From positions 1 through 63,921 of the forward strand of contig JBFWOE010000004.1 in the NCBI GenBank assembly GCA_050250695.1: DNA of 63,921 nt, given 5' to 3'. The stretch is from Burkholderiales bacterium. GTDB lineage: Bacteria; Pseudomonadota; Gammaproteobacteria; Burkholderiales; SG8-41. Positions 1 to 63,921 of the stretch are shown here, in pieces (the stretch's first letter is position 1; each line of letters starts with the position of its first letter). The notes beneath the pieces were generated by a model. It made no database searches. It was not told where the DNA came from and saw nothing but the letters and a program-made list of their open reading frames with translations. The translations under genes and the position numbers were made by a program.

Positions 1-967
1 CGCGCTGCGCAATTTCGTCGAGTCCCTGGACACCACCGCGCTGATGGTCATCACCGGCGGCCGCGTGTTGTTCGAATACGGCGACCCGGCGCATGTCAGC
101 GTGCTCGCCTCGGCGCGCAAAAGCGTGCTGGCGATGCTTTACGGCAAGTATGTACACGACGGCAAGATCAGACTCGACCGCACACTGGCGGACATCGGTT
201 TCGATGACATCGGAGGACTATCCCCAGCCGAGAAACAGGCAACCGTCGAACACCTGCTGACTGCGCGCTCCGGCATCTACCACCCGGCGGCGAATTCCGG
301 TGACGACACCGCGCATGCACCGGAACGCGGAAGCGTGGCGCCGGGCACGAAACACCTCTACAACAACTGGGATTTCAACGCCGCCGGCGCGGTGTTTGAA
401 CAACTCGCCAAACGCGACATCTACGACGCTTTCGGGACCGATCTCGCGCAACCCCTGGGCATGCAGGATTTCCACCGCGCGCTGCAGCGCAAGACCGGCA
501 ATCGCGCGCGCTCACGCCACCTCGCTTATCACCTGCATCTGTCGACCCGCGACATGGCGCGCCTCGGCCTGCTGATGCTGCGCGAGGGTCGCTGGCAGGA
601 CACGCAGGTCATGCCCGCGGGATGGAGCGCCAGAATTACGCGGGTGGTCACCCCCTACGACGAATTGATCCCCGAGCGCCGCCGCCGGTTCGGCAGCGGT
701 GAACGCTGGGGCTATGGCCACATGTGGTGGACATGGGACACGCCGGCCCCGGATTCATCCGATGTCATGGCCGGCGCATACACCGCACGCGGACTGGGCG
801 GCCAGTACATCACGGTGATTCCGCGGCTCGACATGGTGGTTGCCCACAAGGTCGATCCGCGGCCGGGTGGTGACCGGTCGCAACCGCGGCGGCGCATCAC
901 CGCCGCGCAGTACGGCGCGATCCTGCGCATGATCACCGGCGCGCGCTGTGCCGGTGCCGCCTGCTGA
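1..967 (+). CDS. serine hydrolase, beta-lactamase/transpeptidase-like family (5' end cut by window edge)
   Basis: ORF 44..967 stays open in the same frame back to nt 2 (ALRNFVESLDTTALMVITGG...), so the gene begins upstream of the window. An S-x-x-K motif (SARK) follows the VITGGRVLFEYG segment, as in class-C beta-lactamase-related hydrolases. Confidence 0.75.
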   Translation, partial: ALRNFVESLDTTALMVITGGRVLFEYGDPAHVSVLASARKSVLAMLYGKYVHDGKIRLDRTLADIGFDDIGGLSPAEKQATVEHLLTARSGIYHPAANSGDDTAHAPERGSVAPGTKHLYNNWDFNAAGAVFEQLAKRDIYDAFGTDLAQPLGMQDFHRALQRKTGNRARSRHLAYHLHLSTRDMARLGLLMLREGRWQDTQVMPAGWSARITRVVTPYDELIPERRRRFGSGERWGYGHMWWTWDTPAPDSSDVMAGAYTARGLGGQYITVIPRLDMVVAHKVDPRPGGDRSQPRRRITAAQYGAILRMITGARCAGAAC

Positions 968-1063
968 ACCCGCTGCCGCGACCGTCATAAATCCTTAATC
1001 CCCCGCGGGTTACATTGTTCGGCGCCGCAAGAACGCCCCCTGCCGTGCCCGCCGGGAACAACA

Positions 1064-2722
1064 ATGATGCAATTCATGATGCTGCCTTTCCGCCGGCGTT
1101 ACGCCGTGCTGACGCTGGCGATTGCCATGGCGGCGGTTTCGCTCGTGCTGGTCCAGGAATGGCGCCTGTTCTGGATTCCGTTCGCCGTGGCAGGATCGCT
1201 GGTGCTGCTGGGCCTGCACGATCTGCTGCAGACACGACACAGCGTCCTGCGCAGCTATCCGATCGCCGCGCATTTCCGGTTCCTGCTCGAACAGATAAGA
1301 CCCGAAATCCGCCAGTATTTTCTCGAGGACGATTCGACCGGCACCCCGTTCGCGCGCAAGAAGCGGGCGATCGTCTACCAGCGCGCCAAGGGGCAGCTTG
1401 ACAAGGTGCCGTTCGGCACCCAGCTAGACGTCTACGACACCGCCTTTGAATGGCTGAGCCACTCGGTCGCCGCGTGCGAGCCGGCTGACAAGCCGTTCCG
1501 GGTCATGATCGGCGGTCCCGACTGCGCGCGTCCCTATTCCTCGTCGATATTCAACATCTCGGCAATGAGTTTCGGCGCGCTGAGCGCCAACGCGGTGCGC
1601 GCGCTGAACAAGGGCGCCAGGCTGGGCGGCTTCGCCCAGGACACCGGAGAGGGGGGCGTCAGCCCTTATCACCGCGAACACGGCGGCGACCTGATCTGGG
1701 AAATCGGCAGCGGTTATTTCGGTTGCCGCAACGATGACGGAACGTTTTCCCCTGAGCGTTTTGCCGAAACCGCACGTGCCGACCAGATCAGGATGATCGA
1801 GATCAAACTGTCGCAGGGCGCGAAACCCGGTCACGGCGGCGTGCTGCCGGCAGCCAAGGTGTCGCCGGAAATCGCCGCCACACGCGGCATCCCCCTGGGT
1901 GTTGACTGCATCTCGCCGCCGCGGCACCGAGCATTCTCGACGCCGGTGGAGCTGCTGCATTTCGTCGCAACGCTGCGGCAGTTGTCCGGTGGCAAACCAA
2001 CCGGGTTCAAGCTGTGCATCGGCCATCCCTGGGAATTCCTGGCAATCTGCAAGGCCATGCTGCAGACCGGCATCAAGCCGGATTACATCGTCATCGACGG
2101 CACCGAAGGCGGCACCGGCGCGGCACCGCTGGAATTCGTCGACCACATCGGCATGCCTCTGCGCGACGGCCTGACCTTCGCCCACAACGCCCTGGTCGGA
2201 CTGAACCTGCGTCAGCACATCCGCATCGGCGCCGCCGGCAAGATTACTTCCGCGTTCGACATCGCGCGGGTGATGGCGTTGGGCGCGGACTGGTGCAACG
2301 CGGCGCGCGGCTTCATGTTCGCGGTCGGCTGCATCCAGGCGCAAAGCTGTCATACCGACCGCTGTCCGACCGGTGTCGCGACGCAGGATCCGTTCCGCCA
2401 GCGCGCGCTGGTCGTCGATGACAAGGCCGAGCGCGTGTTTCGTTTTCATCAGTCCACGCTCAAGGCACTGGCGGAGGTCATCGCCGCGGCAGGACTGCAG
2501 CATCCCGGCCAGCTCACCCTGGATCATCTGTGGCGGCGCGTAGCGCCCAACCGGGTCGAGAGTTTTGCGCAGATATATCCGCCGCTGGTCCCCGGCGCCT
2601 TGCTGGAAGGTCACGCGGATCCGCGCTTCGCTTCGGCATGGGCTCTGGCCCGTGCCGACAGTTTCATGCCGGCTGCAGGCGAGCAGTCAACCCCGGCTGT
2701 TGCCAACCTGCAGGCCGCATAA
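1064..2722 (+). CDS. FMN-binding glutamate synthase family protein (GltB FMN-domain homologue with N-terminal membrane anchor)
   Basis: 552 aa. Two N-terminal hydrophobic helices are followed by a GltB domain-2-like core (ISAMSFGALS, KLSQGAKPGHGG, IVIDGTEGGTGAAP, GKITSAFD). Confidence 0.85.
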   Translation: MMQFMMLPFRRRYAVLTLAIAMAAVSLVLVQEWRLFWIPFAVAGSLVLLGLHDLLQTRHSVLRSYPIAAHFRFLLEQIRPEIRQYFLEDDSTGTPFARKKRAIVYQRAKGQLDKVPFGTQLDVYDTAFEWLSHSVAACEPADKPFRVMIGGPDCARPYSSSIFNISAMSFGALSANAVRALNKGARLGGFAQDTGEGGVSPYHREHGGDLIWEIGSGYFGCRNDDGTFSPERFAETARADQIRMIEIKLSQGAKPGHGGVLPAAKVSPEIAATRGIPLGVDCISPPRHRAFSTPVELLHFVATLRQLSGGKPTGFKLCIGHPWEFLAICKAMLQTGIKPDYIVIDGTEGGTGAAPLEFVDHIGMPLRDGLTFAHNALVGLNLRQHIRIGAAGKITSAFDIARVMALGADWCNAARGFMFAVGCIQAQSCHTDRCPTGVATQDPFRQRALVVDDKAERVFRFHQSTLKALAEVIAAAGLQHPGQLTLDHLWRRVAPNRVESFAQIYPPLVPGALLEGHADPRFASAWALARADSFMPAAGEQSTPAVANLQAA

Positions 2723-3023
2723 CAAAACCCCGTGACGCCGCAAAATATTAATTAAATTATTAAAAACAATCAGTTATATCTGATCGCCGGACATCTTGCA
2801 GCGCCGCCGCCGTCAGGCGTACAAAACCGCCTTCACGTCATGGTCACTGACCTCCGTCGATGGCGATGAAGCAAGTGCGCAACAGTGCATCCCGATTCCG
2901 TTGATTTCCCCTCTGACAGCACCATAAATTGCCCTTTTTTTCCCTGCCTCAAAGGCGTAGTATTTGCGACACTTTTCGCCCAGTCCGCCGGGGGCCGAAA
3001 TAGACAAATAAAAACAACAAGAT

Positions 3024-4910
3024 GTGGCGACACCTGCAACGGAGCTTTTGTTGAAACCGACTGATATCGCGCACCCCGATTACTTCCATAAAGTTGTCGA
3101 TTGTCAGTGGGCCTGCCCGGCTCACACTCCCGTCCCCGAATACATCCGCTTGATCGCCGCAGGCCGCTACAGCGATGCCTACATGGTCAACTGGAACTCG
3201 AATGTGTTCCCCGGAATCCTGGGTCGTACTTGCGATCGCCCCTGCGAACCGGCCTGCCGCCGCGGCCGCGTCGAGGAAGGCAACGTCGAGATGCGCAAGC
3301 CGACCGCGCACGAAGACGGCCCGAAGCCGGAACCGGTGGCGATCTGCCGCCTGAAACGCGTCGCCGCCGACAACAAGGACGATGTAGCGCAGCGCATGCC
3401 GAAGGCGCCGAAGCAGAAAAACGGCAAACGCATCGCCTGCATCGGCGGCGGTCCTGCCTCGCTGACCGTGGCGCGCGATCTCGCGCCTCTGGGCTATGAC
3501 ATCACGATCTACGAAGCCGACCCCAAGGCCGGCGGTTTCATGCGCTCGCAGGTGCCGCGTTTCCGCCTGCCCGAATCGGTGATCGACGAGGAAGTCGGCT
3601 ACATCACCGGCATCGGCAACATCACGGTCAAGACCGGCACGCGCATCGACAGCCTGAAAAAAGTGCTGGCCGAAGGCTACGACGCGGTGTTTGTCGGCAC
3701 CGGCGCGCCGCGTGGTCGCGACCTCGACGTGCCCGGTCGCACCGAAGGTGCAAAAAACATCCATCTCGGCATCGACTGGCTGGCGAGCGTGTCGTTCGGC
3801 CACATCGAGAAGATCGGCAAAAAAGTCATCGTGCTCGGCGGCGGCAACACCGCGATGGACTGCTGCCGTTCGGCCAAACGCCTCGGCGGCGAGGACGTCA
3901 AGGTCATCGTGCGTTCGGGTTACGACGAGATGAAGGCCAGCCCGTGGGAAAAGGAAGATGCGATCCACGAAGGCATCCCCATCCTCAACTTCATGGTGCC
4001 CAAGTCGTGCAGGATCGAAAACGGCAAATTGACCGGCATGGTGTTCGAGAAGGTCAAGGCCGAATACGACGACAAGGGCCGGCGCAAGCTGGTACCCACG
4101 GGTGAACCCGATCAGCTGGTCGAGTGCGACGACGTGCTGGTGGCCATCGGCCAGGAAAACGCCTTTCCCTGGATCGAGCGTGACGCGGGCGTCGAATTCG
4201 ACAAATGGAACATGCCGGTGGTCGACAAGGTGACCTTCCAGTCGACCAACCCGAAAGTGTTTTTCGGCGGCGACTCGGCCTTCGGACCGAAGAACATCAT
4301 CTGGGCTGTGGCCCACGGCCATGAAGCCGCGGTGTCCATCGACAAGATGTTCGCCGGAGAAGAACTCACGGACCGCCCGTTGCCGGCAGTCACCGTGATT
4401 TCCCAGAAAATGGGCATTCACGAGTGGAGCTACGACAACGACATCTCGGCTGCGCTGCGCAACAAGGTACCGTGGCAGGACCAGAAGCTGACACTGAAGA
4501 ACATCAAGGTCGAGGTCGAACTCGGCTTTGACGCCAAGACCGGCTTTGCCGAAGCCCAGCGCTGCCTGAACTGCGACGTGCAGACGGTATTCACGCCGAG
4601 GCTGTGCATCGAGTGTGACGCCTGCGTCGACATCTGCCCCATGGACTGCATCACCTTCACCCCCGATGCCGAGGAAGCCGAGCTGCGCCGGCAGCTGACC
4701 GCACCTTCGCTGCACCCGGACCAGGGTCTCTACGTGTCGGACAAGCTGCGCATGACCGGCCGCATCATGGCCAAGGACGAGGACGTGTGCCTGCACTGCG
4801 GGCTGTGCGCCGAACGCTGCCCGACCGGCGCCTGGGACATGCAGAAATACCTGGTCAAGATGACCCACGCCGGCCCGGGCTGCCGCAAGCCGCAGCGCAA
4901 AGCCGCCTGA
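3024..4910 (+). CDS. GltD-like NAD(P)H-dependent flavin oxidoreductase fused to a 2x[4Fe-4S] ferredoxin domain (KorC-type subunit)
   Basis: GTG start. N-terminal Cys cluster as in the glutamate synthase small subunit (CQWACPAH...CDRPCEPAC). Two Rossmann motifs (IGGGPASL, LGGGNTAMDC). C-terminal CxxCxxCxxxCP-type motifs (CIECDACVDICP, CLHCGLCAERCP). Lies 16 nt upstream of korA. Confidence 0.8.
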   Translation: MATPATELLLKPTDIAHPDYFHKVVDCQWACPAHTPVPEYIRLIAAGRYSDAYMVNWNSNVFPGILGRTCDRPCEPACRRGRVEEGNVEMRKPTAHEDGPKPEPVAICRLKRVAADNKDDVAQRMPKAPKQKNGKRIACIGGGPASLTVARDLAPLGYDITIYEADPKAGGFMRSQVPRFRLPESVIDEEVGYITGIGNITVKTGTRIDSLKKVLAEGYDAVFVGTGAPRGRDLDVPGRTEGAKNIHLGIDWLASVSFGHIEKIGKKVIVLGGGNTAMDCCRSAKRLGGEDVKVIVRSGYDEMKASPWEKEDAIHEGIPILNFMVPKSCRIENGKLTGMVFEKVKAEYDDKGRRKLVPTGEPDQLVECDDVLVAIGQENAFPWIERDAGVEFDKWNMPVVDKVTFQSTNPKVFFGGDSAFGPKNIIWAVAHGHEAAVSIDKMFAGEELTDRPLPAVTVISQKMGIHEWSYDNDISAALRNKVPWQDQKLTLKNIKVEVELGFDAKTGFAEAQRCLNCDVQTVFTPRLCIECDACVDICPMDCITFTPDAEEAELRRQLTAPSLHPDQGLYVSDKLRMTGRIMAKDEDVCLHCGLCAERCPTGAWDMQKYLVKMTHAGPGCRKPQRKAA

Positions 4911-4926
4911 AAACACCACTTACACC

Positions 4927-6762
4927 ATGACATCCATCACTGCCGTCAACGACTTCGTCGTCAAGTTCGCCAACGTCAACGGTTCGGGCTCCGCCTCCGC
5001 CAACGAGCTGTTCGCAAGATCCATCCTGCGCATGGGCGTGCCGGTCAGCCCGCGCAACATTTTCCCGTCGAACATCCAGGGCCTGCCGACCTGGTACGAG
5101 GTGCGGATCAACGAGAAGGGCTACCAGGGCCGCCGCGGCGGCGTCGACCTGATGGTGGCAATGAACCCGCAGACCTGGGACAACGACGTCAAGGAAATCG
5201 AGTCCGGCGGCTACCTGTTCTATGACAACACCAAACCGCTGCCGAAATCGAAATTTCGCGATGACGTGACGCCTATCGGCATGCCGCTGACCGAAATCTG
5301 CAATTCGACCTACAGTGATCCGCGCCAGCGCCAGCTGTTCAAGAACATCATCTACGTCGGTGCGCTGTCGGCACTGATCGAGATCGACCCCAAGGTCATC
5401 GAGCAGCTGTTCTCGGAACAATACAAGGGCAAGGAAGCCCTGCTGCAGTCCAACGTCAAGGCCCTGCACCTCGGCCGCGACTATGCACTGAAAAACCTGC
5501 CCTGCCCGCTGGGCCTGCGCGTACAGCCGTCGGATGGCGTCGGCGACCGCATTTTCACCGACGGCAACAGCGCCGCGGCACTGGGCGCGGTCTACGGCGG
5601 CGCATCGGTCTGCGCCTGGTACCCGATCACGCCGTCCTCGTCACTGGCCGAAGCCTTCATGGCCTACTGCAAGAAACACCGCGTCGATGCCGGGTCCGGC
5701 AAGAACAAGTACGCGATCATCCAGGGTGAGGATGAACTGGCCTCGATCGGCATCGCCATCGGCGCCGGCTGGAACGGTGCGCGTTCTTTCACCGCGACTT
5801 CCGGCCCAGGCATTTCGCTGATGAGCGAATTCATCGGGCTCGCCTACTTCGCCGAGATCCCGGTGGTGCTGATCGACGTGCAGCGCGGCGGTCCGTCAAC
5901 CGGCATGCCGACTCGCACCCAGCAATCCGACATCCTCGCCTGCGCCTACGCTTCGCACGGCGACACCAAGCACGTGCTGCTGTTTCCGGAAGATCCGACC
6001 GAGTGTTTCGAACTCACGGCGCAGGCCTTCGACCTCGCCGAGCGCCTGCAAACGCCGGTGTTCGTGATGACCGACCTCGACATCGGCATGAATACCCGGC
6101 TGTGCCGGCCCTTTGCCTGGGACGACACCAAGGAATACGACCGCGGCAAGGTGATGACCCATGACCGGCTCGAGGCCGGCGCCGATTTCGGGCGCTACCT
6201 CGACGTCGATGGCGACGGCATCCCGTTCCGCACCTATCCCGGCACCCATCCGACCAAGGGCGGCTATTTCACCCGCGGCACCACCAAGAACCGCTACGCG
6301 CAGTATTCCGAGGCCGGCCCGGATTACGTGGACAACATGCAGCGCCTGATGCGCAAGTTCGATACCGCGAAATCGCTGGTGCCGAAACCGCTGCTCTATC
6401 CCGCCGAAAAACCGGCGCGATTCGGCGCAATTTTCTACGGCTCGACCAGCCCGGCGATGCAGGAAGCGCTGGACGTGCTGTCCGAAAAGGGCATCCACGT
6501 CAACGCGCTGCGGGTGCGCGGTTTCCCGTTCGGTGACGAACTCAACGATTTCGTGCGTTCCCACCCCTGGGTGTTCGTGATCGAGCAGAACCGCGACGCC
6601 CAGCTGAAAACCCTGCTGGTCAACGACGGCAAGATCAATCCCTCGCGGCTGATTTCTGTGCTGCATTACGACGGCACGCCGATCACCGCGCGCTTCATCG
6701 TCGACCAGATTTCCCAGCACGCCGGCGCCCGCGCCGTGGTGCCGCTGAAGAAGGCATCCTGA
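4927..6762 (+). CDS. korA: 2-oxoacid:acceptor oxidoreductase subunit alpha (fused gamma/alpha, KorA type)
   Basis: 611 aa. Gamma-like N-terminus (VKFANVNGSGSASANELFA) is followed by the alpha domain (AWYPITPSS, GGPSTGMPT). Adjacent to the beta subunit. Confidence 0.9.
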   Translation: MTSITAVNDFVVKFANVNGSGSASANELFARSILRMGVPVSPRNIFPSNIQGLPTWYEVRINEKGYQGRRGGVDLMVAMNPQTWDNDVKEIESGGYLFYDNTKPLPKSKFRDDVTPIGMPLTEICNSTYSDPRQRQLFKNIIYVGALSALIEIDPKVIEQLFSEQYKGKEALLQSNVKALHLGRDYALKNLPCPLGLRVQPSDGVGDRIFTDGNSAAALGAVYGGASVCAWYPITPSSSLAEAFMAYCKKHRVDAGSGKNKYAIIQGEDELASIGIAIGAGWNGARSFTATSGPGISLMSEFIGLAYFAEIPVVLIDVQRGGPSTGMPTRTQQSDILACAYASHGDTKHVLLFPEDPTECFELTAQAFDLAERLQTPVFVMTDLDIGMNTRLCRPFAWDDTKEYDRGKVMTHDRLEAGADFGRYLDVDGDGIPFRTYPGTHPTKGGYFTRGTTKNRYAQYSEAGPDYVDNMQRLMRKFDTAKSLVPKPLLYPAEKPARFGAIFYGSTSPAMQEALDVLSEKGIHVNALRVRGFPFGDELNDFVRSHPWVFVIEQNRDAQLKTLLVNDGKINPSRLISVLHYDGTPITARFIVDQISQHAGARAVVPLKKAS

Positions 6763-6774
6763 CCCGGAAACATC

Positions 6775-7830
6775 ATGACCTATCTCGCCAAACCGAAACT
6801 GCACCACCCGTCGCTGGCCCCCAATGCCGCGGGCTACACCCGCCGCGATTACGAGGGCAAGATCTCCACGCTGTGTGCCGGCTGCGGCCATGACTCCATA
6901 TCGGCTTCGATCATCCAGGCCTGCTGGGAACTCGACATCCAGCCGCACCGGGTCGCCAAGCTCTCGGGCATCGGCTGCTCGTCGAAAACCCCGGACTATT
7001 TCCTCGGCAATTCACACGGCTTCAACAGCGTGCACGGCCGCATGCCCTCGGTGCTGACCGGCGCCAATCTCGCCAACCGCGACCTGCTCTACTTGGGCGT
7101 CTCGGGCGACGGCGATTCGGCCTCGATCGGACTGGGCCAGTTCGCGCACTGCATCCGCCGCGGCGTCAACATGGTTTACATCGTCGAGAACAACGGCGTA
7201 TACGGCCTCACCAAAGGCCAATTCTCGGCCACCGCCACCAAGGGCTCGAAATCCAAGCGCGGGGTTTTCAATCCCGACGAGGCGGTGGACCTGGTCGGCA
7301 TGGCGCTGCTGCTGCGCGCGACCTTCGTCGCGCGCGCCTTTTCCGGCGACAAGAAACAGCTGGTGCCGCTGATCAAGGCGGCGATCAGCCACCCCGGACC
7401 GTCGTTCATCGACATCATTTCGCCCTGCGTGGCCTTCAACAACCACGAGGGCTCGACCAAGTCCTACGATTACGTGCGCCAGCACAATGCCGCGGTCAAC
7501 CGCCTCGACTTCATCGAGTCGCGCGAGGAAATCACCGCCGATTACGCGCCTGGTGAGGTGATCAGCATCGCCCAGCACGACGGTTCGATGCTCAGATTGC
7601 GCAAGCTGGCGCCGGATTACGATCCCACCGACCGCATCCGGGCAATGAATTACGTGCAGGAACGCGCCGCTGCCGGCGAGATCGTCACCGGCCTGCTCTA
7701 CCTGTCGCCGGAGGCTGCCGATCTGCATCACTACATCAAGACCGTCGACACGCCGCTCAACCAGCTCGGTACGAAGGACCTGTGCCCGGGCTCGGCGGCG
7801 CTGGAAAAGATCAACGCCGGGCTGCGCTAG
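6775..7830 (+). CDS. korB: 2-oxoacid:ferredoxin oxidoreductase subunit beta (TPP-binding, KorB type)
   Basis: 351 aa. CAGCGH cluster motif and TPP motif GVSGDGDSASIG...ENNGVYGLTKGQ. Confidence 0.9.
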   Translation: MTYLAKPKLHHPSLAPNAAGYTRRDYEGKISTLCAGCGHDSISASIIQACWELDIQPHRVAKLSGIGCSSKTPDYFLGNSHGFNSVHGRMPSVLTGANLANRDLLYLGVSGDGDSASIGLGQFAHCIRRGVNMVYIVENNGVYGLTKGQFSATATKGSKSKRGVFNPDEAVDLVGMALLLRATFVARAFSGDKKQLVPLIKAAISHPGPSFIDIISPCVAFNNHEGSTKSYDYVRQHNAAVNRLDFIESREEITADYAPGEVISIAQHDGSMLRLRKLAPDYDPTDRIRAMNYVQERAAAGEIVTGLLYLSPEAADLHHYIKTVDTPLNQLGTKDLCPGSAALEKINAGLR

Positions 7831-7885
7831 CCGCCCGCCCCGCGTTGCGGTCACGACGGTGATTTCCGGCCGTCATCGCTGAGCG

Positions 7886-8590
7886 ATGCCCCAGGACGCT
7901 TTTCGCGCCTTTACAGCCACCCACGCGCTCGCGGTCATCACGCTCGGACTGCTGATTGCGGCGTGGATCGTGCTCACACCGAAAACGCCGGCCTCCGCCA
8001 GGCCTTCTCCGCTCGAGCGCGCGCTGGCCTGGAGCAACCTCGCGATCTGGTTCGCCGCACACCTGTGGTGGATCATCCCGCCAGCGCTCGAACTGCGCAC
8101 CACGCTGCCGCTGCAGCTGTGCCATGTCGCCGCTGTACTCGCGTCGGTGGTGCTGCTGACCCGAAGGCGCTGGGCACGCACGCTGGTCTATTTCTGGGGC
8201 ATCGGACTGTCGACCCAGGCAATCCTCACCCCCAGCCTCACCGATCCGCCCGCTTCGATCTGGTTCTGGGGGTTCTGGCAGCAGCACGGCTTCCTGCTCG
8301 CCGTGGCGCTGCACGATTATTTTGCCCGCGGCTACCGTCCCGGCTGGAACGACTTCCGCTACGCCTGCCTTGCCACCTTCGCTTACCTGCTGGCCATCCT
8401 GCCAGTCAACCTGCTGCTGGGCGCCAATTACGGTTTCGTGGGCGACACCATTCCGGAAACCCCCAGCATTGTCGATGTGCTGGGCCCGTGGCCGGAGCGC
8501 TTGGCGGTCATCATCGGCTTGGTTTTCGTCGTGTTCCTGATATTGAAACTGCTGGGCGGCGGATGGCGAAGCTTGCCCGGACATCAGTGA
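7886..8590 (+). CDS. integral membrane protein, YwaF/TIGR02206-like family
   Basis: 234 aa with about 6-7 hydrophobic helices. LPLQLCHV and WGIGLSTQAILTP segments resemble that family as I recall it. Confidence 0.6.
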   Translation: MPQDAFRAFTATHALAVITLGLLIAAWIVLTPKTPASARPSPLERALAWSNLAIWFAAHLWWIIPPALELRTTLPLQLCHVAAVLASVVLLTRRRWARTLVYFWGIGLSTQAILTPSLTDPPASIWFWGFWQQHGFLLAVALHDYFARGYRPGWNDFRYACLATFAYLLAILPVNLLLGANYGFVGDTIPETPSIVDVLGPWPERLAVIIGLVFVVFLILKLLGGGWRSLPGHQ

Positions 8591-8762
8591 CGACCGCCGT
8601 CATATGCTGAAATGCTACAGGATGTTTGTTTTAACTATATGATTTTATTATGTAATATAAACAGGGTGTTAATATGTGAGTGATTACTTTCGCTCCCGCT
8701 TGAATTTTGTGCACCGCAGCATCAGAATGCCGTGACTCCCAACAACAGGAAAGGAGTCCGGC

Positions 8763-10646
8763 ATGGATACTACCGATCCGCGTCTGAAGCAGTCCCGCGC
8801 AGCACTTACCCTCGCCGCCCTCGGCATCGTCTATGGCGACATCGGCACCAGCCCGCTTTATGCCGTCAAGGAAACCTTTGCCGTAGACCACGGCATCCCC
8901 CTGGAAACCGCGACCATCCTGGGCGGCATCTCGGCAATTCTCTGGGCGCTGATGCTGGTGGTGTCGCTGAAATACGTGGTGCTGATCATGCGCGCCCACA
9001 ACAAGGGCGAAGGCGGCATCATGGCCCTGCTGGCGCTGGCCGGCTCCGCCTGCAAAAACAATCCCCGCCAATACGCGGCGATCCTGTTCGCCGGCCTTGC
9101 CGGTGCGGCGCTGTTCTACGGCGACGCAGTGCTGACCCCGGCCATATCTGTGCTCTCGGCGGTCGAAGGCCTGGAAGTCGGCACCACCGCCCTCAAACCC
9201 TGGGTGCTGCCGATCGCCATCGGCGTGCTGATCGTGCTGTTTTCGTTCCAGCGTTACGGCACTGCGCGCGTCGGCGCCCTGTTCGGTCCCATCGTCATCC
9301 TGTGGTTTCTCGCGCTGGGTGCGGCCGGCATCCACGGCATACTGCAGGCCCCCCTCATCCTGCAGGCGCTGAACCCCGCGCACGGTTTCGCTTTCGTGAC
9401 CCAGCATGGCGCGGCCTCTTTCATCGTGCTCGGTGCTGTGCTGCTGGCATTCACAGGCGCCGAAGCGCTGTATGCCGACATGGGCCATTTCGGCAAGGAG
9501 GCCATCCGCATCGCCTGGTTCAGCCTGGTGTTCCCTGCACTGGCATTGAATTACCTGGGCCAGGGTGCACTGTTGATGGTGAACCCGCAGGCCGCAAGCA
9601 ATCCCTTTTACCTGCTGTATCCGCAGTGGGCTTTGTATCCGATGGTGGCGCTGGCCACTGCCGCCACCGTGATCGCCTCGCAGGCGACGATCTCCGGCGC
9701 CTATTCGCTGACCCGGCAGGCGATCCAGCTCGGTTACCTGCCGCGCATGAGCGTGCTGCAGACCTCGGCAAAGGAGATGGGCCAGATCTACATGCCGGCG
9801 GTGAACTGGATCCTGCTGGCCGTGGTGCTTTCCGCCGTCGCCGGTTTCGGCTCGTCAACTAGCCTCGCTTCGGCCTACGGCGTTGCGGTTACCGGCACGA
9901 TGCTGATCACCACTTTCCTGACGTTTTTCGTGATCCGCTATGTCTGGGGCTACAACCTCGCGCTGTGCCTCGCCGCCACCGGTTTTTTTATCGTCGTCGA
10001 TCTCGCGTTTTTCTCATCCAGCCTGCTCAAGATCAGCAGCGGCGGCTGGTTCCCGCTGACGCTGGGCGCAGTGATGTTCGTGCTGATGCTCACCTGGTGG
10101 CGAGGCCGGCGCATCCTCGCCGAGCGCCTGCTGACTTCCGCAATCCCGGTGCAGGAATTCCTGGCTTCATTGTTCAAATATCCGCCCCACCGGGTGCCGG
10201 GCACCGCCGTATTCATGGTCGCCAATCCGGATGCGGTACCGCACGCCCTGCTGCACAACCTCGCGCACAACAAGGTGCTGCATGAACGCGTGGTGTTGCT
10301 CACCGTCACTGTCGAAGATGCGCCGTGGGTGCCGTTTAATGAGCGCGTGACAGTGGAAACACTGGGCAACGGCTGCTGGCGCATCCGGACGCGTTTCGGC
10401 TTCAAAAACCGCATCGACGTGCCGCAGGCGCTGGCGCTGTGCCACGAACAAGGGCTGGATTTCGAGATCATGGAAACTTCGTTTTTCCTCAGCCGCGAAA
10501 CGCTGATTCCGGTGACCGGCAGCGGCATGGCGCTGTGGCGGGAGCGGCTGTTTGCAACCCTGGCGCGCAATGCCAGCAGCGTGGTCGACTACTTCAACCT
10601 GCCGACCAACCGGGTGATCGAACTCGGTACGCAGATCGAAATCTGA
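8763..10646 (+). CDS. kup: potassium uptake protein Kup (KUP/HAK/KT family)
   Basis: 627 aa. N-terminal signature LGIVYGDIGTSPLYA and 12-TM body plus cytoplasmic C-terminal domain. SD AAAGGAG lies 7 nt upstream of the ATG. Confidence 0.95.
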   Translation: MDTTDPRLKQSRAALTLAALGIVYGDIGTSPLYAVKETFAVDHGIPLETATILGGISAILWALMLVVSLKYVVLIMRAHNKGEGGIMALLALAGSACKNNPRQYAAILFAGLAGAALFYGDAVLTPAISVLSAVEGLEVGTTALKPWVLPIAIGVLIVLFSFQRYGTARVGALFGPIVILWFLALGAAGIHGILQAPLILQALNPAHGFAFVTQHGAASFIVLGAVLLAFTGAEALYADMGHFGKEAIRIAWFSLVFPALALNYLGQGALLMVNPQAASNPFYLLYPQWALYPMVALATAATVIASQATISGAYSLTRQAIQLGYLPRMSVLQTSAKEMGQIYMPAVNWILLAVVLSAVAGFGSSTSLASAYGVAVTGTMLITTFLTFFVIRYVWGYNLALCLAATGFFIVVDLAFFSSSLLKISSGGWFPLTLGAVMFVLMLTWWRGRRILAERLLTSAIPVQEFLASLFKYPPHRVPGTAVFMVANPDAVPHALLHNLAHNKVLHERVVLLTVTVEDAPWVPFNERVTVETLGNGCWRIRTRFGFKNRIDVPQALALCHEQGLDFEIMETSFFLSRETLIPVTGSGMALWRERLFATLARNASSVVDYFNLPTNRVIELGTQIEI

Positions 10647-10650
10647 AAGC

Positions 10651-11466
10651 TCAGCGCCTGACCCCGGGTGTTTCGACCGGCAAGCCCCGGGCGCGTTGCG
10701 CAAGATAGAACTCGAGGTCGAGGAGCTCCTCCGAACCGAACGCAGGCAAGCGGGCACGCACCCCGAAATAGCAGGAACGCAGGCGGCGGTGCAGCGACCC
10801 GGCAGACTGCCACTCCAGGCGATAAATCGGATAGGCGTTGCCATGGCCTTCACTGATCGTTTCCGACAGCAGCCTGCGCCCGACATTGCGTTCATGGCAG
10901 TGCATGCAGGCCAGGTTCATCTGGCCCTGCCTGCGATAGTAAATTTCCCTGCCGCGCCGGTAATGTTCGCGGTTACCGTCATCCACCCTGACTGCCAGAG
11001 GCAGCCCGCGTGACTGATGCGCAACATAGGCAGTCAACCCGAGCAGTTCATCAGATTCGTATGGATAGGCTTCCGCACCTTGCCGCATTTCGCGGCACTG
11101 GTTGATGCGCGCCTCGAGATTGAGCAGTTTCCCAGTGCCCTTGTCTTTCAGCGGGTAACGAACCGACACGCCCTTCATGCCGGATGCCGCATCCCGGTGA
11201 CAACTGGCACAGGATTTTCCGCTGCGTCCCTCAACGGCATTCCACAATTTTTCACCACGCGTCACCCACAGCATGCCGGGATTGGCGAAATCATCGGACT
11301 GCATGCGACGCACTTCTTCGCTGGAAAATTCGATACCGGACCTTACTGAAAGATCGCCCTGCATTTCAGCCGCAGCCACCACGCCGCCCCATAAGATCAT
11401 GATCAGCGCAGCAGCACATGTGCACCGACCAAAACCAAACCGGGTCCGCAAGAAAATATATGTCAT
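10651..11466 (-). CDS. soxA: dihaem c-type cytochrome SoxA
   Basis: 271 aa with a signal peptide. Two CxxCH motifs (CASCH, CMHCH) and the conserved cysteine in LRSCYFGVRA. ATGA overlap with the soxX stop. Confidence 0.88.
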   Translation of the reverse strand: MTYIFLRTRFGFGRCTCAAALIMILWGGVVAAAEMQGDLSVRSGIEFSSEEVRRMQSDDFANPGMLWVTRGEKLWNAVEGRSGKSCASCHRDAASGMKGVSVRYPLKDKGTGKLLNLEARINQCREMRQGAEAYPYESDELLGLTAYVAHQSRGLPLAVRVDDGNREHYRRGREIYYRRQGQMNLACMHCHERNVGRRLLSETISEGHGNAYPIYRLEWQSAGSLHRRLRSCYFGVRARLPAFGSEELLDLEFYLAQRARGLPVETPGVRR

Positions 11467-11963
11467 CGCAGGGTCTGCAGATAAGCAATGACATCTTCAA
11501 TTTGCTGGGCTGTCAGCGCGGGCCTCCCCTGCCAGGCTGCCGCCACCGATTCCAGCCCTTCGGTGCGGTAATACGGCGGCATTATGGTATTGACATTCAG
11601 GCGCTGCGAATCAACGATCCGCAAGCGCAGCTGGCCGGCATTCAGGCGCGCTCCAATTCCTGAAAGTTGAGGCCCGAGGTTCCCCATGAATCTTGTGCCC
11701 GTTTCGGGGACGGAATGACAAAGCAGGCAGTTCCCGTCCCGGCCCACAAACACCTCGCGGCCGCGCACCGCATCACCCGGATGACTGGAAAGCGGGGCAG
11801 AAATTTCATCGTTGCTGATCCGGTAGGGCACGATCCAGTCGGACGCCGCCACGCAAGCGACGAAGGCAAGCTGTAACGCTATGCACGCCGCACCGCGTAC
11901 CGCGACGCCTTTCAGAAAAACCATGTCCGCCAATCTGCGCCCTTGATCTGACTTAAGGCCCAT
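11463..11963 (-). CDS. soxX: monohaem c-type cytochrome SoxX
   Basis: 166 aa with a single CLLCH. C-terminal ...PALTAQQIEDVIAYLQTL is typical of SoxX. The ATG directly follows the soxZ stop (TGAATG). An internal Met at residue 14 is an alternative start. Confidence 0.85.
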   Translation of the reverse strand: MGLKSDQGRRLADMVFLKGVAVRGAACIALQLAFVACVAASDWIVPYRISNDEISAPLSSHPGDAVRGREVFVGRDGNCLLCHSVPETGTRFMGNLGPQLSGIGARLNAGQLRLRIVDSQRLNVNTIMPPYYRTEGLESVAAAWQGRPALTAQQIEDVIAYLQTLR

Positions 11964-12284
11964 TCACGACACAACTATTTTCGCGGTCTCAGTCAAGGAA
12001 AACCCATTATCGCCCGTCCAGCGAAACTCCAGAGTCCCGCTTTGGGCTGCCACGGTAAAAAACCAAAACAGCGGATTCGCGGTAATCGAGGGATGCAGTG
12101 TTGCACGGAAGATTTCCACGCCTTCGTAGCGGCAGACGAAGCTCGTGATGATGTTGCGAGGAATGCGTTCCCCCGTCTGCGTGTGGCGGAATCCGGTTTC
12201 CATCGGATGACGCACCAGCGCCTTGATCTCGATAACCTCGCCACGCCGGGCGGTCGCGGGTACGCTGATGATCGCATCGGCCAT
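11964..12284 (-). CDS. soxZ: sulfur carrier complex subunit SoxZ
   Basis: Start re-placed at ATG 12284 (MADAIISVPATARRGEVIEIKALVRHPMETG...), which overlaps the soxY-like stop by 1 nt (TGATG). 106 aa, typical SoxZ length and sequence. Confidence 0.85.
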   Translation of the reverse strand: MADAIISVPATARRGEVIEIKALVRHPMETGFRHTQTGERIPRNIITSFVCRYEGVEIFRATLHPSITANPLFWFFTVAAQSGTLEFRWTGDNGFSLTETAKIVVS

Positions 12285-12757
12285 CAGACGAGATCCCCGA
12301 TGCATGCCGACAGCGTCACCACGACGCTGACCGAGTCCGACCAGAAAGTGCCGTCGCTCATTTCGGCGACCGCATGCACGGTCTGCGAATCAGCCAGCCG
12401 CATTCTCGTGGTTACCCGCGCACGCCCTGCGCGCGGTCCGAGATAGGCGTTGATCACGTACGGCTGGGGGTTTTTCTCGGCGAATACGTGTATGGCTTTA
12501 ACGTAATCCGTTTCCGTCATCGGACTGTCGACGGTCACCGAAAACTCGACCGAGTTGCCGTTTTCCACCAGCGGCGGCAGTTGCAGCCTGACGCGCCCGT
12601 GGCGCGGGGCAGCGCCACCCGTGATCGTTTTCAACGCCGCCCGCATCGCTTCCGGCGTCGCCAGCGCGGGGATGGCCAGTGCCGCCGCGCCGGCGCCGCC
12701 GGCCGTGCGGCCGGCGGTCTTCAGGAAATCGCGGCGGTGCGGGTCAAACGAGCTCAA
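12284..12757 (-). CDS. SoxY-related sulfur carrier protein with variant C-terminal cysteine arm
   Basis: 157 aa with twin-arginine signal HRRDFLK and a SoxY-like body (LPPLVENGNSVEFSV, KAIHVFAEKNP). The C-terminus is ...VVVTLSACIGDLV rather than GGCGG. The only in-frame start is TTG at 12757, 14 nt inside the upstream molybdoenzyme gene. Confidence 0.8.
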   Translation of the reverse strand: MSSFDPHRRDFLKTAGRTAGGAGAAALAIPALATPEAMRAALKTITGGAAPRHGRVRLQLPPLVENGNSVEFSVTVDSPMTETDYVKAIHVFAEKNPQPYVINAYLGPRAGRARVTTRMRLADSQTVHAVAEMSDGTFWSDSVSVVVTLSACIGDLV

Positions 12758-14936
12758 TGCCGTGGTTCTTCAGCGGCACCGACCGCATGCGCTTCCCGGT
12801 CGCCTTGAAATAGGCATTGAGCACGGCCGGCGCCGCCACGCAGATGGTCGGTTCGCCGATGCCGCCCCAAACCTTCCCTCCGGTCGGCATGATGATGCAT
12901 TCGACCTTGGGCATCTGCGCGATGCGCATCGAATCATAAGTATGGAAATTGTCCTGCTCGATGCGGCCATCCTTGACCGTGCACTCCTGCATGAACAGCG
13001 CGGACAGGCCGTAGACGAACGAACCGGAGATTTGGCGTTCGATCTGCGCCGGATTGACCGCGTAACCCGGGTCGGTCGCTGCCACGATGCGATGCACCTT
13101 GACCTTGTTGCCGGTGCTGTCCACAGAAATCTCGCAAGCGGCAGCGACAAAGCTGTCGAATGCCTTCATCTGCGCCAGACCGCGGAAACGCCCCTTGGGC
13201 GCGGGTTTCGTCCAGCCGATGCGCTCGGCAACGGCATTCAGCACGCCGAGATTGCGCGGATGACTGGACATGAATTTGCGACGGAACTCCAGAGGATCCT
13301 GTCCCGCGGCATGCGCGAGTTCGTCCATGAAACATTCGATGAATACGGCGTTCTGGTTGATGTTGACGCCGCGCCAGAATCCGGGCGGCACATGCGGGTT
13401 GCGCATGGCGTGATCGATCAGCAGGTTCGGGAAAGTGTAACCGATCGAATGCTCGCCGCTCTCGGCCACGCCCTGGAAGGTCAACGGATCCTTGCCGCCG
13501 GCTTTTTCGACGATGGCAGGACGCACCGAAGCCAGTATCGACTGCCCGGACAGGCGCATGTGCAAACCGGTGAGGTTGTTGGCGGAATCGAAGCTGCCGG
13601 TGAGCTTGCACTGCATGACCGGGTGGTAGCGGCCCTGGCGCATGTCCTCCTCGCGCGTCCACAGCAGCTTCACCGGCGTTCCCGGCATCTGCTTCGCGAT
13701 CAGCACCGCCTGCTTCACATAATCCTGAAAGGCGCCGCGCCGGCCGAAACCGCCGCCGAGATCGATCTTGTAGACCTCGCACTTGTCCGCGGTCAGGCCA
13801 GAAGCCGCCAGCACTGCTGCAAACGACGCCTCTCCGTCCTGCGTCGGCACCCACACCTCGCACCTGTCCGGGGTGTAGCGAGCAGTCGCATTCATCGGCT
13901 CCATCGGCGCATGGTTCTGGTACGGATAGGAATAGACCGCGTCGATTTTCTTGGCCGCACCGCCCAGCGCTGCCTGGATGTCGCCCGCCTTGTTGCCGAC
14001 GAAAGCCTGCGGCGCGTCCAGTCCTGCCTTGAGCGTCTCAGCGATCGATGCGCTCGATACCTTGGCGTTGCTGCCGAAATCCCAGTCGATGGGCAGCGCA
14101 TCGAGCGCCTTCTTTGCATGCCACCAGGTGTCCGCAACGACGGCAACCGCGGTATCGCCGACGCGCAGCACCTGCTTCACGCCTTTCATGCCGGATACTT
14201 TGGCGGCATCGAAACCCTTCAGTTTCCCGCCGAATACCGGGCACTCCATGATGGTCGCGTTGACCATTCCAGGCAGCTTCAGGTCGGCGCCGTAGACCTG
14301 ACGGCCGGTCACCTTGTCGACCGTGCCGAACCGTTTCATCGGCTTGCCGGCGACCTTCCATGTCTTGGGGTCCTTGAGCCTGATGGCTTTCACGTCGGGC
14401 GGCGACAGTTTCGCCGCGGCCGCAGCCACCTTGCCGTAGGTCACCTTGCGGCCGCTGGCTCCATGCGTGATGACGCCCTTGCTGACCGAAAGCTGGCCGA
14501 CCGGCACTTGCCATTGATCGGCGGCTGCCTGCATCAGCATCATGCGTGCGGCAGCGCCGCCGCGTCGCACATAGTCGTGCGAAGTACGGATGCCGCGACT
14601 GCCGCCGGTCGAGAAACTCTGCCAGACGCGATTGCGTTTCAGGTTCTCGCCCGGCGTCGGATATTCTGTACTGACTTTCGACCAGTCGCATTCCAGTTCT
14701 TCGACGACCAGCTGCGCGAGGCCGGTGATCGTGCCCTGGCCCATCTCCGAGCGCGCAACGCGGATCACGACAGAATCATCGGGTTTGATCACCACCCAGG
14801 CATTGATTTCAGGTGCAGTCCCTGCGGCCTGCGCGGCCGCCGCGCTGAACGGCAACTGCAGCCCGAGTGCGAGACCGCCACCCGCGGCGGCACTGCTGAC
14901 CAGGAACGAACGGCGATTCAGATTGATCTTTTCCAT
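12744..14936 (-). CDS. xanthine dehydrogenase/aldehyde oxidase family molybdopterin-binding subunit (IorB-like, Tat-exported)
   Basis: Start re-placed at ATG 14936 (MEKINLNRRSFLVSSAAAGGGLAL..., Tat signal), with SD GGAGA 8-12 nt upstream. 730 aa and IorB-like throughout (SEMGQGT, PYQNHAPMEP, GGGFGRR, GGIGEP). Confidence 0.88.
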   Translation of the reverse strand: MEKINLNRRSFLVSSAAAGGGLALGLQLPFSAAAAQAAGTAPEINAWVVIKPDDSVVIRVARSEMGQGTITGLAQLVVEELECDWSKVSTEYPTPGENLKRNRVWQSFSTGGSRGIRTSHDYVRRGGAAARMMLMQAAADQWQVPVGQLSVSKGVITHGASGRKVTYGKVAAAAAKLSPPDVKAIRLKDPKTWKVAGKPMKRFGTVDKVTGRQVYGADLKLPGMVNATIMECPVFGGKLKGFDAAKVSGMKGVKQVLRVGDTAVAVVADTWWHAKKALDALPIDWDFGSNAKVSSASIAETLKAGLDAPQAFVGNKAGDIQAALGGAAKKIDAVYSYPYQNHAPMEPMNATARYTPDRCEVWVPTQDGEASFAAVLAASGLTADKCEVYKIDLGGGFGRRGAFQDYVKQAVLIAKQMPGTPVKLLWTREEDMRQGRYHPVMQCKLTGSFDSANNLTGLHMRLSGQSILASVRPAIVEKAGGKDPLTFQGVAESGEHSIGYTFPNLLIDHAMRNPHVPPGFWRGVNINQNAVFIECFMDELAHAAGQDPLEFRRKFMSSHPRNLGVLNAVAERIGWTKPAPKGRFRGLAQMKAFDSFVAAACEISVDSTGNKVKVHRIVAATDPGYAVNPAQIERQISGSFVYGLSALFMQECTVKDGRIEQDNFHTYDSMRIAQMPKVECIIMPTGGKVWGGIGEPTICVAAPAVLNAYFKATGKRMRSVPLKNHGIELV

Positions 14937-14947
14937 GTCGCTGTCTC

Positions 14948-15397
<450 letters not shown>

Positions 15398-15525
15398 GTC
15401 CAATCCTCACGTTGAAAAAGCAACAACCGATGCCGCACGCTGATGCGGCGCTCCTGATCCCCTCGATGCCTGTCATGAATGCCGCGGTCGGACGCCGCGG
15501 TCAGGTTCCCGTCTGTCCAAACGGG

Positions 15526-15558
15526 AAAACGCCCGGGCAGATTAAGCTGACGCCCGGG
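15526..15558 (-). terminator. candidate intrinsic terminator downstream of mtgA
   Basis: On the minus strand a 7-bp GC stem (GCCCGGG/CCCGGGC) with a 13-nt loop is followed by CGUUUUCCCGUUU. It lies about 90 nt after the mtgA stop. Confidence 0.3.
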
Positions 15559-15644
15559 GCCGGTCAACCACGTCCTGTCACGCCCTGACGGCATTCCCGC
15601 ACCGTGAATTCGCGACATCCGGTTTATCGTTATTAATTCGGCAG

Positions 15645-16385
15645 TTATCGAGGTATCGCCGCACTGTTCATGCGCGCAAGAATAGTCTGGGTGCGCTGCT
15701 GCAGGTAAGCCGTATTGCTCCCCGGTCCGTAGCGGCGCGGGCTGGGCACGATGGCTGCCAGCCGTGCCGCCTGCCCGGCGTCCAGCGCCGCCGCGCTGAT
15801 GCCGTAATGATGGCGCGCCGCCGCCTCCGCGCCATAGACGCCTTCGCCCCATTCGATGACATTCAGGTAGATTTCGAGGATGCGCCGTTTGCTCATGATG
15901 GTTTCGAGCATCACGGTGACCGCCGCTTCCTGGGCCTTGCGCCACCACGCGCGCTCGCCGGTAAAAAACAGGTTCTTGGCCAGCTGCTGGGTGATGGTCG
16001 AACCTCCGGCGACGATTTCACCTTCGCGCAGGTTTCGCTCCAGCGCATGGCGGATGCCGTCCCAGTCGAATCCCCGGTGAGTGGCAAACTTGGCATCCTC
16101 CGAGGCCACCACCGCGCGTTTCAGGTGCGCGGAGATACGCTGGTACGGCACCCACTGCCGGCGCAGTTTTGCCCGCGGATTGTCCTCGCGCAGGATTTCC
16201 AGGCGCGCCCGCATGAAGGCCGTGGTCTCGGGATTGTGGTCCACCCAGTACCAGACGTGCACCAGGAACCAGAACTGCACCGCCGCCAGCGCGATCAGCG
16301 CCAGCAGCAGTGAGCGCCAGGTCCAGCGCAGCAGCAGCCGCAACAGGGTTGGTCGCGCGGCGGTTCCGGCCTTGGCCCGTGCCAT
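15645..16385 (-). CDS. mtgA: monofunctional biosynthetic peptidoglycan transglycosylase
   Basis: 246 aa with an N-terminal TM helix. GT51 motifs VASEDAKFATHRGFDW and GGSTITQQLAKN. Confidence 0.93.
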   Translation of the reverse strand: MARAKAGTAARPTLLRLLLRWTWRSLLLALIALAAVQFWFLVHVWYWVDHNPETTAFMRARLEILREDNPRAKLRRQWVPYQRISAHLKRAVVASEDAKFATHRGFDWDGIRHALERNLREGEIVAGGSTITQQLAKNLFFTGERAWWRKAQEAAVTVMLETIMSKRRILEIYLNVIEWGEGVYGAEAAARHHYGISAAALDAGQAARLAAIVPSPRRYGPGSNTAYLQQRTQTILARMNSAAIPR

Positions 16386-16414
16386 GATCAGTACGGCGGT
16401 TCAGCCGGGAGGAA

Positions 16415-17239
16415 TCAACGGCGACCGCGCAGCAGCGCGATCACAGGCACCGTTTCCGGACGCACACCACGCCAGATGAAAAAGGACTCCGCTGCCTGCT
16501 CGACCAGCATGCCGAGGCCGTCCACGGCGTGCGCGCCGGCTTTGCGCGCAAACTCCATGAAGGGCGTGTCGCGGCCGTAGACCATGTCGTAGGCCAGTGC
16601 ATCTGGAGCGAAAATACCCGGGGGCAGTGGCGGCATTTCACCGCTGAGGCCGGCGGAAGTTGCATTGATCACAATATCAAACTGCTCACCGGCGAGTCTG
16701 CTGTACGGTTTGGCTTCCAAGCCGGTAGCTGTTACGCCCTGATGGTTCTCGACCGTCTTCACCAGTCTTTGTGCTTTCTCAAGGGTCCGGTAGGCAAGCG
16801 TCAACGTTCGGTTTTCGCGTAATAACGGGAACATTACGCCATATGCAGCACCACCCGTGCCCAGCAGCAACACCCGTTTGCCGGCAATTTCGATCCCGAT
16901 ATTTTTCTTGAGATCGTTTACCAAACCTGTGCCGTCGGTGTTGTAACCGATGAGTTTTCCGGACTCGGTTTTAATGGTATTCACTGCTTCCGCATCCAGC
17001 GCATCACCGGCATGGGTATTGACCATGTCCCATGCTTCACGCTTGAACGGCACCGTGACGTTCAGTCCCTTCCCGCCTTCGCTGAAAAATCGCCTGGCCG
17101 TGGCTTCAAACGCATTGAGCGGAGCCAGCAGTCTTTCATATGAAATATCCTGCCCGGTCTGCCGCGCAAATTCCGCATGGATCTGCGGCGATTTGCTGTG
17201 TTCGACCGGATTGCCGATGACTGCGTAACGGTCGGTCAT
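16415..17239 (-). CDS. aroE: shikimate dehydrogenase
   Basis: 274 aa. VIGNPVEHSKSPQIH, NVTVPFK, NTDG and LLGTGGAA motifs. Confidence 0.93.
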   Translation of the reverse strand: MTDRYAVIGNPVEHSKSPQIHAEFARQTGQDISYERLLAPLNAFEATARRFFSEGGKGLNVTVPFKREAWDMVNTHAGDALDAEAVNTIKTESGKLIGYNTDGTGLVNDLKKNIGIEIAGKRVLLLGTGGAAYGVMFPLLRENRTLTLAYRTLEKAQRLVKTVENHQGVTATGLEAKPYSRLAGEQFDIVINATSAGLSGEMPPLPPGIFAPDALAYDMVYGRDTPFMEFARKAGAHAVDGLGMLVEQAAESFFIWRGVRPETVPVIALLRGRR

Positions 17240-17242
17240 GGG

Positions 17243-18256
17243 TCACTGGCTGACGAACTGGTCCGCCCGCGTGAACGTCCAGGTCCGGGTGATGTGCAGG
17301 ATATCGGTGTCGCGGGCGATGTTGGCCGGAAATGCCGAGTAGGGTGCGGCCAGGGTCACGATGCGTATCGTCGCCTCGTCGAGCAGCTTGTGTCCGGAGG
17401 AGCGGTCGATCTGGATTTTTTCCAGGGTGCCGTTGGCCTTGATCGACACCGTCGCCACCAGGCTGCCGTAGATGCGCTGGTCGCGCGCCGCCTGCGGATA
17501 ATTCAGTTCGCCGATGCGTTCGATTTTCTGCCGCCAGTCCTCGACATAGCGGGCAAAACGGTATTCCTGCGCGCGCGCACCGATGAACTTGCGGCGCGGA
17601 CGTTCCTGGTAACTGTTCCAGTCCTTGCTGATCTGGGCCTCGAGCCGCGCAATCGCCAGGCTGCGCTGCAGCAGTTCGGTGCTGTCCGCCACCGGCGCCG
17701 GTTCGGACGGCACCTGGGTCTCGGGTTTCGCCGGCGCGCTGCGCACCTCCGGTTTGTCCTTGCGCGCCAGCAGCCGCTTCGCCTCCTGCTCGAGTTCGGC
17801 CACCCGTTTCTGCGCCAGTTGCAGCTCGGTGGTCTGGGTATCCCGGGTGATCGCCGGCAACGGGCTTTTGGCGCGCTGTTTGGCGTCGGTATTGCCGCCG
17901 CCGTCGAGGTTGTGCTGCGCCAGGGCGTCGGCCTTGCGCGGCTTGGCCTGCGACTTGGTGTTGACCAACACCACTTCCAGCGGGGGGGCCGTGTTCTGCA
18001 ACCCGCGCAGGTCGGGCATGGTGAAAGTCAGGCCGAAGATCACGAAGGCATGCACCAGCAGCGACAGCACGCCGGCGGCGCCGAAACGAGCGCGTATCGT
18101 CATCTGCGCGTAACGCCGGTCGAAATCAGCGATGCGCCGCTCCAGTTCGGCGACGCGTATATCCAGCCGGTCCACCGCGCCAGCCCACGATCCGCGGCGC
18201 GGATGTTTCGCGCGGCGCGGCAGGGTCACGACGTTGGCGACAGGCTTGGACTTCAT
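17243..18256 (-). CDS. TonB C-terminal-domain protein (energy transducer TonB family)
   Basis: 337 aa with an N-terminal TM helix and a charged/coiled central region. C-terminal YPQAARDQRIYGSLVATVSIKANGTLEKIQIDRSSGHKLLDEA is typical of the TonB_C fold. Confidence 0.7.
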   Translation of the reverse strand: MKSKPVANVVTLPRRAKHPRRGSWAGAVDRLDIRVAELERRIADFDRRYAQMTIRARFGAAGVLSLLVHAFVIFGLTFTMPDLRGLQNTAPPLEVVLVNTKSQAKPRKADALAQHNLDGGGNTDAKQRAKSPLPAITRDTQTTELQLAQKRVAELEQEAKRLLARKDKPEVRSAPAKPETQVPSEPAPVADSTELLQRSLAIARLEAQISKDWNSYQERPRRKFIGARAQEYRFARYVEDWRQKIERIGELNYPQAARDQRIYGSLVATVSIKANGTLEKIQIDRSSGHKLLDEATIRIVTLAAPYSAFPANIARDTDILHITRTWTFTRADQFVSQ

Positions 18257-18363
18257 GGGCTTATTCTAGACAAGCCTCCGGAAATAGCAATAAAAACATT
18301 ATTTATCATGTAATTATGATCGTTGCTTAAAGCAGACTCTAGGTTGAATCCGGTTGTCAGCGA

Positions 18364-20223
18364 CTACTCACGTTCAGCGGCTGGCAACGCCGCCGCAAAT
18401 TCCAGATGCACCCCCAGTTCCAGCAGGTCAACGGCGCCCACGATCAGTTCGACCCGCGTGCCCGGCATCACAGTCGCCGGCAGGGACGGGACGCGCTGGG
18501 TGACCGGCAGTGCATCCAGCCGCACCAGGTTCTCGCGCAGCACGACCCCGGCCACCCGGGCGGTTTTTTCCTGCAGCAGCCAGCGCAGGCTCCAGTAACG
18601 TTCCATGGTGCGCTGGTATTCGGCATAAGTCTCGTACGCAGCTTCGAAATCGCGCATCGCCGCCAGCAGCGCGGTGTCCTTCGCCTGGTAGACCGGCGAT
18701 CCGCCGCGCGCGTGCACGATCAGCTGCCGCTGGTTGACCAGGTCGGCGTACCGGCGCAGCGGCGAAGTCGCCCACAGGTAGTGATCCACGCCCAGTCCGT
18801 CGTGCGGTCCCGCCGTTGTGCTGGTGCGCACCTTGCCGCCGCTCTGCACGCGAAACAGCGCAGCCTGGCCACCGTCGTGCAGATCCGCGGCCCAGGTGCT
18901 GTTGGCGAGGATCATCAGTTCGGCGACGACCTGGTCGATCGGCGTGCCGCGGCGACGCGGCGTGATCGATACCCTGCCGTCGCTGACGCGGAACACGAAC
19001 TCCGGACGATCCTCACCGCGCGGCGCATCACCCTTGCGCACCACCAGGCGGTGGCCCGCAAACTGCCACAACCACGACAGCGTGGCGCCCTGCTCATGGT
19101 CCACGCTCCCTCGCGCCAGTGTTTCCGCATTGAAGACCGGCTCCAGCGTCTCGTGCCTCAGGTTGTCGGCGATGAACACGCGTTCGACGCGCGTTTCATG
19201 GCTACGCACCGAAAAATCCGGCGCGATGTCGAAATAGACCGACAGCGCAGGACAGGCGCGCCCCGCAGCCAGCGTGTATGCCGCAACTGCCTCATCCGGC
19301 AGCATGGTGATCTTGCCGCCGGGGAAATACACCGTCGACAGGCGCTCGCGCGCCACCGTGTCCAGCGGTGACTGCGGCGCAATGCCCAGCGCCGGCGCGG
19401 CAATATGGACGCCGAGGCGGCGCAGGCCTCCCGGCAGTTCCTGCAGCGAAAAGGCATCGTCGATTTCCGTCGTTTCCGCGTCGTCGATGCTGTGGGCCCG
19501 GACATCGGCCAGCGGCAACTCGCCCGGCGCATCGGCCGCGGGCAGCTCCGGAAAACCGGCGCCGCTCGGAAAATGCTCGAACAGGAAGCGGTTGAGATGG
19601 TAGGCGTGGGTATCCTGCAGCGCGCCGCAGCGTTCCAGCAGTCGCACCGGCGTCACCCTTGCCGCGGCGCTGGCCTCATCCAGCGCCTTCCATTCGATGC
19701 TGTTTTTGTCCGGCTTGTAGAGCAGCGCATCCAGCAGCGGCCGGAATGCTTCCGGCAAACGCCCGGCGGAAAGTTCATCGATATAAGCGGCTTTGGCCAC
19801 GGCCTGCAGCCGCTTGCGCTCGACACTGGCCAGTGCCGCTTTCAGCGATTCTTCAGGCGCGGCCTTGTAGCGGCCGCGGCCCTTTTTGTAGAAATACATC
19901 GGCGCGCCGTGCAGGCGCATCAGCACTCCGGCGGCTTCGAATGCGCTCGGCGCATGGCCGTAGTACTCGCGCGCCAGCACATCGTAGGCAAATTCATCGG
20001 AACCGCAACATTGCCACAGAAAATCAACATCAATCGCATCGGCCTGTGCCTGCGCTTCCTGCATGAATGCGGTGTGCGCAGGCACTTCAAAACGCAGCAG
20101 CACGGCGGATGCCTTGACCTTGGAGCGTTTGCCGTGCGGCGCCTCGACCTGCAGCGAGGTGTCGTTGTCGGCAAGCACGGCGCCGACCCTGAACTCGCCG
20201 TCTTCTTCGTAAAAAACGTTCAT
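18364..20223 (-). CDS. RNB-domain exoribonuclease (RNase II/R family)
   Basis: Start re-placed at ATG 20223 (MNVFYEEDGEFRVGAV...). RNB motifs HSIDDAETTEIDDAFS and SPLRRYADLVNQRQL. Confidence 0.85.
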   Translation of the reverse strand: MNVFYEEDGEFRVGAVLADNDTSLQVEAPHGKRSKVKASAVLLRFEVPAHTAFMQEAQAQADAIDVDFLWQCCGSDEFAYDVLAREYYGHAPSAFEAAGVLMRLHGAPMYFYKKGRGRYKAAPEESLKAALASVERKRLQAVAKAAYIDELSAGRLPEAFRPLLDALLYKPDKNSIEWKALDEASAAARVTPVRLLERCGALQDTHAYHLNRFLFEHFPSGAGFPELPAADAPGELPLADVRAHSIDDAETTEIDDAFSLQELPGGLRRLGVHIAAPALGIAPQSPLDTVARERLSTVYFPGGKITMLPDEAVAAYTLAAGRACPALSVYFDIAPDFSVRSHETRVERVFIADNLRHETLEPVFNAETLARGSVDHEQGATLSWLWQFAGHRLVVRKGDAPRGEDRPEFVFRVSDGRVSITPRRRGTPIDQVVAELMILANSTWAADLHDGGQAALFRVQSGGKVRTSTTAGPHDGLGVDHYLWATSPLRRYADLVNQRQLIVHARGGSPVYQAKDTALLAAMRDFEAAYETYAEYQRTMERYWSLRWLLQEKTARVAGVVLRENLVRLDALPVTQRVPSLPATVMPGTRVELIVGAVDLLELGVHLEFAAALPAAERE

Positions 20224-20284
20224 CGGAATGGTGAAACCGCGGGGATTGCGCGACCATGCCGCGCAGGGGAGGAATGAGGCGGAA

Positions 20285-20857
20285 TTATACGCGCCCGCGC
20301 TGCCAGTACGCGACGACGGTGTCGAGGTAACCTGCGAATTCGCGGAAACCGTGGTCGCCGCCCTCGACGATGATCTGCGCGCAGCCGGCATAACGTTCGA
20401 CCCCGTCGCGGTAATCGAGCACTTCGTCGCCGGTGGCGGTGATCAGCAGATAACGATCGGGACTGATGCGGCCGACTTCCAGCGCGCGCAGCTCATCGAG
20501 ATGTGCCGGCGTGAACTCATAGGCGGCGCCGGTATAGAGGTTTTTCTGCGGCCCGAGGCAGTCGGTCAGCAGTTCATATGGACGCACAGCGGGATTGACC
20601 AGCACCGCGCGTGCACCGAAACGTTCGACCAGCGAGGTCGCGTAAAAACCGCCGAGCGAAGAACCCACCAGTGTCACCCCGCCCGGATCGAGGCCGGTGA
20701 GCAGCGTTTCGAGTTGCGCCATCGCCTGTGCCGGCCGATGCGCCAGTTCGGGACAGGCGTAGTGCTGCGCCAGGCCCAGCTTCGCCATGTGTTCGTGCAG
20801 CAGGCCGGCCTTGTACGACAGCGCCGAGCTGTTGAATCCGTGGATGTAGACCAGCAC
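20285..20857 (-). CDS. YqiA/YcfP-family alpha/beta hydrolase (esterase)
   Basis: LVYIHGFNSS N-terminus and GSSLGG nucleophile elbow. I prefer GTG 20857, 8 nt after the amidase stop. The track start 20935 would overlap the amidase gene by 71 nt. Confidence 0.75.
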   Translation of the reverse strand: MLVYIHGFNSSALSYKAGLLHEHMAKLGLAQHYACPELAHRPAQAMAQLETLLTGLDPGGVTLVGSSLGGFYATSLVERFGARAVLVNPAVRPYELLTDCLGPQKNLYTGAAYEFTPAHLDELRALEVGRISPDRYLLITATGDEVLDYRDGVERYAGCAQIIVEGGDHGFREFAGYLDTVVAYWQRGRV

Positions 20858-20864
20858 CCGCGTT

Positions 20865-22043
20865 TCACCCGGCGATGCGCCGCGCCAGCGCCAGCAGCAG
20901 CATGTCCGTGCCGCGCCCGCCGATGATGGAGACACCGAACGGACAGCCGTGCAGGGTGGCCAGCGGCATGCTGATCTGGGGCAGTCCCGCCAGTCCGGCG
21001 ATGCACAGCAGGCTCATCGCTTTCGCGCGGAAATCGTCGAGCGCGGGTGCCGGCGTGTTCAGCAGCGGCGCAATGTCGGGCAGCGTAGGCAACACCAGCA
21101 CGGCGTTGTCCGCCAGCAGACCATCCATGCGCGCACGCGCCGCATCACGCATCCGCTGCGCCTGCGCAATGTCTGCGGGGCTGAGGGTCGCAGTCCATGC
21201 GATGCGTTCCCTGACGCCGGGGCCGAGTTTCGGTTGCGCCCGCGCGACCCAGTCGCCGAGCTGGGCATGGATTTCCGCGCCCTGCAGCACACGGAAGGCC
21301 TGGAACCACTGCGGCAGGCCTGCGCTGCTGACGGTGACCGGATGCAGCGGTCCGCAGGCGGCGCGTACTGGTGCCAGTGCTGCATCGAATGCCTCTGCCG
21401 CCGCCGCGTCCAGCAACGCGACCGCGTCTTCGGCCAGCATGAACCTGCCGGGCACAGGCTCTGTCTCCATGCCAAGCAGCACCTGACCGACGCGTTCCAG
21501 CAATGTCGCATCGCGCGCGAACCAGCCCGCGGTGTCGAAACTTTTCGCCAGCGGGCAGGCGCCCTCCAGCGACACGCGGCCGTGCGTCGGCCGCATGCCG
21601 TAGATGCCGCAGAAACCCGCCGGCGCGCGCACCGAACCGCCGGTGTCGCTGCCCAGCGCAAAATCCACCAGTTTGCCCGCAACCGCCGCAGCCGATCCGC
21701 TGGACGAGCCGCCGGGAATGCGCCCCGGCGCGTTGACGTTGACCGGCGTGCCGTAATGCGCGTTTTCGCCGTTGAGGCTGTAGGTCAGTTCATCGGTCTG
21801 GGTTTTGCCCGCCATGTCGGCGCCGGCGCCGAGCAATGCCGCGACGGCCGGCGCGGTGCGCGTCGCCGCGTCGTGCGTGGCCAGCCAGTCGGGGCTGCCG
21901 AAGCCGGTCCTGTGCCCGGCAATGTCGTAGATGTCCTTGACGCCGAAGGTCAGGTTGGCGAGCGGACCCGAACCTGATCCGGAAAGGGCGACATGGGTAT
22001 GCCGGCAGAAAGCGCCCAGCGCGTCGTCGGGAATTTTCACCAC
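20865..22043 (-). CDS. amidase-signature family amidase
   Basis: 392 aa. Catalytic Lys context GVKDIYD and signature GGSSSGSAAAV...GSDTGGSVRAP. Confidence 0.85.
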   Translation of the reverse strand: MVKIPDDALGAFCRHTHVALSGSGSGPLANLTFGVKDIYDIAGHRTGFGSPDWLATHDAATRTAPAVAALLGAGADMAGKTQTDELTYSLNGENAHYGTPVNVNAPGRIPGGSSSGSAAAVAGKLVDFALGSDTGGSVRAPAGFCGIYGMRPTHGRVSLEGACPLAKSFDTAGWFARDATLLERVGQVLLGMETEPVPGRFMLAEDAVALLDAAAAEAFDAALAPVRAACGPLHPVTVSSAGLPQWFQAFRVLQGAEIHAQLGDWVARAQPKLGPGVRERIAWTATLSPADIAQAQRMRDAARARMDGLLADNAVLVLPTLPDIAPLLNTPAPALDDFRAKAMSLLCIAGLAGLPQISMPLATLHGCPFGVSIIGGRGTDMLLLALARRIAG

Positions 22044-22056
22044 AGCGGGAACACCA

Positions 22057-23403
22057 TCACGCCGCCAGGCGCTGCAGCAGTTTGTCGTGGATGCCGCCGA
22101 AACCGCCGTTGCTCATGATCAGCACGTGGTCGCCTGTCCGTGCGGCTGAGGCCACGGCGTCGATCAATGCCGCAAGATCGCTGTGCACCTGCGCCTTGTC
22201 GCCCAGCGGCGCCAGCGCCTCGGCGGCATCCCAGTTGATGCCGCCGCTGTAACAGTAGACGCGGTCGGCCGCGGCGAGGCTGCCGGGCAACGCCTGTTTC
22301 ATCACGCCCAGCTTCATGGTGTTGGAACGCGGTTCGATCACCACGTGAATGCGCGCAGCGCCGGCCTTGCGGCGCAATCCAGCGACTGTGGTGGCGATCG
22401 CCGTGGGATGGTGCGCAAAATCGTCGTAAACGGTGATGCCGCGTACCGTGCCGCGGGTTTCCATGCGCCGCCGCACGCCTTGGAACTGACCCAGCGCATC
22501 AACGGCACCCACTGCCGGCACGCCGGCATGTCTGGCTGCAGCAATCGCGGCCAGCGCGTTCATGTGGTTGTGTTCGCCGGCCAGCTCCCACATCACGCGG
22601 CCGCGCGACGCGCCTTCGTGGGTCACTTCGAAAGCGCCGTGCCCATCGGCCTCGCCGGTCTGCCACGCACCCTTGCCGCCGAAATGCTCCACCGGCGTCC
22701 ACGCGCCGCGAGCCAGCACGCGCTCCAGCGCGGCATCGGCGCCGTTGGCCACGATCAGGCCGTTGCCGGGCACGATGCGCACCAGGTGATGGAACTGGGT
22801 TTCGATCGCCGCGAGGTCGGGAAAAATATCGGCATGGTCGTACTCCAGATTGTTGAGCACCAGGGTACGCGGCGCGTAATGCACGAACTTCGAACGCTTG
22901 TCGAAAAAAGCCGTGTCATATTCGTCCGCCTCGATCACGAAGAACGGCGTTTCGGTCAGGCGCGCCGATACATCGAAATTCTGTGGCACGCCGCCGATCA
23001 GGAAACCGGGATTGAGCCCGGCATGTTCTAGGATCCACGCCAGCATCGCGCTGGTCGTTGTCTTGCCGTGGGTGCCGGCGACGGCCAGCACCCAGCGGCC
23101 CTGCAGGACATGGTCACGCAGCCATTGCGGGCCGGAGACGTACGGCAGACCGCGGTTGAGCACGGCCTCCATCAGTGGATTGCCGCGCGTGACCACGTTG
23201 CCGACGACGTACAAGTCGGGCTTCAGATCGACCTGGTCGGGCTCGTAACCCTGGATCAGCGTGATGCCCTGCGCCTCGAGCTGGGTGCTCATCGGCGGAT
23301 AGACGTTGGCATCGCAACCGGTCACCCGGTGGCCGGCGGCGCGCGCCAGCACGGCAAGCCCGCCCATGAAGGTTCCGCAGATGCCGAGTATGTGGATGTG
23401 CAT
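22057..23403 (-). CDS. mpl: UDP-N-acetylmuramate:L-alanyl-gamma-D-glutamyl-meso-diaminopimelate ligase
   Basis: 448 aa. MHIHILGICGTFMGGLA N-terminus and AVAGTHGKTTT P-loop, Mur-ligase layout. Confidence 0.92.
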   Translation of the reverse strand: MHIHILGICGTFMGGLAVLARAAGHRVTGCDANVYPPMSTQLEAQGITLIQGYEPDQVDLKPDLYVVGNVVTRGNPLMEAVLNRGLPYVSGPQWLRDHVLQGRWVLAVAGTHGKTTTSAMLAWILEHAGLNPGFLIGGVPQNFDVSARLTETPFFVIEADEYDTAFFDKRSKFVHYAPRTLVLNNLEYDHADIFPDLAAIETQFHHLVRIVPGNGLIVANGADAALERVLARGAWTPVEHFGGKGAWQTGEADGHGAFEVTHEGASRGRVMWELAGEHNHMNALAAIAAARHAGVPAVGAVDALGQFQGVRRRMETRGTVRGITVYDDFAHHPTAIATTVAGLRRKAGAARIHVVIEPRSNTMKLGVMKQALPGSLAAADRVYCYSGGINWDAAEALAPLGDKAQVHSDLAALIDAVASAARTGDHVLIMSNGGFGGIHDKLLQRLAA

Positions 23404-23510
23404 TATGGGGGCGGAGGATAACAGAGGATTGTGGATCCAGGATTGGGCAGGAACGGTTCACATCCCCGATGCACTCAATCCTCGATCCTCGCTTCTCAAT
23501 CCTGCCTCAC

Positions 23511-23861
23511 TCAGGTCTTGAAAATGAAATACACGGCGGCGACCAGGCACAGGCCCGCGTAGACAAAATTCATTTTCACCGCCTGGCCCATGTAGAAGAT
23601 CGCGAACGGCACGAACACCGCCAGCGTTATGACTTCCTGCAGAATTTTCAGCTGCGGCAGGCTCAGCGTGGTGTAACCGATGCGATTCGCCGGCACCTGC
23701 AGCAGGTATTCGAACAGCGCGATGCCCCAGGACAACAGCGCGGCGATCCACCACGGCGCTGTGTTGAGGTGTTTCAGGTGGCCGTACCAGGCCATGGTCA
23801 TGAATACGTTGGAAGCGGTCAGCAGCAGTATGGTGACCAGCATGGGGGGCAGCGATGCCAT
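23511..23861 (-). CDS. small DMT-superfamily membrane protein (DUF486-like)
   Basis: 116 aa with four hydrophobic helices. ...TASNVFMTMAWYGHLK... matches my memory of the DUF486/DMT family. Confidence 0.7.
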   Translation of the reverse strand: MASLPPMLVTILLLTASNVFMTMAWYGHLKHLNTAPWWIAALLSWGIALFEYLLQVPANRIGYTTLSLPQLKILQEVITLAVFVPFAIFYMGQAVKMNFVYAGLCLVAAVYFIFKT

Positions 23862-23999
23862 ATCGTAACCTGTTGTTTATATTTACATTTTTAATGTTGC
23901 GTCGCGACCGGAACCGGCAACGCGATGGCATTCTACAGAGAGTGGTCCCTGGACGCCGACCAGGCCATCCAGATGACAATGGCGCAGCGTGTCGCCGCT

Positions 24000-25280
24000 T
24001 CAGCTTGCCGCGCCGGTCTCCAGCGCAAGTTCCCGGCGTATTGCTTCGTAACGCGTATGCAGGTCGGCGGCATCGCGGCCGCCGAGGTTGAGCACCGCGT
24101 AGCGGTGGCTGCCCAGCCATTTCATTTCACGGGCAAGACCGACACCCCGCTTCAGGTAGAGCATAAGCCGTGCATCCGGATAACGGCGGTGGATGGCCTC
24201 TATCTGCGCCAGTGTCGGCACGCGTTCCGGCGCACGGCCGTCGAAACGGCGGAACACGAAACTCGCCGCGGCGCGGAATTCACCGCCACCCCGCACCGGC
24301 TGCGGCGCCTCACCCGTCGCAAGATCCAGCAGCATGGCATAGGGATCGCATCCTTCGACGCGCCGGTACAGATTCATGATCTGCGAGGCCATGCGCGGGT
24401 TGATCTCGACGATGCGGATGGCGCCCGTCTCATGGTCGATGACCATCTCGACGTTGAAAAAACCGTGGCTGTAGTCGAATCCCGCCAGCAGTTTTTCCGT
24501 CAGCGCCGTTACGCGCCGGCGTATGCCGTCGTCCAGCCGCGACGGATATTCAAACCGCATGAAGGCATGCGTGCCGGGATACATCACTTCGTCGACCATG
24601 CCCAGCACCGTCACCCTGCCCTTGTGCACGTAACCGTCGATGTTGATCTGGTCGCCGTGCATGATTTCCTCGGCGATCATCGCGCGCGCGCCGATCGAAA
24701 ACGGCGTGTACAGCGGCATCAGGTCGTCAAACGGCTGCACCAGCTTGCGCAGGATCAGGCGTTCCAGCGGCGAAAAAGCAAGCAGCGCCCGCAGTTGCCC
24801 GAGATTGTCGACTCGACGCGCCAGCACGGAATAAGTCGCCTTCACCGGTTTCACGAAACAGGGAAAACCGATTTCCGGCCCGCGCTCGATGTGTTCCGCG
24901 TAGGGCAGCACCGAAAACCGCGGCGTCGCCTCCGGTACGATTTTCTGCTGCAGGCAGCGTGAATAGTACTTGTGCTGGGCGGCAATGATGACCGCCGGAT
25001 CCATGCCCGGCAGCCCCAGGCGCCGGGCCACCACCGCGGCAATCAGCGCACCGAAATGTTCGTTATTGCTGACCACCCCGTCGATGCGGCCGCGGTACCG
25101 GCGCACCAGCCGGTCCACAAAACGGTGCACGTTGAAGGTCAGCAGGCGCGCATTGTCGGGAAATCGGAATAGATCAAACCCTTCGTAAAAAAACCGGTAG
25201 CCGGCCCGGTAACGCGGGTGTTCGAGCTCGACCCGGTCCCAGTCCTTGGGAAACAGCATCAATATGCATCTGGTTGTCAC
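24000..25280 (-). CDS. ATP-grasp domain protein (carboxylate-amine ligase-like), function unknown
   Basis: 426 aa. GTG start with GGAGA 4-6 nt upstream. ATP-grasp elements FPCFVKPVKATYS and IRIVEINPRM. Confidence 0.75.
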   Translation of the reverse strand: MTTRCILMLFPKDWDRVELEHPRYRAGYRFFYEGFDLFRFPDNARLLTFNVHRFVDRLVRRYRGRIDGVVSNNEHFGALIAAVVARRLGLPGMDPAVIIAAQHKYYSRCLQQKIVPEATPRFSVLPYAEHIERGPEIGFPCFVKPVKATYSVLARRVDNLGQLRALLAFSPLERLILRKLVQPFDDLMPLYTPFSIGARAMIAEEIMHGDQINIDGYVHKGRVTVLGMVDEVMYPGTHAFMRFEYPSRLDDGIRRRVTALTEKLLAGFDYSHGFFNVEMVIDHETGAIRIVEINPRMASQIMNLYRRVEGCDPYAMLLDLATGEAPQPVRGGGEFRAAASFVFRRFDGRAPERVPTLAQIEAIHRRYPDARLMLYLKRGVGLAREMKWLGSHRYAVLNLGGRDAADLHTRYEAIRRELALETGAAS

Positions 25281-25363
25281 AACATTCTCCGGGGTTTTCC
25301 ATCACTGACATCAGCCTCCGGATATCAGTCGCAGATGCCGCAATAAACATACACCGGCGCGGT

Positions 25364-25990
25364 TTATTCCTGCGCCCCGCAATAACGGCCCCAGGCGATG
25401 AAGCCGGTGCCCAGCAGCGTACTCTCGACCCGCAGGTCCGGCACATACGCCAGCAGCCGATCCCAGGGAGACTCCAGCCCTTCCATGCTGGTGTAACAAC
25501 CGCGCGACTTGAAACGCCGGTAAAGACGGAAGGGATCCAGCCAGCGTGGCGGATGTTTGATGCCGGCAACCGCCACGCGCGCGCCGCCCTGCGCCTGGCG
25601 GAACACGCTGGCCAGCGCGGCGGGCGACCGGATCACGTCATGTGCATAATTGAACAGCACGGCGTTCACCGCCGCGGGCCATTGCGCCGTTTCCATCGCC
25701 GAACCGATCAGGATGACGTTGCGCCATCCGCCTGCGGTCACCCGCGCCTGCGCGAGCGCCAGCATTTCGGGGCTGTGCTCCACCCCGATCACGGCGCCGG
25801 TGCTGCCTACCGCCTCCAACAGCTGCGGGAAACTCAGGCCGGTGCCGCAGCCGGCGTCGAGCACGACGTCGCCGCGCTGCAGCGCCAGCCGGGAAATCGT
25901 GCGCCGGCGCAGCGCCATCGTGCGCTGGGCGCTGGCGTCATAATTCGAGGCATGCACCCGGTAATGTTCGGTGCTGTTGCGGCGGTCCAT
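25364..25990 (-). CDS. class I SAM-dependent methyltransferase
   Basis: 208 aa with motif I VLDAGCGTGLS. Confidence 0.8.
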   Translation of the reverse strand: MDRRNSTEHYRVHASNYDASAQRTMALRRRTISRLALQRGDVVLDAGCGTGLSFPQLLEAVGSTGAVIGVEHSPEMLALAQARVTAGGWRNVILIGSAMETAQWPAAVNAVLFNYAHDVIRSPAALASVFRQAQGGARVAVAGIKHPPRWLDPFRLYRRFKSRGCYTSMEGLESPWDRLLAYVPDLRVESTLLGTGFIAWGRYCGAQE

Positions 25991-26034
25991 GGCCGGGAAT
26001 CATAACCGCATGCGATACTGGATTCGGGAAATCC

Positions 26035-27378
26035 ATGCACATGAGCGATCAGTCCCCGTCCACCGCAAATGATCCGCACCGCATCGTCATCGTTGGCGGC
26101 GGTGCCGGCGGCCTCGAACTGGCAACCCGGCTGGGCGACAGCGTCGGACGCCGCGGCCAGGCCCAGGTCACGCTGATCGACCGCTCGCGCACGCACCTGT
26201 GGAAGCCCCTGCTGCACGAAGTCGCCGCGGGCAGCATGGACATCGACCAGCACACGCTGGATTACCTGGCGCAGGCGCGCTGGCACCATTTCCGCTTCCG
26301 CCTCGGCAGCATGGCGGGACTGGACCGCGAACGCCGCGTGGTGCGGGTCGCACCCACGCACGACGACGAAGGCAAGCTGCTGATCGGCGAGCGCGAGATC
26401 CGCTATGACACGCTGGTCCTCGCAGTGGGCAGCGGCACCAACGATTTCGGCACGCCGGGTGCACAGGAACACGCGATAAGCCTCGACACGCCACCGCAGG
26501 CGGAACGTTTCCACAACCGGCTGATCAACGCCTGCATCCGCGCCAACGCCCAGCGCGAACCCTTGCGGCCCGAACAGCTGCATGTCGCGATCATCGGCGC
26601 CGGCGCCACCGGCGTCGAACTTGCCGCCGAACTGCACCACACCACCCGCGAACTGGTCGCCTTCGGGCTGGAACGCATAGACGCCGAACGCGACATCCGC
26701 ATCACGCTGATCGAAGCCGGTCCGCGCGTGCTGCCGGCGCTGCCCGAACGCCTGTCGACATCGACCACCGAGCTGCTGGAAAAACTGCGGGTGCAGGTGC
26801 TCACCGGCGCGCGGGTCACCGCCGTCGAACGCGACGGCGTGATCCTCGCCGACGGCCGCAAAATCCCGGCGGAACTGACGGTCTGGGCGGCAGGCATCAA
26901 GGCGCCGGATTTCCTGAAAGACATCGCCGGCCTGGAAACCAACCGGCTCAACCAGCTGGTGGTGACGCCGGAACTGCAGACCACGCGCGACCCGGACATT
27001 TTTGCGCTCGGCGACTGCGCGGCCTGCGCATGGCCGGGACGCGACCACAACGTGCCGCCGCGCGCACAAGCAGCGCATCAGCAGGCCTCGCTGCTGACAT
27101 CCACGCTGCGCCGCCGCCTCGCCGGAAAACCGCCGCGCCCCTTCGTCTACCGCGACTTCGGCTCGCTGGTATCACTGGGCGACTATTCCACCGTCGGCAG
27201 CCTGATGGGCGCGCTGATCGGCGGCAGCCTGTTCATCGAAGGCCTGTTCGCGCGGATGATGTACATCTCGCTCTACCGCATGCACCTCTACGCACTGCAC
27301 GGTTTCGCCAAGGTGTTTTTCGACACGCTGGCACGGCTGATCACGCGGCGCACCGAGCCGCGCGTGAAGCTGCACTGA
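26035..27378 (+). CDS. ndh: type II NADH dehydrogenase (NAD(P)/FAD-dependent oxidoreductase)
   Basis: 447 aa. Two dinucleotide folds (IVIVGGGAGGLE, VAIIGAGATGVE) and a C-terminal amphipathic/membrane segment. Confidence 0.88.
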   Translation: MHMSDQSPSTANDPHRIVIVGGGAGGLELATRLGDSVGRRGQAQVTLIDRSRTHLWKPLLHEVAAGSMDIDQHTLDYLAQARWHHFRFRLGSMAGLDRERRVVRVAPTHDDEGKLLIGEREIRYDTLVLAVGSGTNDFGTPGAQEHAISLDTPPQAERFHNRLINACIRANAQREPLRPEQLHVAIIGAGATGVELAAELHHTTRELVAFGLERIDAERDIRITLIEAGPRVLPALPERLSTSTTELLEKLRVQVLTGARVTAVERDGVILADGRKIPAELTVWAAGIKAPDFLKDIAGLETNRLNQLVVTPELQTTRDPDIFALGDCAACAWPGRDHNVPPRAQAAHQQASLLTSTLRRRLAGKPPRPFVYRDFGSLVSLGDYSTVGSLMGALIGGSLFIEGLFARMMYISLYRMHLYALHGFAKVFFDTLARLITRRTEPRVKLH

Positions 27379-27400
27379 AATATTGTTTAAAAACAAATAC

Positions 27401-28162
27401 TTACAGATTAACCTCGGGCAGGCCCGCGGAACGTGAACCAGGCAGCGGCGGATTGTCCGGCGCGCGGTATGTGTACACCACGGAGAATTTGGTGTGCACG
27501 GCGCGGTTGTGCCCCGCGGCGTGAAACAGCCGGCAATGAAAAAACAGCACATCGCCGGGATTCAGTTCGGCACTGACCTGCGTCTGCAGCAAGGCCGCGT
27601 TTTCGGCAACATCAGTGCGCAGGAACTGCGCTTCATCCAGCCGCGTTGCATCGAAATCCATCGCGTGCGAACCCGGCAGCAGCAGCAGGCAGCCATTGTC
27701 CCTGCGCTCTTCGCCCAGCGCCAGCCACACCGAAACCAGTTCCGGACGTTGAAACGACCAGTAACGGATGTCGCGATGCCAGCCGGTGATGCTGCTGTAG
27801 CGCGGGTCCTTGGTCATGATGCAGTTGTGGTGCGCCTGCGACAGCACCACCTGCGGGCCCAGCAACTGTTTCAGCCGTTCGACGACCGGCGCCGCGGTCG
27901 CGCATTCGCGAAACGCCGCATCGCGTGCATAGGCCTGCAGCAGGCGGCGCACCGTGCGCCCGCCCGGCGCATCCAGCGATTGCGGTGCCCCGGGATAACG
28001 GGTATGGGCTTCGTATTCGACGGGCGGCCTTGCCTCCGCGAGATCGCGTTCGGCAAGCGCGCGCAGGCGCGCGCAGGCGGTCGCCGGTACCAGCCCGCGC
28101 ACCACCTGGTAGCCGTCGCGCAAAAAATCCGCGACTTCCGTAGCGGAGAACCGGTCACTCAT
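27401..28162 (-). CDS. phytanoyl-CoA dioxygenase (PhyH) family Fe(II)/2-oxoglutarate oxygenase
   Basis: Start re-placed at ATG 28162 ([10 protein letters not shown]...), which overlaps the CPBP stop by 8 nt (ATGAGTGA). HxD (WHRD) and distal His (LFHAAGHN). Confidence 0.8.
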   Translation of the reverse strand: MSDRFSATEVADFLRDGYQVVRGLVPATACARLRALAERDLAEARPPVEYEAHTRYPGAPQSLDAPGGRTVRRLLQAYARDAAFRECATAAPVVERLKQLLGPQVVLSQAHHNCIMTKDPRYSSITGWHRDIRYWSFQRPELVSVWLALGEERRDNGCLLLLPGSHAMDFDATRLDEAQFLRTDVAENAALLQTQVSAELNPGDVLFFHCRLFHAAGHNRAVHTKFSVVYTYRAPDNPPLPGSRSAGLPEVNL

Positions 28163-29014
28163 GGCGGATCGCAATCCTCCCGAAAACCCACAGGTGAAAC
28201 AGCATCATGCTCAGCAGCAACGTCACCAGGGAATATACGGGATCGAGCACCCCCGCCGTGAACACCGACTCGGTGCGGAATACCGAATCCTCATAATTGA
28301 TGAACACCGCCAGCAGCAGGTTGTTGCCCGCGTGCGCGCCCATGGCCAGTTCCAGCCGTCCGTCGCGCAACGCGACGCTCGCCAGGAAAAATCCCATCGC
28401 GAAATAATTGGCTGCCATGATCGCGAGGCCGTACGCGGCCACTTCGGGGTTGTAGAAATGGGGAACTGTGAAAATCACGCTGCTCAGGACTGCCAGCGCC
28501 AGAGGATGCTTCAGACACCGGCCCAGGGCCTGCACCAGGTAGCCGCGGAACACCAGTTCCTCGGCGGCGCACTGCAGCGGGGTCAGCAGCAGCGCAACCA
28601 GCAGGAACGGCAGCCAGCGCTGCAGGTCCAGGCTCCATGCATAACGCCCCGGGTAGAGCAGGCTTTCCACGACGGCAAACCCCACCGCGAGCAGTATCCA
28701 CACCGCAGCGCCTTCGGCCATGCGCCGCCAGTCGAGCGTACTCCGCGGCGTGACCAGCGTGCGCCAGCCCCGGCGGTGCAGCACGATGACCGCAATGAGG
28801 ACGCCGGGGAGCAGCATCAGCACACTGGCATTGACCGCGACAAATTCGGTGACGCGGCCCAGCGGCAGCTGCAGCGCCAGCGCATAAGCGATATTGCCGC
28901 CGACCAGCCAGGCCGTTGCGATGACGGATATGCCCACCAGGTAACGCCACCAGGCATTGCGGCCAGCATCGGCAAGCGCAAGGAACTGCGCGGCAGGTGA
29001 AACGGAAAGCTGCG

Positions 29015-29018
<4 letters not shown>
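28155..29018 (-). CDS. CPBP-family intramembrane glutamic endopeptidase (CAAX protease-like)
   Basis: 287 aa, polytopic. Motif 1 [10 protein letters not shown] and later FTVPH / HAGNN histidines. TTG start overlaps the metH stop (TTGA). Confidence 0.8.
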
Positions 29019-32722
<3,704 letters not shown>

Positions 32723-32863
32723 GGGTTCAAGCTGCGCCTGATGGCGGCCCGGAAGGCCGAAAAAGCGCGAATTTTATCATGGACTTAGTGCATCCTCCGG
32801 CATCTGGCCCGGCCTGCGGTGAGCGCCTATAATGCGCCTTCCCCGACGATCCGCGATGCGCCC

Positions 32864-33250
32864 ATGAAACACCTCGAACCCAAGGAAGCCCACCAGTTCC
32901 TGAAACAGAATCCGAACTCGGTGTTCATCGATTGCCGCAGCGAGATGGAATACCTGTTCGTCGGCCACCCGGTGGGCGCGATCCATGTCGCGTGGAATGA
33001 CGGTCCGAACTGGGACATCAATCCGCACTTCGTCGCCCACGTCAAAAAAGCCGCCAGCGTCGACCGCCCGATCATCGTGATCTGCCGCAGCGGCAACCGC
33101 TCGCTGGACGCGGGACACGCGCTGGAAGAAGCCGGTTTCACCCAGGTCTACAACGTGCTGCATGGCTTCGAGGGTGAGCTCGACGAGAACCACCATCGCG
33201 GCTCGAAAACCGGCTGGCGCTACGACGGCCTGCCGTGGGAGCAGTGTTAA
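32864..33250 (+). CDS. single-domain rhodanese-like sulfurtransferase
   Basis: I prefer ATG 32864 (MKHLEPKEAHQFL...) because a TATAAT box sits at 32828-32833, inside the longer GTG-initiated ORF (32819). Active-site loop CRSGNRS. Confidence 0.8.
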   Translation: MKHLEPKEAHQFLKQNPNSVFIDCRSEMEYLFVGHPVGAIHVAWNDGPNWDINPHFVAHVKKAASVDRPIIVICRSGNRSLDAGHALEEAGFTQVYNVLHGFEGELDENHHRGSKTGWRYDGLPWEQC

Positions 33251-33371
33251 CAGGTTGTTGAACCATCGGTTGCAGCCGCTTGCGACGATGCCCCGGGAAT
33301 TTTTCAACGTCCCGTCATGCCGCGCCTGGACTGCGGACCACTGCAACCTGCCCGGGAAATCGGTAAAGCAA

Positions 33372-36300
33372 TTACTTGCGTGGTTTTCCGCGACGTTTAC
33401 CCGGAGCGAGCCAGTCGCGAATGCACTTTCGCACCGGTGCGAAACTGTGCTGCTTTTCGAAATAATGATGGATCTCCCCGCTGCTCAGGCCCGCCTGCAT
33501 CGCGCGGTTCTGGGTCTGTCCGCTGAGGATGATGCGCAGCGTCGCGGGATGAAGTCTGGCGGCCTGGGCCAGCAACTGCGCGCCGTTCATGCCGGGCATG
33601 GAGAAATCCGAAACAATCACATTGACCGCGCGCTTGCCCAGTATTTCGATGGCTGCCTCGCCTGAATCCGCCGTCAGCAGCTCGTAACCGTCGGAGCGCA
33701 GGGAGTGCATCGCCAGTGCCAGCGCATCCTGGTCATCATCCACCAGCAGCACCGCGGTCCGTCTGGCATGCCTGTCATCCGCTTCCGGCCGGTGCGCCTG
33801 CGGCGCCGTTGCGCCTGGTTCCCGGGAGCTCTTACGGTTCGCGCCGATGCCGCCGGACAATGTGAAGAAAAAGATCGCACCCCGCGCTGCCGCGGCTTCC
33901 GCCCAGGCATCGCCGCCATGCCGGCGCATCACCCGCCGCACCGTCGCCAGGCCGACGCCGGTTCCCGGAAATTCGCGGTCCGTATGCAGGCGCTGAAAAG
34001 CGCCGAACAGCCGGTCCGCGTGCTCCATGTTGAAACCGACGCCATTGTCGCGAACGTAATAGGCGGTGTTGCCGAGCAACTGCAAGCTGCCGACCTCGAT
34101 GAGCGCATCCGGGGTATTGCCGGTGAATTTCCACGCGTTGTGCAGCAGGTTCATCAGTGCGGAGCGCAGCAGGCCGGGATCGGCCATGGCGTGCAGCCCG
34201 GATTCGATCCGGACATCGACATGGCGATCCGGTTGATCGCGGCGCAGGTCGTCGATGATCGACTGCGCGAGATCGGACAGACTGACTTCCTGCAGCGCGA
34301 GTTCGGCGCGCGCAACCCGTGACAGGCGCAACAGGTCCTCGATAAGGCCGCCCATGCGCGCGACGACGGCGCGGATGCGCCCCAGCATGTGTTGCCCGGC
34401 CGGATCAAGCGTGGCGCCATGGTCTTCGATCAGGCCGGCGGCTAAACCGTCAAGGTTGCGCAGCGGGGCCCGCAGGTCGTGCGATATCGAGGCCGCGAAT
34501 GCCTCCAGTTCTTCGTTGGCATTGGACAGTTGAGCAGTGCGCTCGGCCACACGCCGCTCCAGGGCGGTATTCAGTTTTTCCACTTCCAGCGACCGCCGCC
34601 TGTAATCCGTGACGTCGCGGCTGATCGAAACGACGCCGATCACGCCGCCGCCGGCATCGCGCAGCGGGCTCTTGGTGGTAACAAACCAGCGCGGATCTTC
34701 TGCAGTGCCTTCCTCGCGCTCGCGCGGGATGCTGGGCCGCCCGGTGGCCAATACGGCACGATCTTCGTCGTTGAACCAGCCGGATCCGCGGTCCTGCCCC
34801 TGGCCTGCATGGCCTGCTGCGCTGTCCCGATCCGATGCACCGGCGCGCCGCCAGGCCTCGTTGGCCAATATGGTATCCAGATTGCGATCGCGGACACGGA
34901 TCGGGTCGGGAATGTTGTCTATCACCGTGCGCAGCAGATTGCGTTCCGCCGCAAGCGCTTCCCGTGCCTGGCGCCTTTCGGTCACATCACGCGCAATCCC
35001 CAGCAGTTCAGCAACAGCTCCGGATGCGCCATACAGCGGCACCGCGTGAATTTCCAGCCAGACTCTCTTGCCCCCCGGCCCCGTCGCTTCAAATTCCAGC
35101 ATGCCGGCGCTGCCCGCGAGTATGCGCCGGTGCAGACCGATGAATGCGCGGCGATATTCTGCCGCGACATGCCTGATGACCGGCTTGCGCTGCATCTCGG
35201 CCAGTGAGGCCGCTCCCAGCATCCGCAATCCCGCGGGATTCATCTCCAGCAGCGTGCCGTCCGGCGCCACGGTGGCCACGCACTCAGGTTCAGCCGCGAT
35301 GATCGCACGCAGCCGGTTTTCGCTGTCACGCAGTCTCTCTTCAGCGAGCTTGCGTGCGTTGATGTCCTGATAGGTCGCAATCACGCGATTCACCCGGCCG
35401 TCAGCGTCGGGCAGCGCCGCCACCGACAGGCGAACCCACAGGAAACCGCCATCCTTGCAGCGGAGGCGTTTATCCCGCTCATAACTGGTGATTTCTCCCC
35501 GGAGCAGGCGATTATTGTCGGAAATTGCAGCGCCCTGCTCTTCCGGCATCGTGAGGTCCGCCGTGCTCATGCGCAGCAGTTCCTCCCTCCTGTAACCCGT
35601 CATTTCGCAGATCCGGTCATTCACCACTTCCCACGGGCGATGACGGTCGTGGAGAAAGCGCATCGTGATGCCGATCCCGGCGTGGTCAAATATCGCTCGG
35701 AAACGCTGCTCGCTTTCGCGAATCATGTGTTCACTGCGCACTTTTTCCGTCATGTCATTGATGACGAGTAGCCGTGCCCCTTTGCCGTTGAACTCGAACG
35801 GGCGCGTCACAATATCAACTTCGATTTCGGTGCCGCCGTTCAAGACATGCGTACGCCGGGCTTTTGACTCCGCATCCGCCGGTCGCGCGGCCACTTCGCG
35901 GATATAGTCGTCCTGCGTCCCGCTGCTCAGCAGTTCCACCGTCGTCATCCTGGAAAACTGTTCTCGGGTATACCCGTATTTGTCCACCATGGCCTGGTTG
36001 ACGGCGAGGATATCCAGTGAATTCTCGTCGCGGATCAGCACCGGCAACGGGTTGGCGTCGAACAACTGCCGGTACAGTTCCTCGCTTTGCCGCACGACGC
36101 CAGCTACGCGCACCGCTTCCGCCGCACGCAACCGCTGCCGTGACAGGAATGACAGCAGCCCGGCAGTCAGAATTACAATCAGAATTACCAGCATGATTGC
36201 GCCGCCGACATACCAGGCACGGACTACGCCGAGGCGCGCCGCTGTATTTTCCTCGTCGACCCTGACGGCGACGATGAGCGGGAAATTCTCCACCGCGCGA

Positions 36301-37085
36301 TAGGCCCAGACCCCCGACGTCACGCCGCCGGCTGCCGGCGCGACAACCCTGCCGGCGCGTTTCGCACCGGCTCCAACGGCTTGGGCAAGAAATGTCCAGT
36401 CCGCCTGCATCAACGTCTGCCGCCCAGCCGGATTGCGCCAGAATGCCGCGCGCGCGGCACCGTCACGCCCGACCAGCGCGAATGCTTCTGCCTTACCAAA
36501 ATACTCCTGCTGCAGCAAACCATCCCAGTACGAAAGATCCACCGCAACGATCGCCACGCCACCGAACGATCCGCCAGGCCCGTTGATGCGTCTGGTCAGG
36601 TGAAATGACCATTTTCCCGATACGCGGCCCAGCACGGGCTTGTTGACGAAGGGCAACCCTGTATCACGCTCGACGTGGACGCGGAAATGCTCAAGATCGG
36701 CAATACCCGCGCCGGGCGGAATGGGCAGGTTGCTTAGAACCAGGCGTCCCTGCGCATCCGCCACCGAGACCACTGCAGCGATGTCTTTGATGTCACTGGC
36801 TTCCTGCAATAACCGGGCAATGTCGGCATTCAGGCCGTCGCGCTCAACCACCCGCTTCAATCTGCGCACCACGTCATCCGCGCTGAGCATGGTGCTGCGG
36901 GCATTTGCCTGCAGCAACTGCACCACATCTTCCGCGTGATGCAGCGCAAACTCGTACTCGGTCGCGCGGTAGCTGTGGTAGGACAGCCACGCTGCAACGA
37001 CGACCGAAGCGCTCAGCAGGACGGCGGCAGCAATGGCAACCCACTCGACCAGATGCCGGGGGTGCGGATGTCCGCTGGAATTCAT
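33372..37085 (-). CDS. hybrid sensor histidine kinase/response regulator with periplasmic Cache-like domain and multiple PAS domains
   Basis: 1237 aa. Two TM helices flank a periplasmic domain of about 270 aa, followed by about four PAS repeats. H-box SHDLRAPL, N/G boxes (LLHNAWKFT, DNGVGF, GTGVGLA). C-terminal receiver (VLLVDDD...IVSDFSMPGMNG). Confidence 0.9.
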   Translation of the reverse strand: MNSSGHPHPRHLVEWVAIAAAVLLSASVVVAAWLSYHSYRATEYEFALHHAEDVVQLLQANARSTMLSADDVVRRLKRVVERDGLNADIARLLQEASDIKDIAAVVSVADAQGRLVLSNLPIPPGAGIADLEHFRVHVERDTGLPFVNKPVLGRVSGKWSFHLTRRINGPGGSFGGVAIVAVDLSYWDGLLQQEYFGKAEAFALVGRDGAARAAFWRNPAGRQTLMQADWTFLAQAVGAGAKRAGRVVAPAAGGVTSGVWAYRAVENFPLIVAVRVDEENTAARLGVVRAWYVGGAIMLVILIVILTAGLLSFLSRQRLRAAEAVRVAGVVRQSEELYRQLFDANPLPVLIRDENSLDILAVNQAMVDKYGYTREQFSRMTTVELLSSGTQDDYIREVAARPADAESKARRTHVLNGGTEIEVDIVTRPFEFNGKGARLLVINDMTEKVRSEHMIRESEQRFRAIFDHAGIGITMRFLHDRHRPWEVVNDRICEMTGYRREELLRMSTADLTMPEEQGAAISDNNRLLRGEITSYERDKRLRCKDGGFLWVRLSVAALPDADGRVNRVIATYQDINARKLAEERLRDSENRLRAIIAAEPECVATVAPDGTLLEMNPAGLRMLGAASLAEMQRKPVIRHVAAEYRRAFIGLHRRILAGSAGMLEFEATGPGGKRVWLEIHAVPLYGASGAVAELLGIARDVTERRQAREALAAERNLLRTVIDNIPDPIRVRDRNLDTILANEAWRRAGASDRDSAAGHAGQGQDRGSGWFNDEDRAVLATGRPSIPREREEGTAEDPRWFVTTKSPLRDAGGGVIGVVSISRDVTDYRRRSLEVEKLNTALERRVAERTAQLSNANEELEAFAASISHDLRAPLRNLDGLAAGLIEDHGATLDPAGQHMLGRIRAVVARMGGLIEDLLRLSRVARAELALQEVSLSDLAQSIIDDLRRDQPDRHVDVRIESGLHAMADPGLLRSALMNLLHNAWKFTGNTPDALIEVGSLQLLGNTAYYVRDNGVGFNMEHADRLFGAFQRLHTDREFPGTGVGLATVRRVMRRHGGDAWAEAAAARGAIFFFTLSGGIGANRKSSREPGATAPQAHRPEADDRHARRTAVLLVDDDQDALALAMHSLRSDGYELLTADSGEAAIEILGKRAVNVIVSDFSMPGMNGAQLLAQAARLHPATLRIILSGQTQNRAMQAGLSSGEIHHYFEKQHSFAPVRKCIRDWLAPGKRRGKPRK

Positions 37086-37238
37086 CGGATGGAGCCGGAC
37101 ACGGATGCTTTCAGGCGCATTGTCAGGACAGGGAGGCGGTCAAAAACGGGTTGCGTACAAGTTACGCGGTAAGCCTGCCGGAGAGCCTATCAGTACTTCA
37201 GCACAAGCAAAATGGCAGATTGCTCAACTGAACCCGCC

Positions 37239-38474
37239 TTATTCCGCGTTTGCCGCCGGATGCGGACGGACCGCCATCCGCCGATACAATAATAACCAGG
37301 CGAATCCGCCTGCGGACATCAAGCCGCTCATGGTCAGCGCCAAAGCCAGCGCATCGCCCGACACCAGGGGCGACACCACGCCGGCGGTAATGCCGGCAAC
37401 CAGGCTGTGGGCGAATCCCTGCAAAGATGCCGTGGTCCCGCGCAACTGCGGGTACAGGTCCAGTGTCAGCAGGGTCACGCTGGGCATGGTCAGCGCCATC
37501 CCCGTGCTGTAAACCATCACCGGCAGCACGGTCCACGGCAGCGCCGGCGGCAGCGTGGCGCAGTACGCAATATTCACCACGACCGCGCTGCCCATGGTCA
37601 GGTATCCCGCCAGTACCGTGCTCTGCGGCGTCAGCCTGCCGGCAAGTTTTCCGGAAAGGAATGCGCCGAGCATGACGCCGCCGATGGCCGGCACGAACAG
37701 CCATGGAAAATCCGTAGCCGTGAGTTTCAGCAGGTCGTAGATCACTGCCGGCGCGGAAACGATGTAGAGGAAAAACCCCGAAAAATTGAATGCCACGACC
37801 AGGCACAGCAGCACAAGTTGCGGATTGCCGCCCAGCCGCGCGTAGTTGCGCAGCAGCGGCAGCGCCCGGAACGGCTGTCGCGCGGCAACCGGATGCGTCT
37901 CCGGCAACCGCCACCAGGCGGCAACGAACATGGCTGCGCCGTACAGCGCAAGAAACCAGAAAATCGCGCGCCATCCCGACGCCGCCTGCAACCAGCCGCC
38001 GATCACCGGCGCGATGGCCGGCGCGATGCCGAAAATCATGGTGACCAACGACATCAGGCGCTGCGCTTCGTGCCCCTGCTGGCTGTCGCGGATGATCGCG
38101 CGACCGATGATGATCCCGGCTCCGGCCGAAAGTCCCTGCAAGGCGCGCCAGAACAGCAGTTGCGGCAATGAAGTGGCCAGCGCGCAGCCGACGGCGGTAA
38201 CGACATACAGCATCAGGCTGGCCAGAATCACCGGGCGCCGGCCGAAGGAATCGGACAGCGTGCCGTGAAACAGGGTCATCAACGCAACGGCAAACAGGTA
38301 CAGGCTCAGCGTCTGCTGCATCTGCGCCGGCGTCGCCTGCAGGTCGGCGGCAACATAGGGAAATGCCGGAAGGTAGGTGTCGATCGTGAACGGGCCGATC
38401 ATCGCCAGGCCCGCGAGTATCACGGCGAGCACCGGCAGCGCGATCGGTGCCGCGTGCCGCGGCGCGACGCTCAT
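37239..38474 (-). CDS. MFS transporter, Bcr/CflA drug-resistance subfamily
   Basis: 411 aa, 12 TM. GPFTIDTYLPAFP and LSDSFGRRPV motifs. ATGA overlap with the upstream yifB-like stop. Confidence 0.85.
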   Translation of the reverse strand: MSVAPRHAAPIALPVLAVILAGLAMIGPFTIDTYLPAFPYVAADLQATPAQMQQTLSLYLFAVALMTLFHGTLSDSFGRRPVILASLMLYVVTAVGCALATSLPQLLFWRALQGLSAGAGIIIGRAIIRDSQQGHEAQRLMSLVTMIFGIAPAIAPVIGGWLQAASGWRAIFWFLALYGAAMFVAAWWRLPETHPVAARQPFRALPLLRNYARLGGNPQLVLLCLVVAFNFSGFFLYIVSAPAVIYDLLKLTATDFPWLFVPAIGGVMLGAFLSGKLAGRLTPQSTVLAGYLTMGSAVVVNIAYCATLPPALPWTVLPVMVYSTGMALTMPSVTLLTLDLYPQLRGTTASLQGFAHSLVAGITAGVVSPLVSGDALALALTMSGLMSAGGFAWLLLYRRMAVRPHPAANAE

Positions 38475-39967
38475 GCGCGATCCAGGCGGCGGTACTGGAT
38501 GGCTTCCGCAATATGCGCGCCGCCCACCGCGTCCGCGCCGGCGAGATCGGCAATCGTGCGCGCCAGCCTGAGGATGCGATGATAGGCACGCGCCGACAGA
38601 GCGAACCTCGCGATGGCCTGCTGGAGCAGGGTCTGCCCATGCGCATCCGTGGCGCAGTGGCGTTCGGTTTCGCGTGTCTCCAGCATCGCATTGGGCTTGT
38701 GCTGGCGGCCGAGGGCAAGGGCGCGCGCGGCTGCTACACGGTTGCGTACCATCGCAGATGATTCTCCGGAAGTACGCCGCAGCAGATCCGCCTGCGGCAG
38801 CGCCGGCACCTCGATCTGCAGGTCAATGCGGTCGAGCAGCGGTCCCGAAATGCGTGCACGGTAACGCGCGACCTGGTCCGGAGTGCAGCGGCAGCGCCCG
38901 TTGTGATGACCGAGATAACCGCAGGGACAGGGATTCATCGCAGCGACCAGCTGGAAGCGCGCCGGGAAATCAGCCTGGCGCGCGGCGCGCGACACCGTGA
39001 TCCGCCCCGACTCCAGTGGTTCGCGCAGCACCTCCAGAACCTTGCGTTCGAATTCAGGCAATTCATCCAGGAATAATACGCCATGCATCGCCAACGAAAT
39101 TTCACCCGGCCGCGGATTGCTGCCGCCGCCCACCAGGGCAACCGCCGACGCTGTGTGGTGCGGCGCGCGATAAGGGCGCCGCATCCATGTCGCTACATCG
39201 AATCCGCTGGACCCGATCGACTGGATGGCAGCTGACTCTACCGCTTCCTGCTGCGTCATCGGCGGCAGCAGTCCTGGCAGTCGCTGCGCCAGCATGGTTT
39301 TGCCGGTGCCGGGAGGGCCGGTCATCAGCAGGCTGTGCGCGCCGGCAGCGGCAATTTCCAGTGCGCGCCGCGCATGCTGCTGCCCCTTGACGTCGATCAG
39401 GTCGGGGTACGGGCACACATCGTGCCGCGCGACGGGCAAGGCGCGCGGCAAGCCGCCGCGGCCGGCCAGGTGCATGCAGACCTCGCCCAGCGTATCGGCG
39501 GCATAGACGACCGTACCGTCCGCCAGCGCCGCCTCCGCGGCGTTGGTTTTCGGCAATACAAAAGCCCTGCCGTCGCGGGCCACGGCCAGCGCCATCGCCA
39601 GACCGCCGCGCACCGGGCGCAACGCGCCGGTCAGCGCCAGTTCGCCGGCAAATTCGTAGTCGCCGATGGCCTTGCCGGGAATCTGCCCGGACGCGGCCAG
39701 TATGCCGAGTGCTATCGGCAGATCGAAACGCCCCGATTCCTTGGGCAGATCCGCGGGGGCCAGGTTGACGGTGATTCTTCGGGCGGGGAATTCGAATTGC
39801 GCGTTCTGCAGCGCCGCGCGCACCCGGTCCTTGGCTTCCTTCACCTCGGCTTCGGGCAGGCCGACGATGGTAAAAGCCGGCAGGCCATTGGCGAGATGCG
39901 CTTCCACTGTCACCAGCGGGGCATCCATGCCCGAGAGGGCGCGACTGTAGAGCACGGCCAGTGACAC
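38471..39967 (-). CDS. yifB: YifB/ComM-family Mg-chelatase-like AAA+ ATPase
   Basis: Start re-placed at GTG 39967 (VSLAVLYSRALSGMDAPLVTVEAHL, the usual family N-terminus). Walker A GPPGTGKT and Walker B LFLDELPEF. Confidence 0.88.
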   Translation of the reverse strand: MSLAVLYSRALSGMDAPLVTVEAHLANGLPAFTIVGLPEAEVKEAKDRVRAALQNAQFEFPARRITVNLAPADLPKESGRFDLPIALGILAASGQIPGKAIGDYEFAGELALTGALRPVRGGLAMALAVARDGRAFVLPKTNAAEAALADGTVVYAADTLGEVCMHLAGRGGLPRALPVARHDVCPYPDLIDVKGQQHARRALEIAAAGAHSLLMTGPPGTGKTMLAQRLPGLLPPMTQQEAVESAAIQSIGSSGFDVATWMRRPYRAPHHTASAVALVGGGSNPRPGEISLAMHGVLFLDELPEFERKVLEVLREPLESGRITVSRAARQADFPARFQLVAAMNPCPCGYLGHHNGRCRCTPDQVARYRARISGPLLDRIDLQIEVPALPQADLLRRTSGESSAMVRNRVAAARALALGRQHKPNAMLETRETERHCATDAHGQTLLQQAIARFALSARAYHRILRLARTIADLAGADAVGGAHIAEAIQYRRLDRA

Positions 39968-40016
39968 GCGGGATCTGCCATTCCGGAAACGGTGGAAAAC
40001 CACACAACGGCTGCGC

Positions 40017-40044
40017 CCGGCCGGCGGCTGACCGCGCCGGCCGG
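40017..40044. other. perfect 10-bp GC stem-loop between ubiK and yifB
   Basis: CCGGCCGGCG (40017-40026), 8-nt loop, CGCCGGCCGG (40035-40044). No U-tract on either strand. Confidence 0.5.
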
Positions 40045-40059
40045 ATCAGCACAGGGGGG

Positions 40060-40302
40060 TTATCGTGTTCGCGCTGCCGCGGCTTCCAGTTCCGCCACCT
40101 TGCGTTCGAGCTCGTCCAGCTGCGCCCGGGCCCGGGCCAGCACCTCGCGCTGGATGTCGAATTCCTCCCGGCTGACCAGGTCCAGCCGGGTCAACCACGC
40201 CGAGAGCATTGCCCGCAGATTTTTCTCGAGATCCGCCGCCGGGCTTTGCGCCAGCACGGCGCGCAGTTTTTCATTGATTTCGTCCAGCAGCTTCTGATCC
40301 AT
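40060..40302 (-). CDS. ubiK: UbiK/YqiC-family accessory factor (coiled-coil)
   Basis: 80 aa. [17 protein letters not shown]...[32 protein letters not shown] matches the family pattern. Confidence 0.8.
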
Positions 40303-40415
40303 GCGGCCTCCAGTCTGGACTCGAGTTTAGCAATTTAGTCACCCTGCCCGGACTGTTCGCCCATGCCTCACCCCGGGGCGGCAATGCCAACTTCTGGTGC
40401 GTTGCCCTTATTTCG

Positions 40416-40432
40416 TGCACCCGAATGAGGCA
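40416..40432 (+). promoter_or_regulatory. candidate NtrC-type enhancer site
   Basis: TGCACCCGAATGAGGCA versus consensus TGCACCA-N3-TGGTGCA (11 of 14 specified positions). It lies about 65-80 nt upstream of the -24 element. A weaker second site is at 40385-40401 (TGCCAACTTCTGGTGCG), and AT-rich DNA lies between the sites and the promoter. Confidence 0.35.
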
Positions 40433-40494
40433 TCCACATTTTTGTCATAACTGGAGAAATTACATAAATATTTGTTTTTAAACATTTTTTTATC

Positions 40495-40510
40495 TGGCAC
40501 GGTACCTGCT
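40495..40510 (+). promoter_or_regulatory. sigma-54 (-24/-12) promoter of the porin-glnK-amtB operon
   Basis: TGGCAC-GGTAC-CTGCT matches TGGCAC-N5-TTGCW except for one base. It lies about 55 nt upstream of the porin ATG (40564), in a nitrogen-regulated context. Confidence 0.65.
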
Positions 40511-40563
40511 GAGCAAGTCTCGCAGTTTTATTGCACATGTGCCAACTACGAAAGGGAATCAAC

Positions 40564-41361
40564 ATGTTTAAGAAGACCATCATCGCCGGACTCGTCGCCA
40601 CCGCTTTTGTGCCCGCGCTGGCCTCCGCAGCCGATTCGCCGCATACGCTGACCGGCAACGTCGGGATCTACAGCCAGTACATATTCCGCGGCCTGATGCA
40701 GACCAACAAGGACCCGGCGCTGCAAGGCGGCTTTGATTACAGCCATTCCAGCGGCTTCTACGCTGGCACATGGCTGTCGAACATCAGCTGGCTCACCGAC
40801 TCGCCCGCGGCCACGGGTTACAAGAGCAGCAGCCTGGAATGGGACATCTACGGCGGCTACCGGGGCAGCATCGGCGACATCGGTTACGACGTGGGCATAC
40901 TGCAGTACTACTATCCGGGCACCCATGACGCAGTAACCTTCCCCGGCACCGTGAAGGCCGATACCCTCGAAATCTACGGCGCCCTGTCCTGGAAATGGCT
41001 GAGCGCAAAGTATTCACACAGTATCGGCAACAAAACCTTCGGCGTCGCCAACAGCCGTGATACCTACTACCTCGACCTTTCGGTCAACTTCCCTGTTACC
41101 GACAAGTTGACGCTGTCCGCGCACTACGGCATCCAGGAATTCGACGGCGCCACACCTGCTGGCGTATCGAACGATACATTCGCGTCGTACGATGACTGGA
41201 AAATTGGCGCTTCCTACGCGCTGCCGCAAAACTTTACCGTCGGCGTGTTCTTTACCGGCACCGACATGAGTGCGACCCAGAAAGCGTTCTACACCAACGC
41301 GGCCGACACCCGCTTCGTCGGCAAGGATACGGCCACGGTTTTCCTGTCGAAAACCTTCTGA
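40564..41361 (+). CDS. TorF-family putative outer-membrane porin (TIGR02001-like)
   Basis: Start re-placed at ATG 40564 (MFKKTIIAGLVATAFVPALASA signal). LTGNVGIYSQYIFRGLMQTNKDPALQGGFDYSHSSGFYAGTWLSN is typical of this family, and the protein ends with a terminal Phe. Confidence 0.8.
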   Translation: MFKKTIIAGLVATAFVPALASAADSPHTLTGNVGIYSQYIFRGLMQTNKDPALQGGFDYSHSSGFYAGTWLSNISWLTDSPAATGYKSSSLEWDIYGGYRGSIGDIGYDVGILQYYYPGTHDAVTFPGTVKADTLEIYGALSWKWLSAKYSHSIGNKTFGVANSRDTYYLDLSVNFPVTDKLTLSAHYGIQEFDGATPAGVSNDTFASYDDWKIGASYALPQNFTVGVFFTGTDMSATQKAFYTNAADTRFVGKDTATVFLSKTF

Positions 41362-41772
<411 letters not shown>

Positions 41773-41784
41773 TTGGAGAATAAA

Positions 41785-43263
41785 ATGAAAAAACTATTCG
41801 CAGTTCTGGCCCTGTTCGGCGCGCTGAGCATTGCGGGCACGCCGGCCATCGCGCAGGACAAACCTGCTGAAGCGCCTGCTGCCGCTGCTGCTGCGGCACC
41901 TGCCGCGGCTCCGGCCGCTGCAGCCCCTGCCGCCCCTGCTGCAGCCCCGGCACCCACCCCGGTCAAGGGTGACACCGCCTGGATGATGATGGCCACCATC
42001 CTGGTGATCCTGATGACCATCCCCGGGCTCGCGCTGTTCTACGGCGGCATGGTCCGCGCCAAGAACACGCTGTCGGTGCTGATGCAGGTGTACATAGTAT
42101 TCTCGATGTGCGTCGTGCTGTGGGCCATTTACGGCTACACGCTGGCATTCGGCGGCAGCGGAACGTTCATCGGCGGCTTCGACAAGCTGTTCCTGTCGGG
42201 CGTGACGCCGGACTCCAACGGCGCAACCTTCAGCAAGGGCGTGGTCATCCCGGAATTCGCTTTCATCGCCTTCCAGGCCACGTTCGCGGGCATCACCCCG
42301 GCGCTGATCGTCGGCGCATTTGCCGAACGGATGAAATTTTCCGCAGTGCTGCTGTTCACCGTAATCTGGTTCACCTTTGCTTACCTGCCGATGGCGCACA
42401 TGGTGTGGTACTGGGACGGCCCGGATGCGATCACCGATGCCGCGTCGCTTGAAAAGGTCTCTGCAGCGGCTGGTTTCCTATGGGCCAAGGGCGCGCTGGA
42501 CTTCGCCGGCGGAACGGTGGTGCACATCAACGCCGGCATCGCCGGTCTGGTGGGCGCCTACCTGGTCGGCAAACGCGTGGGCTTCGGCAAGGAAGCCATG
42601 TCGCCGCACAGCCTGACGCTGACCATGGTCGGTGCCGCGCTGCTGTGGGTGGGCTGGTTCGGCTTCAACGCCGGCTCCAACCTCGAGGCGACCGGCCTGG
42701 CCACGCTGGCAGTGGTAAACACGCTGCTGGCAACCGCCGCTGCGACGATGTCGTGGATGATCTTCGAGTGGATGCTGAAAGGCAAACCCTCGATGCTGGG
42801 TGCAGCGTCGGGCTCGATTGCCGGCCTGGTGGCGATTACCCCGGCCTGCGGCTTCGTCGGTCCGATGGGCGCCATCATCATCGGCCTGCTCGCCGGCGTG
42901 ATCTGCCTGTGGGGTGTCAACGGCCTCAAGCGCATGCTCGGTGCGGATGACGCGCTGGACGTATTCGGCGTGCACGCGGTCGGCGGCATACTGGGCTCGA
43001 TCCTCACCGGCGTGTTCGTATCACCGGCCCTGGGCGGAACGGGTGTCTACGACTATGTCGCCAACAAGGTCGCGGACTTCGACATGGCCACGCAGCTGGT
43101 CAGCCAGTTCTGGGGAGTCGGCACCGCGATCATCTGGTCCGGTGTGGTCGCCCTGGTCGCTTTCAAGATCGTTGACATGATCATCGGGCTGCGCGTGACT
43201 GAAGAAGTCGAGCGCGAGGGCCTGGACATCAACGAACACGGCGAAAAGGCCTATCACATGTAA
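41785..43263 (+). CDS. amtB: ammonium transporter AmtB
   Basis: Start re-placed at ATG 41785 (the track start 41773 is TTG), with GGAGAA 5-10 nt upstream. Signal peptide, Ala/Pro-rich spacer, then the Amt core (AGGTVVHINAG, FGVHAVGGILG). Confidence 0.95.
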   Translation: MKKLFAVLALFGALSIAGTPAIAQDKPAEAPAAAAAAAPAAAPAAAAPAAPAAAPAPTPVKGDTAWMMMATILVILMTIPGLALFYGGMVRAKNTLSVLMQVYIVFSMCVVLWAIYGYTLAFGGSGTFIGGFDKLFLSGVTPDSNGATFSKGVVIPEFAFIAFQATFAGITPALIVGAFAERMKFSAVLLFTVIWFTFAYLPMAHMVWYWDGPDAITDAASLEKVSAAAGFLWAKGALDFAGGTVVHINAGIAGLVGAYLVGKRVGFGKEAMSPHSLTLTMVGAALLWVGWFGFNAGSNLEATGLATLAVVNTLLATAAATMSWMIFEWMLKGKPSMLGAASGSIAGLVAITPACGFVGPMGAIIIGLLAGVICLWGVNGLKRMLGADDALDVFGVHAVGGILGSILTGVFVSPALGGTGVYDYVANKVADFDMATQLVSQFWGVGTAIIWSGVVALVAFKIVDMIIGLRVTEEVEREGLDINEHGEKAYHM

Positions 43264-43292
43264 GGCCGCTCCCGGATAATCTCCCTGAGTCT

Positions 43293-43319
43293 GCGGGCGC
43301 TTCGGCGCCCGCTTTTTTT
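43293..43319 (+). terminator. rho-independent terminator after amtB
   Basis: GCGGGCGC-TTCG-GCGCCCGC (8-bp perfect stem, tetraloop) followed by TTTTTTT, 30 nt after the amtB stop. Confidence 0.9.
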
Positions 43320-43369
43320 GGATGCGGCCCGGCCGGAGCCCTGCCGGAGATCGGCAACAAACCCGCATC

Positions 43370-44677
43370 ATGACCGTACCCAGACAGACCACCGCACAGA
43401 CCGGACCGCAGCAGGATCTCGAGAGCCACATCCTCAAGGCCACCACGGAGATCGAGCACTGGCTGCGCGGGCAGTGGCAGGAACATGCTGCGCCTTTCTA
43501 CGCCTCGGTGGACCTGCGCAATGCTGGATTCAAGCTGGCCCCGGTGGACACCAACCTGTTCCCCGGCGGTTTCAACAACCTGAATCCTGACTTCCACACG
43601 CTGTGCGTGCAGGCGGCGATGTCGGCCATAGAAAAAGCCTGCCCGGACGCGCGTGCCATCGTGCTGATTCCCGAGAACCACACCCGCAACCAGTTCTATC
43701 TGCAGAACGTCGAAAAACTCGCCACGATCCTGCGCCACGCCGGGGTGGAAGTGCGCATCGGCAGCCTGCTGCCGGAAATCACGGATGCCACCGAACTTGA
43801 GCTGCCGAACGGAACCAGCCTGCGGCTGGAGCCGCTGCTGCGCGCCGGCAACCGCCTGCGGGTCGGCGATCTCGATCCCTGCGTCGTGCTGCTGAACAAC
43901 GATCTCTCGGGCGGCGTGCCCGACATATTGCGCAACCTTGAACAGACCGTGCTGCCGCCGGTGCACGCCGGATGGGCGACGCGACGCAAATCGCAGCACT
44001 TCGCCGCGTACGACGATGTCACCCGCGACTTTGCAGCGCTGATCGGCATCGATCCCTGGCTGATCAACCCGTACTTCGAAAAGTGCGGCAGGATCAATTT
44101 CCGCGAGCGCACCGGCGAGGAATGCCTCGAAGGCTACGTTTCGGAAATCCTTGATGACATCCGCAGGAAATACGCCGAGTACGGCGTCTCCGAAGAACCG
44201 TTTGTGATCGTCAAGGCCGACGCCGGCACCTACGGCATGGGCATCATGACAGTCAAGGATCCCTCCGAAGTCAAGGGCCTCAACCGCAAGCAGCGCAACA
44301 AGATGGCCGTGGTCAAGGAAGGCCTCGAAGTGCACGACGTCATCGTCCAGGAAGGCGTCTATACCTTCGAAACCGTAGGTGATGCCATAGCCGAACCCGT
44401 GGTCTACATGATCGACCATTTCGTCGTCGGCGGCTTTTACCGGGTGCATACCGCGCGCGGCAAGGACCAGAATCTCAATGCTCCCGGCATGCAGTTCGTG
44501 CCGCTGGCCTTCGACGAACCCTGCTCCTCTCCCAACCCGGACGATCCCGGCTGTCCGCCCAACCGCTTCTATTCCTACGGGGTCATCGCCAGGCTGGCAC
44601 TGCTGGCTGCCGCACTGGAACTCGAACGCATGGAAACGGCGGCTGAAGCACCGGTATTGCTGCGCGCGGCGCCATGA
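43370..44677 (+). CDS. gshA: glutamate--cysteine ligase (betaproteobacterial / T. ferrooxidans-type)
   Basis: Start re-placed at ATG 43370 (MTVPRQTT...). FYASVDLRNAGFKLAPVDTNLFPGGFNNL fits this GshA class. Overlaps gshB by 4 nt. Confidence 0.85.
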   Translation: MTVPRQTTAQTGPQQDLESHILKATTEIEHWLRGQWQEHAAPFYASVDLRNAGFKLAPVDTNLFPGGFNNLNPDFHTLCVQAAMSAIEKACPDARAIVLIPENHTRNQFYLQNVEKLATILRHAGVEVRIGSLLPEITDATELELPNGTSLRLEPLLRAGNRLRVGDLDPCVVLLNNDLSGGVPDILRNLEQTVLPPVHAGWATRRKSQHFAAYDDVTRDFAALIGIDPWLINPYFEKCGRINFRERTGEECLEGYVSEILDDIRRKYAEYGVSEEPFVIVKADAGTYGMGIMTVKDPSEVKGLNRKQRNKMAVVKEGLEVHDVIVQEGVYTFETVGDAIAEPVVYMIDHFVVGGFYRVHTARGKDQNLNAPGMQFVPLAFDEPCSSPNPDDPGCPPNRFYSYGVIARLALLAAALELERMETAAEAPVLLRAAP

Positions 44678-45612
44678 GGCTGGCGTTCATCGTCGACCCG
44701 CTCGATGAGTTCAAGCTGGAGAAAGACTCGACCTACGCCATCATGAAGGAGGCGGCGGCGCGCGGCCACGAACTGCATGCCCTGCAGCAGGAAGATCTGG
44801 CCTGGCACAAGCAGGTCGTCATCGGCGGTGCCCGCCGACTGCATCTGACCGGCGCGTCACCGCAGTGGTACCGTCTCGACGCGCCCCGCGACACACCGCT
44901 GGAACAGTTCGACGCGGTGCTGATGCGCAAGGATCCGCCGTTCGACATGGAGTACGTCTACAGCACCTACCTGCTGGAAATCGCCGAGCGCCGCGGGGCA
45001 CGCGTGTTCAACCGCCCGCAGGCGATCCGCGATTTCAACGAAAAAATGGCGATCGCGCGTTTCTCCGATTTCACGGTCCCGACCCTGGTGACCCGCCAGC
45101 CGCGGCGGTTGCGTGATTTTCTCGACGAACACGCGGACATCATCCTCAAGCCGCTGGACGGCATGGGCGGCAGTTCGATTTTCCGGGTTCGGGGCGCGGA
45201 TCCCAACCTCAACGTGATCATCGAAACGCTGACAGCCGACGGCGCCCGCACGATCATGGCTCAGCGTTATATCCCGGAAATCCGTGATGGCGACAAACGC
45301 GTACTGGTGATCGGCGGCAAGCCCGTGCCTTACTGTCTTGCACGTATCCCCAAATCAGGTGAAACCCGGGGCAACCTCGCCGCCGGCGGAACCGGCATCG
45401 CGCGCGAACTCACCGTGCGTGACCGCATGATCGCCGAAACCCTGGGTCCGCAGCTCTCCGCCGCCGGCCTTTTGCTGGTCGGACTGGATGTCATCGGCGA
45501 CTGGCTGACCGAAGTCAATGTCACCAGCCCGACCTGTTTCCAGGAAATTTCTGCACAATCCGGATTCAATGTGGCCGCCATGTTGCTGGATACACTGGAA
45601 AAATCCCTTTAG
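44674..45612 (+). CDS. gshB: glutathione synthase
   Basis: 312 aa. MRLAFIVDPLDEFKLEKDSTYAIM N-terminus and ATP-grasp C-terminal half (LKPLDGMGGSSIFRV, GETRGNLAAGG). Confidence 0.95.
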   Translation: MRLAFIVDPLDEFKLEKDSTYAIMKEAAARGHELHALQQEDLAWHKQVVIGGARRLHLTGASPQWYRLDAPRDTPLEQFDAVLMRKDPPFDMEYVYSTYLLEIAERRGARVFNRPQAIRDFNEKMAIARFSDFTVPTLVTRQPRRLRDFLDEHADIILKPLDGMGGSSIFRVRGADPNLNVIIETLTADGARTIMAQRYIPEIRDGDKRVLVIGGKPVPYCLARIPKSGETRGNLAAGGTGIARELTVRDRMIAETLGPQLSAAGLLLVGLDVIGDWLTEVNVTSPTCFQEISAQSGFNVAAMLLDTLEKSL

Positions 45613-45705
45613 TGCCCCTGCGATTCTGGAGTGATCGCCAATGTTGCGATGCAAGAAAAGGGGGCGTAAAGTATGGCGCTTTCGTGACAGGGACTGCGTA
45701 AGTTC

Positions 45706-46128
45706 ATGATCGGCATACTGATTATCAGCCACGGCACACTGGGTGAAAGCCTGATCCATTGCGCCAGCCACATGCTCAACAAGCGCCCGCCGCGGCTGCG
45801 CCAGCTGGGCGTCACCGCCCAGGATGATCCGGTGCTGCTGGTGCCGCAGGCACGCAAGCTGGTCAAGGAACTCGATGAAGGTGACGGCGTCCTGGTGCTG
45901 ACCGACATGTACGGCGGCTCGCCGTCCAACATCGCCGCGAAACTGGTCATCCCCGGCAAAATCGAGAGTGTTGCCGGCGTCAGCCTGCCGATGCTGATCC
46001 GCGCGCTGACCTACCGCGACCGGCCGCTGTCGGTGATGATCACCAAGGCCATCAGCGGCGGCTGCGAAGGAGTGTTGCGGGTGCCGCCGACGCTGGTTGC
46101 CGTTCAAAATGCTGCAACAGGAAGCTGA
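45706..46128 (+). CDS. PTS EIIA component, mannose/fructose family
   Basis: 140 aa. MIGILIISHGTLGE with the phospho-His context, followed by HPr and EI genes. Confidence 0.85.
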   Translation: MIGILIISHGTLGESLIHCASHMLNKRPPRLRQLGVTAQDDPVLLVPQARKLVKELDEGDGVLVLTDMYGGSPSNIAAKLVIPGKIESVAGVSLPMLIRALTYRDRPLSVMITKAISGGCEGVLRVPPTLVAVQNAATGS

Positions 46129-46378
46129 GATCATCAACAAGCTCGGGTTACACGCCCGGGCATCGGCAAAACTGACGCAGGTCGCCGGCAGCTACTCCAG
46201 TGCGGTATGGCTGAGTCGCAACGGCCGCCGCGTCAATGCCAAAAGCATCATGGGGGTGATGATGCTGGCTGCGGCCAAGGGCTCGAAAATCGTCATCGAG
46301 ACCGACGGCCCCGATGAGACCGAAGCCATGCAGGCCCTGCACAAGCTGATTTCCGAACGCTTCGGCGAAAGCGAATAA
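46109..46378 (+). CDS. ptsH: HPr-family phosphocarrier protein
   Basis: I prefer ATG 46109 (MLQQEAEIINKLGLHARASAKL). His15 context GLHARA and Ser46 context NAKSIMGVM. Overlaps the EIIA gene by 20 nt. Confidence 0.88.
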   Translation: MLQQEAEIINKLGLHARASAKLTQVAGSYSSAVWLSRNGRRVNAKSIMGVMMLAAAKGSKIVIETDGPDETEAMQALHKLISERFGESE

Positions 46379-46475
46379 CAGGCACCCATTGAGATGCACC
46401 CCGGGCGCGGGCAGAATACGTAAACGGTGACCGGCGTTCCGGTCGCGCGCACCCGGCCTCTACACCCCATTCCTT

Positions 46476-48203
46476 ATGAGCTTCACGATACACGGCATCG
46501 GCGTTTCTGGCGGCATTGCCATCGGCCATGCGCACCTGGTATCGCACACCAACCTGGAAGTCGCCCATTACGAAATACCCGCGGCTCAGGTCGCGGAAGA
46601 ATCAGCGCGGTTCGATCTCGCCATACTCACCGTACGCAATGAACTGGAGCAGCTGCGCGGCGCGGTTCCGGCCGATGCCCCTGCGGAATTCGCCGCGTTC
46701 ATCGACCTGCACCAGATGATACTCAACGACTCGACGCTCTCGGAGGCGCCGCGCGCCATCATCGCCGCGGAACGCTGCAATGCGGAATGGGCGCTGAAAA
46801 CACAGACCGACGAACTGCTGACCAAATTCGACGCCATCGAAGACGCCTACCTGCGCGAACGCCGCGCCGACGTCATCCAGGTCGCGCAGCGCGTAATGAA
46901 GGTGCTGCTGGGGCAACCGGGCCATGCGCCGGCACCGGCCGGCACAGAAGACCACAATCTCGTACTCGTCGCCCACGATCTGTCTCCCGCGGACGTCGTA
47001 CTGTTCAAACAGCATCGCTTCGCGAGCTTCGTTACCGACCTGGGGGGCGCAACCTCGCACACGGCCATCGTCGCGCGCAGCCTGAACATCCCGTGCATTG
47101 TCGCCCTTCACCACGCCCGCCAGCTGGTGCGCGAAAACGAAATAATCATCGTCGACGGCACCCAGGGAGTGGTCATCGTCGACCCGGATCCGCAGGTGCT
47201 TGCGGAATACCAGCTGCGGCAGCGGGAATTCGGACTGGAACGGCAGAAGCTGAAACGGCTGCGCGATACGCCGGCACGCACGCTGGACGGTGCCGAAATC
47301 GAATTGCATGCCAACATCGAACTGCCCGGCGACGTCGCGCTGGCACGGGAAAGCGGCGCCACGGGCATAGGGCTGTTCCGCACCGAATTCCTGTTCCTCA
47401 ACCGCTCCGACCTGCCGGACGAGGACGAGCAGTTCGAGGCCTACCGCCACGTCATGCAGGAAATGGATGGTCGCCCGGTCACCATCCGCACCTATGACCT
47501 CGGCGCCGACAAGCAGGCGGATGATACGGTCCGGCTGGCGCCCAACCCGGCCCTCGGGCTGCGCGCCATCCGCCTGTGCCTGACCGAACCCAAACGTTTC
47601 GTCACACAGCTGCGCGCCATGCTGCGGGCCTCCAGCTACGGTCGCATGAAGATCCTGATACCGATGCTGATGAATGCGGGCGAAATCGAGCAGGCGCTGC
47701 AACTGGTCGCCCAGGCAAAACGCAGCCTGGAAGATGACGACATCAGTTACGACCGCAACGTTCCCGTCGGCGGCATGGTCGAAATTCCCGCCGCTGCGCT
47801 GGCACTGAAAATGCTGACCCGGCGTCTGGATTTCCTGTCGGTAGGCACCAACGACCTGATCCAGTACCTGCTGGCGATCGACCGCACCGACGACACGGTG
47901 GCGCATCTCTACGACCCCCTGCACCCCGCAGTGCTGACCGTGCTCGCGCACATATTCTCGACCGCGGGAAAAGCGCAGGTTCCGGTTGCCGTCTGCGGCG
48001 AGATGGCCGGCGACGTCGCACTGACCCGGCTGCTGCTGGCGCTGGGCCTGCGCTGCTTCTCGATGCATTCCGCGCACCTGCTCGACGTCAAGCAGCGCGT
48101 GCTGAAAACCAACCTTGCTGACGCCTATCCCATCGCCCGGCGCATGCTGAGGGCGTCGGATCCCGCCAAGCTGCGCAACATGCTGGACAAGCTCAACGCC
48201 TGA
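46476..48203 (+). CDS. ptsI: phosphoenolpyruvate--protein phosphotransferase (Enzyme I)
   Basis: 575 aa. Phospho-His loop GGATSHTAIVARS, PEP-utilising domain (GLFRTEFLF, CGEMAGD). Confidence 0.95.
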   Translation: MSFTIHGIGVSGGIAIGHAHLVSHTNLEVAHYEIPAAQVAEESARFDLAILTVRNELEQLRGAVPADAPAEFAAFIDLHQMILNDSTLSEAPRAIIAAERCNAEWALKTQTDELLTKFDAIEDAYLRERRADVIQVAQRVMKVLLGQPGHAPAPAGTEDHNLVLVAHDLSPADVVLFKQHRFASFVTDLGGATSHTAIVARSLNIPCIVALHHARQLVRENEIIIVDGTQGVVIVDPDPQVLAEYQLRQREFGLERQKLKRLRDTPARTLDGAEIELHANIELPGDVALARESGATGIGLFRTEFLFLNRSDLPDEDEQFEAYRHVMQEMDGRPVTIRTYDLGADKQADDTVRLAPNPALGLRAIRLCLTEPKRFVTQLRAMLRASSYGRMKILIPMLMNAGEIEQALQLVAQAKRSLEDDDISYDRNVPVGGMVEIPAAALALKMLTRRLDFLSVGTNDLIQYLLAIDRTDDTVAHLYDPLHPAVLTVLAHIFSTAGKAQVPVAVCGEMAGDVALTRLLLALGLRCFSMHSAHLLDVKQRVLKTNLADAYPIARRMLRASDPAKLRNMLDKLNA

Positions 48204-48221
48204 AGGTCCCGATGCGCCGAT

Positions 48222-48250
48222 TTGACAAGGCGGGGCCGCGCAGGTAACGT
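48222..48250 (+). promoter_or_regulatory. candidate sigma-70 promoter for the metX leader
   Basis: TTGACA (48222-48227), 17-nt spacer, TAACGT (48245-48250). Confidence 0.35.
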
Positions 48251-48256
48251 TTCCCT

Positions 48257-48362
48257 GCAGTTTTCGCGCCGATTTGAAATCAGCTTGCGGGCGCGTAATA
48301 AATCCGGCTAAAGAGATCAGTGATTTCTGACAACCCCGGGCGCAGGCTTTCGGGGTTTTTTT
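48257..48362 (+). promoter_or_regulatory. structured metX 5' leader ending in a terminator-shaped hairpin (candidate riboswitch/attenuator)
   Basis: P1 hairpin CGCGCC(48265-70)/GGCGCG(48290-95). Terminator-like stem AACCCCG(48332-38)/CGGGGTT(48351-57) with a T-run to 48362, and the ATG at 48363. The SD-like GGGG lies inside the stem. Confidence 0.5.
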
Positions 48363-49520
48363 ATGGCTTCCAGCTCGACACAGAATCCGGTACGGTCGGT
48401 CGGCACGGTAGTGCCGCAGACCGCACATTTCACCGACCCGCTGCCGCTGCGCAGCGGCGCGGTGCTGCACGATTACGACCTGGTCTACGAAACCTACGGC
48501 ACCCTCAATGCCGACCGCAGCAACGCCGTGCTGGTCTGTCACGCCCTCAACGCTTCACACCATGCCGCCGGCGTTTATGCCGACGACCCCGGCAACACGG
48601 GCTGGTGGGACAACATGATCGGACCGGGAAAACCGCTGGATACCGATCGCTTTTACGTGATCGGTGTCAACAACATCGGCGGCTGCCACGGCTCCACGGG
48701 CCCGCTCAGCTTCAATCCTGCGACCGGACGCATCTGGGGCGGGGACTTCCCCATGGTCACCGTCGAAGACTGGGTCGATGCCCAGGTCCGCCTGGCCGAC
48801 CACCTCGGCATCACCCGCTTTGCCGCCGTCATGGGCGGCAGCCTCGGCGCCATGCAGGCGCTGGCGTGGGCGATCCGCCATCCGCAGCGGCTGCGACACA
48901 GCATCGTCATAGCCTGCGCGCCCAACCTGTCGGCGCAGAACATCGCATTCAACGAGGTGGCACGGCAGGCCATCGTCACGGATCCTGATTTTCACGAGGG
49001 CAATTACCACACGCTGGGGGTCGCCCCCCGCCGCGGGCTGCGTGTGGCGCGCATGGTCGGCCACATCACCTACCTGTCGGACGATGAAATGGCCAACAAG
49101 TTCGGCCGGCAGCTCAAGAACGGCAAGCTCAACTACGATTTCGGAACCGAATTCCAGATCGAGTCCTACCTGCGCCACCAGGGCAACAAGTTCGCCGACT
49201 ATTTCGATGCGAACACCTACCTGCGCATCACCAAGGCGCTCGACTATTTCGACCCTGCCGCGGATCACGGCGGCAATCTCTCTGAAGCCCTGAAGCCCGC
49301 AAGCGCCGGCGTGCTGGTCATTTCTTTCACCACCGACTGGCGGTTTTCCCCGGAGCGTTCGCGGGAAATCGTCCGTGCGCTGCTCGACAACCGCGCCCGG
49401 GTCACCTACGCGGAGATCGACGCACCACACGGCCACGACGCGTTCCTGCTCGACGATCCGCGTTACCACCGGCTGGTCGCGGCCTATTTCGACCGTGTGC
49501 ACCGGGAGATCGCCCCATGA
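48363..49520 (+). CDS. metX: homoserine O-acyltransferase MetX (acetyl/succinyl specificity not decidable here)
   Basis: 385 aa alpha/beta hydrolase with nucleophile elbow [10 protein letters not shown]. Followed by metW with a 4-nt overlap. Confidence 0.93.
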
Positions 49521-50113
49521 CCGGCCGCGACGGTGCCCAGCGCCCGGATTTCGCCGCAATCGCGCAATGGGTGAGTCAGGGCGCGCATGTGCTCGACCTC
49601 GGCTGCGGCGACGGCACGCTGCTGAAATACCTGCAGCAAGCGCGGGCTGTCACCGGTTACGGCGTCGAGATCGACGACCGCAACGTGCTGGAATGCGTCA
49701 ATAACGGCGTGCACGTCATCCAGGGCGACCTCGAGCGCGGCCTTGCGGAATTCGAGGACGATTCATTCGACTTCGTTGTGCTCTCCCAGACATTGCAGGC
49801 CATGCGCAACACCGAGCGCATCATGCGCGAAATGCTGCGGGTGGGCCGCGCCGGCATCGTCACTTTTCCCAACTTCGGCTACTGGAAAAACCGCCTGCAC
49901 GTGCTGCGCGGACGGATGCCGGTTTCGGAAAACCTGCCGTTCGAATGGTTCGACACGCCGAACATCCACCTGTGCACGATCGCCGACTTCGAGCGCTTCT
50001 GTGCCAAGCGCGGCATCCGCATCATTGGGCGCACGGTGCTCACCGGAAGCAGGCCGGCGCCCGCGTGGCCCAACCTGCTCGGCGAACTGGCTGTTTATCA
50101 CTTCGGCGGCTGA
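49517..50113 (+). CDS. metW: methionine biosynthesis protein MetW
   Basis: 198 aa. [12 protein letters not shown] and ...[11 protein letters not shown]... are typical of MetW. Confidence 0.92.
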
Positions 50114-51351
50114 ATCGCCGCCATTTGCGTCACCGGGCGCAGCAGCAGCAGGCCGGGTATCGCGATCAAGGCGCACATCAGGAAAAATACCGGCCAGCCC
50201 AGTTCCTGCGCAAACCAGCCGGTCGGCGCAGCGAGCAGCACCCGCGGCACGCCCATCAGGCTGGTCAGCAGCGCATACTGGGTCGCGGTAAACCGGCGGT
50301 CGGTCAGCGCCGCCATGAATCCTACAAAAGCCGCCGTGCCCATGCCTGCCGTCAGGTTCTCGATGGCGACCACCGCCGCCAGCGCACCGGCACTGAGGGG
50401 GCAGTACGCCAGGATAACGAATCCCAGCGTCGACAACATCTGGCCAATGCCGAACACCCATAACGCCTGCCGCATGCCCGCGCGCAGCATCCAGATTCCG
50501 CCGAGGGTGCCACCGGCAATCGTGGCCCAGAAACCGAACAGTTTCACCACGGCGCCGATCTCGGTCTTGGTGTAACCGAGGTCCAGATAAAACGGCACGG
50601 TCATCGCCGATGCCATGGTGTCGCCCAGCTTGTAGAGCAGGATGAAGGCAAGGATCAGCCACGCCCCCTGCCGCGCAAAATAGTCCCTGAAAGGCAGTAC
50701 CACGGCTTCGCGCAGCGAACGGGGATGGCCGTCGGGCAGCGGTGGTTCGGGGGCGAGCAGGGTCACCGCCACACAGGCCAGCATGCAACAGGCCATCAGC
50801 CGGTACATGGTTTCGAACGAAAGCCAGTCGGCAAGTATCAGGCCGCCGCCGCCGGCGAGCAGCATGCCCACCCGGTAACCGTTGACGTACAGCGCCGAAC
50901 CCAGCCCGAGTTCGGATTCGTCCAGGCTTTCCCGGCGATAGGCATCGACAACGATGTCCTGCGACGCCGAGAAAAAAGCGACCAGCAGGCCGGCAATCAT
51001 CACCAGCCACAGGTGATCGGCTGTCGGCTGTGCGCTGCCCAGGACAAAAAGCGCGCCGGCCAGCGCGATCTGCATCAGTGCCAGCCAGCCGCGGCGCCGC
51101 CCCAGCAGCGGTGTGTAACGGTCAAACAGTGGCGACCACAGGAATTTCAGGGTGTACGGCAGTCCGACCAGCGCAAACAGCCCGATGCGCGCCAGATCGA
51201 CGCCGCCGTCCTTCAGCCAGGCCTGCAGCACCGATCCGGTCAGCAGCAGCGGCAGTCCCGATGAGAACCCCATCAGCAATGCGACCAGCATGCGCCCGCT
51301 GAATACGGTCTCCAGCGTCTCGCGCCACGACGGCCGGGGTTGGTGGGTCAA
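50098..51351 (-). CDS. ampG: AmpG-family muropeptide MFS permease
   Basis: 417 aa. LLMGFSSGLPLLLTGSVLQAWL signature. The track start is TTG 51351, overlapping the xthA stop; ATG 51291 is an alternative. Confidence 0.88.
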   Translation of the reverse strand: MTHQPRPSWRETLETVFSGRMLVALLMGFSSGLPLLLTGSVLQAWLKDGGVDLARIGLFALVGLPYTLKFLWSPLFDRYTPLLGRRRGWLALMQIALAGALFVLGSAQPTADHLWLVMIAGLLVAFFSASQDIVVDAYRRESLDESELGLGSALYVNGYRVGMLLAGGGGLILADWLSFETMYRLMACCMLACVAVTLLAPEPPLPDGHPRSLREAVVLPFRDYFARQGAWLILAFILLYKLGDTMASAMTVPFYLDLGYTKTEIGAVVKLFGFWATIAGGTLGGIWMLRAGMRQALWVFGIGQMLSTLGFVILAYCPLSAGALAAVVAIENLTAGMGTAAFVGFMAALTDRRFTATQYALLTSLMGVPRVLLAAPTGWFAQELGWPVFFLMCALIAIPGLLLLRPVTQMAAIQPPK

Positions 51352-52139
51352 GCCGGTTTCCCGTCGTATTCGATGATCAGCGGCGCATGGTCGGAAAACC
51401 GCTCATCCTTGTATATCGAAGTACGTTTCGCGCGGGCTGCCAGGTCCGGCGTCGCGATCTGGTAATCGATGCGCCAGCCCACGTTCTTGGCCCAGGCCTG
51501 GCCGCGGTTTGACCACCAGGTGTACGATGCATCCGTTGCATCCGGGTGCAGGCGGCGGTAGACATCGACCCAGCCCAGGTCGTCAAACACCCGGCTCAGC
51601 CAGGCCCTCTCCTCGGGAAGGAACCCGGAATTTTTCCGGTTGCCGCGCCAGTTCTTCAGGTCGATTTCATGATGGGCGATGTTCCAGTCGCCGCAAAGCA
51701 CGATTTCACGCTTGCCCGCCTTCAGCCGTTTCAGGTGGGGATAGAACTTTTCCATGAAACTGAACTTGGCCTGTTGCCGGTGTTCTCCGCTGGAGCCCGA
51801 GGGCAGATACACCGAGATCACCGACAGCTTGCCGAAGTCCGCACGCAGGTAACGCCCTTCGGCGTCGATTTCCTTGACGCCCAGCCCCGCGGCAATCCGG
51901 TCGGGAGCGGTTTTTGAATAAATGCCGACCCCGCTGTACCCCTTCTTTCCGGCGTAATGAAAATGGCCGTGATAACCGGCTGGCGCCAGCAGTTCCGCCG
52001 TCATGTCCCCGGCCTGCGCCTTGATTTCCTGGACGCAGACCACGTCGGCCCGCTGCCGCGGCAGCCATTCCAGGAAGCCCTTGCGGGCGGCGGAGCGGAT
52101 TCCATTGAGATTCAGGGTTATAATTTTCATCGTTTTCAC
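51348..52139 (-). CDS. xthA: exodeoxyribonuclease III
   Basis: 263 aa. KIITLNLNGIRS, CVQE, GDWNIAH and SDHAP motifs. Confidence 0.95.
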   Translation of the reverse strand: MKTMKIITLNLNGIRSAARKGFLEWLPRQRADVVCVQEIKAQAGDMTAELLAPAGYHGHFHYAGKKGYSGVGIYSKTAPDRIAAGLGVKEIDAEGRYLRADFGKLSVISVYLPSGSSGEHRQQAKFSFMEKFYPHLKRLKAGKREIVLCGDWNIAHHEIDLKNWRGNRKNSGFLPEERAWLSRVFDDLGWVDVYRRLHPDATDASYTWWSNRGQAWAKNVGWRIDYQIATPDLAARAKRTSIYKDERFSDHAPLIIEYDGKPA

Positions 52140-52211
52140 TCAGGAATTCCCGTGCATCCGCCCGCGGTTTCGGGTGATCTCTTCCGCAGGCACGCAAATC
52201 CACAAGCAGAC

Positions 52212-52862
52212 ATGGCAGCCAGTTTCAGACAGGAATTCATCCGTTTCGCCATCGATACCAGGGTGTTGCTGTTCGGCGAATTCAAGACCAAGGCCGGACG
52301 CCTGTCGCCGTATTTTTTCAACGCCGGGCTGTTCTGCGACGGCAATTCGCTGCTGCAACTCGCGCAATTTTACGCGAAAGCCATTTCGGCGGCGGGCGTG
52401 CCGTTCGACATGCTGTTCGGCCCCGCCTACAAGGGCATACCGCTGGTGTCCGCCGTTGCCATCACGCTGGCCAAAGCCGGCCGCAATGTCGCGTTCAGCT
52501 ACAACCGCAAGGAAACCAAGGACCACGGCGAAGGCGGCAGCGTGGTCGGCGCCCCGCTCGCCGGCAGGACGCTGATCGTCGACGATGTGATTTCGGCCGG
52601 CACCTCCGTGCGTGAATCGGTGAACCTGATCCGTGCGGCCGGTGCAATACCGGCGGGTGTGCTGATCGCGCTTGACCGCATGGAGCGCGGCGCCGGGGAA
52701 CTGTCGGCCACGCAGGAGGTCGGACAGCTGTATGGAATGCCGGTGATCAGCATCGCCACCCTTGATGACCTGATAGGATTCCTCGGCAATGAAAACAACA
52801 TGGCGGCGGAACTCGCCGCCGTCGCCGCTTACCGGAAACAATATGGGGTAGAACATGTCTGA
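52212..52862 (+). CDS. pyrE: orotate phosphoribosyltransferase
   Basis: Start re-placed at ATG 52212 (MAASFRQEFIRFAIDTRVLLFGEFKTKAGRLSPYFFN). PRPP motif LIVDDVISAGTS. Confidence 0.95.
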   Translation: MAASFRQEFIRFAIDTRVLLFGEFKTKAGRLSPYFFNAGLFCDGNSLLQLAQFYAKAISAAGVPFDMLFGPAYKGIPLVSAVAITLAKAGRNVAFSYNRKETKDHGEGGSVVGAPLAGRTLIVDDVISAGTSVRESVNLIRAAGAIPAGVLIALDRMERGAGELSATQEVGQLYGMPVISIATLDDLIGFLGNENNMAAELAAVAAYRKQYGVEHV

Positions 52863-53538
52863 CCGCACGCAATTTTTTTTCGCACTTGGTGTTGCTGCAT
52901 TCATCTTCACGGTGCTGGTGCCATCTCCCGCCGTCCATGCACAGAAAATCGTCTGTTGGAAGGACAAGGCCGGCAAGGTGATCGGCTGCGGCGACCGCGT
53001 GCCGCCCGAATTCCAGAAAAACGAAGCCAAGGTGCTGGACGGCACCGGCCTGCAGCGCGGCACCGTGGTCTCCGCGGAAGAAGCGGAACGGAAGAAGGCG
53101 GAGCAGCGCAAAATCGCGGCTGAAAAAGCCGAACAAGACCGGCGCATCGCCGAGCAGCGCAGGCAGGATCTTGCGCTGATCAACACCTACACCTCGGAAA
53201 AGGAAATCGACCAGCGCCGCGACCGCGAACTGCAGGTGGTGGAATTACAGCTGACGCAGTTGAAGACTTCCCAGAAAAAAATCGACGAGGCCCATGCCGC
53301 CGTACTCAAACGTCACGATGCCGCCGTCAAATCAGGCAAGCCCGTGCCTCCGGGGCTGGCCGACGAGATGGCGCGCGCTACTGAGGAAAAAAAGCGCAAC
53401 GAGGCGCGTATCGCCGCAAAGGAAAAGGACAAGCAGGACATCGCCGGGCGGTATGCCGACCAGAAGGCACGCTACGCCGAGCTCAAGGGCCGTGGAGCCC
53501 CGGCGGCTGCGCCCGCCGCGCCGGCGGCGAAGAAATAG
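52855..53538 (+). CDS. DUF4124-domain secreted coiled-coil protein
   Basis: Signal peptide, then IVCWKDKAGKVIGCGDRVPPEF (DUF4124-like), then a long charged heptad-like region and an AP-rich tail. Overlaps the pyrE stop by 8 nt. Confidence 0.7.
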   Translation: MSDRTQFFFALGVAAFIFTVLVPSPAVHAQKIVCWKDKAGKVIGCGDRVPPEFQKNEAKVLDGTGLQRGTVVSAEEAERKKAEQRKIAAEKAEQDRRIAEQRRQDLALINTYTSEKEIDQRRDRELQVVELQLTQLKTSQKKIDEAHAAVLKRHDAAVKSGKPVPPGLADEMARATEEKKRNEARIAAKEKDKQDIAGRYADQKARYAELKGRGAPAAAPAAPAAKK

Positions 53539-53550
53539 ATCCGTGCCGGC

Positions 53551-54993
53551 TCAGCCGGCGAGTTTGCGGCGCAGGATGTCGTTGACCTGCTGTGGATTGG
53601 CCTTGCCACGGCTGGCCTTCATCACCTGCCCCACCAGCGAGTTGAAAGCCTTCTCCTTGCCGGACTTGAAATCGGCAACCTGCTGGGCGTTGGCGACAAT
53701 TACCTGATCGATGATTTTTTCGATCTCGCCGCTGTCGGAAATCTGTTTTAACCCCTTGGCGGCAATGATCGCGTCGGGATCGCCGTCGCCCTCCCACATG
53801 GCATCGAATACGTCCTTCGCGATTTTTCCCGAGATAGTTCCGTCGGCAATCCGGTCAACCAGCCTGCGCAACCGCTCCGCGCTGACCCGGCTTTGCGTTA
53901 TATCGGTATCATCCCCGTTCAACCGCGCGCTGAGTGCGCCGGTGATCCAGTTCGCGCAGAGCTTTCCTACCCGGGCATCCGCACCGGCCGCCGCGGCACC
54001 GAAGTAATCAGCCAGTTCGCGGCTGGCCGTCAACGCTGACGCATCGTATGCCGTAAGCCCGTATTCACCGGTGAACTGCGCACGGCGGTCCCCGGGTAAC
54101 GGCGGCATCGCCGCACGCACCGCCTCCAGTCGCTCTGCCGTCACTTCGAGTGGCAGCAAATCGGGGTCAGGAAAATAGCGGTAATCATGCGCATCTTCCT
54201 TGGTGCGCATCATGCGCGTCTCGCCGCTGTCCGGGTCAAACAGCACCGTGGCCTGCCGGATCGCCCGCCCTTCCTCCAGTTCGCCGATCTGCCATTGCAC
54301 CTCGTATTCGATCGCCTGCTGCAGGAAACGGAAGCTGTTGAGGTTCTTGATCTCGCGGCGCGTACCCAGCGCTGTTGATCCCGCCGGCCGCACCGACACG
54401 TTGGCGTCACAGCGGAACGATCCTTCCTGCATGTTGCCGTCGCAGACATCGATCCAGCGCACCAGCGCATGCAACGCCTTGGCATAGGCCACCGCCTCTT
54501 CAGCCGAACGCATGTCCGGCTCGGAAACGATCTCCAGCAGCGGCGTGCCGGCGCGGTTGAGGTCGATGCCGGTGCGGCCATGGAAATCCTCGTGCAGTGA
54601 CTTGCCGGCATCTTCCTCGAGGTGGGCGCGGGTCAGCCGCACGACCTTCTCGGTCTCGCCGACCTGGATGGTCATGGTGCCGCCCTCGACGATGGGCAGT
54701 TCATACTGGCTGATCTGGTAACCCTTGGGCAGGTCAGGGTAGAAATAATTCTTGCGCGCAAAAATCGAAGGCGAATTGATTTTCGCGCCGACCGCCAGGC
54801 CGAAACGGATGGCACGCTCGACCGCACCGGTGTTAAGCACCGGCAACACACCGGGCAGCGCGATGTCGACACCGCAGGCCTGGGTGTTCGGTTCGGCGCC
54901 GAACGCGGTGGAGGCTCCGGAAAAAATTTTTGACACCGTCGACAATTGCGCGTGGGTCTCCAGCCCGATGACCACTTCCCATTTCATGGTCAT
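53551..54993 (-). CDS. gatB: Asp-tRNA(Asn)/Glu-tRNA(Gln) amidotransferase subunit B
   Basis: 480 aa. [14 protein letters not shown]-terminus and a C-terminal YqeY-like tail. Confidence 0.97.
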
Positions 54994-56444
54994 ATCCCCC
55001 CGGGCGCTCGCTGGTGCCAGTCGGTCGCCAGCTGGTACTGGTGCGCGACATTGAGCATGCGCGCTTCGTCGAAATAATTGCCGATGATCTGCAAGCCGAC
55101 CGGCAGGCCGCCGGCGTCAAAGCCGCAGGGTATGGACATGCCGGGCAGTCCCGCCAGGTTCACCGCGATGGTATAGATGTCGGACAGGTACATCTGCACC
55201 GGATCCGCGCTTTTTTCGCCAAGCCTGAACGCGGTCGTCGGGCTGGTCGGCCCCATGATCACGTCGCATTGCCTGAACGCCGCCGCGAAATCCTGTGCGA
55301 TCAGCCGCCGCAGTTTCTGCGCGCGGATGTAATAGGCATCGTAATAGCCGTGAGACAGTACGTAAGTGCCGATCAGGATGCGGCGCTTCACTTCCGCGCC
55401 GAAACCCTCGGCACGCGTGCGTTTGTACATGTCGAGCAGGTCGGTGTATTCCGCCGCACGGTGGCCGTAACGCACGCCATCGAAGCGCGACAGGTTGCTC
55501 GAGGCTTCCGCCGGCGCCAGCACGTAATACACCGGCACTGACAGTCCCATGTTGGGCAGGCTGATGTCGACGACGGTCGCGCCCAGTTTTTTGTATCCGG
55601 CAATCGCGGCCTCAACGGCCTTCTGCACATCGGCGGATATCCCGGTGCCGAAAAATTCCCCGGGCAAGCCGACGCGCAGTCCGTTCAGCGGTCTCGCCAG
55701 GTCACGGTTGTAGTCCTCGGCCGGGCGCTCCAGGCTGGTCGAATCGCGCACATCGTGACCGGCCATGACGTTGAGCAGCAGGCCCAGGTCTTCCGCGCTG
55801 CGCGCCATCGGCCCCGCCTGGTCCAGGCTGGAAGCGAATGCGATCATGCCGTAACGCGACACCAGGCCATAGGTCGGCTTCAAACCGCAGATGCCGGTCA
55901 GTGCCGCAGGCTGGCGGATCGAACCGCCGGTGTCGGTACCGGTGGCGGCAGGCGCAAGACGCGCAGCCACGGCTGCCGCAGAACCGCCGGAACTGCCGCC
56001 GGGAACTGTCGCCGGATTCCAGGGGTTGCGCACCGGGCCGTAATGCGAAGTTTCATTGGACGAACCCATCGCGAATTCGTCCATGTTGGTCTTGCCCAGC
56101 GTGACCATGCCCGCAGCATTGCAGCGCTCGACCACGTGCGCATCGTAGGGCGCGACAAAATTCGACAGCATTTTCGAACCGCAGGTGGTCAGCCAGCCCT
56201 GCGCGCAGAAGATGTCCTTGTGTGCCAGCGGCACGCCGGTCAGCAGTCCTGCGCTGCCTGCGGCCCGCCGCGCATCCGCGGCCCGCGCCTGATCCAGGCT
56301 GCGCTGCGCATCGACCGTGATAAAACATCCGAGGGAACCATTTAACTTATTGATTTTATTTATGAATTCCTGCGTCAGTTCGACGCTGGAAGCAGCCCCG
56401 GAGGCCAGCAGTGCAGACAGTTCTTTGAGTGTGGCGTTGGACAT
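54990..56444 (-). CDS. gatA: Asp-tRNA(Asn)/Glu-tRNA(Gln) amidotransferase subunit A
   Basis: 484 aa. Amidase signature [12 protein letters not shown]...[12 protein letters not shown]. Confidence 0.97.
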
Positions 56445-56486
56445 GGCAGGACTGCAGCCCCGCAGGTGCGGGACCGTGTTTTCAGC

Positions 56487-56774
56487 TTACTCGATCACCC
56501 TGGGCACCAGATAAAGCCCAGCCTCGACTTCCGGGGCAACCGACTGGAAAAGTTCACGCTGGTTGTTCTCGGTCACCGCATCCGGGCGCGGCCGCAGCAT
56601 CAGGTCCTGGGCGTGGGACATCGGCGCGATGCCGCTGACATCAACCGCCTGCATCTGTTCGATCAGGCCAAACACGCGCGTCAGTTGCGCCAGCGCAGCC
56701 CCGGCTTCGGCATCGTCCACCGCGATCCGCGCCAGGTGCGCCACGCGCCGCACATCATCGAGCGTCAACGCCAT
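56487..56774 (-). CDS. gatC: Asp-tRNA(Asn)/Glu-tRNA(Gln) amidotransferase subunit C
   Basis: Start re-placed at ATG 56774 (MALTLDDVRRVAHLARIAV...), 95 aa. The 226-aa track ORF is an upstream extension. Confidence 0.93.
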   Translation of the reverse strand: MALTLDDVRRVAHLARIAVDDAEAGAALAQLTRVFGLIEQMQAVDVSGIAPMSHAQDLMLRPRPDAVTENNQRELFQSVAPEVEAGLYLVPRVIE

Positions 56775-56813
56775 GATCAGAATGAAAAAACCGTAAAAAA
56801 CAGGGCGGTGTAG

Positions 56814-57911
<1,098 letters not shown>

Positions 57912-57991
57912 TGCTGCAGAACCCGGCCTGCGTTCGCATCCAGCCCCTTGCGGGCCGCGAACCCAAGCCCGCAGGCCCGCGGTAAGGCACG

Positions 57992-58888
57992 ATGGAGCAT
58001 ACCCCGCCGCCCCTGTTCCGCACCGGACCGACGCCCCTGGCGCGGCTGATGATGTTTACCATGCTGTCAGTTACGCTGCTGATCGCCGATGCACGTTTCG
58101 ACTACCTGACGGTGCTGCGCCAGATCACGGCCGTCATCGTCTACCCGCTGCAGCGCCTGGCCGCGGCCCCGGCCGCAGTCGGTGAGCACATCTCCGGCTT
58201 TTTCGTCACCCACAGTGCGTTGCGGCACGACAACCAGCGCCTGACCGAAAGCAACCTCGCACTGGCACGTGAAGCGCAGCAGGCACGTGCCCTGCATAAC
58301 GAAAATGCCCATCTGCGCGGATTGCTGGACGCCCGCGGTCGGGTGGCCGCGCCATCGACCGTCGCCGAAATACTTTACGCAGCGCGCGATCCGTTTTCGC
58401 GCAAGGTGATGATAGACCGGGGACTGCAGGCCGGACTTGCCCCGGGACGACCGGTCATCGACCATATCGGCGTCATCGGCCAGATCACGCGCGTTTATCC
58501 CTGGCTGGCCGAAATCACGTTGATCACCGACAAGGGACACCTGGTGCCGGTGCTTAACGTGCGCACCGGATTACGCGCGGTGCTGGCCGGCACCGGTGAC
58601 GACGGGCGCCTCGAACTGCGCTTCATTCCGCTGGCAGCGGACTTCCAGCCCGGTGACCAGCTGGTGACCTCGGGTATAGACGGGACCTATCCGCCGGGAC
58701 TGCCGGTTGCCGAAGTCACGAATGTCGAGCGCAATACCGAATACCTGTTTGCCAACATCAGCTGCAAGCCGCTTGCAGGAGTCAACGCGCATGCGCAGGT
58801 ACTGGTGCTGGGCCCGATGCCAGAACAGCCCGGGCGCGAGGATGAACCGCCGGCAAAGGAGCCGCGCGCCAGAAAGAAAAAATCATGA
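57992..58888 (+). CDS. mreC: rod shape-determining protein MreC
   Basis: 298 aa with N-terminal TM, coiled coil (ENAHLRGLL) and beta-rich domains (VTSGIDGTYPPGLPVAEV). Confidence 0.93.
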   Translation: MEHTPPPLFRTGPTPLARLMMFTMLSVTLLIADARFDYLTVLRQITAVIVYPLQRLAAAPAAVGEHISGFFVTHSALRHDNQRLTESNLALAREAQQARALHNENAHLRGLLDARGRVAAPSTVAEILYAARDPFSRKVMIDRGLQAGLAPGRPVIDHIGVIGQITRVYPWLAEITLITDKGHLVPVLNVRTGLRAVLAGTGDDGRLELRFIPLAADFQPGDQLVTSGIDGTYPPGLPVAEVTNVERNTEYLFANISCKPLAGVNAHAQVLVLGPMPEQPGREDEPPAKEPRARKKKS

Positions 58889-59409
58889 CGCCGGCGCACC
58901 CGATGACACCTCAGGAACTGCTGCTGCCTGTCAAGCCCGGGTTCATCGTGTTCACGCTGGTGGCGGCGCTGCTTGTCAACCTGCTGCCCTGGTCAGGCTG
59001 GATGACGTGGCTGGCGCCCGATTTTGTCGCCCTGATCGTGCTCTACTGGTGCATACACGAACCGCGGAAAATCGGTTTCATCGCCGCGTGGGGGCTGGGC
59101 CTGCTGATGGACATCGCCGAGGGCAGCCTGTTCGGCCAGCATGCCCTGGCCTATGTCATCCTCGCTTACGCCGGAATGACGCTGCACCGCCGGATACAGC
59201 GTTTCACGCTCGCCCCGCAGATGCTGCACGTCATCCCGCTGCTGCTGTTCACCGACATGGTCGTGCTGCTGGTGCGCGCCCTGGCGGGGGCCGACTTTCC
59301 CGGTTACGCCTACTTCCTCGGCAGCATGGCCGGCGCCGCATTGTGGCCGCTGCTGGCGCACCTCCTCAAGCTGCCGCAGCGCCCGCGGCCGGATCCCGAC
59401 CGTGTCTGA
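58885..59409 (+). CDS. mreD: rod shape-determining protein MreD
   Basis: 174 aa, polytopic. ATGA overlap with mreC; sits between mreC and mrdA. Confidence 0.88.
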   Translation: MTPAHPMTPQELLLPVKPGFIVFTLVAALLVNLLPWSGWMTWLAPDFVALIVLYWCIHEPRKIGFIAAWGLGLLMDIAEGSLFGQHALAYVILAYAGMTLHRRIQRFTLAPQMLHVIPLLLFTDMVVLLVRALAGADFPGYAYFLGSMAGAALWPLLAHLLKLPQRPRPDPDRV

Positions 59410-61285
59410 GCTGTCGATCAATCCCGGCATAGAGATCCGCGACTCGGAACGCGAACTCGACCGTTTCCGCCGCCGCCTTGCGCTGCTCGGCATCTTCGTT
59501 CTCGCGCTGTTTTCGCTGCTGTTCCTGCGCTTCATGTACCTGCAGGTTTACCAGCACGGCCATTACAGCACGCTGGCCGAAGCGAACCGCATCTCGGTGC
59601 TGCCGATCGCGCCTCACCGGGGCATCATCGTCGACCGCAACGGCGTCATGCTCGCCCACAACTATGCGGCCTACACGCTGGAAATCACGCCGAGCAAGGT
59701 CCGGAACCTCGAGTCCACCATCGACGACCTGGCAACCATTGTCGAAATCACCCCCCGCGACCGGCGGCGTTTCCGCAAGCTGCTCGAGGAAAGCAAACGT
59801 TTCGAAAGCCTGCCGATACGCACCCGCCTGTCCGACGAGGAAATTGCGCGCTTCGCCGTGCATCGCTACCGCTACCCCGGCGTCGAAGCCAAGGCGCGCC
59901 TGTTCCGCCAGTATCCGCAGGGCGAGATTTTTTCACATGTCGTCGGCCACATCGGCCGCATCAACCAGCGTGAAATCGACCAGCTCGAAGAGGACGGACG
60001 GCTGGCCAACTATCGCGGCAGCGACTACATCGGCAAGACGGGACTGGAACAGCGCTACGAAAAATTCCTGCACGGCATCACCGGCGTGGAGGAAGTGGAG
60101 GTGGATTCCGGCGGGCGGGCGGTGCGCACCCTGTCACGCACACCTCCGGTATCCGGCAACAACCTGGTGCTCAACCTGGACGCCGGGCTGCAGGAAATCG
60201 CCTACAAGGCCTTCGGCGACCGCCGCGGCGCGCTGGTGGCCCTGGATCCGGCCACCGGCGGGGTGCTCGCCTTTGTCAGCAAACCCGGGTTCGATCCCAA
60301 CCTGTTCGTTGACGGCATCGATCCGCAAAGCTGGGCCGAACTCAACGGCTCGAAGGACAAGCCGCTGCTCAATCGTGCAGCAGCGGGTACTTATCCCCCG
60401 GGCTCCACATTCAAACCTTTCATGGCACTTGCCGCGCTGTTCTACGGCAAACGCACGCCTCAGCAGGTCATCAGCGATCCCGGTTATTTCATTTTCGGCG
60501 GCCATCGTTTCCGTGACAGCCGGCCCGTTCCGCTGGGCACCGTCGACATGCACCGTTCGATCGTGATGTCTTCCGACGTCTACTACTACATGCTCGCCGG
60601 CGAACTCGGCATAGATCCCATTGCACGGTTCATGGCGCTGTTCGGTTTCGGCACCCGCACTGGCATCGACATCGGCGGCGAATCCTCCGGCGTGCTGCCC
60701 TCCACCGAATGGAAGCTGCGCCGCTACCGGCAAAAATGGTACCCCGGGGAAACCATCAGTGTCGGCATCGGCCAGGGCTACAACAGTTACACGCCGCTGC
60801 AACTGGCCTCGGCGATGGCGACCCTGGCCAATGACGGCACGGTGTACCGGCCGCACATCGTCAACCACATCGAAAACATACGCACGCGGGAAAAGCAACC
60901 GGTTGAAACCCCGCCGTTGCGCAATATCGGCCTGCGCCAGGAACACATCGACGTCGTCAAGCAGGCAATGGTCGGTGTCGTCAGGGAAGGCACCTCGGCG
61001 CAGGCCTTCTCCAGCGCCCCCTACACCAGCGCCGGCAAAACCGGCACTGCGCAGGTCATCGCGATCAAGCAGGGGGAAAAATACGTCGAGAGCAAGGTCG
61101 CCGAGGAACACCGCGACCATGCGCTGTACATCGCTTACGCGCCCGCCGAAAAACCACGCATCGCGCTCGCCGTGGTGGTGGAAAACGCGGGCTTCGGCGC
61201 ACGGGCGGCGGCACCGATCGCACGCCAGGTCTTCGACTATTACCTGCTCGGCAAGGCACCCGGAAAACCGGCGGCCGGCGGCTGA
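59402..61285 (+). CDS. mrdA: penicillin-binding protein 2 (elongasome transpeptidase)
   Basis: 627 aa. GTG start overlaps the mreD stop by 8 nt. SxxK (STFKP) and KTG (GKTGTAQ) motifs. Confidence 0.95.
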   Translation: MSELSINPGIEIRDSERELDRFRRRLALLGIFVLALFSLLFLRFMYLQVYQHGHYSTLAEANRISVLPIAPHRGIIVDRNGVMLAHNYAAYTLEITPSKVRNLESTIDDLATIVEITPRDRRRFRKLLEESKRFESLPIRTRLSDEEIARFAVHRYRYPGVEAKARLFRQYPQGEIFSHVVGHIGRINQREIDQLEEDGRLANYRGSDYIGKTGLEQRYEKFLHGITGVEEVEVDSGGRAVRTLSRTPPVSGNNLVLNLDAGLQEIAYKAFGDRRGALVALDPATGGVLAFVSKPGFDPNLFVDGIDPQSWAELNGSKDKPLLNRAAAGTYPPGSTFKPFMALAALFYGKRTPQQVISDPGYFIFGGHRFRDSRPVPLGTVDMHRSIVMSSDVYYYMLAGELGIDPIARFMALFGFGTRTGIDIGGESSGVLPSTEWKLRRYRQKWYPGETISVGIGQGYNSYTPLQLASAMATLANDGTVYRPHIVNHIENIRTREKQPVETPPLRNIGLRQEHIDVVKQAMVGVVREGTSAQAFSSAPYTSAGKTGTAQVIAIKQGEKYVESKVAEEHRDHALYIAYAPAEKPRIALAVVVENAGFGARAAAPIARQVFDYYLLGKAPGKPAAGG

Positions 61286-61289
61286 ACCC

Positions 61290-62393
61290 ATGCATCCGAT
61301 CGTCATCCGCTTCACACGTTTCATGACCCGGCACATCGACGGCATACTGCTGTCCGCCATCCTGCTGCTGATGTTCACCGGGCTGCTGGTGCTGCTCAGC
61401 GCCGCGAACGGCAATTTCGCCAGGGCAGGAAGCCAGCTGGCGAACATGCTGGTGGCACTGGGCGTAATGTGGGTTTTTGCAAACATCCCGCCGCACTACC
61501 TGATGCGCCTTGCCCTGCCGCTGTTCTTGGTGGGTTGCGGTTTGCTGGTGGGCGTGGCGCTGTTCGGCGATGTGGTCAACGGGGCGCGACGCTGGCTGCA
61601 CATCGGCGTCACCCGCATCCAGCCCTCGGAACTGATGAAGATCGCCGTGCCGCTGATGCTCGCCTGGTACTTCAACCGCAACGAAGCATCGCTGAAGCTG
61701 CGCAATTATTTCATCGCCGCGCTGATGCTGGCAGTGCCGGCGGCGCTGATCGCACGCCAGCCCGACCTCGGCACCGCGTTGCTGATCACCGCCAGCGGCT
61801 GCTACGTGATTTTCCTTGCCGGGCTGCCGTGGCGCATCATCGCCGCGCTCGGCATCACCGCGCTCTGCAGCGCGCCTTTCCTGTGGTCCGCGCTGCATGA
61901 CTACCAGCGCCGGCGCATCCTGACGCTGCTCGATCCTTCCGCGGATCCGCTGGGCAGCGGCTACCACACCATCCAGTCGACCATCGCGGTCGGCTCCGGC
62001 GGCACGCTGGGCAAAGGCTGGATGAACGGCACCCAGACCCATCTCGACTTCATCCCGGAGCGCACCACGGACTTCATATTTGCGGTCTATGCCGAGGAAT
62101 TCGGCCTGCTCGGCAACGCGGTGCTGCTCGGGCTGTTCCTGTTCGTGATTGCGCGGGCGATGGTCATCACCGCCAATGCACCTTCGCTGTTCGCGCGACT
62201 GCTTGCCGGTGCAATCACCCTGACGTTTTTCACCTATGCTTTCGTCAACATGGGCATGGTCTCCGGCATCCTGCCCGTGGTTGGCGTGCCGCTGCCGCTG
62301 ATCAGTTACGGTGGAACTTCGCTGGTTTCCATCTGTCTCGGTTTCGGGATACTGATGAGCATCAATACCCACAAAAAGCTGGTGCAAACTTAG
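61290..62393 (+). CDS. rodA: SEDS-family peptidoglycan polymerase RodA
   Basis: Start re-placed at ATG 61290 (MHPIVIRFTRFMTRHIDGILL...), 4 nt after the mrdA stop. 367 aa with QPSELMKIAVPL and PLPLISYGGTS motifs. Confidence 0.95.
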   Translation: MHPIVIRFTRFMTRHIDGILLSAILLLMFTGLLVLLSAANGNFARAGSQLANMLVALGVMWVFANIPPHYLMRLALPLFLVGCGLLVGVALFGDVVNGARRWLHIGVTRIQPSELMKIAVPLMLAWYFNRNEASLKLRNYFIAALMLAVPAALIARQPDLGTALLITASGCYVIFLAGLPWRIIAALGITALCSAPFLWSALHDYQRRRILTLLDPSADPLGSGYHTIQSTIAVGSGGTLGKGWMNGTQTHLDFIPERTTDFIFAVYAEEFGLLGNAVLLGLFLFVIARAMVITANAPSLFARLLAGAITLTFFTYAFVNMGMVSGILPVVGVPLPLISYGGTSLVSICLGFGILMSINTHKKLVQT

Positions 62394-62416
62394 GATTGAG
62401 GAATGGGGAGCCAGTC

Positions 62417-63370
62417 GTGACGTCCGTTCTTTTCCGGGCCGCTGTGGTGCTGCTGGCTGCTCTGCTCGCAGCCTGCGGCGGCACGCCCAAACGCGGCGCG
62501 ATTGACCGCGCGCCTTCCACAGGCGGCGGGTACTACCTCGATGACGGCCCCGGCGCCAACGCGCCGGCCGACATCAACTCGATACCCGATGCAGTGCCGA
62601 GGATCGAACCACTGGGACGCGGCACGATGCGCCCCTATACCGTGATGGGCCAGAGTTATGTCCCGATGACGCGGCTGGAACCGTACAGGGCCCGTGGCAT
62701 TGCCAGCTGGTACGGGCGGCGTTACCACGGCAAGCAGACTGCTTCCGGCGAGGTCTACGACATGTATGCGATGAGTGCCGCGCACACCATATTGCCCATC
62801 CCCAGCTACGCGCGCGTCACCAACGTCGCGAACGGGCGGTCAATCGTTGTCCGGATCAATGACCGCGGACCGTTCATCGACAACCGCCTGATCGACCTGT
62901 CGTACACCGCCGCGCACAAGCTCGGCATCATCGGCGCCGGCAGCGGCATGGTCGAGGTGGAAAGCATCATCCCCGGGACCACACCCACACCACCGCCAGC
63001 ACCGCCTGTGGCAACAGCACCGCCGGCGACCCCGCTGCCCGCCGAAGCACCGGTCACCGCGATACCGCTGCCGCCGCCGGCCCCTGCCGCAACACCTCCG
63101 GTTCCCGCGGCACCGGCATCCACGGTTGCAACGGCGACCGCCGGCAGCTATGTCCAGTTCGGCGCCTTCGGCGTGCAAGCCAATGCCGAAAGTTACCTGT
63201 CACGACTTCAGGCGCAGGCCGACTGGCTGGCTGGGTCGCTGCGTGTCCACCACAGCAACGGCATCTACCGGGTGCAGGCCGGGCCGTACGCCAGTGAAGC
63301 GGCCGCACGTGAAGCTGCCGAGCGCGCCGGACAGACGCTGGGCGTCAAACCGGTCGTCATCAGCCGTTAG
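62417..63370 (+). CDS. rlpA: septal ring lytic transglycosylase RlpA-family lipoprotein with SPOR domain
   Basis: I prefer GTG 62417 (GGGGAG 6 nt upstream). Lipobox LLAACGG. DPBB core (ASWYGRRYHGKQTASGE...VVRINDRGPF), Pro/Ala linker and C-terminal SPOR domain (VQFGAF...YRVQAGPY). Confidence 0.92.
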   Translation: MTSVLFRAAVVLLAALLAACGGTPKRGAIDRAPSTGGGYYLDDGPGANAPADINSIPDAVPRIEPLGRGTMRPYTVMGQSYVPMTRLEPYRARGIASWYGRRYHGKQTASGEVYDMYAMSAAHTILPIPSYARVTNVANGRSIVVRINDRGPFIDNRLIDLSYTAAHKLGIIGAGSGMVEVESIIPGTTPTPPPAPPVATAPPATPLPAEAPVTAIPLPPPAPAATPPVPAAPASTVATATAGSYVQFGAFGVQANAESYLSRLQAQADWLAGSLRVHHSNGIYRVQAGPYASEAAAREAAERAGQTLGVKPVVISR

Positions 63371-63392
63371 CGCACTGCAGCGGCCGGAACGA

Positions 63393-63872
63393 TCAGTGCC
63401 GGTGATCGTGGACTGCCGGCTTGCCCCTGATATCGCGAACTTCGACCGACAGATCGACGGTCTCGCGCCTCTTGTCCGCCAGTTCAAAGGTGAGCTGCAG
63501 CGGCACCTTGTCGCCGGCCTTCAGGGATTGCTGCAGATTCATCAGCATTACGTGATAGCCGCCGGGCGCCAGCTTCACGGGCTTTCCGGCAGGAAGGTCG
63601 ACGCCTTGTACCGGAAACATCCTCATCACGCCGTTTTCAACCTTCATGTTGTGCACTTCCACGTTTTTTGCTGCCGGACTCGCCGCGCCGACCAGGCGCG
63701 CATTCGACTTGCCGGTGAGCTCCATGAATGCGCCGGTCGCGTTCTGCCCCTGCACCGTGCCGCGGATCCAGGCGTCCTTGACGATGATGTTTTGCGCGTG
63801 CGCCGCGCCTGACCACAGCAGTGCCATCAGCAACGCACCGCGCATTGTATTTCCGAAAAATGCGGAAATCAT
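63393..63872 (-). CDS. periplasmic copper chaperone PCu(A)C (DUF461)
   Basis: 159 aa with a signal peptide. Cu(I) ligands lie in ...VEVHNMKVENGVMRM... and GGYHVMLMNL. AAGGA SD lies 7 nt upstream of ATG 63872. Confidence 0.85.
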   Translation of the reverse strand: MISAFFGNTMRGALLMALLWSGAAHAQNIIVKDAWIRGTVQGQNATGAFMELTGKSNARLVGAASPAAKNVEVHNMKVENGVMRMFPVQGVDLPAGKPVKLAPGGYHVMLMNLQQSLKAGDKVPLQLTFELADKRRETVDLSVEVRDIRGKPAVHDHRH

Positions 63873-63921
63873 AAAATATCCTTTAAAATCAAATACTTAA
63901 ATTATATTTGCCACTTGAAGC

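What the first reader, a model, noticed from the sequence alone, without database searches (positions are those of the whole stretch)
12284..12310. SoxY-like carrier ends in ...SACIGDLV instead of the canonical GGCGG swinging arm
In characterised SoxY proteins the sulfur-carrying cysteine sits in a flexible, Gly-flanked C-terminal GGCGG-COOH peptide. Here the Tat-exported SoxY homologue ends VVVTLSACIGDLV. The Cys (codon 12302-12304) has Ala and Ile neighbours and five residues follow it, including an acidic one. From memory, NCBI protein-family curation has a SoxY-related AACIE-arm family; this protein resembles that class, which to my knowledge has no assigned biochemical role. A bulkier, charged arm predicts different partner enzymes, consistent with the absent SoxB and the fused Mo enzyme.
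Basis: partly seen in the sequence, partly recalled or inferred. Interest (0 to 1): 0.55.

Follow-up and report, generated by a model that had tools for sequence, protein, structure and literature searches.

The report
Variant sulfur carrier for molybdenum enzyme
This is a real member of a named but untested family of SoxY-like sulfur carriers, and modelling plus comparative genomics suggest its cysteine arm serves the xanthine-oxidase-type molybdenum enzyme encoded next to it rather than the textbook thiosulfate-oxidation enzymes.

Summary
Observation confirmed. The Tat-exported SoxY homologue at 12284-12757(-) ends SACIGDLV, with Cys152 in the canonical carrier register. It passes NCBIfam TIGR04487 (AACIE arm; 200.4 vs cut-off 172) and fails true SoxY (105 vs 125). 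It is not a frameshift: Cys is 56/56 conserved and the nearest relative has the same tail. Two corrections: the genome has a canonical soxB elsewhere, and the Mo enzyme is an overlapping gene, not fused. The carrier sits in an iorA-iorB-soxY'Z'-soxX-soxA operon. That cluster type was described in Starkeya novella (2013), and this scan has found it before on other genomes. New here: a predicted IorB-SoxY' complex scored 0.68 (best control 0.01; mark reached by 58/80 solved, 2/110 mismatched pairs), with the Cys arm among funnel-lining segments. The central contact, IorB Ala373, is small in 91/91 linked enzymes but K/E/R in three partnerless relatives (two lineages). Five closed genomes keep the module without soxB or soxC. 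Best reading: a dedicated carrier-Mo-hydroxylase pair handling arm-bound sulfur; substrate and direction are unproven.

The parts
12284..12757 (-). soxY' - SoxY-related AACIE-arm carrier, 157 aa, Tat signal, arm Cys152 (codon 12302-12304), TTG start overlapping iorB by 14 bp
   Evidence: TIGR04487 200.4 vs 172; SoxY fold, TM about 0.8 to 2ox5
12284..12310 (-). C-terminal arm SACIGDLV and stop; predicted to contact the IorB funnel
   Evidence: the last residues have low confidence (pLDDT 56) in the free model, as for a mobile arm
12744..14936 (-). iorB-like Tat-exported molybdenum hydroxylase large subunit (xanthine oxidase family, 730 aa). Catalytic Glu695, Gln366 and Arg522 kept; clade-typical Arg114; docking residue Ala373
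   Evidence: (nearest solved 8gy3_C, TM 0.90)
14948..15397 (-). iorA-like small subunit with two [2Fe-2S] clusters; no FAD subunit in the operon
11964..12284 (-). soxZ', signal-less partner of the carrier, TGATG overlap with soxY'
   Evidence: TIGR04490 80.2 vs 76
11463..11963 (-). soxX', monoheme cytochrome c with His/Met ligands
   Evidence: (TIGR04485 77.7 vs 61)
10651..11466 (-). soxA', diheme SoxA; catalytic Arg228 and Cys232 kept (58/58), altered pocket with invariant YRLEW motif
   Evidence: (TIGR04484 226.8 vs 110)

Best explanation
SoxY'Z' is the dedicated periplasmic carrier of the IorAB molybdenum hydroxylase. SoxA'X' (and a SoxF-type flavoprotein in many relatives) oxidatively loads the arm Cys with a small anionic sulfur species, such as a persulfide or S-oxyanion conjugate, passing electrons to cytochrome c (inferred from intact active sites and known Sox chemistry). 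The carrier docks on IorB with its PPLVEN loop and RLA strand, and the Ala-Cys arm enters the substrate funnel (modelled). The Mo centre then discharges the cargo, taking over the unloading role of SoxB/SoxCD. I think sulfur-atom exchange between arm and Mo, coupled to making or breaking a C-S bond on a small organic substrate, is the most likely chemistry (about 0.3 overall). Direct oxidation of the tethered cargo is next (about 0.25). Shown: sequence, family, operon, linkage. Modelled: docking. Inferred: cargo, direction and substrate.
For: Linkage: iorB lies in 61 of 61 non-GGCG loci with enough flank and in 0 of 11 GGCG-type loci. In a 400-genome phylum draw, all 22 genomes with this arm carry the same IorB clade within about 5 kb. 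Complex model IorB + SoxY': score 0.68, best of 3 controls 0.01; the mark was reached by 58/80 solved and 2/110 mismatched pairs; runs agree in at least 70% of contacts; partner pLDDT at least 82; arm residues including the Cys are in the interface. IorB contact segments adjoin the Mo-site motifs TGGS, TQ, GGGFGRR and WRGV; their match to xanthine oxidase funnel segments is from my own knowledge. Ala373 appears in four of the lowest-error contacts; it is A/G/S in 91/91 linked enzymes and K, E or R in three stand-alone clade members from genomes without this carrier. In this genus SoxY'/Z' track IorAB, not SoxXA: L004 has two iorAB-soxYZ sets and one soxXA, and three loci have only iorAB-soxYZ nearby. 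The funnel has clade-typical Arg114 (83/91; generic paralogues Thr 32/42), kept even where the arm has no acid. Five closed genomes have this as their only SoxY and lack soxB and soxC.
Against: No experiment exists. The model lacked SoxZ', IorA and the cofactor, I had no coordinates to measure a Cys-Mo distance, and the calibration holds only roughly for my own alignments. Four of 26 sampled genomes with the IorB clade have no such carrier, so the enzyme type can work alone; one keeps soxXA without soxYZ and keeps Ala at the docking site (L168). The Ala373 contrast rests on two independent lineages. Distance correlations do not single out IorB-SoxY' outside this genus (all pairs 0.66-0.80). 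No neighbouring gene points to a substrate. I know of no xanthine-oxidase-family enzyme shown to act on a protein-bound substrate.
Confidence: 0.6

Rival explanations
1. Maintenance role: IorAB is an ordinary periplasmic aldehyde or heterocycle hydroxylase, and the persulfide-loaded arm only restores its labile terminal Mo=S ligand after export.
For: Fits the same docking model. Xanthine-oxidase-family enzymes need a terminal sulfur that XdhC/NifS4 install before cofactor insertion (PMC2997495), so they have no known repair route in the periplasm (inference). Partnerless relatives exist, and one has xdhC beside it (L167).
Against: The genome has xdhC. xdhC adjacency is 3/62 in linked loci vs 7/41 in generic loci, p=0.08, not significant. 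Generic periplasmic iorAB paralogues need no such module. The funnel itself is remodelled with Arg residues.
Confidence: 0.15
2. Electron-relay role: SoxX'A' is mainly the cytochrome c acceptor of an FAD-less aldehyde dehydrogenase, as the cytochrome subunit is for Gluconobacter AldFGH, and SoxY'Z' is accessory or regulatory.
For: The nearest solved relative is the Gluconobacter aldehyde dehydrogenase large subunit 8gy3_C. L168 has iorAB-soxX-soxA without soxYZ, and L170 has a plain cytochrome c beside iorA.
Against: The arm Cys and the SoxA catalytic Cys/Arg are invariant. Loci with iorAB-soxYZ and no nearby soxXA exist. SoxY'Z' follows IorAB within the genus. The modelled arm sits in the funnel.
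Confidence: 0.15
3. Isoform of the canonical thiosulfate pathway, working in trans with SoxB and SoxCD encoded elsewhere.
For: SoxX, SoxZ and SoxA pass the canonical family cut-offs. soxB is present in this genome and in 27 of 50 other module-bearing genomes.
Against: Five closed genomes have the module and no soxB, soxC or canonical soxY. The S. novella second cluster was barely expressed, including on thiosulfate (PMC3797975). In B. diazoefficiens only soxY1 is essential for thiosulfate oxidation (PMC5748708); that its soxY2 is AACIE-type is my inference from other Bradyrhizobium loci. SoxA' usually lacks an Arg that 9/9 canonical SoxA have.
Confidence: 0.07
4. Frameshift, sequencing error or decayed pseudogene of canonical soxY.
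For: The assembly shows no other SoxY-family match.
Against: Identical tail in the nearest relative, conservation in over 100 homologues and a curated family hit. The canonical cluster is cut by a contig end inside soxZ, which explains the missing true soxY.
Confidence: 0.01

Closest known systems
NCBIfam TIGR04487, SoxY-related AACIE arm protein
   Same: Passes the curated cut-off; Tat signal, SoxY fold, Ala-Cys-hydrophobic arm with a tail
   Different: Subtype tail SACIGDLV has Gly where the family has Glu or Asp; the family has no tested function in the library searched
Starkeya novella second sox cluster (soxX2Y2Z2A2F2 plus xanthine-oxidase-family enzyme Snov_1975/1976; PMC3797975)
   Same: Same gene set without soxB and soxCD, beside a complete canonical cluster elsewhere
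   Different: No soxF here and order iorAB-Y-Z-X-A; the paper offers no function and I did not check the S. novella SoxY2 tail
Canonical SoxYZ (TIGR04488; PDB 2ox5, 2oxg, and 4uwq with SoxB)
   Same: Fold, Cys register, SoxZ partner, SoxAX loader; from my own knowledge the same loop at the arm base docks on SoxB
   Different: No GGCGG end; fails the family cut-off; linked to IorAB rather than SoxB/SoxCD
Membrane-bound aldehyde dehydrogenase large subunit of Gluconobacter oxydans (PDB 8gy3_C)
   Same: Nearest solved relative of IorB (TM 0.90); Tat-exported, FAD-less Mo/2Fe-2S enzyme
   Different: Only 25% identical; Trp for Arg114 and Leu for Gly401 in the funnel; uses its own cytochrome, no carrier protein
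Thiourocanate desulfurising xanthine oxidoreductase of Blautia producta (Feng et al. 2025, doi 10.1021/jacs.4c09350)
   Same: Chemical precedent: a xanthine-oxidase-family enzyme that breaks a C-S bond. Searches confirm the citation and the reductive desulfurisation; its sulfurtransferase partner is from my memory
   Different: Anaerobic gut pathway; no SoxYZ or SoxAX as far as I recall; homology to this IorB clade not tested
[quoted passage not shown]
   Same: Another SoxYZ-like carrier recruited to a non-Sox periplasmic dehydrogenase (PMC12997753)
   Different: Fused YZ, PQQ enzymes; score 59 vs cut-off 140

Membership tests
TIGR04487 SoxY-related AACIE arm protein | HMM score above curated cut-off 172 | tested here: met
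   200.4 bits full length; 188.5 for the mature part
TIGR04487 SoxY-related AACIE arm protein | C-terminal x-Ala-Cys-hydrophobic arm with a short tail instead of GGCGG | tested here: met
   SACIGDLV; differs from consensus at +2
TIGR04487 SoxY-related AACIE arm protein | SoxY fold and twin-arginine export signal | tested here: met
   Model pLDDT 91.5, TM about 0.8 to 2ox5; RRDFLK motif
TIGR04488 true SoxY | HMM score above cut-off 125 | tested here: not met
   105 bits
TIGR04488 true SoxY | GGCGG at the C-terminus | tested here: not met
TIGR04488 true SoxY | Clustered with soxB and soxCD | tested here: not met
   Operon holds iorAB, soxZ, soxX, soxA only; soxB is on contig C160
Sox-type covalent carrier (works like SoxYZ) | Cys carries a covalent sulfur conjugate in vivo | not testable with these tools
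   Needs mass spectrometry; Cys is invariant and in register
TIGR04557 quinoprotein-associated SoxYZ-like carrier | Fused YZ, score above 140, PQQ enzyme context | tested here: not met
   59 bits; separate Y and Z genes
Xanthine oxidase family, IorB/AldH branch (partner enzyme) | Mo-cofactor domains with catalytic Glu, Gln and Arg, plus a two-[2Fe-2S] small subunit | tested here: met
   Pfam MoCoBD_1 and MoCoBD_2; Glu 91/91, Gln 91/91; fold
S. novella-type second sox cluster | soxXYZA with a xanthine-oxidase-family enzyme and without soxBCD; soxF usual | tested here: met
   soxF is absent here, present in 47 of 69 related loci

The most novel reading that the evidence does not exclude
A xanthine-oxidase-family molybdenum enzyme that takes its sulfur substrate from, or hands sulfur to, a protein swinging arm as part of every turnover. 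This would be a second, SoxB/SoxCD-independent periplasmic carrier pathway, present in about 5% of sampled Pseudomonadota genomes, that makes or breaks C-S bonds or oxidises arm-bound sulfur.
Probability: 0.5. Interest if true: 0.75.

Novelty: new member of a known kind. Interest (0 to 1): 0.5.

Why it matters
The family is named and the cluster was noted in 2013, but no function has been assigned, and thousands of copies are annotated as thiosulfate-oxidation SoxY. Closed genomes without soxB or soxC show that such calls overstate Sox potential in metagenomes. The docking model and the Ala373 contrast turn a vague association into a specific test. If the arm feeds the Mo centre, it adds new chemistry to the xanthine oxidase family and an unrecognised sulfur route in common soil and freshwater bacteria (Bradyrhizobium, Tardiphaga, Polynucleobacter).

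Tried and rejected
Frameshift or artefact: rejected. 'SoxB absent from the organism': rejected. SoxC in this genome: only a sub-cut-off hit (177 vs 420), uninformative because the canonical cluster is cut by a contig end. SoxYZ replacing XdhC: adjacency test not significant (3/62 vs 7/41, p=0.08). Distance correlation of gene families: discriminates only within the genus and not in 42 outside loci, so it is weak evidence. Neighbour clustering for a substrate clue found nothing shared beyond the core genes and soxF. Promoter and terminator scan gave chance levels. Full-text searches for TIGR04487 and AACIE found nothing. Masuda 2010, Kappler and Maher 2013 and Grabarczyk 2015 were not held, so SoxB-interface and xanthine oxidase residue equivalences rest on my own knowledge. 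The taxon of the soxB-less family f88 could not be named.

Full report
Observation. The minus-strand ORF 12284-12757 encodes 157 residues with an RRDFLK Tat motif and ends VVVTLSACIGDLV-stop. The Cys aligns with the GGCGG Cys of solved SoxY proteins. The model has the SoxY fold (pLDDT 91.5; TM about 0.8 to 2ox5) with a low-confidence tail. NCBIfam gives TIGR04487 200.4 (cut-off 172), true SoxY 105 (125) and TIGR04557 59 (140). It is not a frameshift: L003 has the same tail, Cys is 56/56 and the preceding Ala 55/56, and all 120 listed of at least 8000 database hits end x-A-C plus 4-7 residues (the 8000 may include canonical SoxY).

Operon. Six abutting genes on the minus strand: iorA-like 2Fe-2S subunit (14948-15397), Tat-exported iorB-like Mo hydroxylase (12744-14936), soxY', soxZ' (11964-12284), soxX' (11463-11963) and diheme soxA' (10651-11466). 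IorB is a separate gene, not fused. Its nearest solved relative is the Gluconobacter aldehyde dehydrogenase large subunit 8gy3_C, and its catalytic Glu and Gln are invariant. SoxA' keeps the catalytic Arg228/Cys232 pair (58/58) but mostly lacks an Arg found in 9/9 canonical SoxA and has an invariant YRLEW motif, so its pocket differs. The genome also has a canonical soxB (858 bits) in a soxZ-A-X-B cluster on contig C160, which ends inside soxZ; this explains why no true soxY is assembled.

Comparative genomics. Among 80 fetched loci, 69 have non-GGCG arms. iorB is present in all 61 with enough flank and in none of the 11 GGCG-type loci. soxF lies between iorB and soxX in 47 of 69. In an even draw of 400 near-complete genomes of the phylum, 22 have this arm and each has the same IorB clade close by. 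That clade is separated from generic paralogues by a gap of 849 to 535 bits, and 4 of its 26 genomes lack the carrier. The linked IorB proteins form one supported clade in a FastTree tree, with partnerless copies nested inside. soxB was found in 27/50 and 25/38 module-bearing genomes. Five closed genomes of one family have this carrier as their only SoxY and no soxB or soxC, so the module does not need the canonical pathway.

Which partner. In this genus two module types occur. The window's IorB, SoxY' and SoxZ' belong together to type 1 (81-93%, 65-86% and 73-77% identity) and are far from type 2 (57-60%, 40-56%, 42-52%), while SoxX and SoxA are similar to both (54-68%, 60-81%). L004 holds both iorAB-soxYZ sets with one soxXA. 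Adjacency could also explain this block inheritance, and outside the genus distance correlations do not discriminate. Three loci have iorAB-soxYZ alone and one has iorAB-soxXA alone.

Complex prediction. Mature IorB plus mature SoxY', each with a 56-row alignment, scored 0.68 against a best control of 0.01. The mark was reached by 58 of 80 solved complexes and 2 of 110 mismatched pairs; runs agree in at least 70% of contacts and partner pLDDT is at least 82. The model supports binding; it does not show it, and the counts hold only roughly for my alignments. My PDB searches returned only SoxZ and SoxB as solved partners of SoxY, so recall of a like complex is unlikely. SoxY' contributes the PPLVENG loop, the NP turn, the RLAD strand and the arm including Cys152. 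IorB contributes the segment before TGGS, the helix after the TQ motif, the residues after GGGFGRR, the helix after GQSI and the Phe before WRGV. By motif these match funnel-lining parts of xanthine oxidase (own knowledge). SoxZ', IorA and cofactor were not included. An independent check: IorB Ala373 (336 in the modelled numbering), in four of the best contacts, is Ala, Gly or Ser in 91/91 linked enzymes. It is Lys, Glu and Arg in three stand-alone clade members whose genomes lack the carrier (two lineages), and Ala in a stand-alone copy whose genome has the module elsewhere and in the soxXA-only locus. The clade's funnel also carries Arg114 (83/91; generic Thr 32/42) and two further Arg, kept even where the arm has no acidic residue, which points to anionic cargo (inference).

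Mechanism. SoxAX and SoxF are, from established Sox biochemistry, enzymes that load or activate the SoxY Cys, and working intermediates are sulfane conjugates (PMC5336275). The unloading enzymes SoxB and SoxCD are missing from the module, and IorAB is the only other constant enzyme. I therefore read SoxY'Z' as a dedicated carrier whose arm is discharged at the IorB Mo site (0.6). Within that, sulfur exchange tied to C-S bond making or breaking (about 0.3) has precedent in the thiourocanate desulfurising xanthine oxidoreductase (details from memory), and oxidation of tethered cargo (about 0.25) has none that I know. Rivals are Mo=S repair (0.15; the xdhC test was not significant), electron relay (0.15), canonical isoform (0.07) and artefact (0.01).

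Known status. The protein is a member of TIGR04487. The gene set was described as the second sox cluster of S. novella, barely expressed under the conditions tested and without assigned function (PMC3797975). B. diazoefficiens needs only soxY1 for thiosulfate oxidation (PMC5748708). The arm itself is therefore a new member of a known kind. Interest 0.5.

Noticed in passing
G000:C160 (L002), 3505-6856: Canonical soxZ(cut)-soxA-soxX-soxB cluster at a contig end, followed by a type IV pilin-like gene; soxCDY are probably unassembled.
   Followed up: partly
L004:5355-13802 and L003: Two divergent iorAB-soxY'Z' sets in tandem; L004 has one soxXA for both.
   Followed up: yes
L172, L173, L174: Minimal iorAB-soxY-soxZ operons with short arms (AACGD, SGCG, TGCGT) forming their own IorB clade, with no soxXA in the fetched flank.
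   Followed up: partly
L168:5849-9910: iorAB-soxX-soxA with no soxYZ anywhere in a closed genome.
   Followed up: partly
L006, L020, L021, L030, L034, L036, L038, L047: Two tandem iorAB pairs before one soxF-X-Y-Z-A set; several second copies have Cys in the WRxV motif near the Mo site.
   Followed up: no
L016:8001-8534: AACIE-family gene whose tail is frameshifted in this assembly, with no arm motif in frame.
   Followed up: no
window 3024-7830 (+): Glutamate-synthase-like Fe-S flavoprotein followed by 2-oxoacid:ferredoxin oxidoreductase alpha and beta genes, then a TMEM164-like gene and kup.
   Followed up: no
window 15645-17239 (-): aroE and mtgA upstream of the operon; mtgA-like genes also precede the type 2 module in two relatives (L180, L181), suggesting a fixed chromosomal site.
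   Followed up: partly
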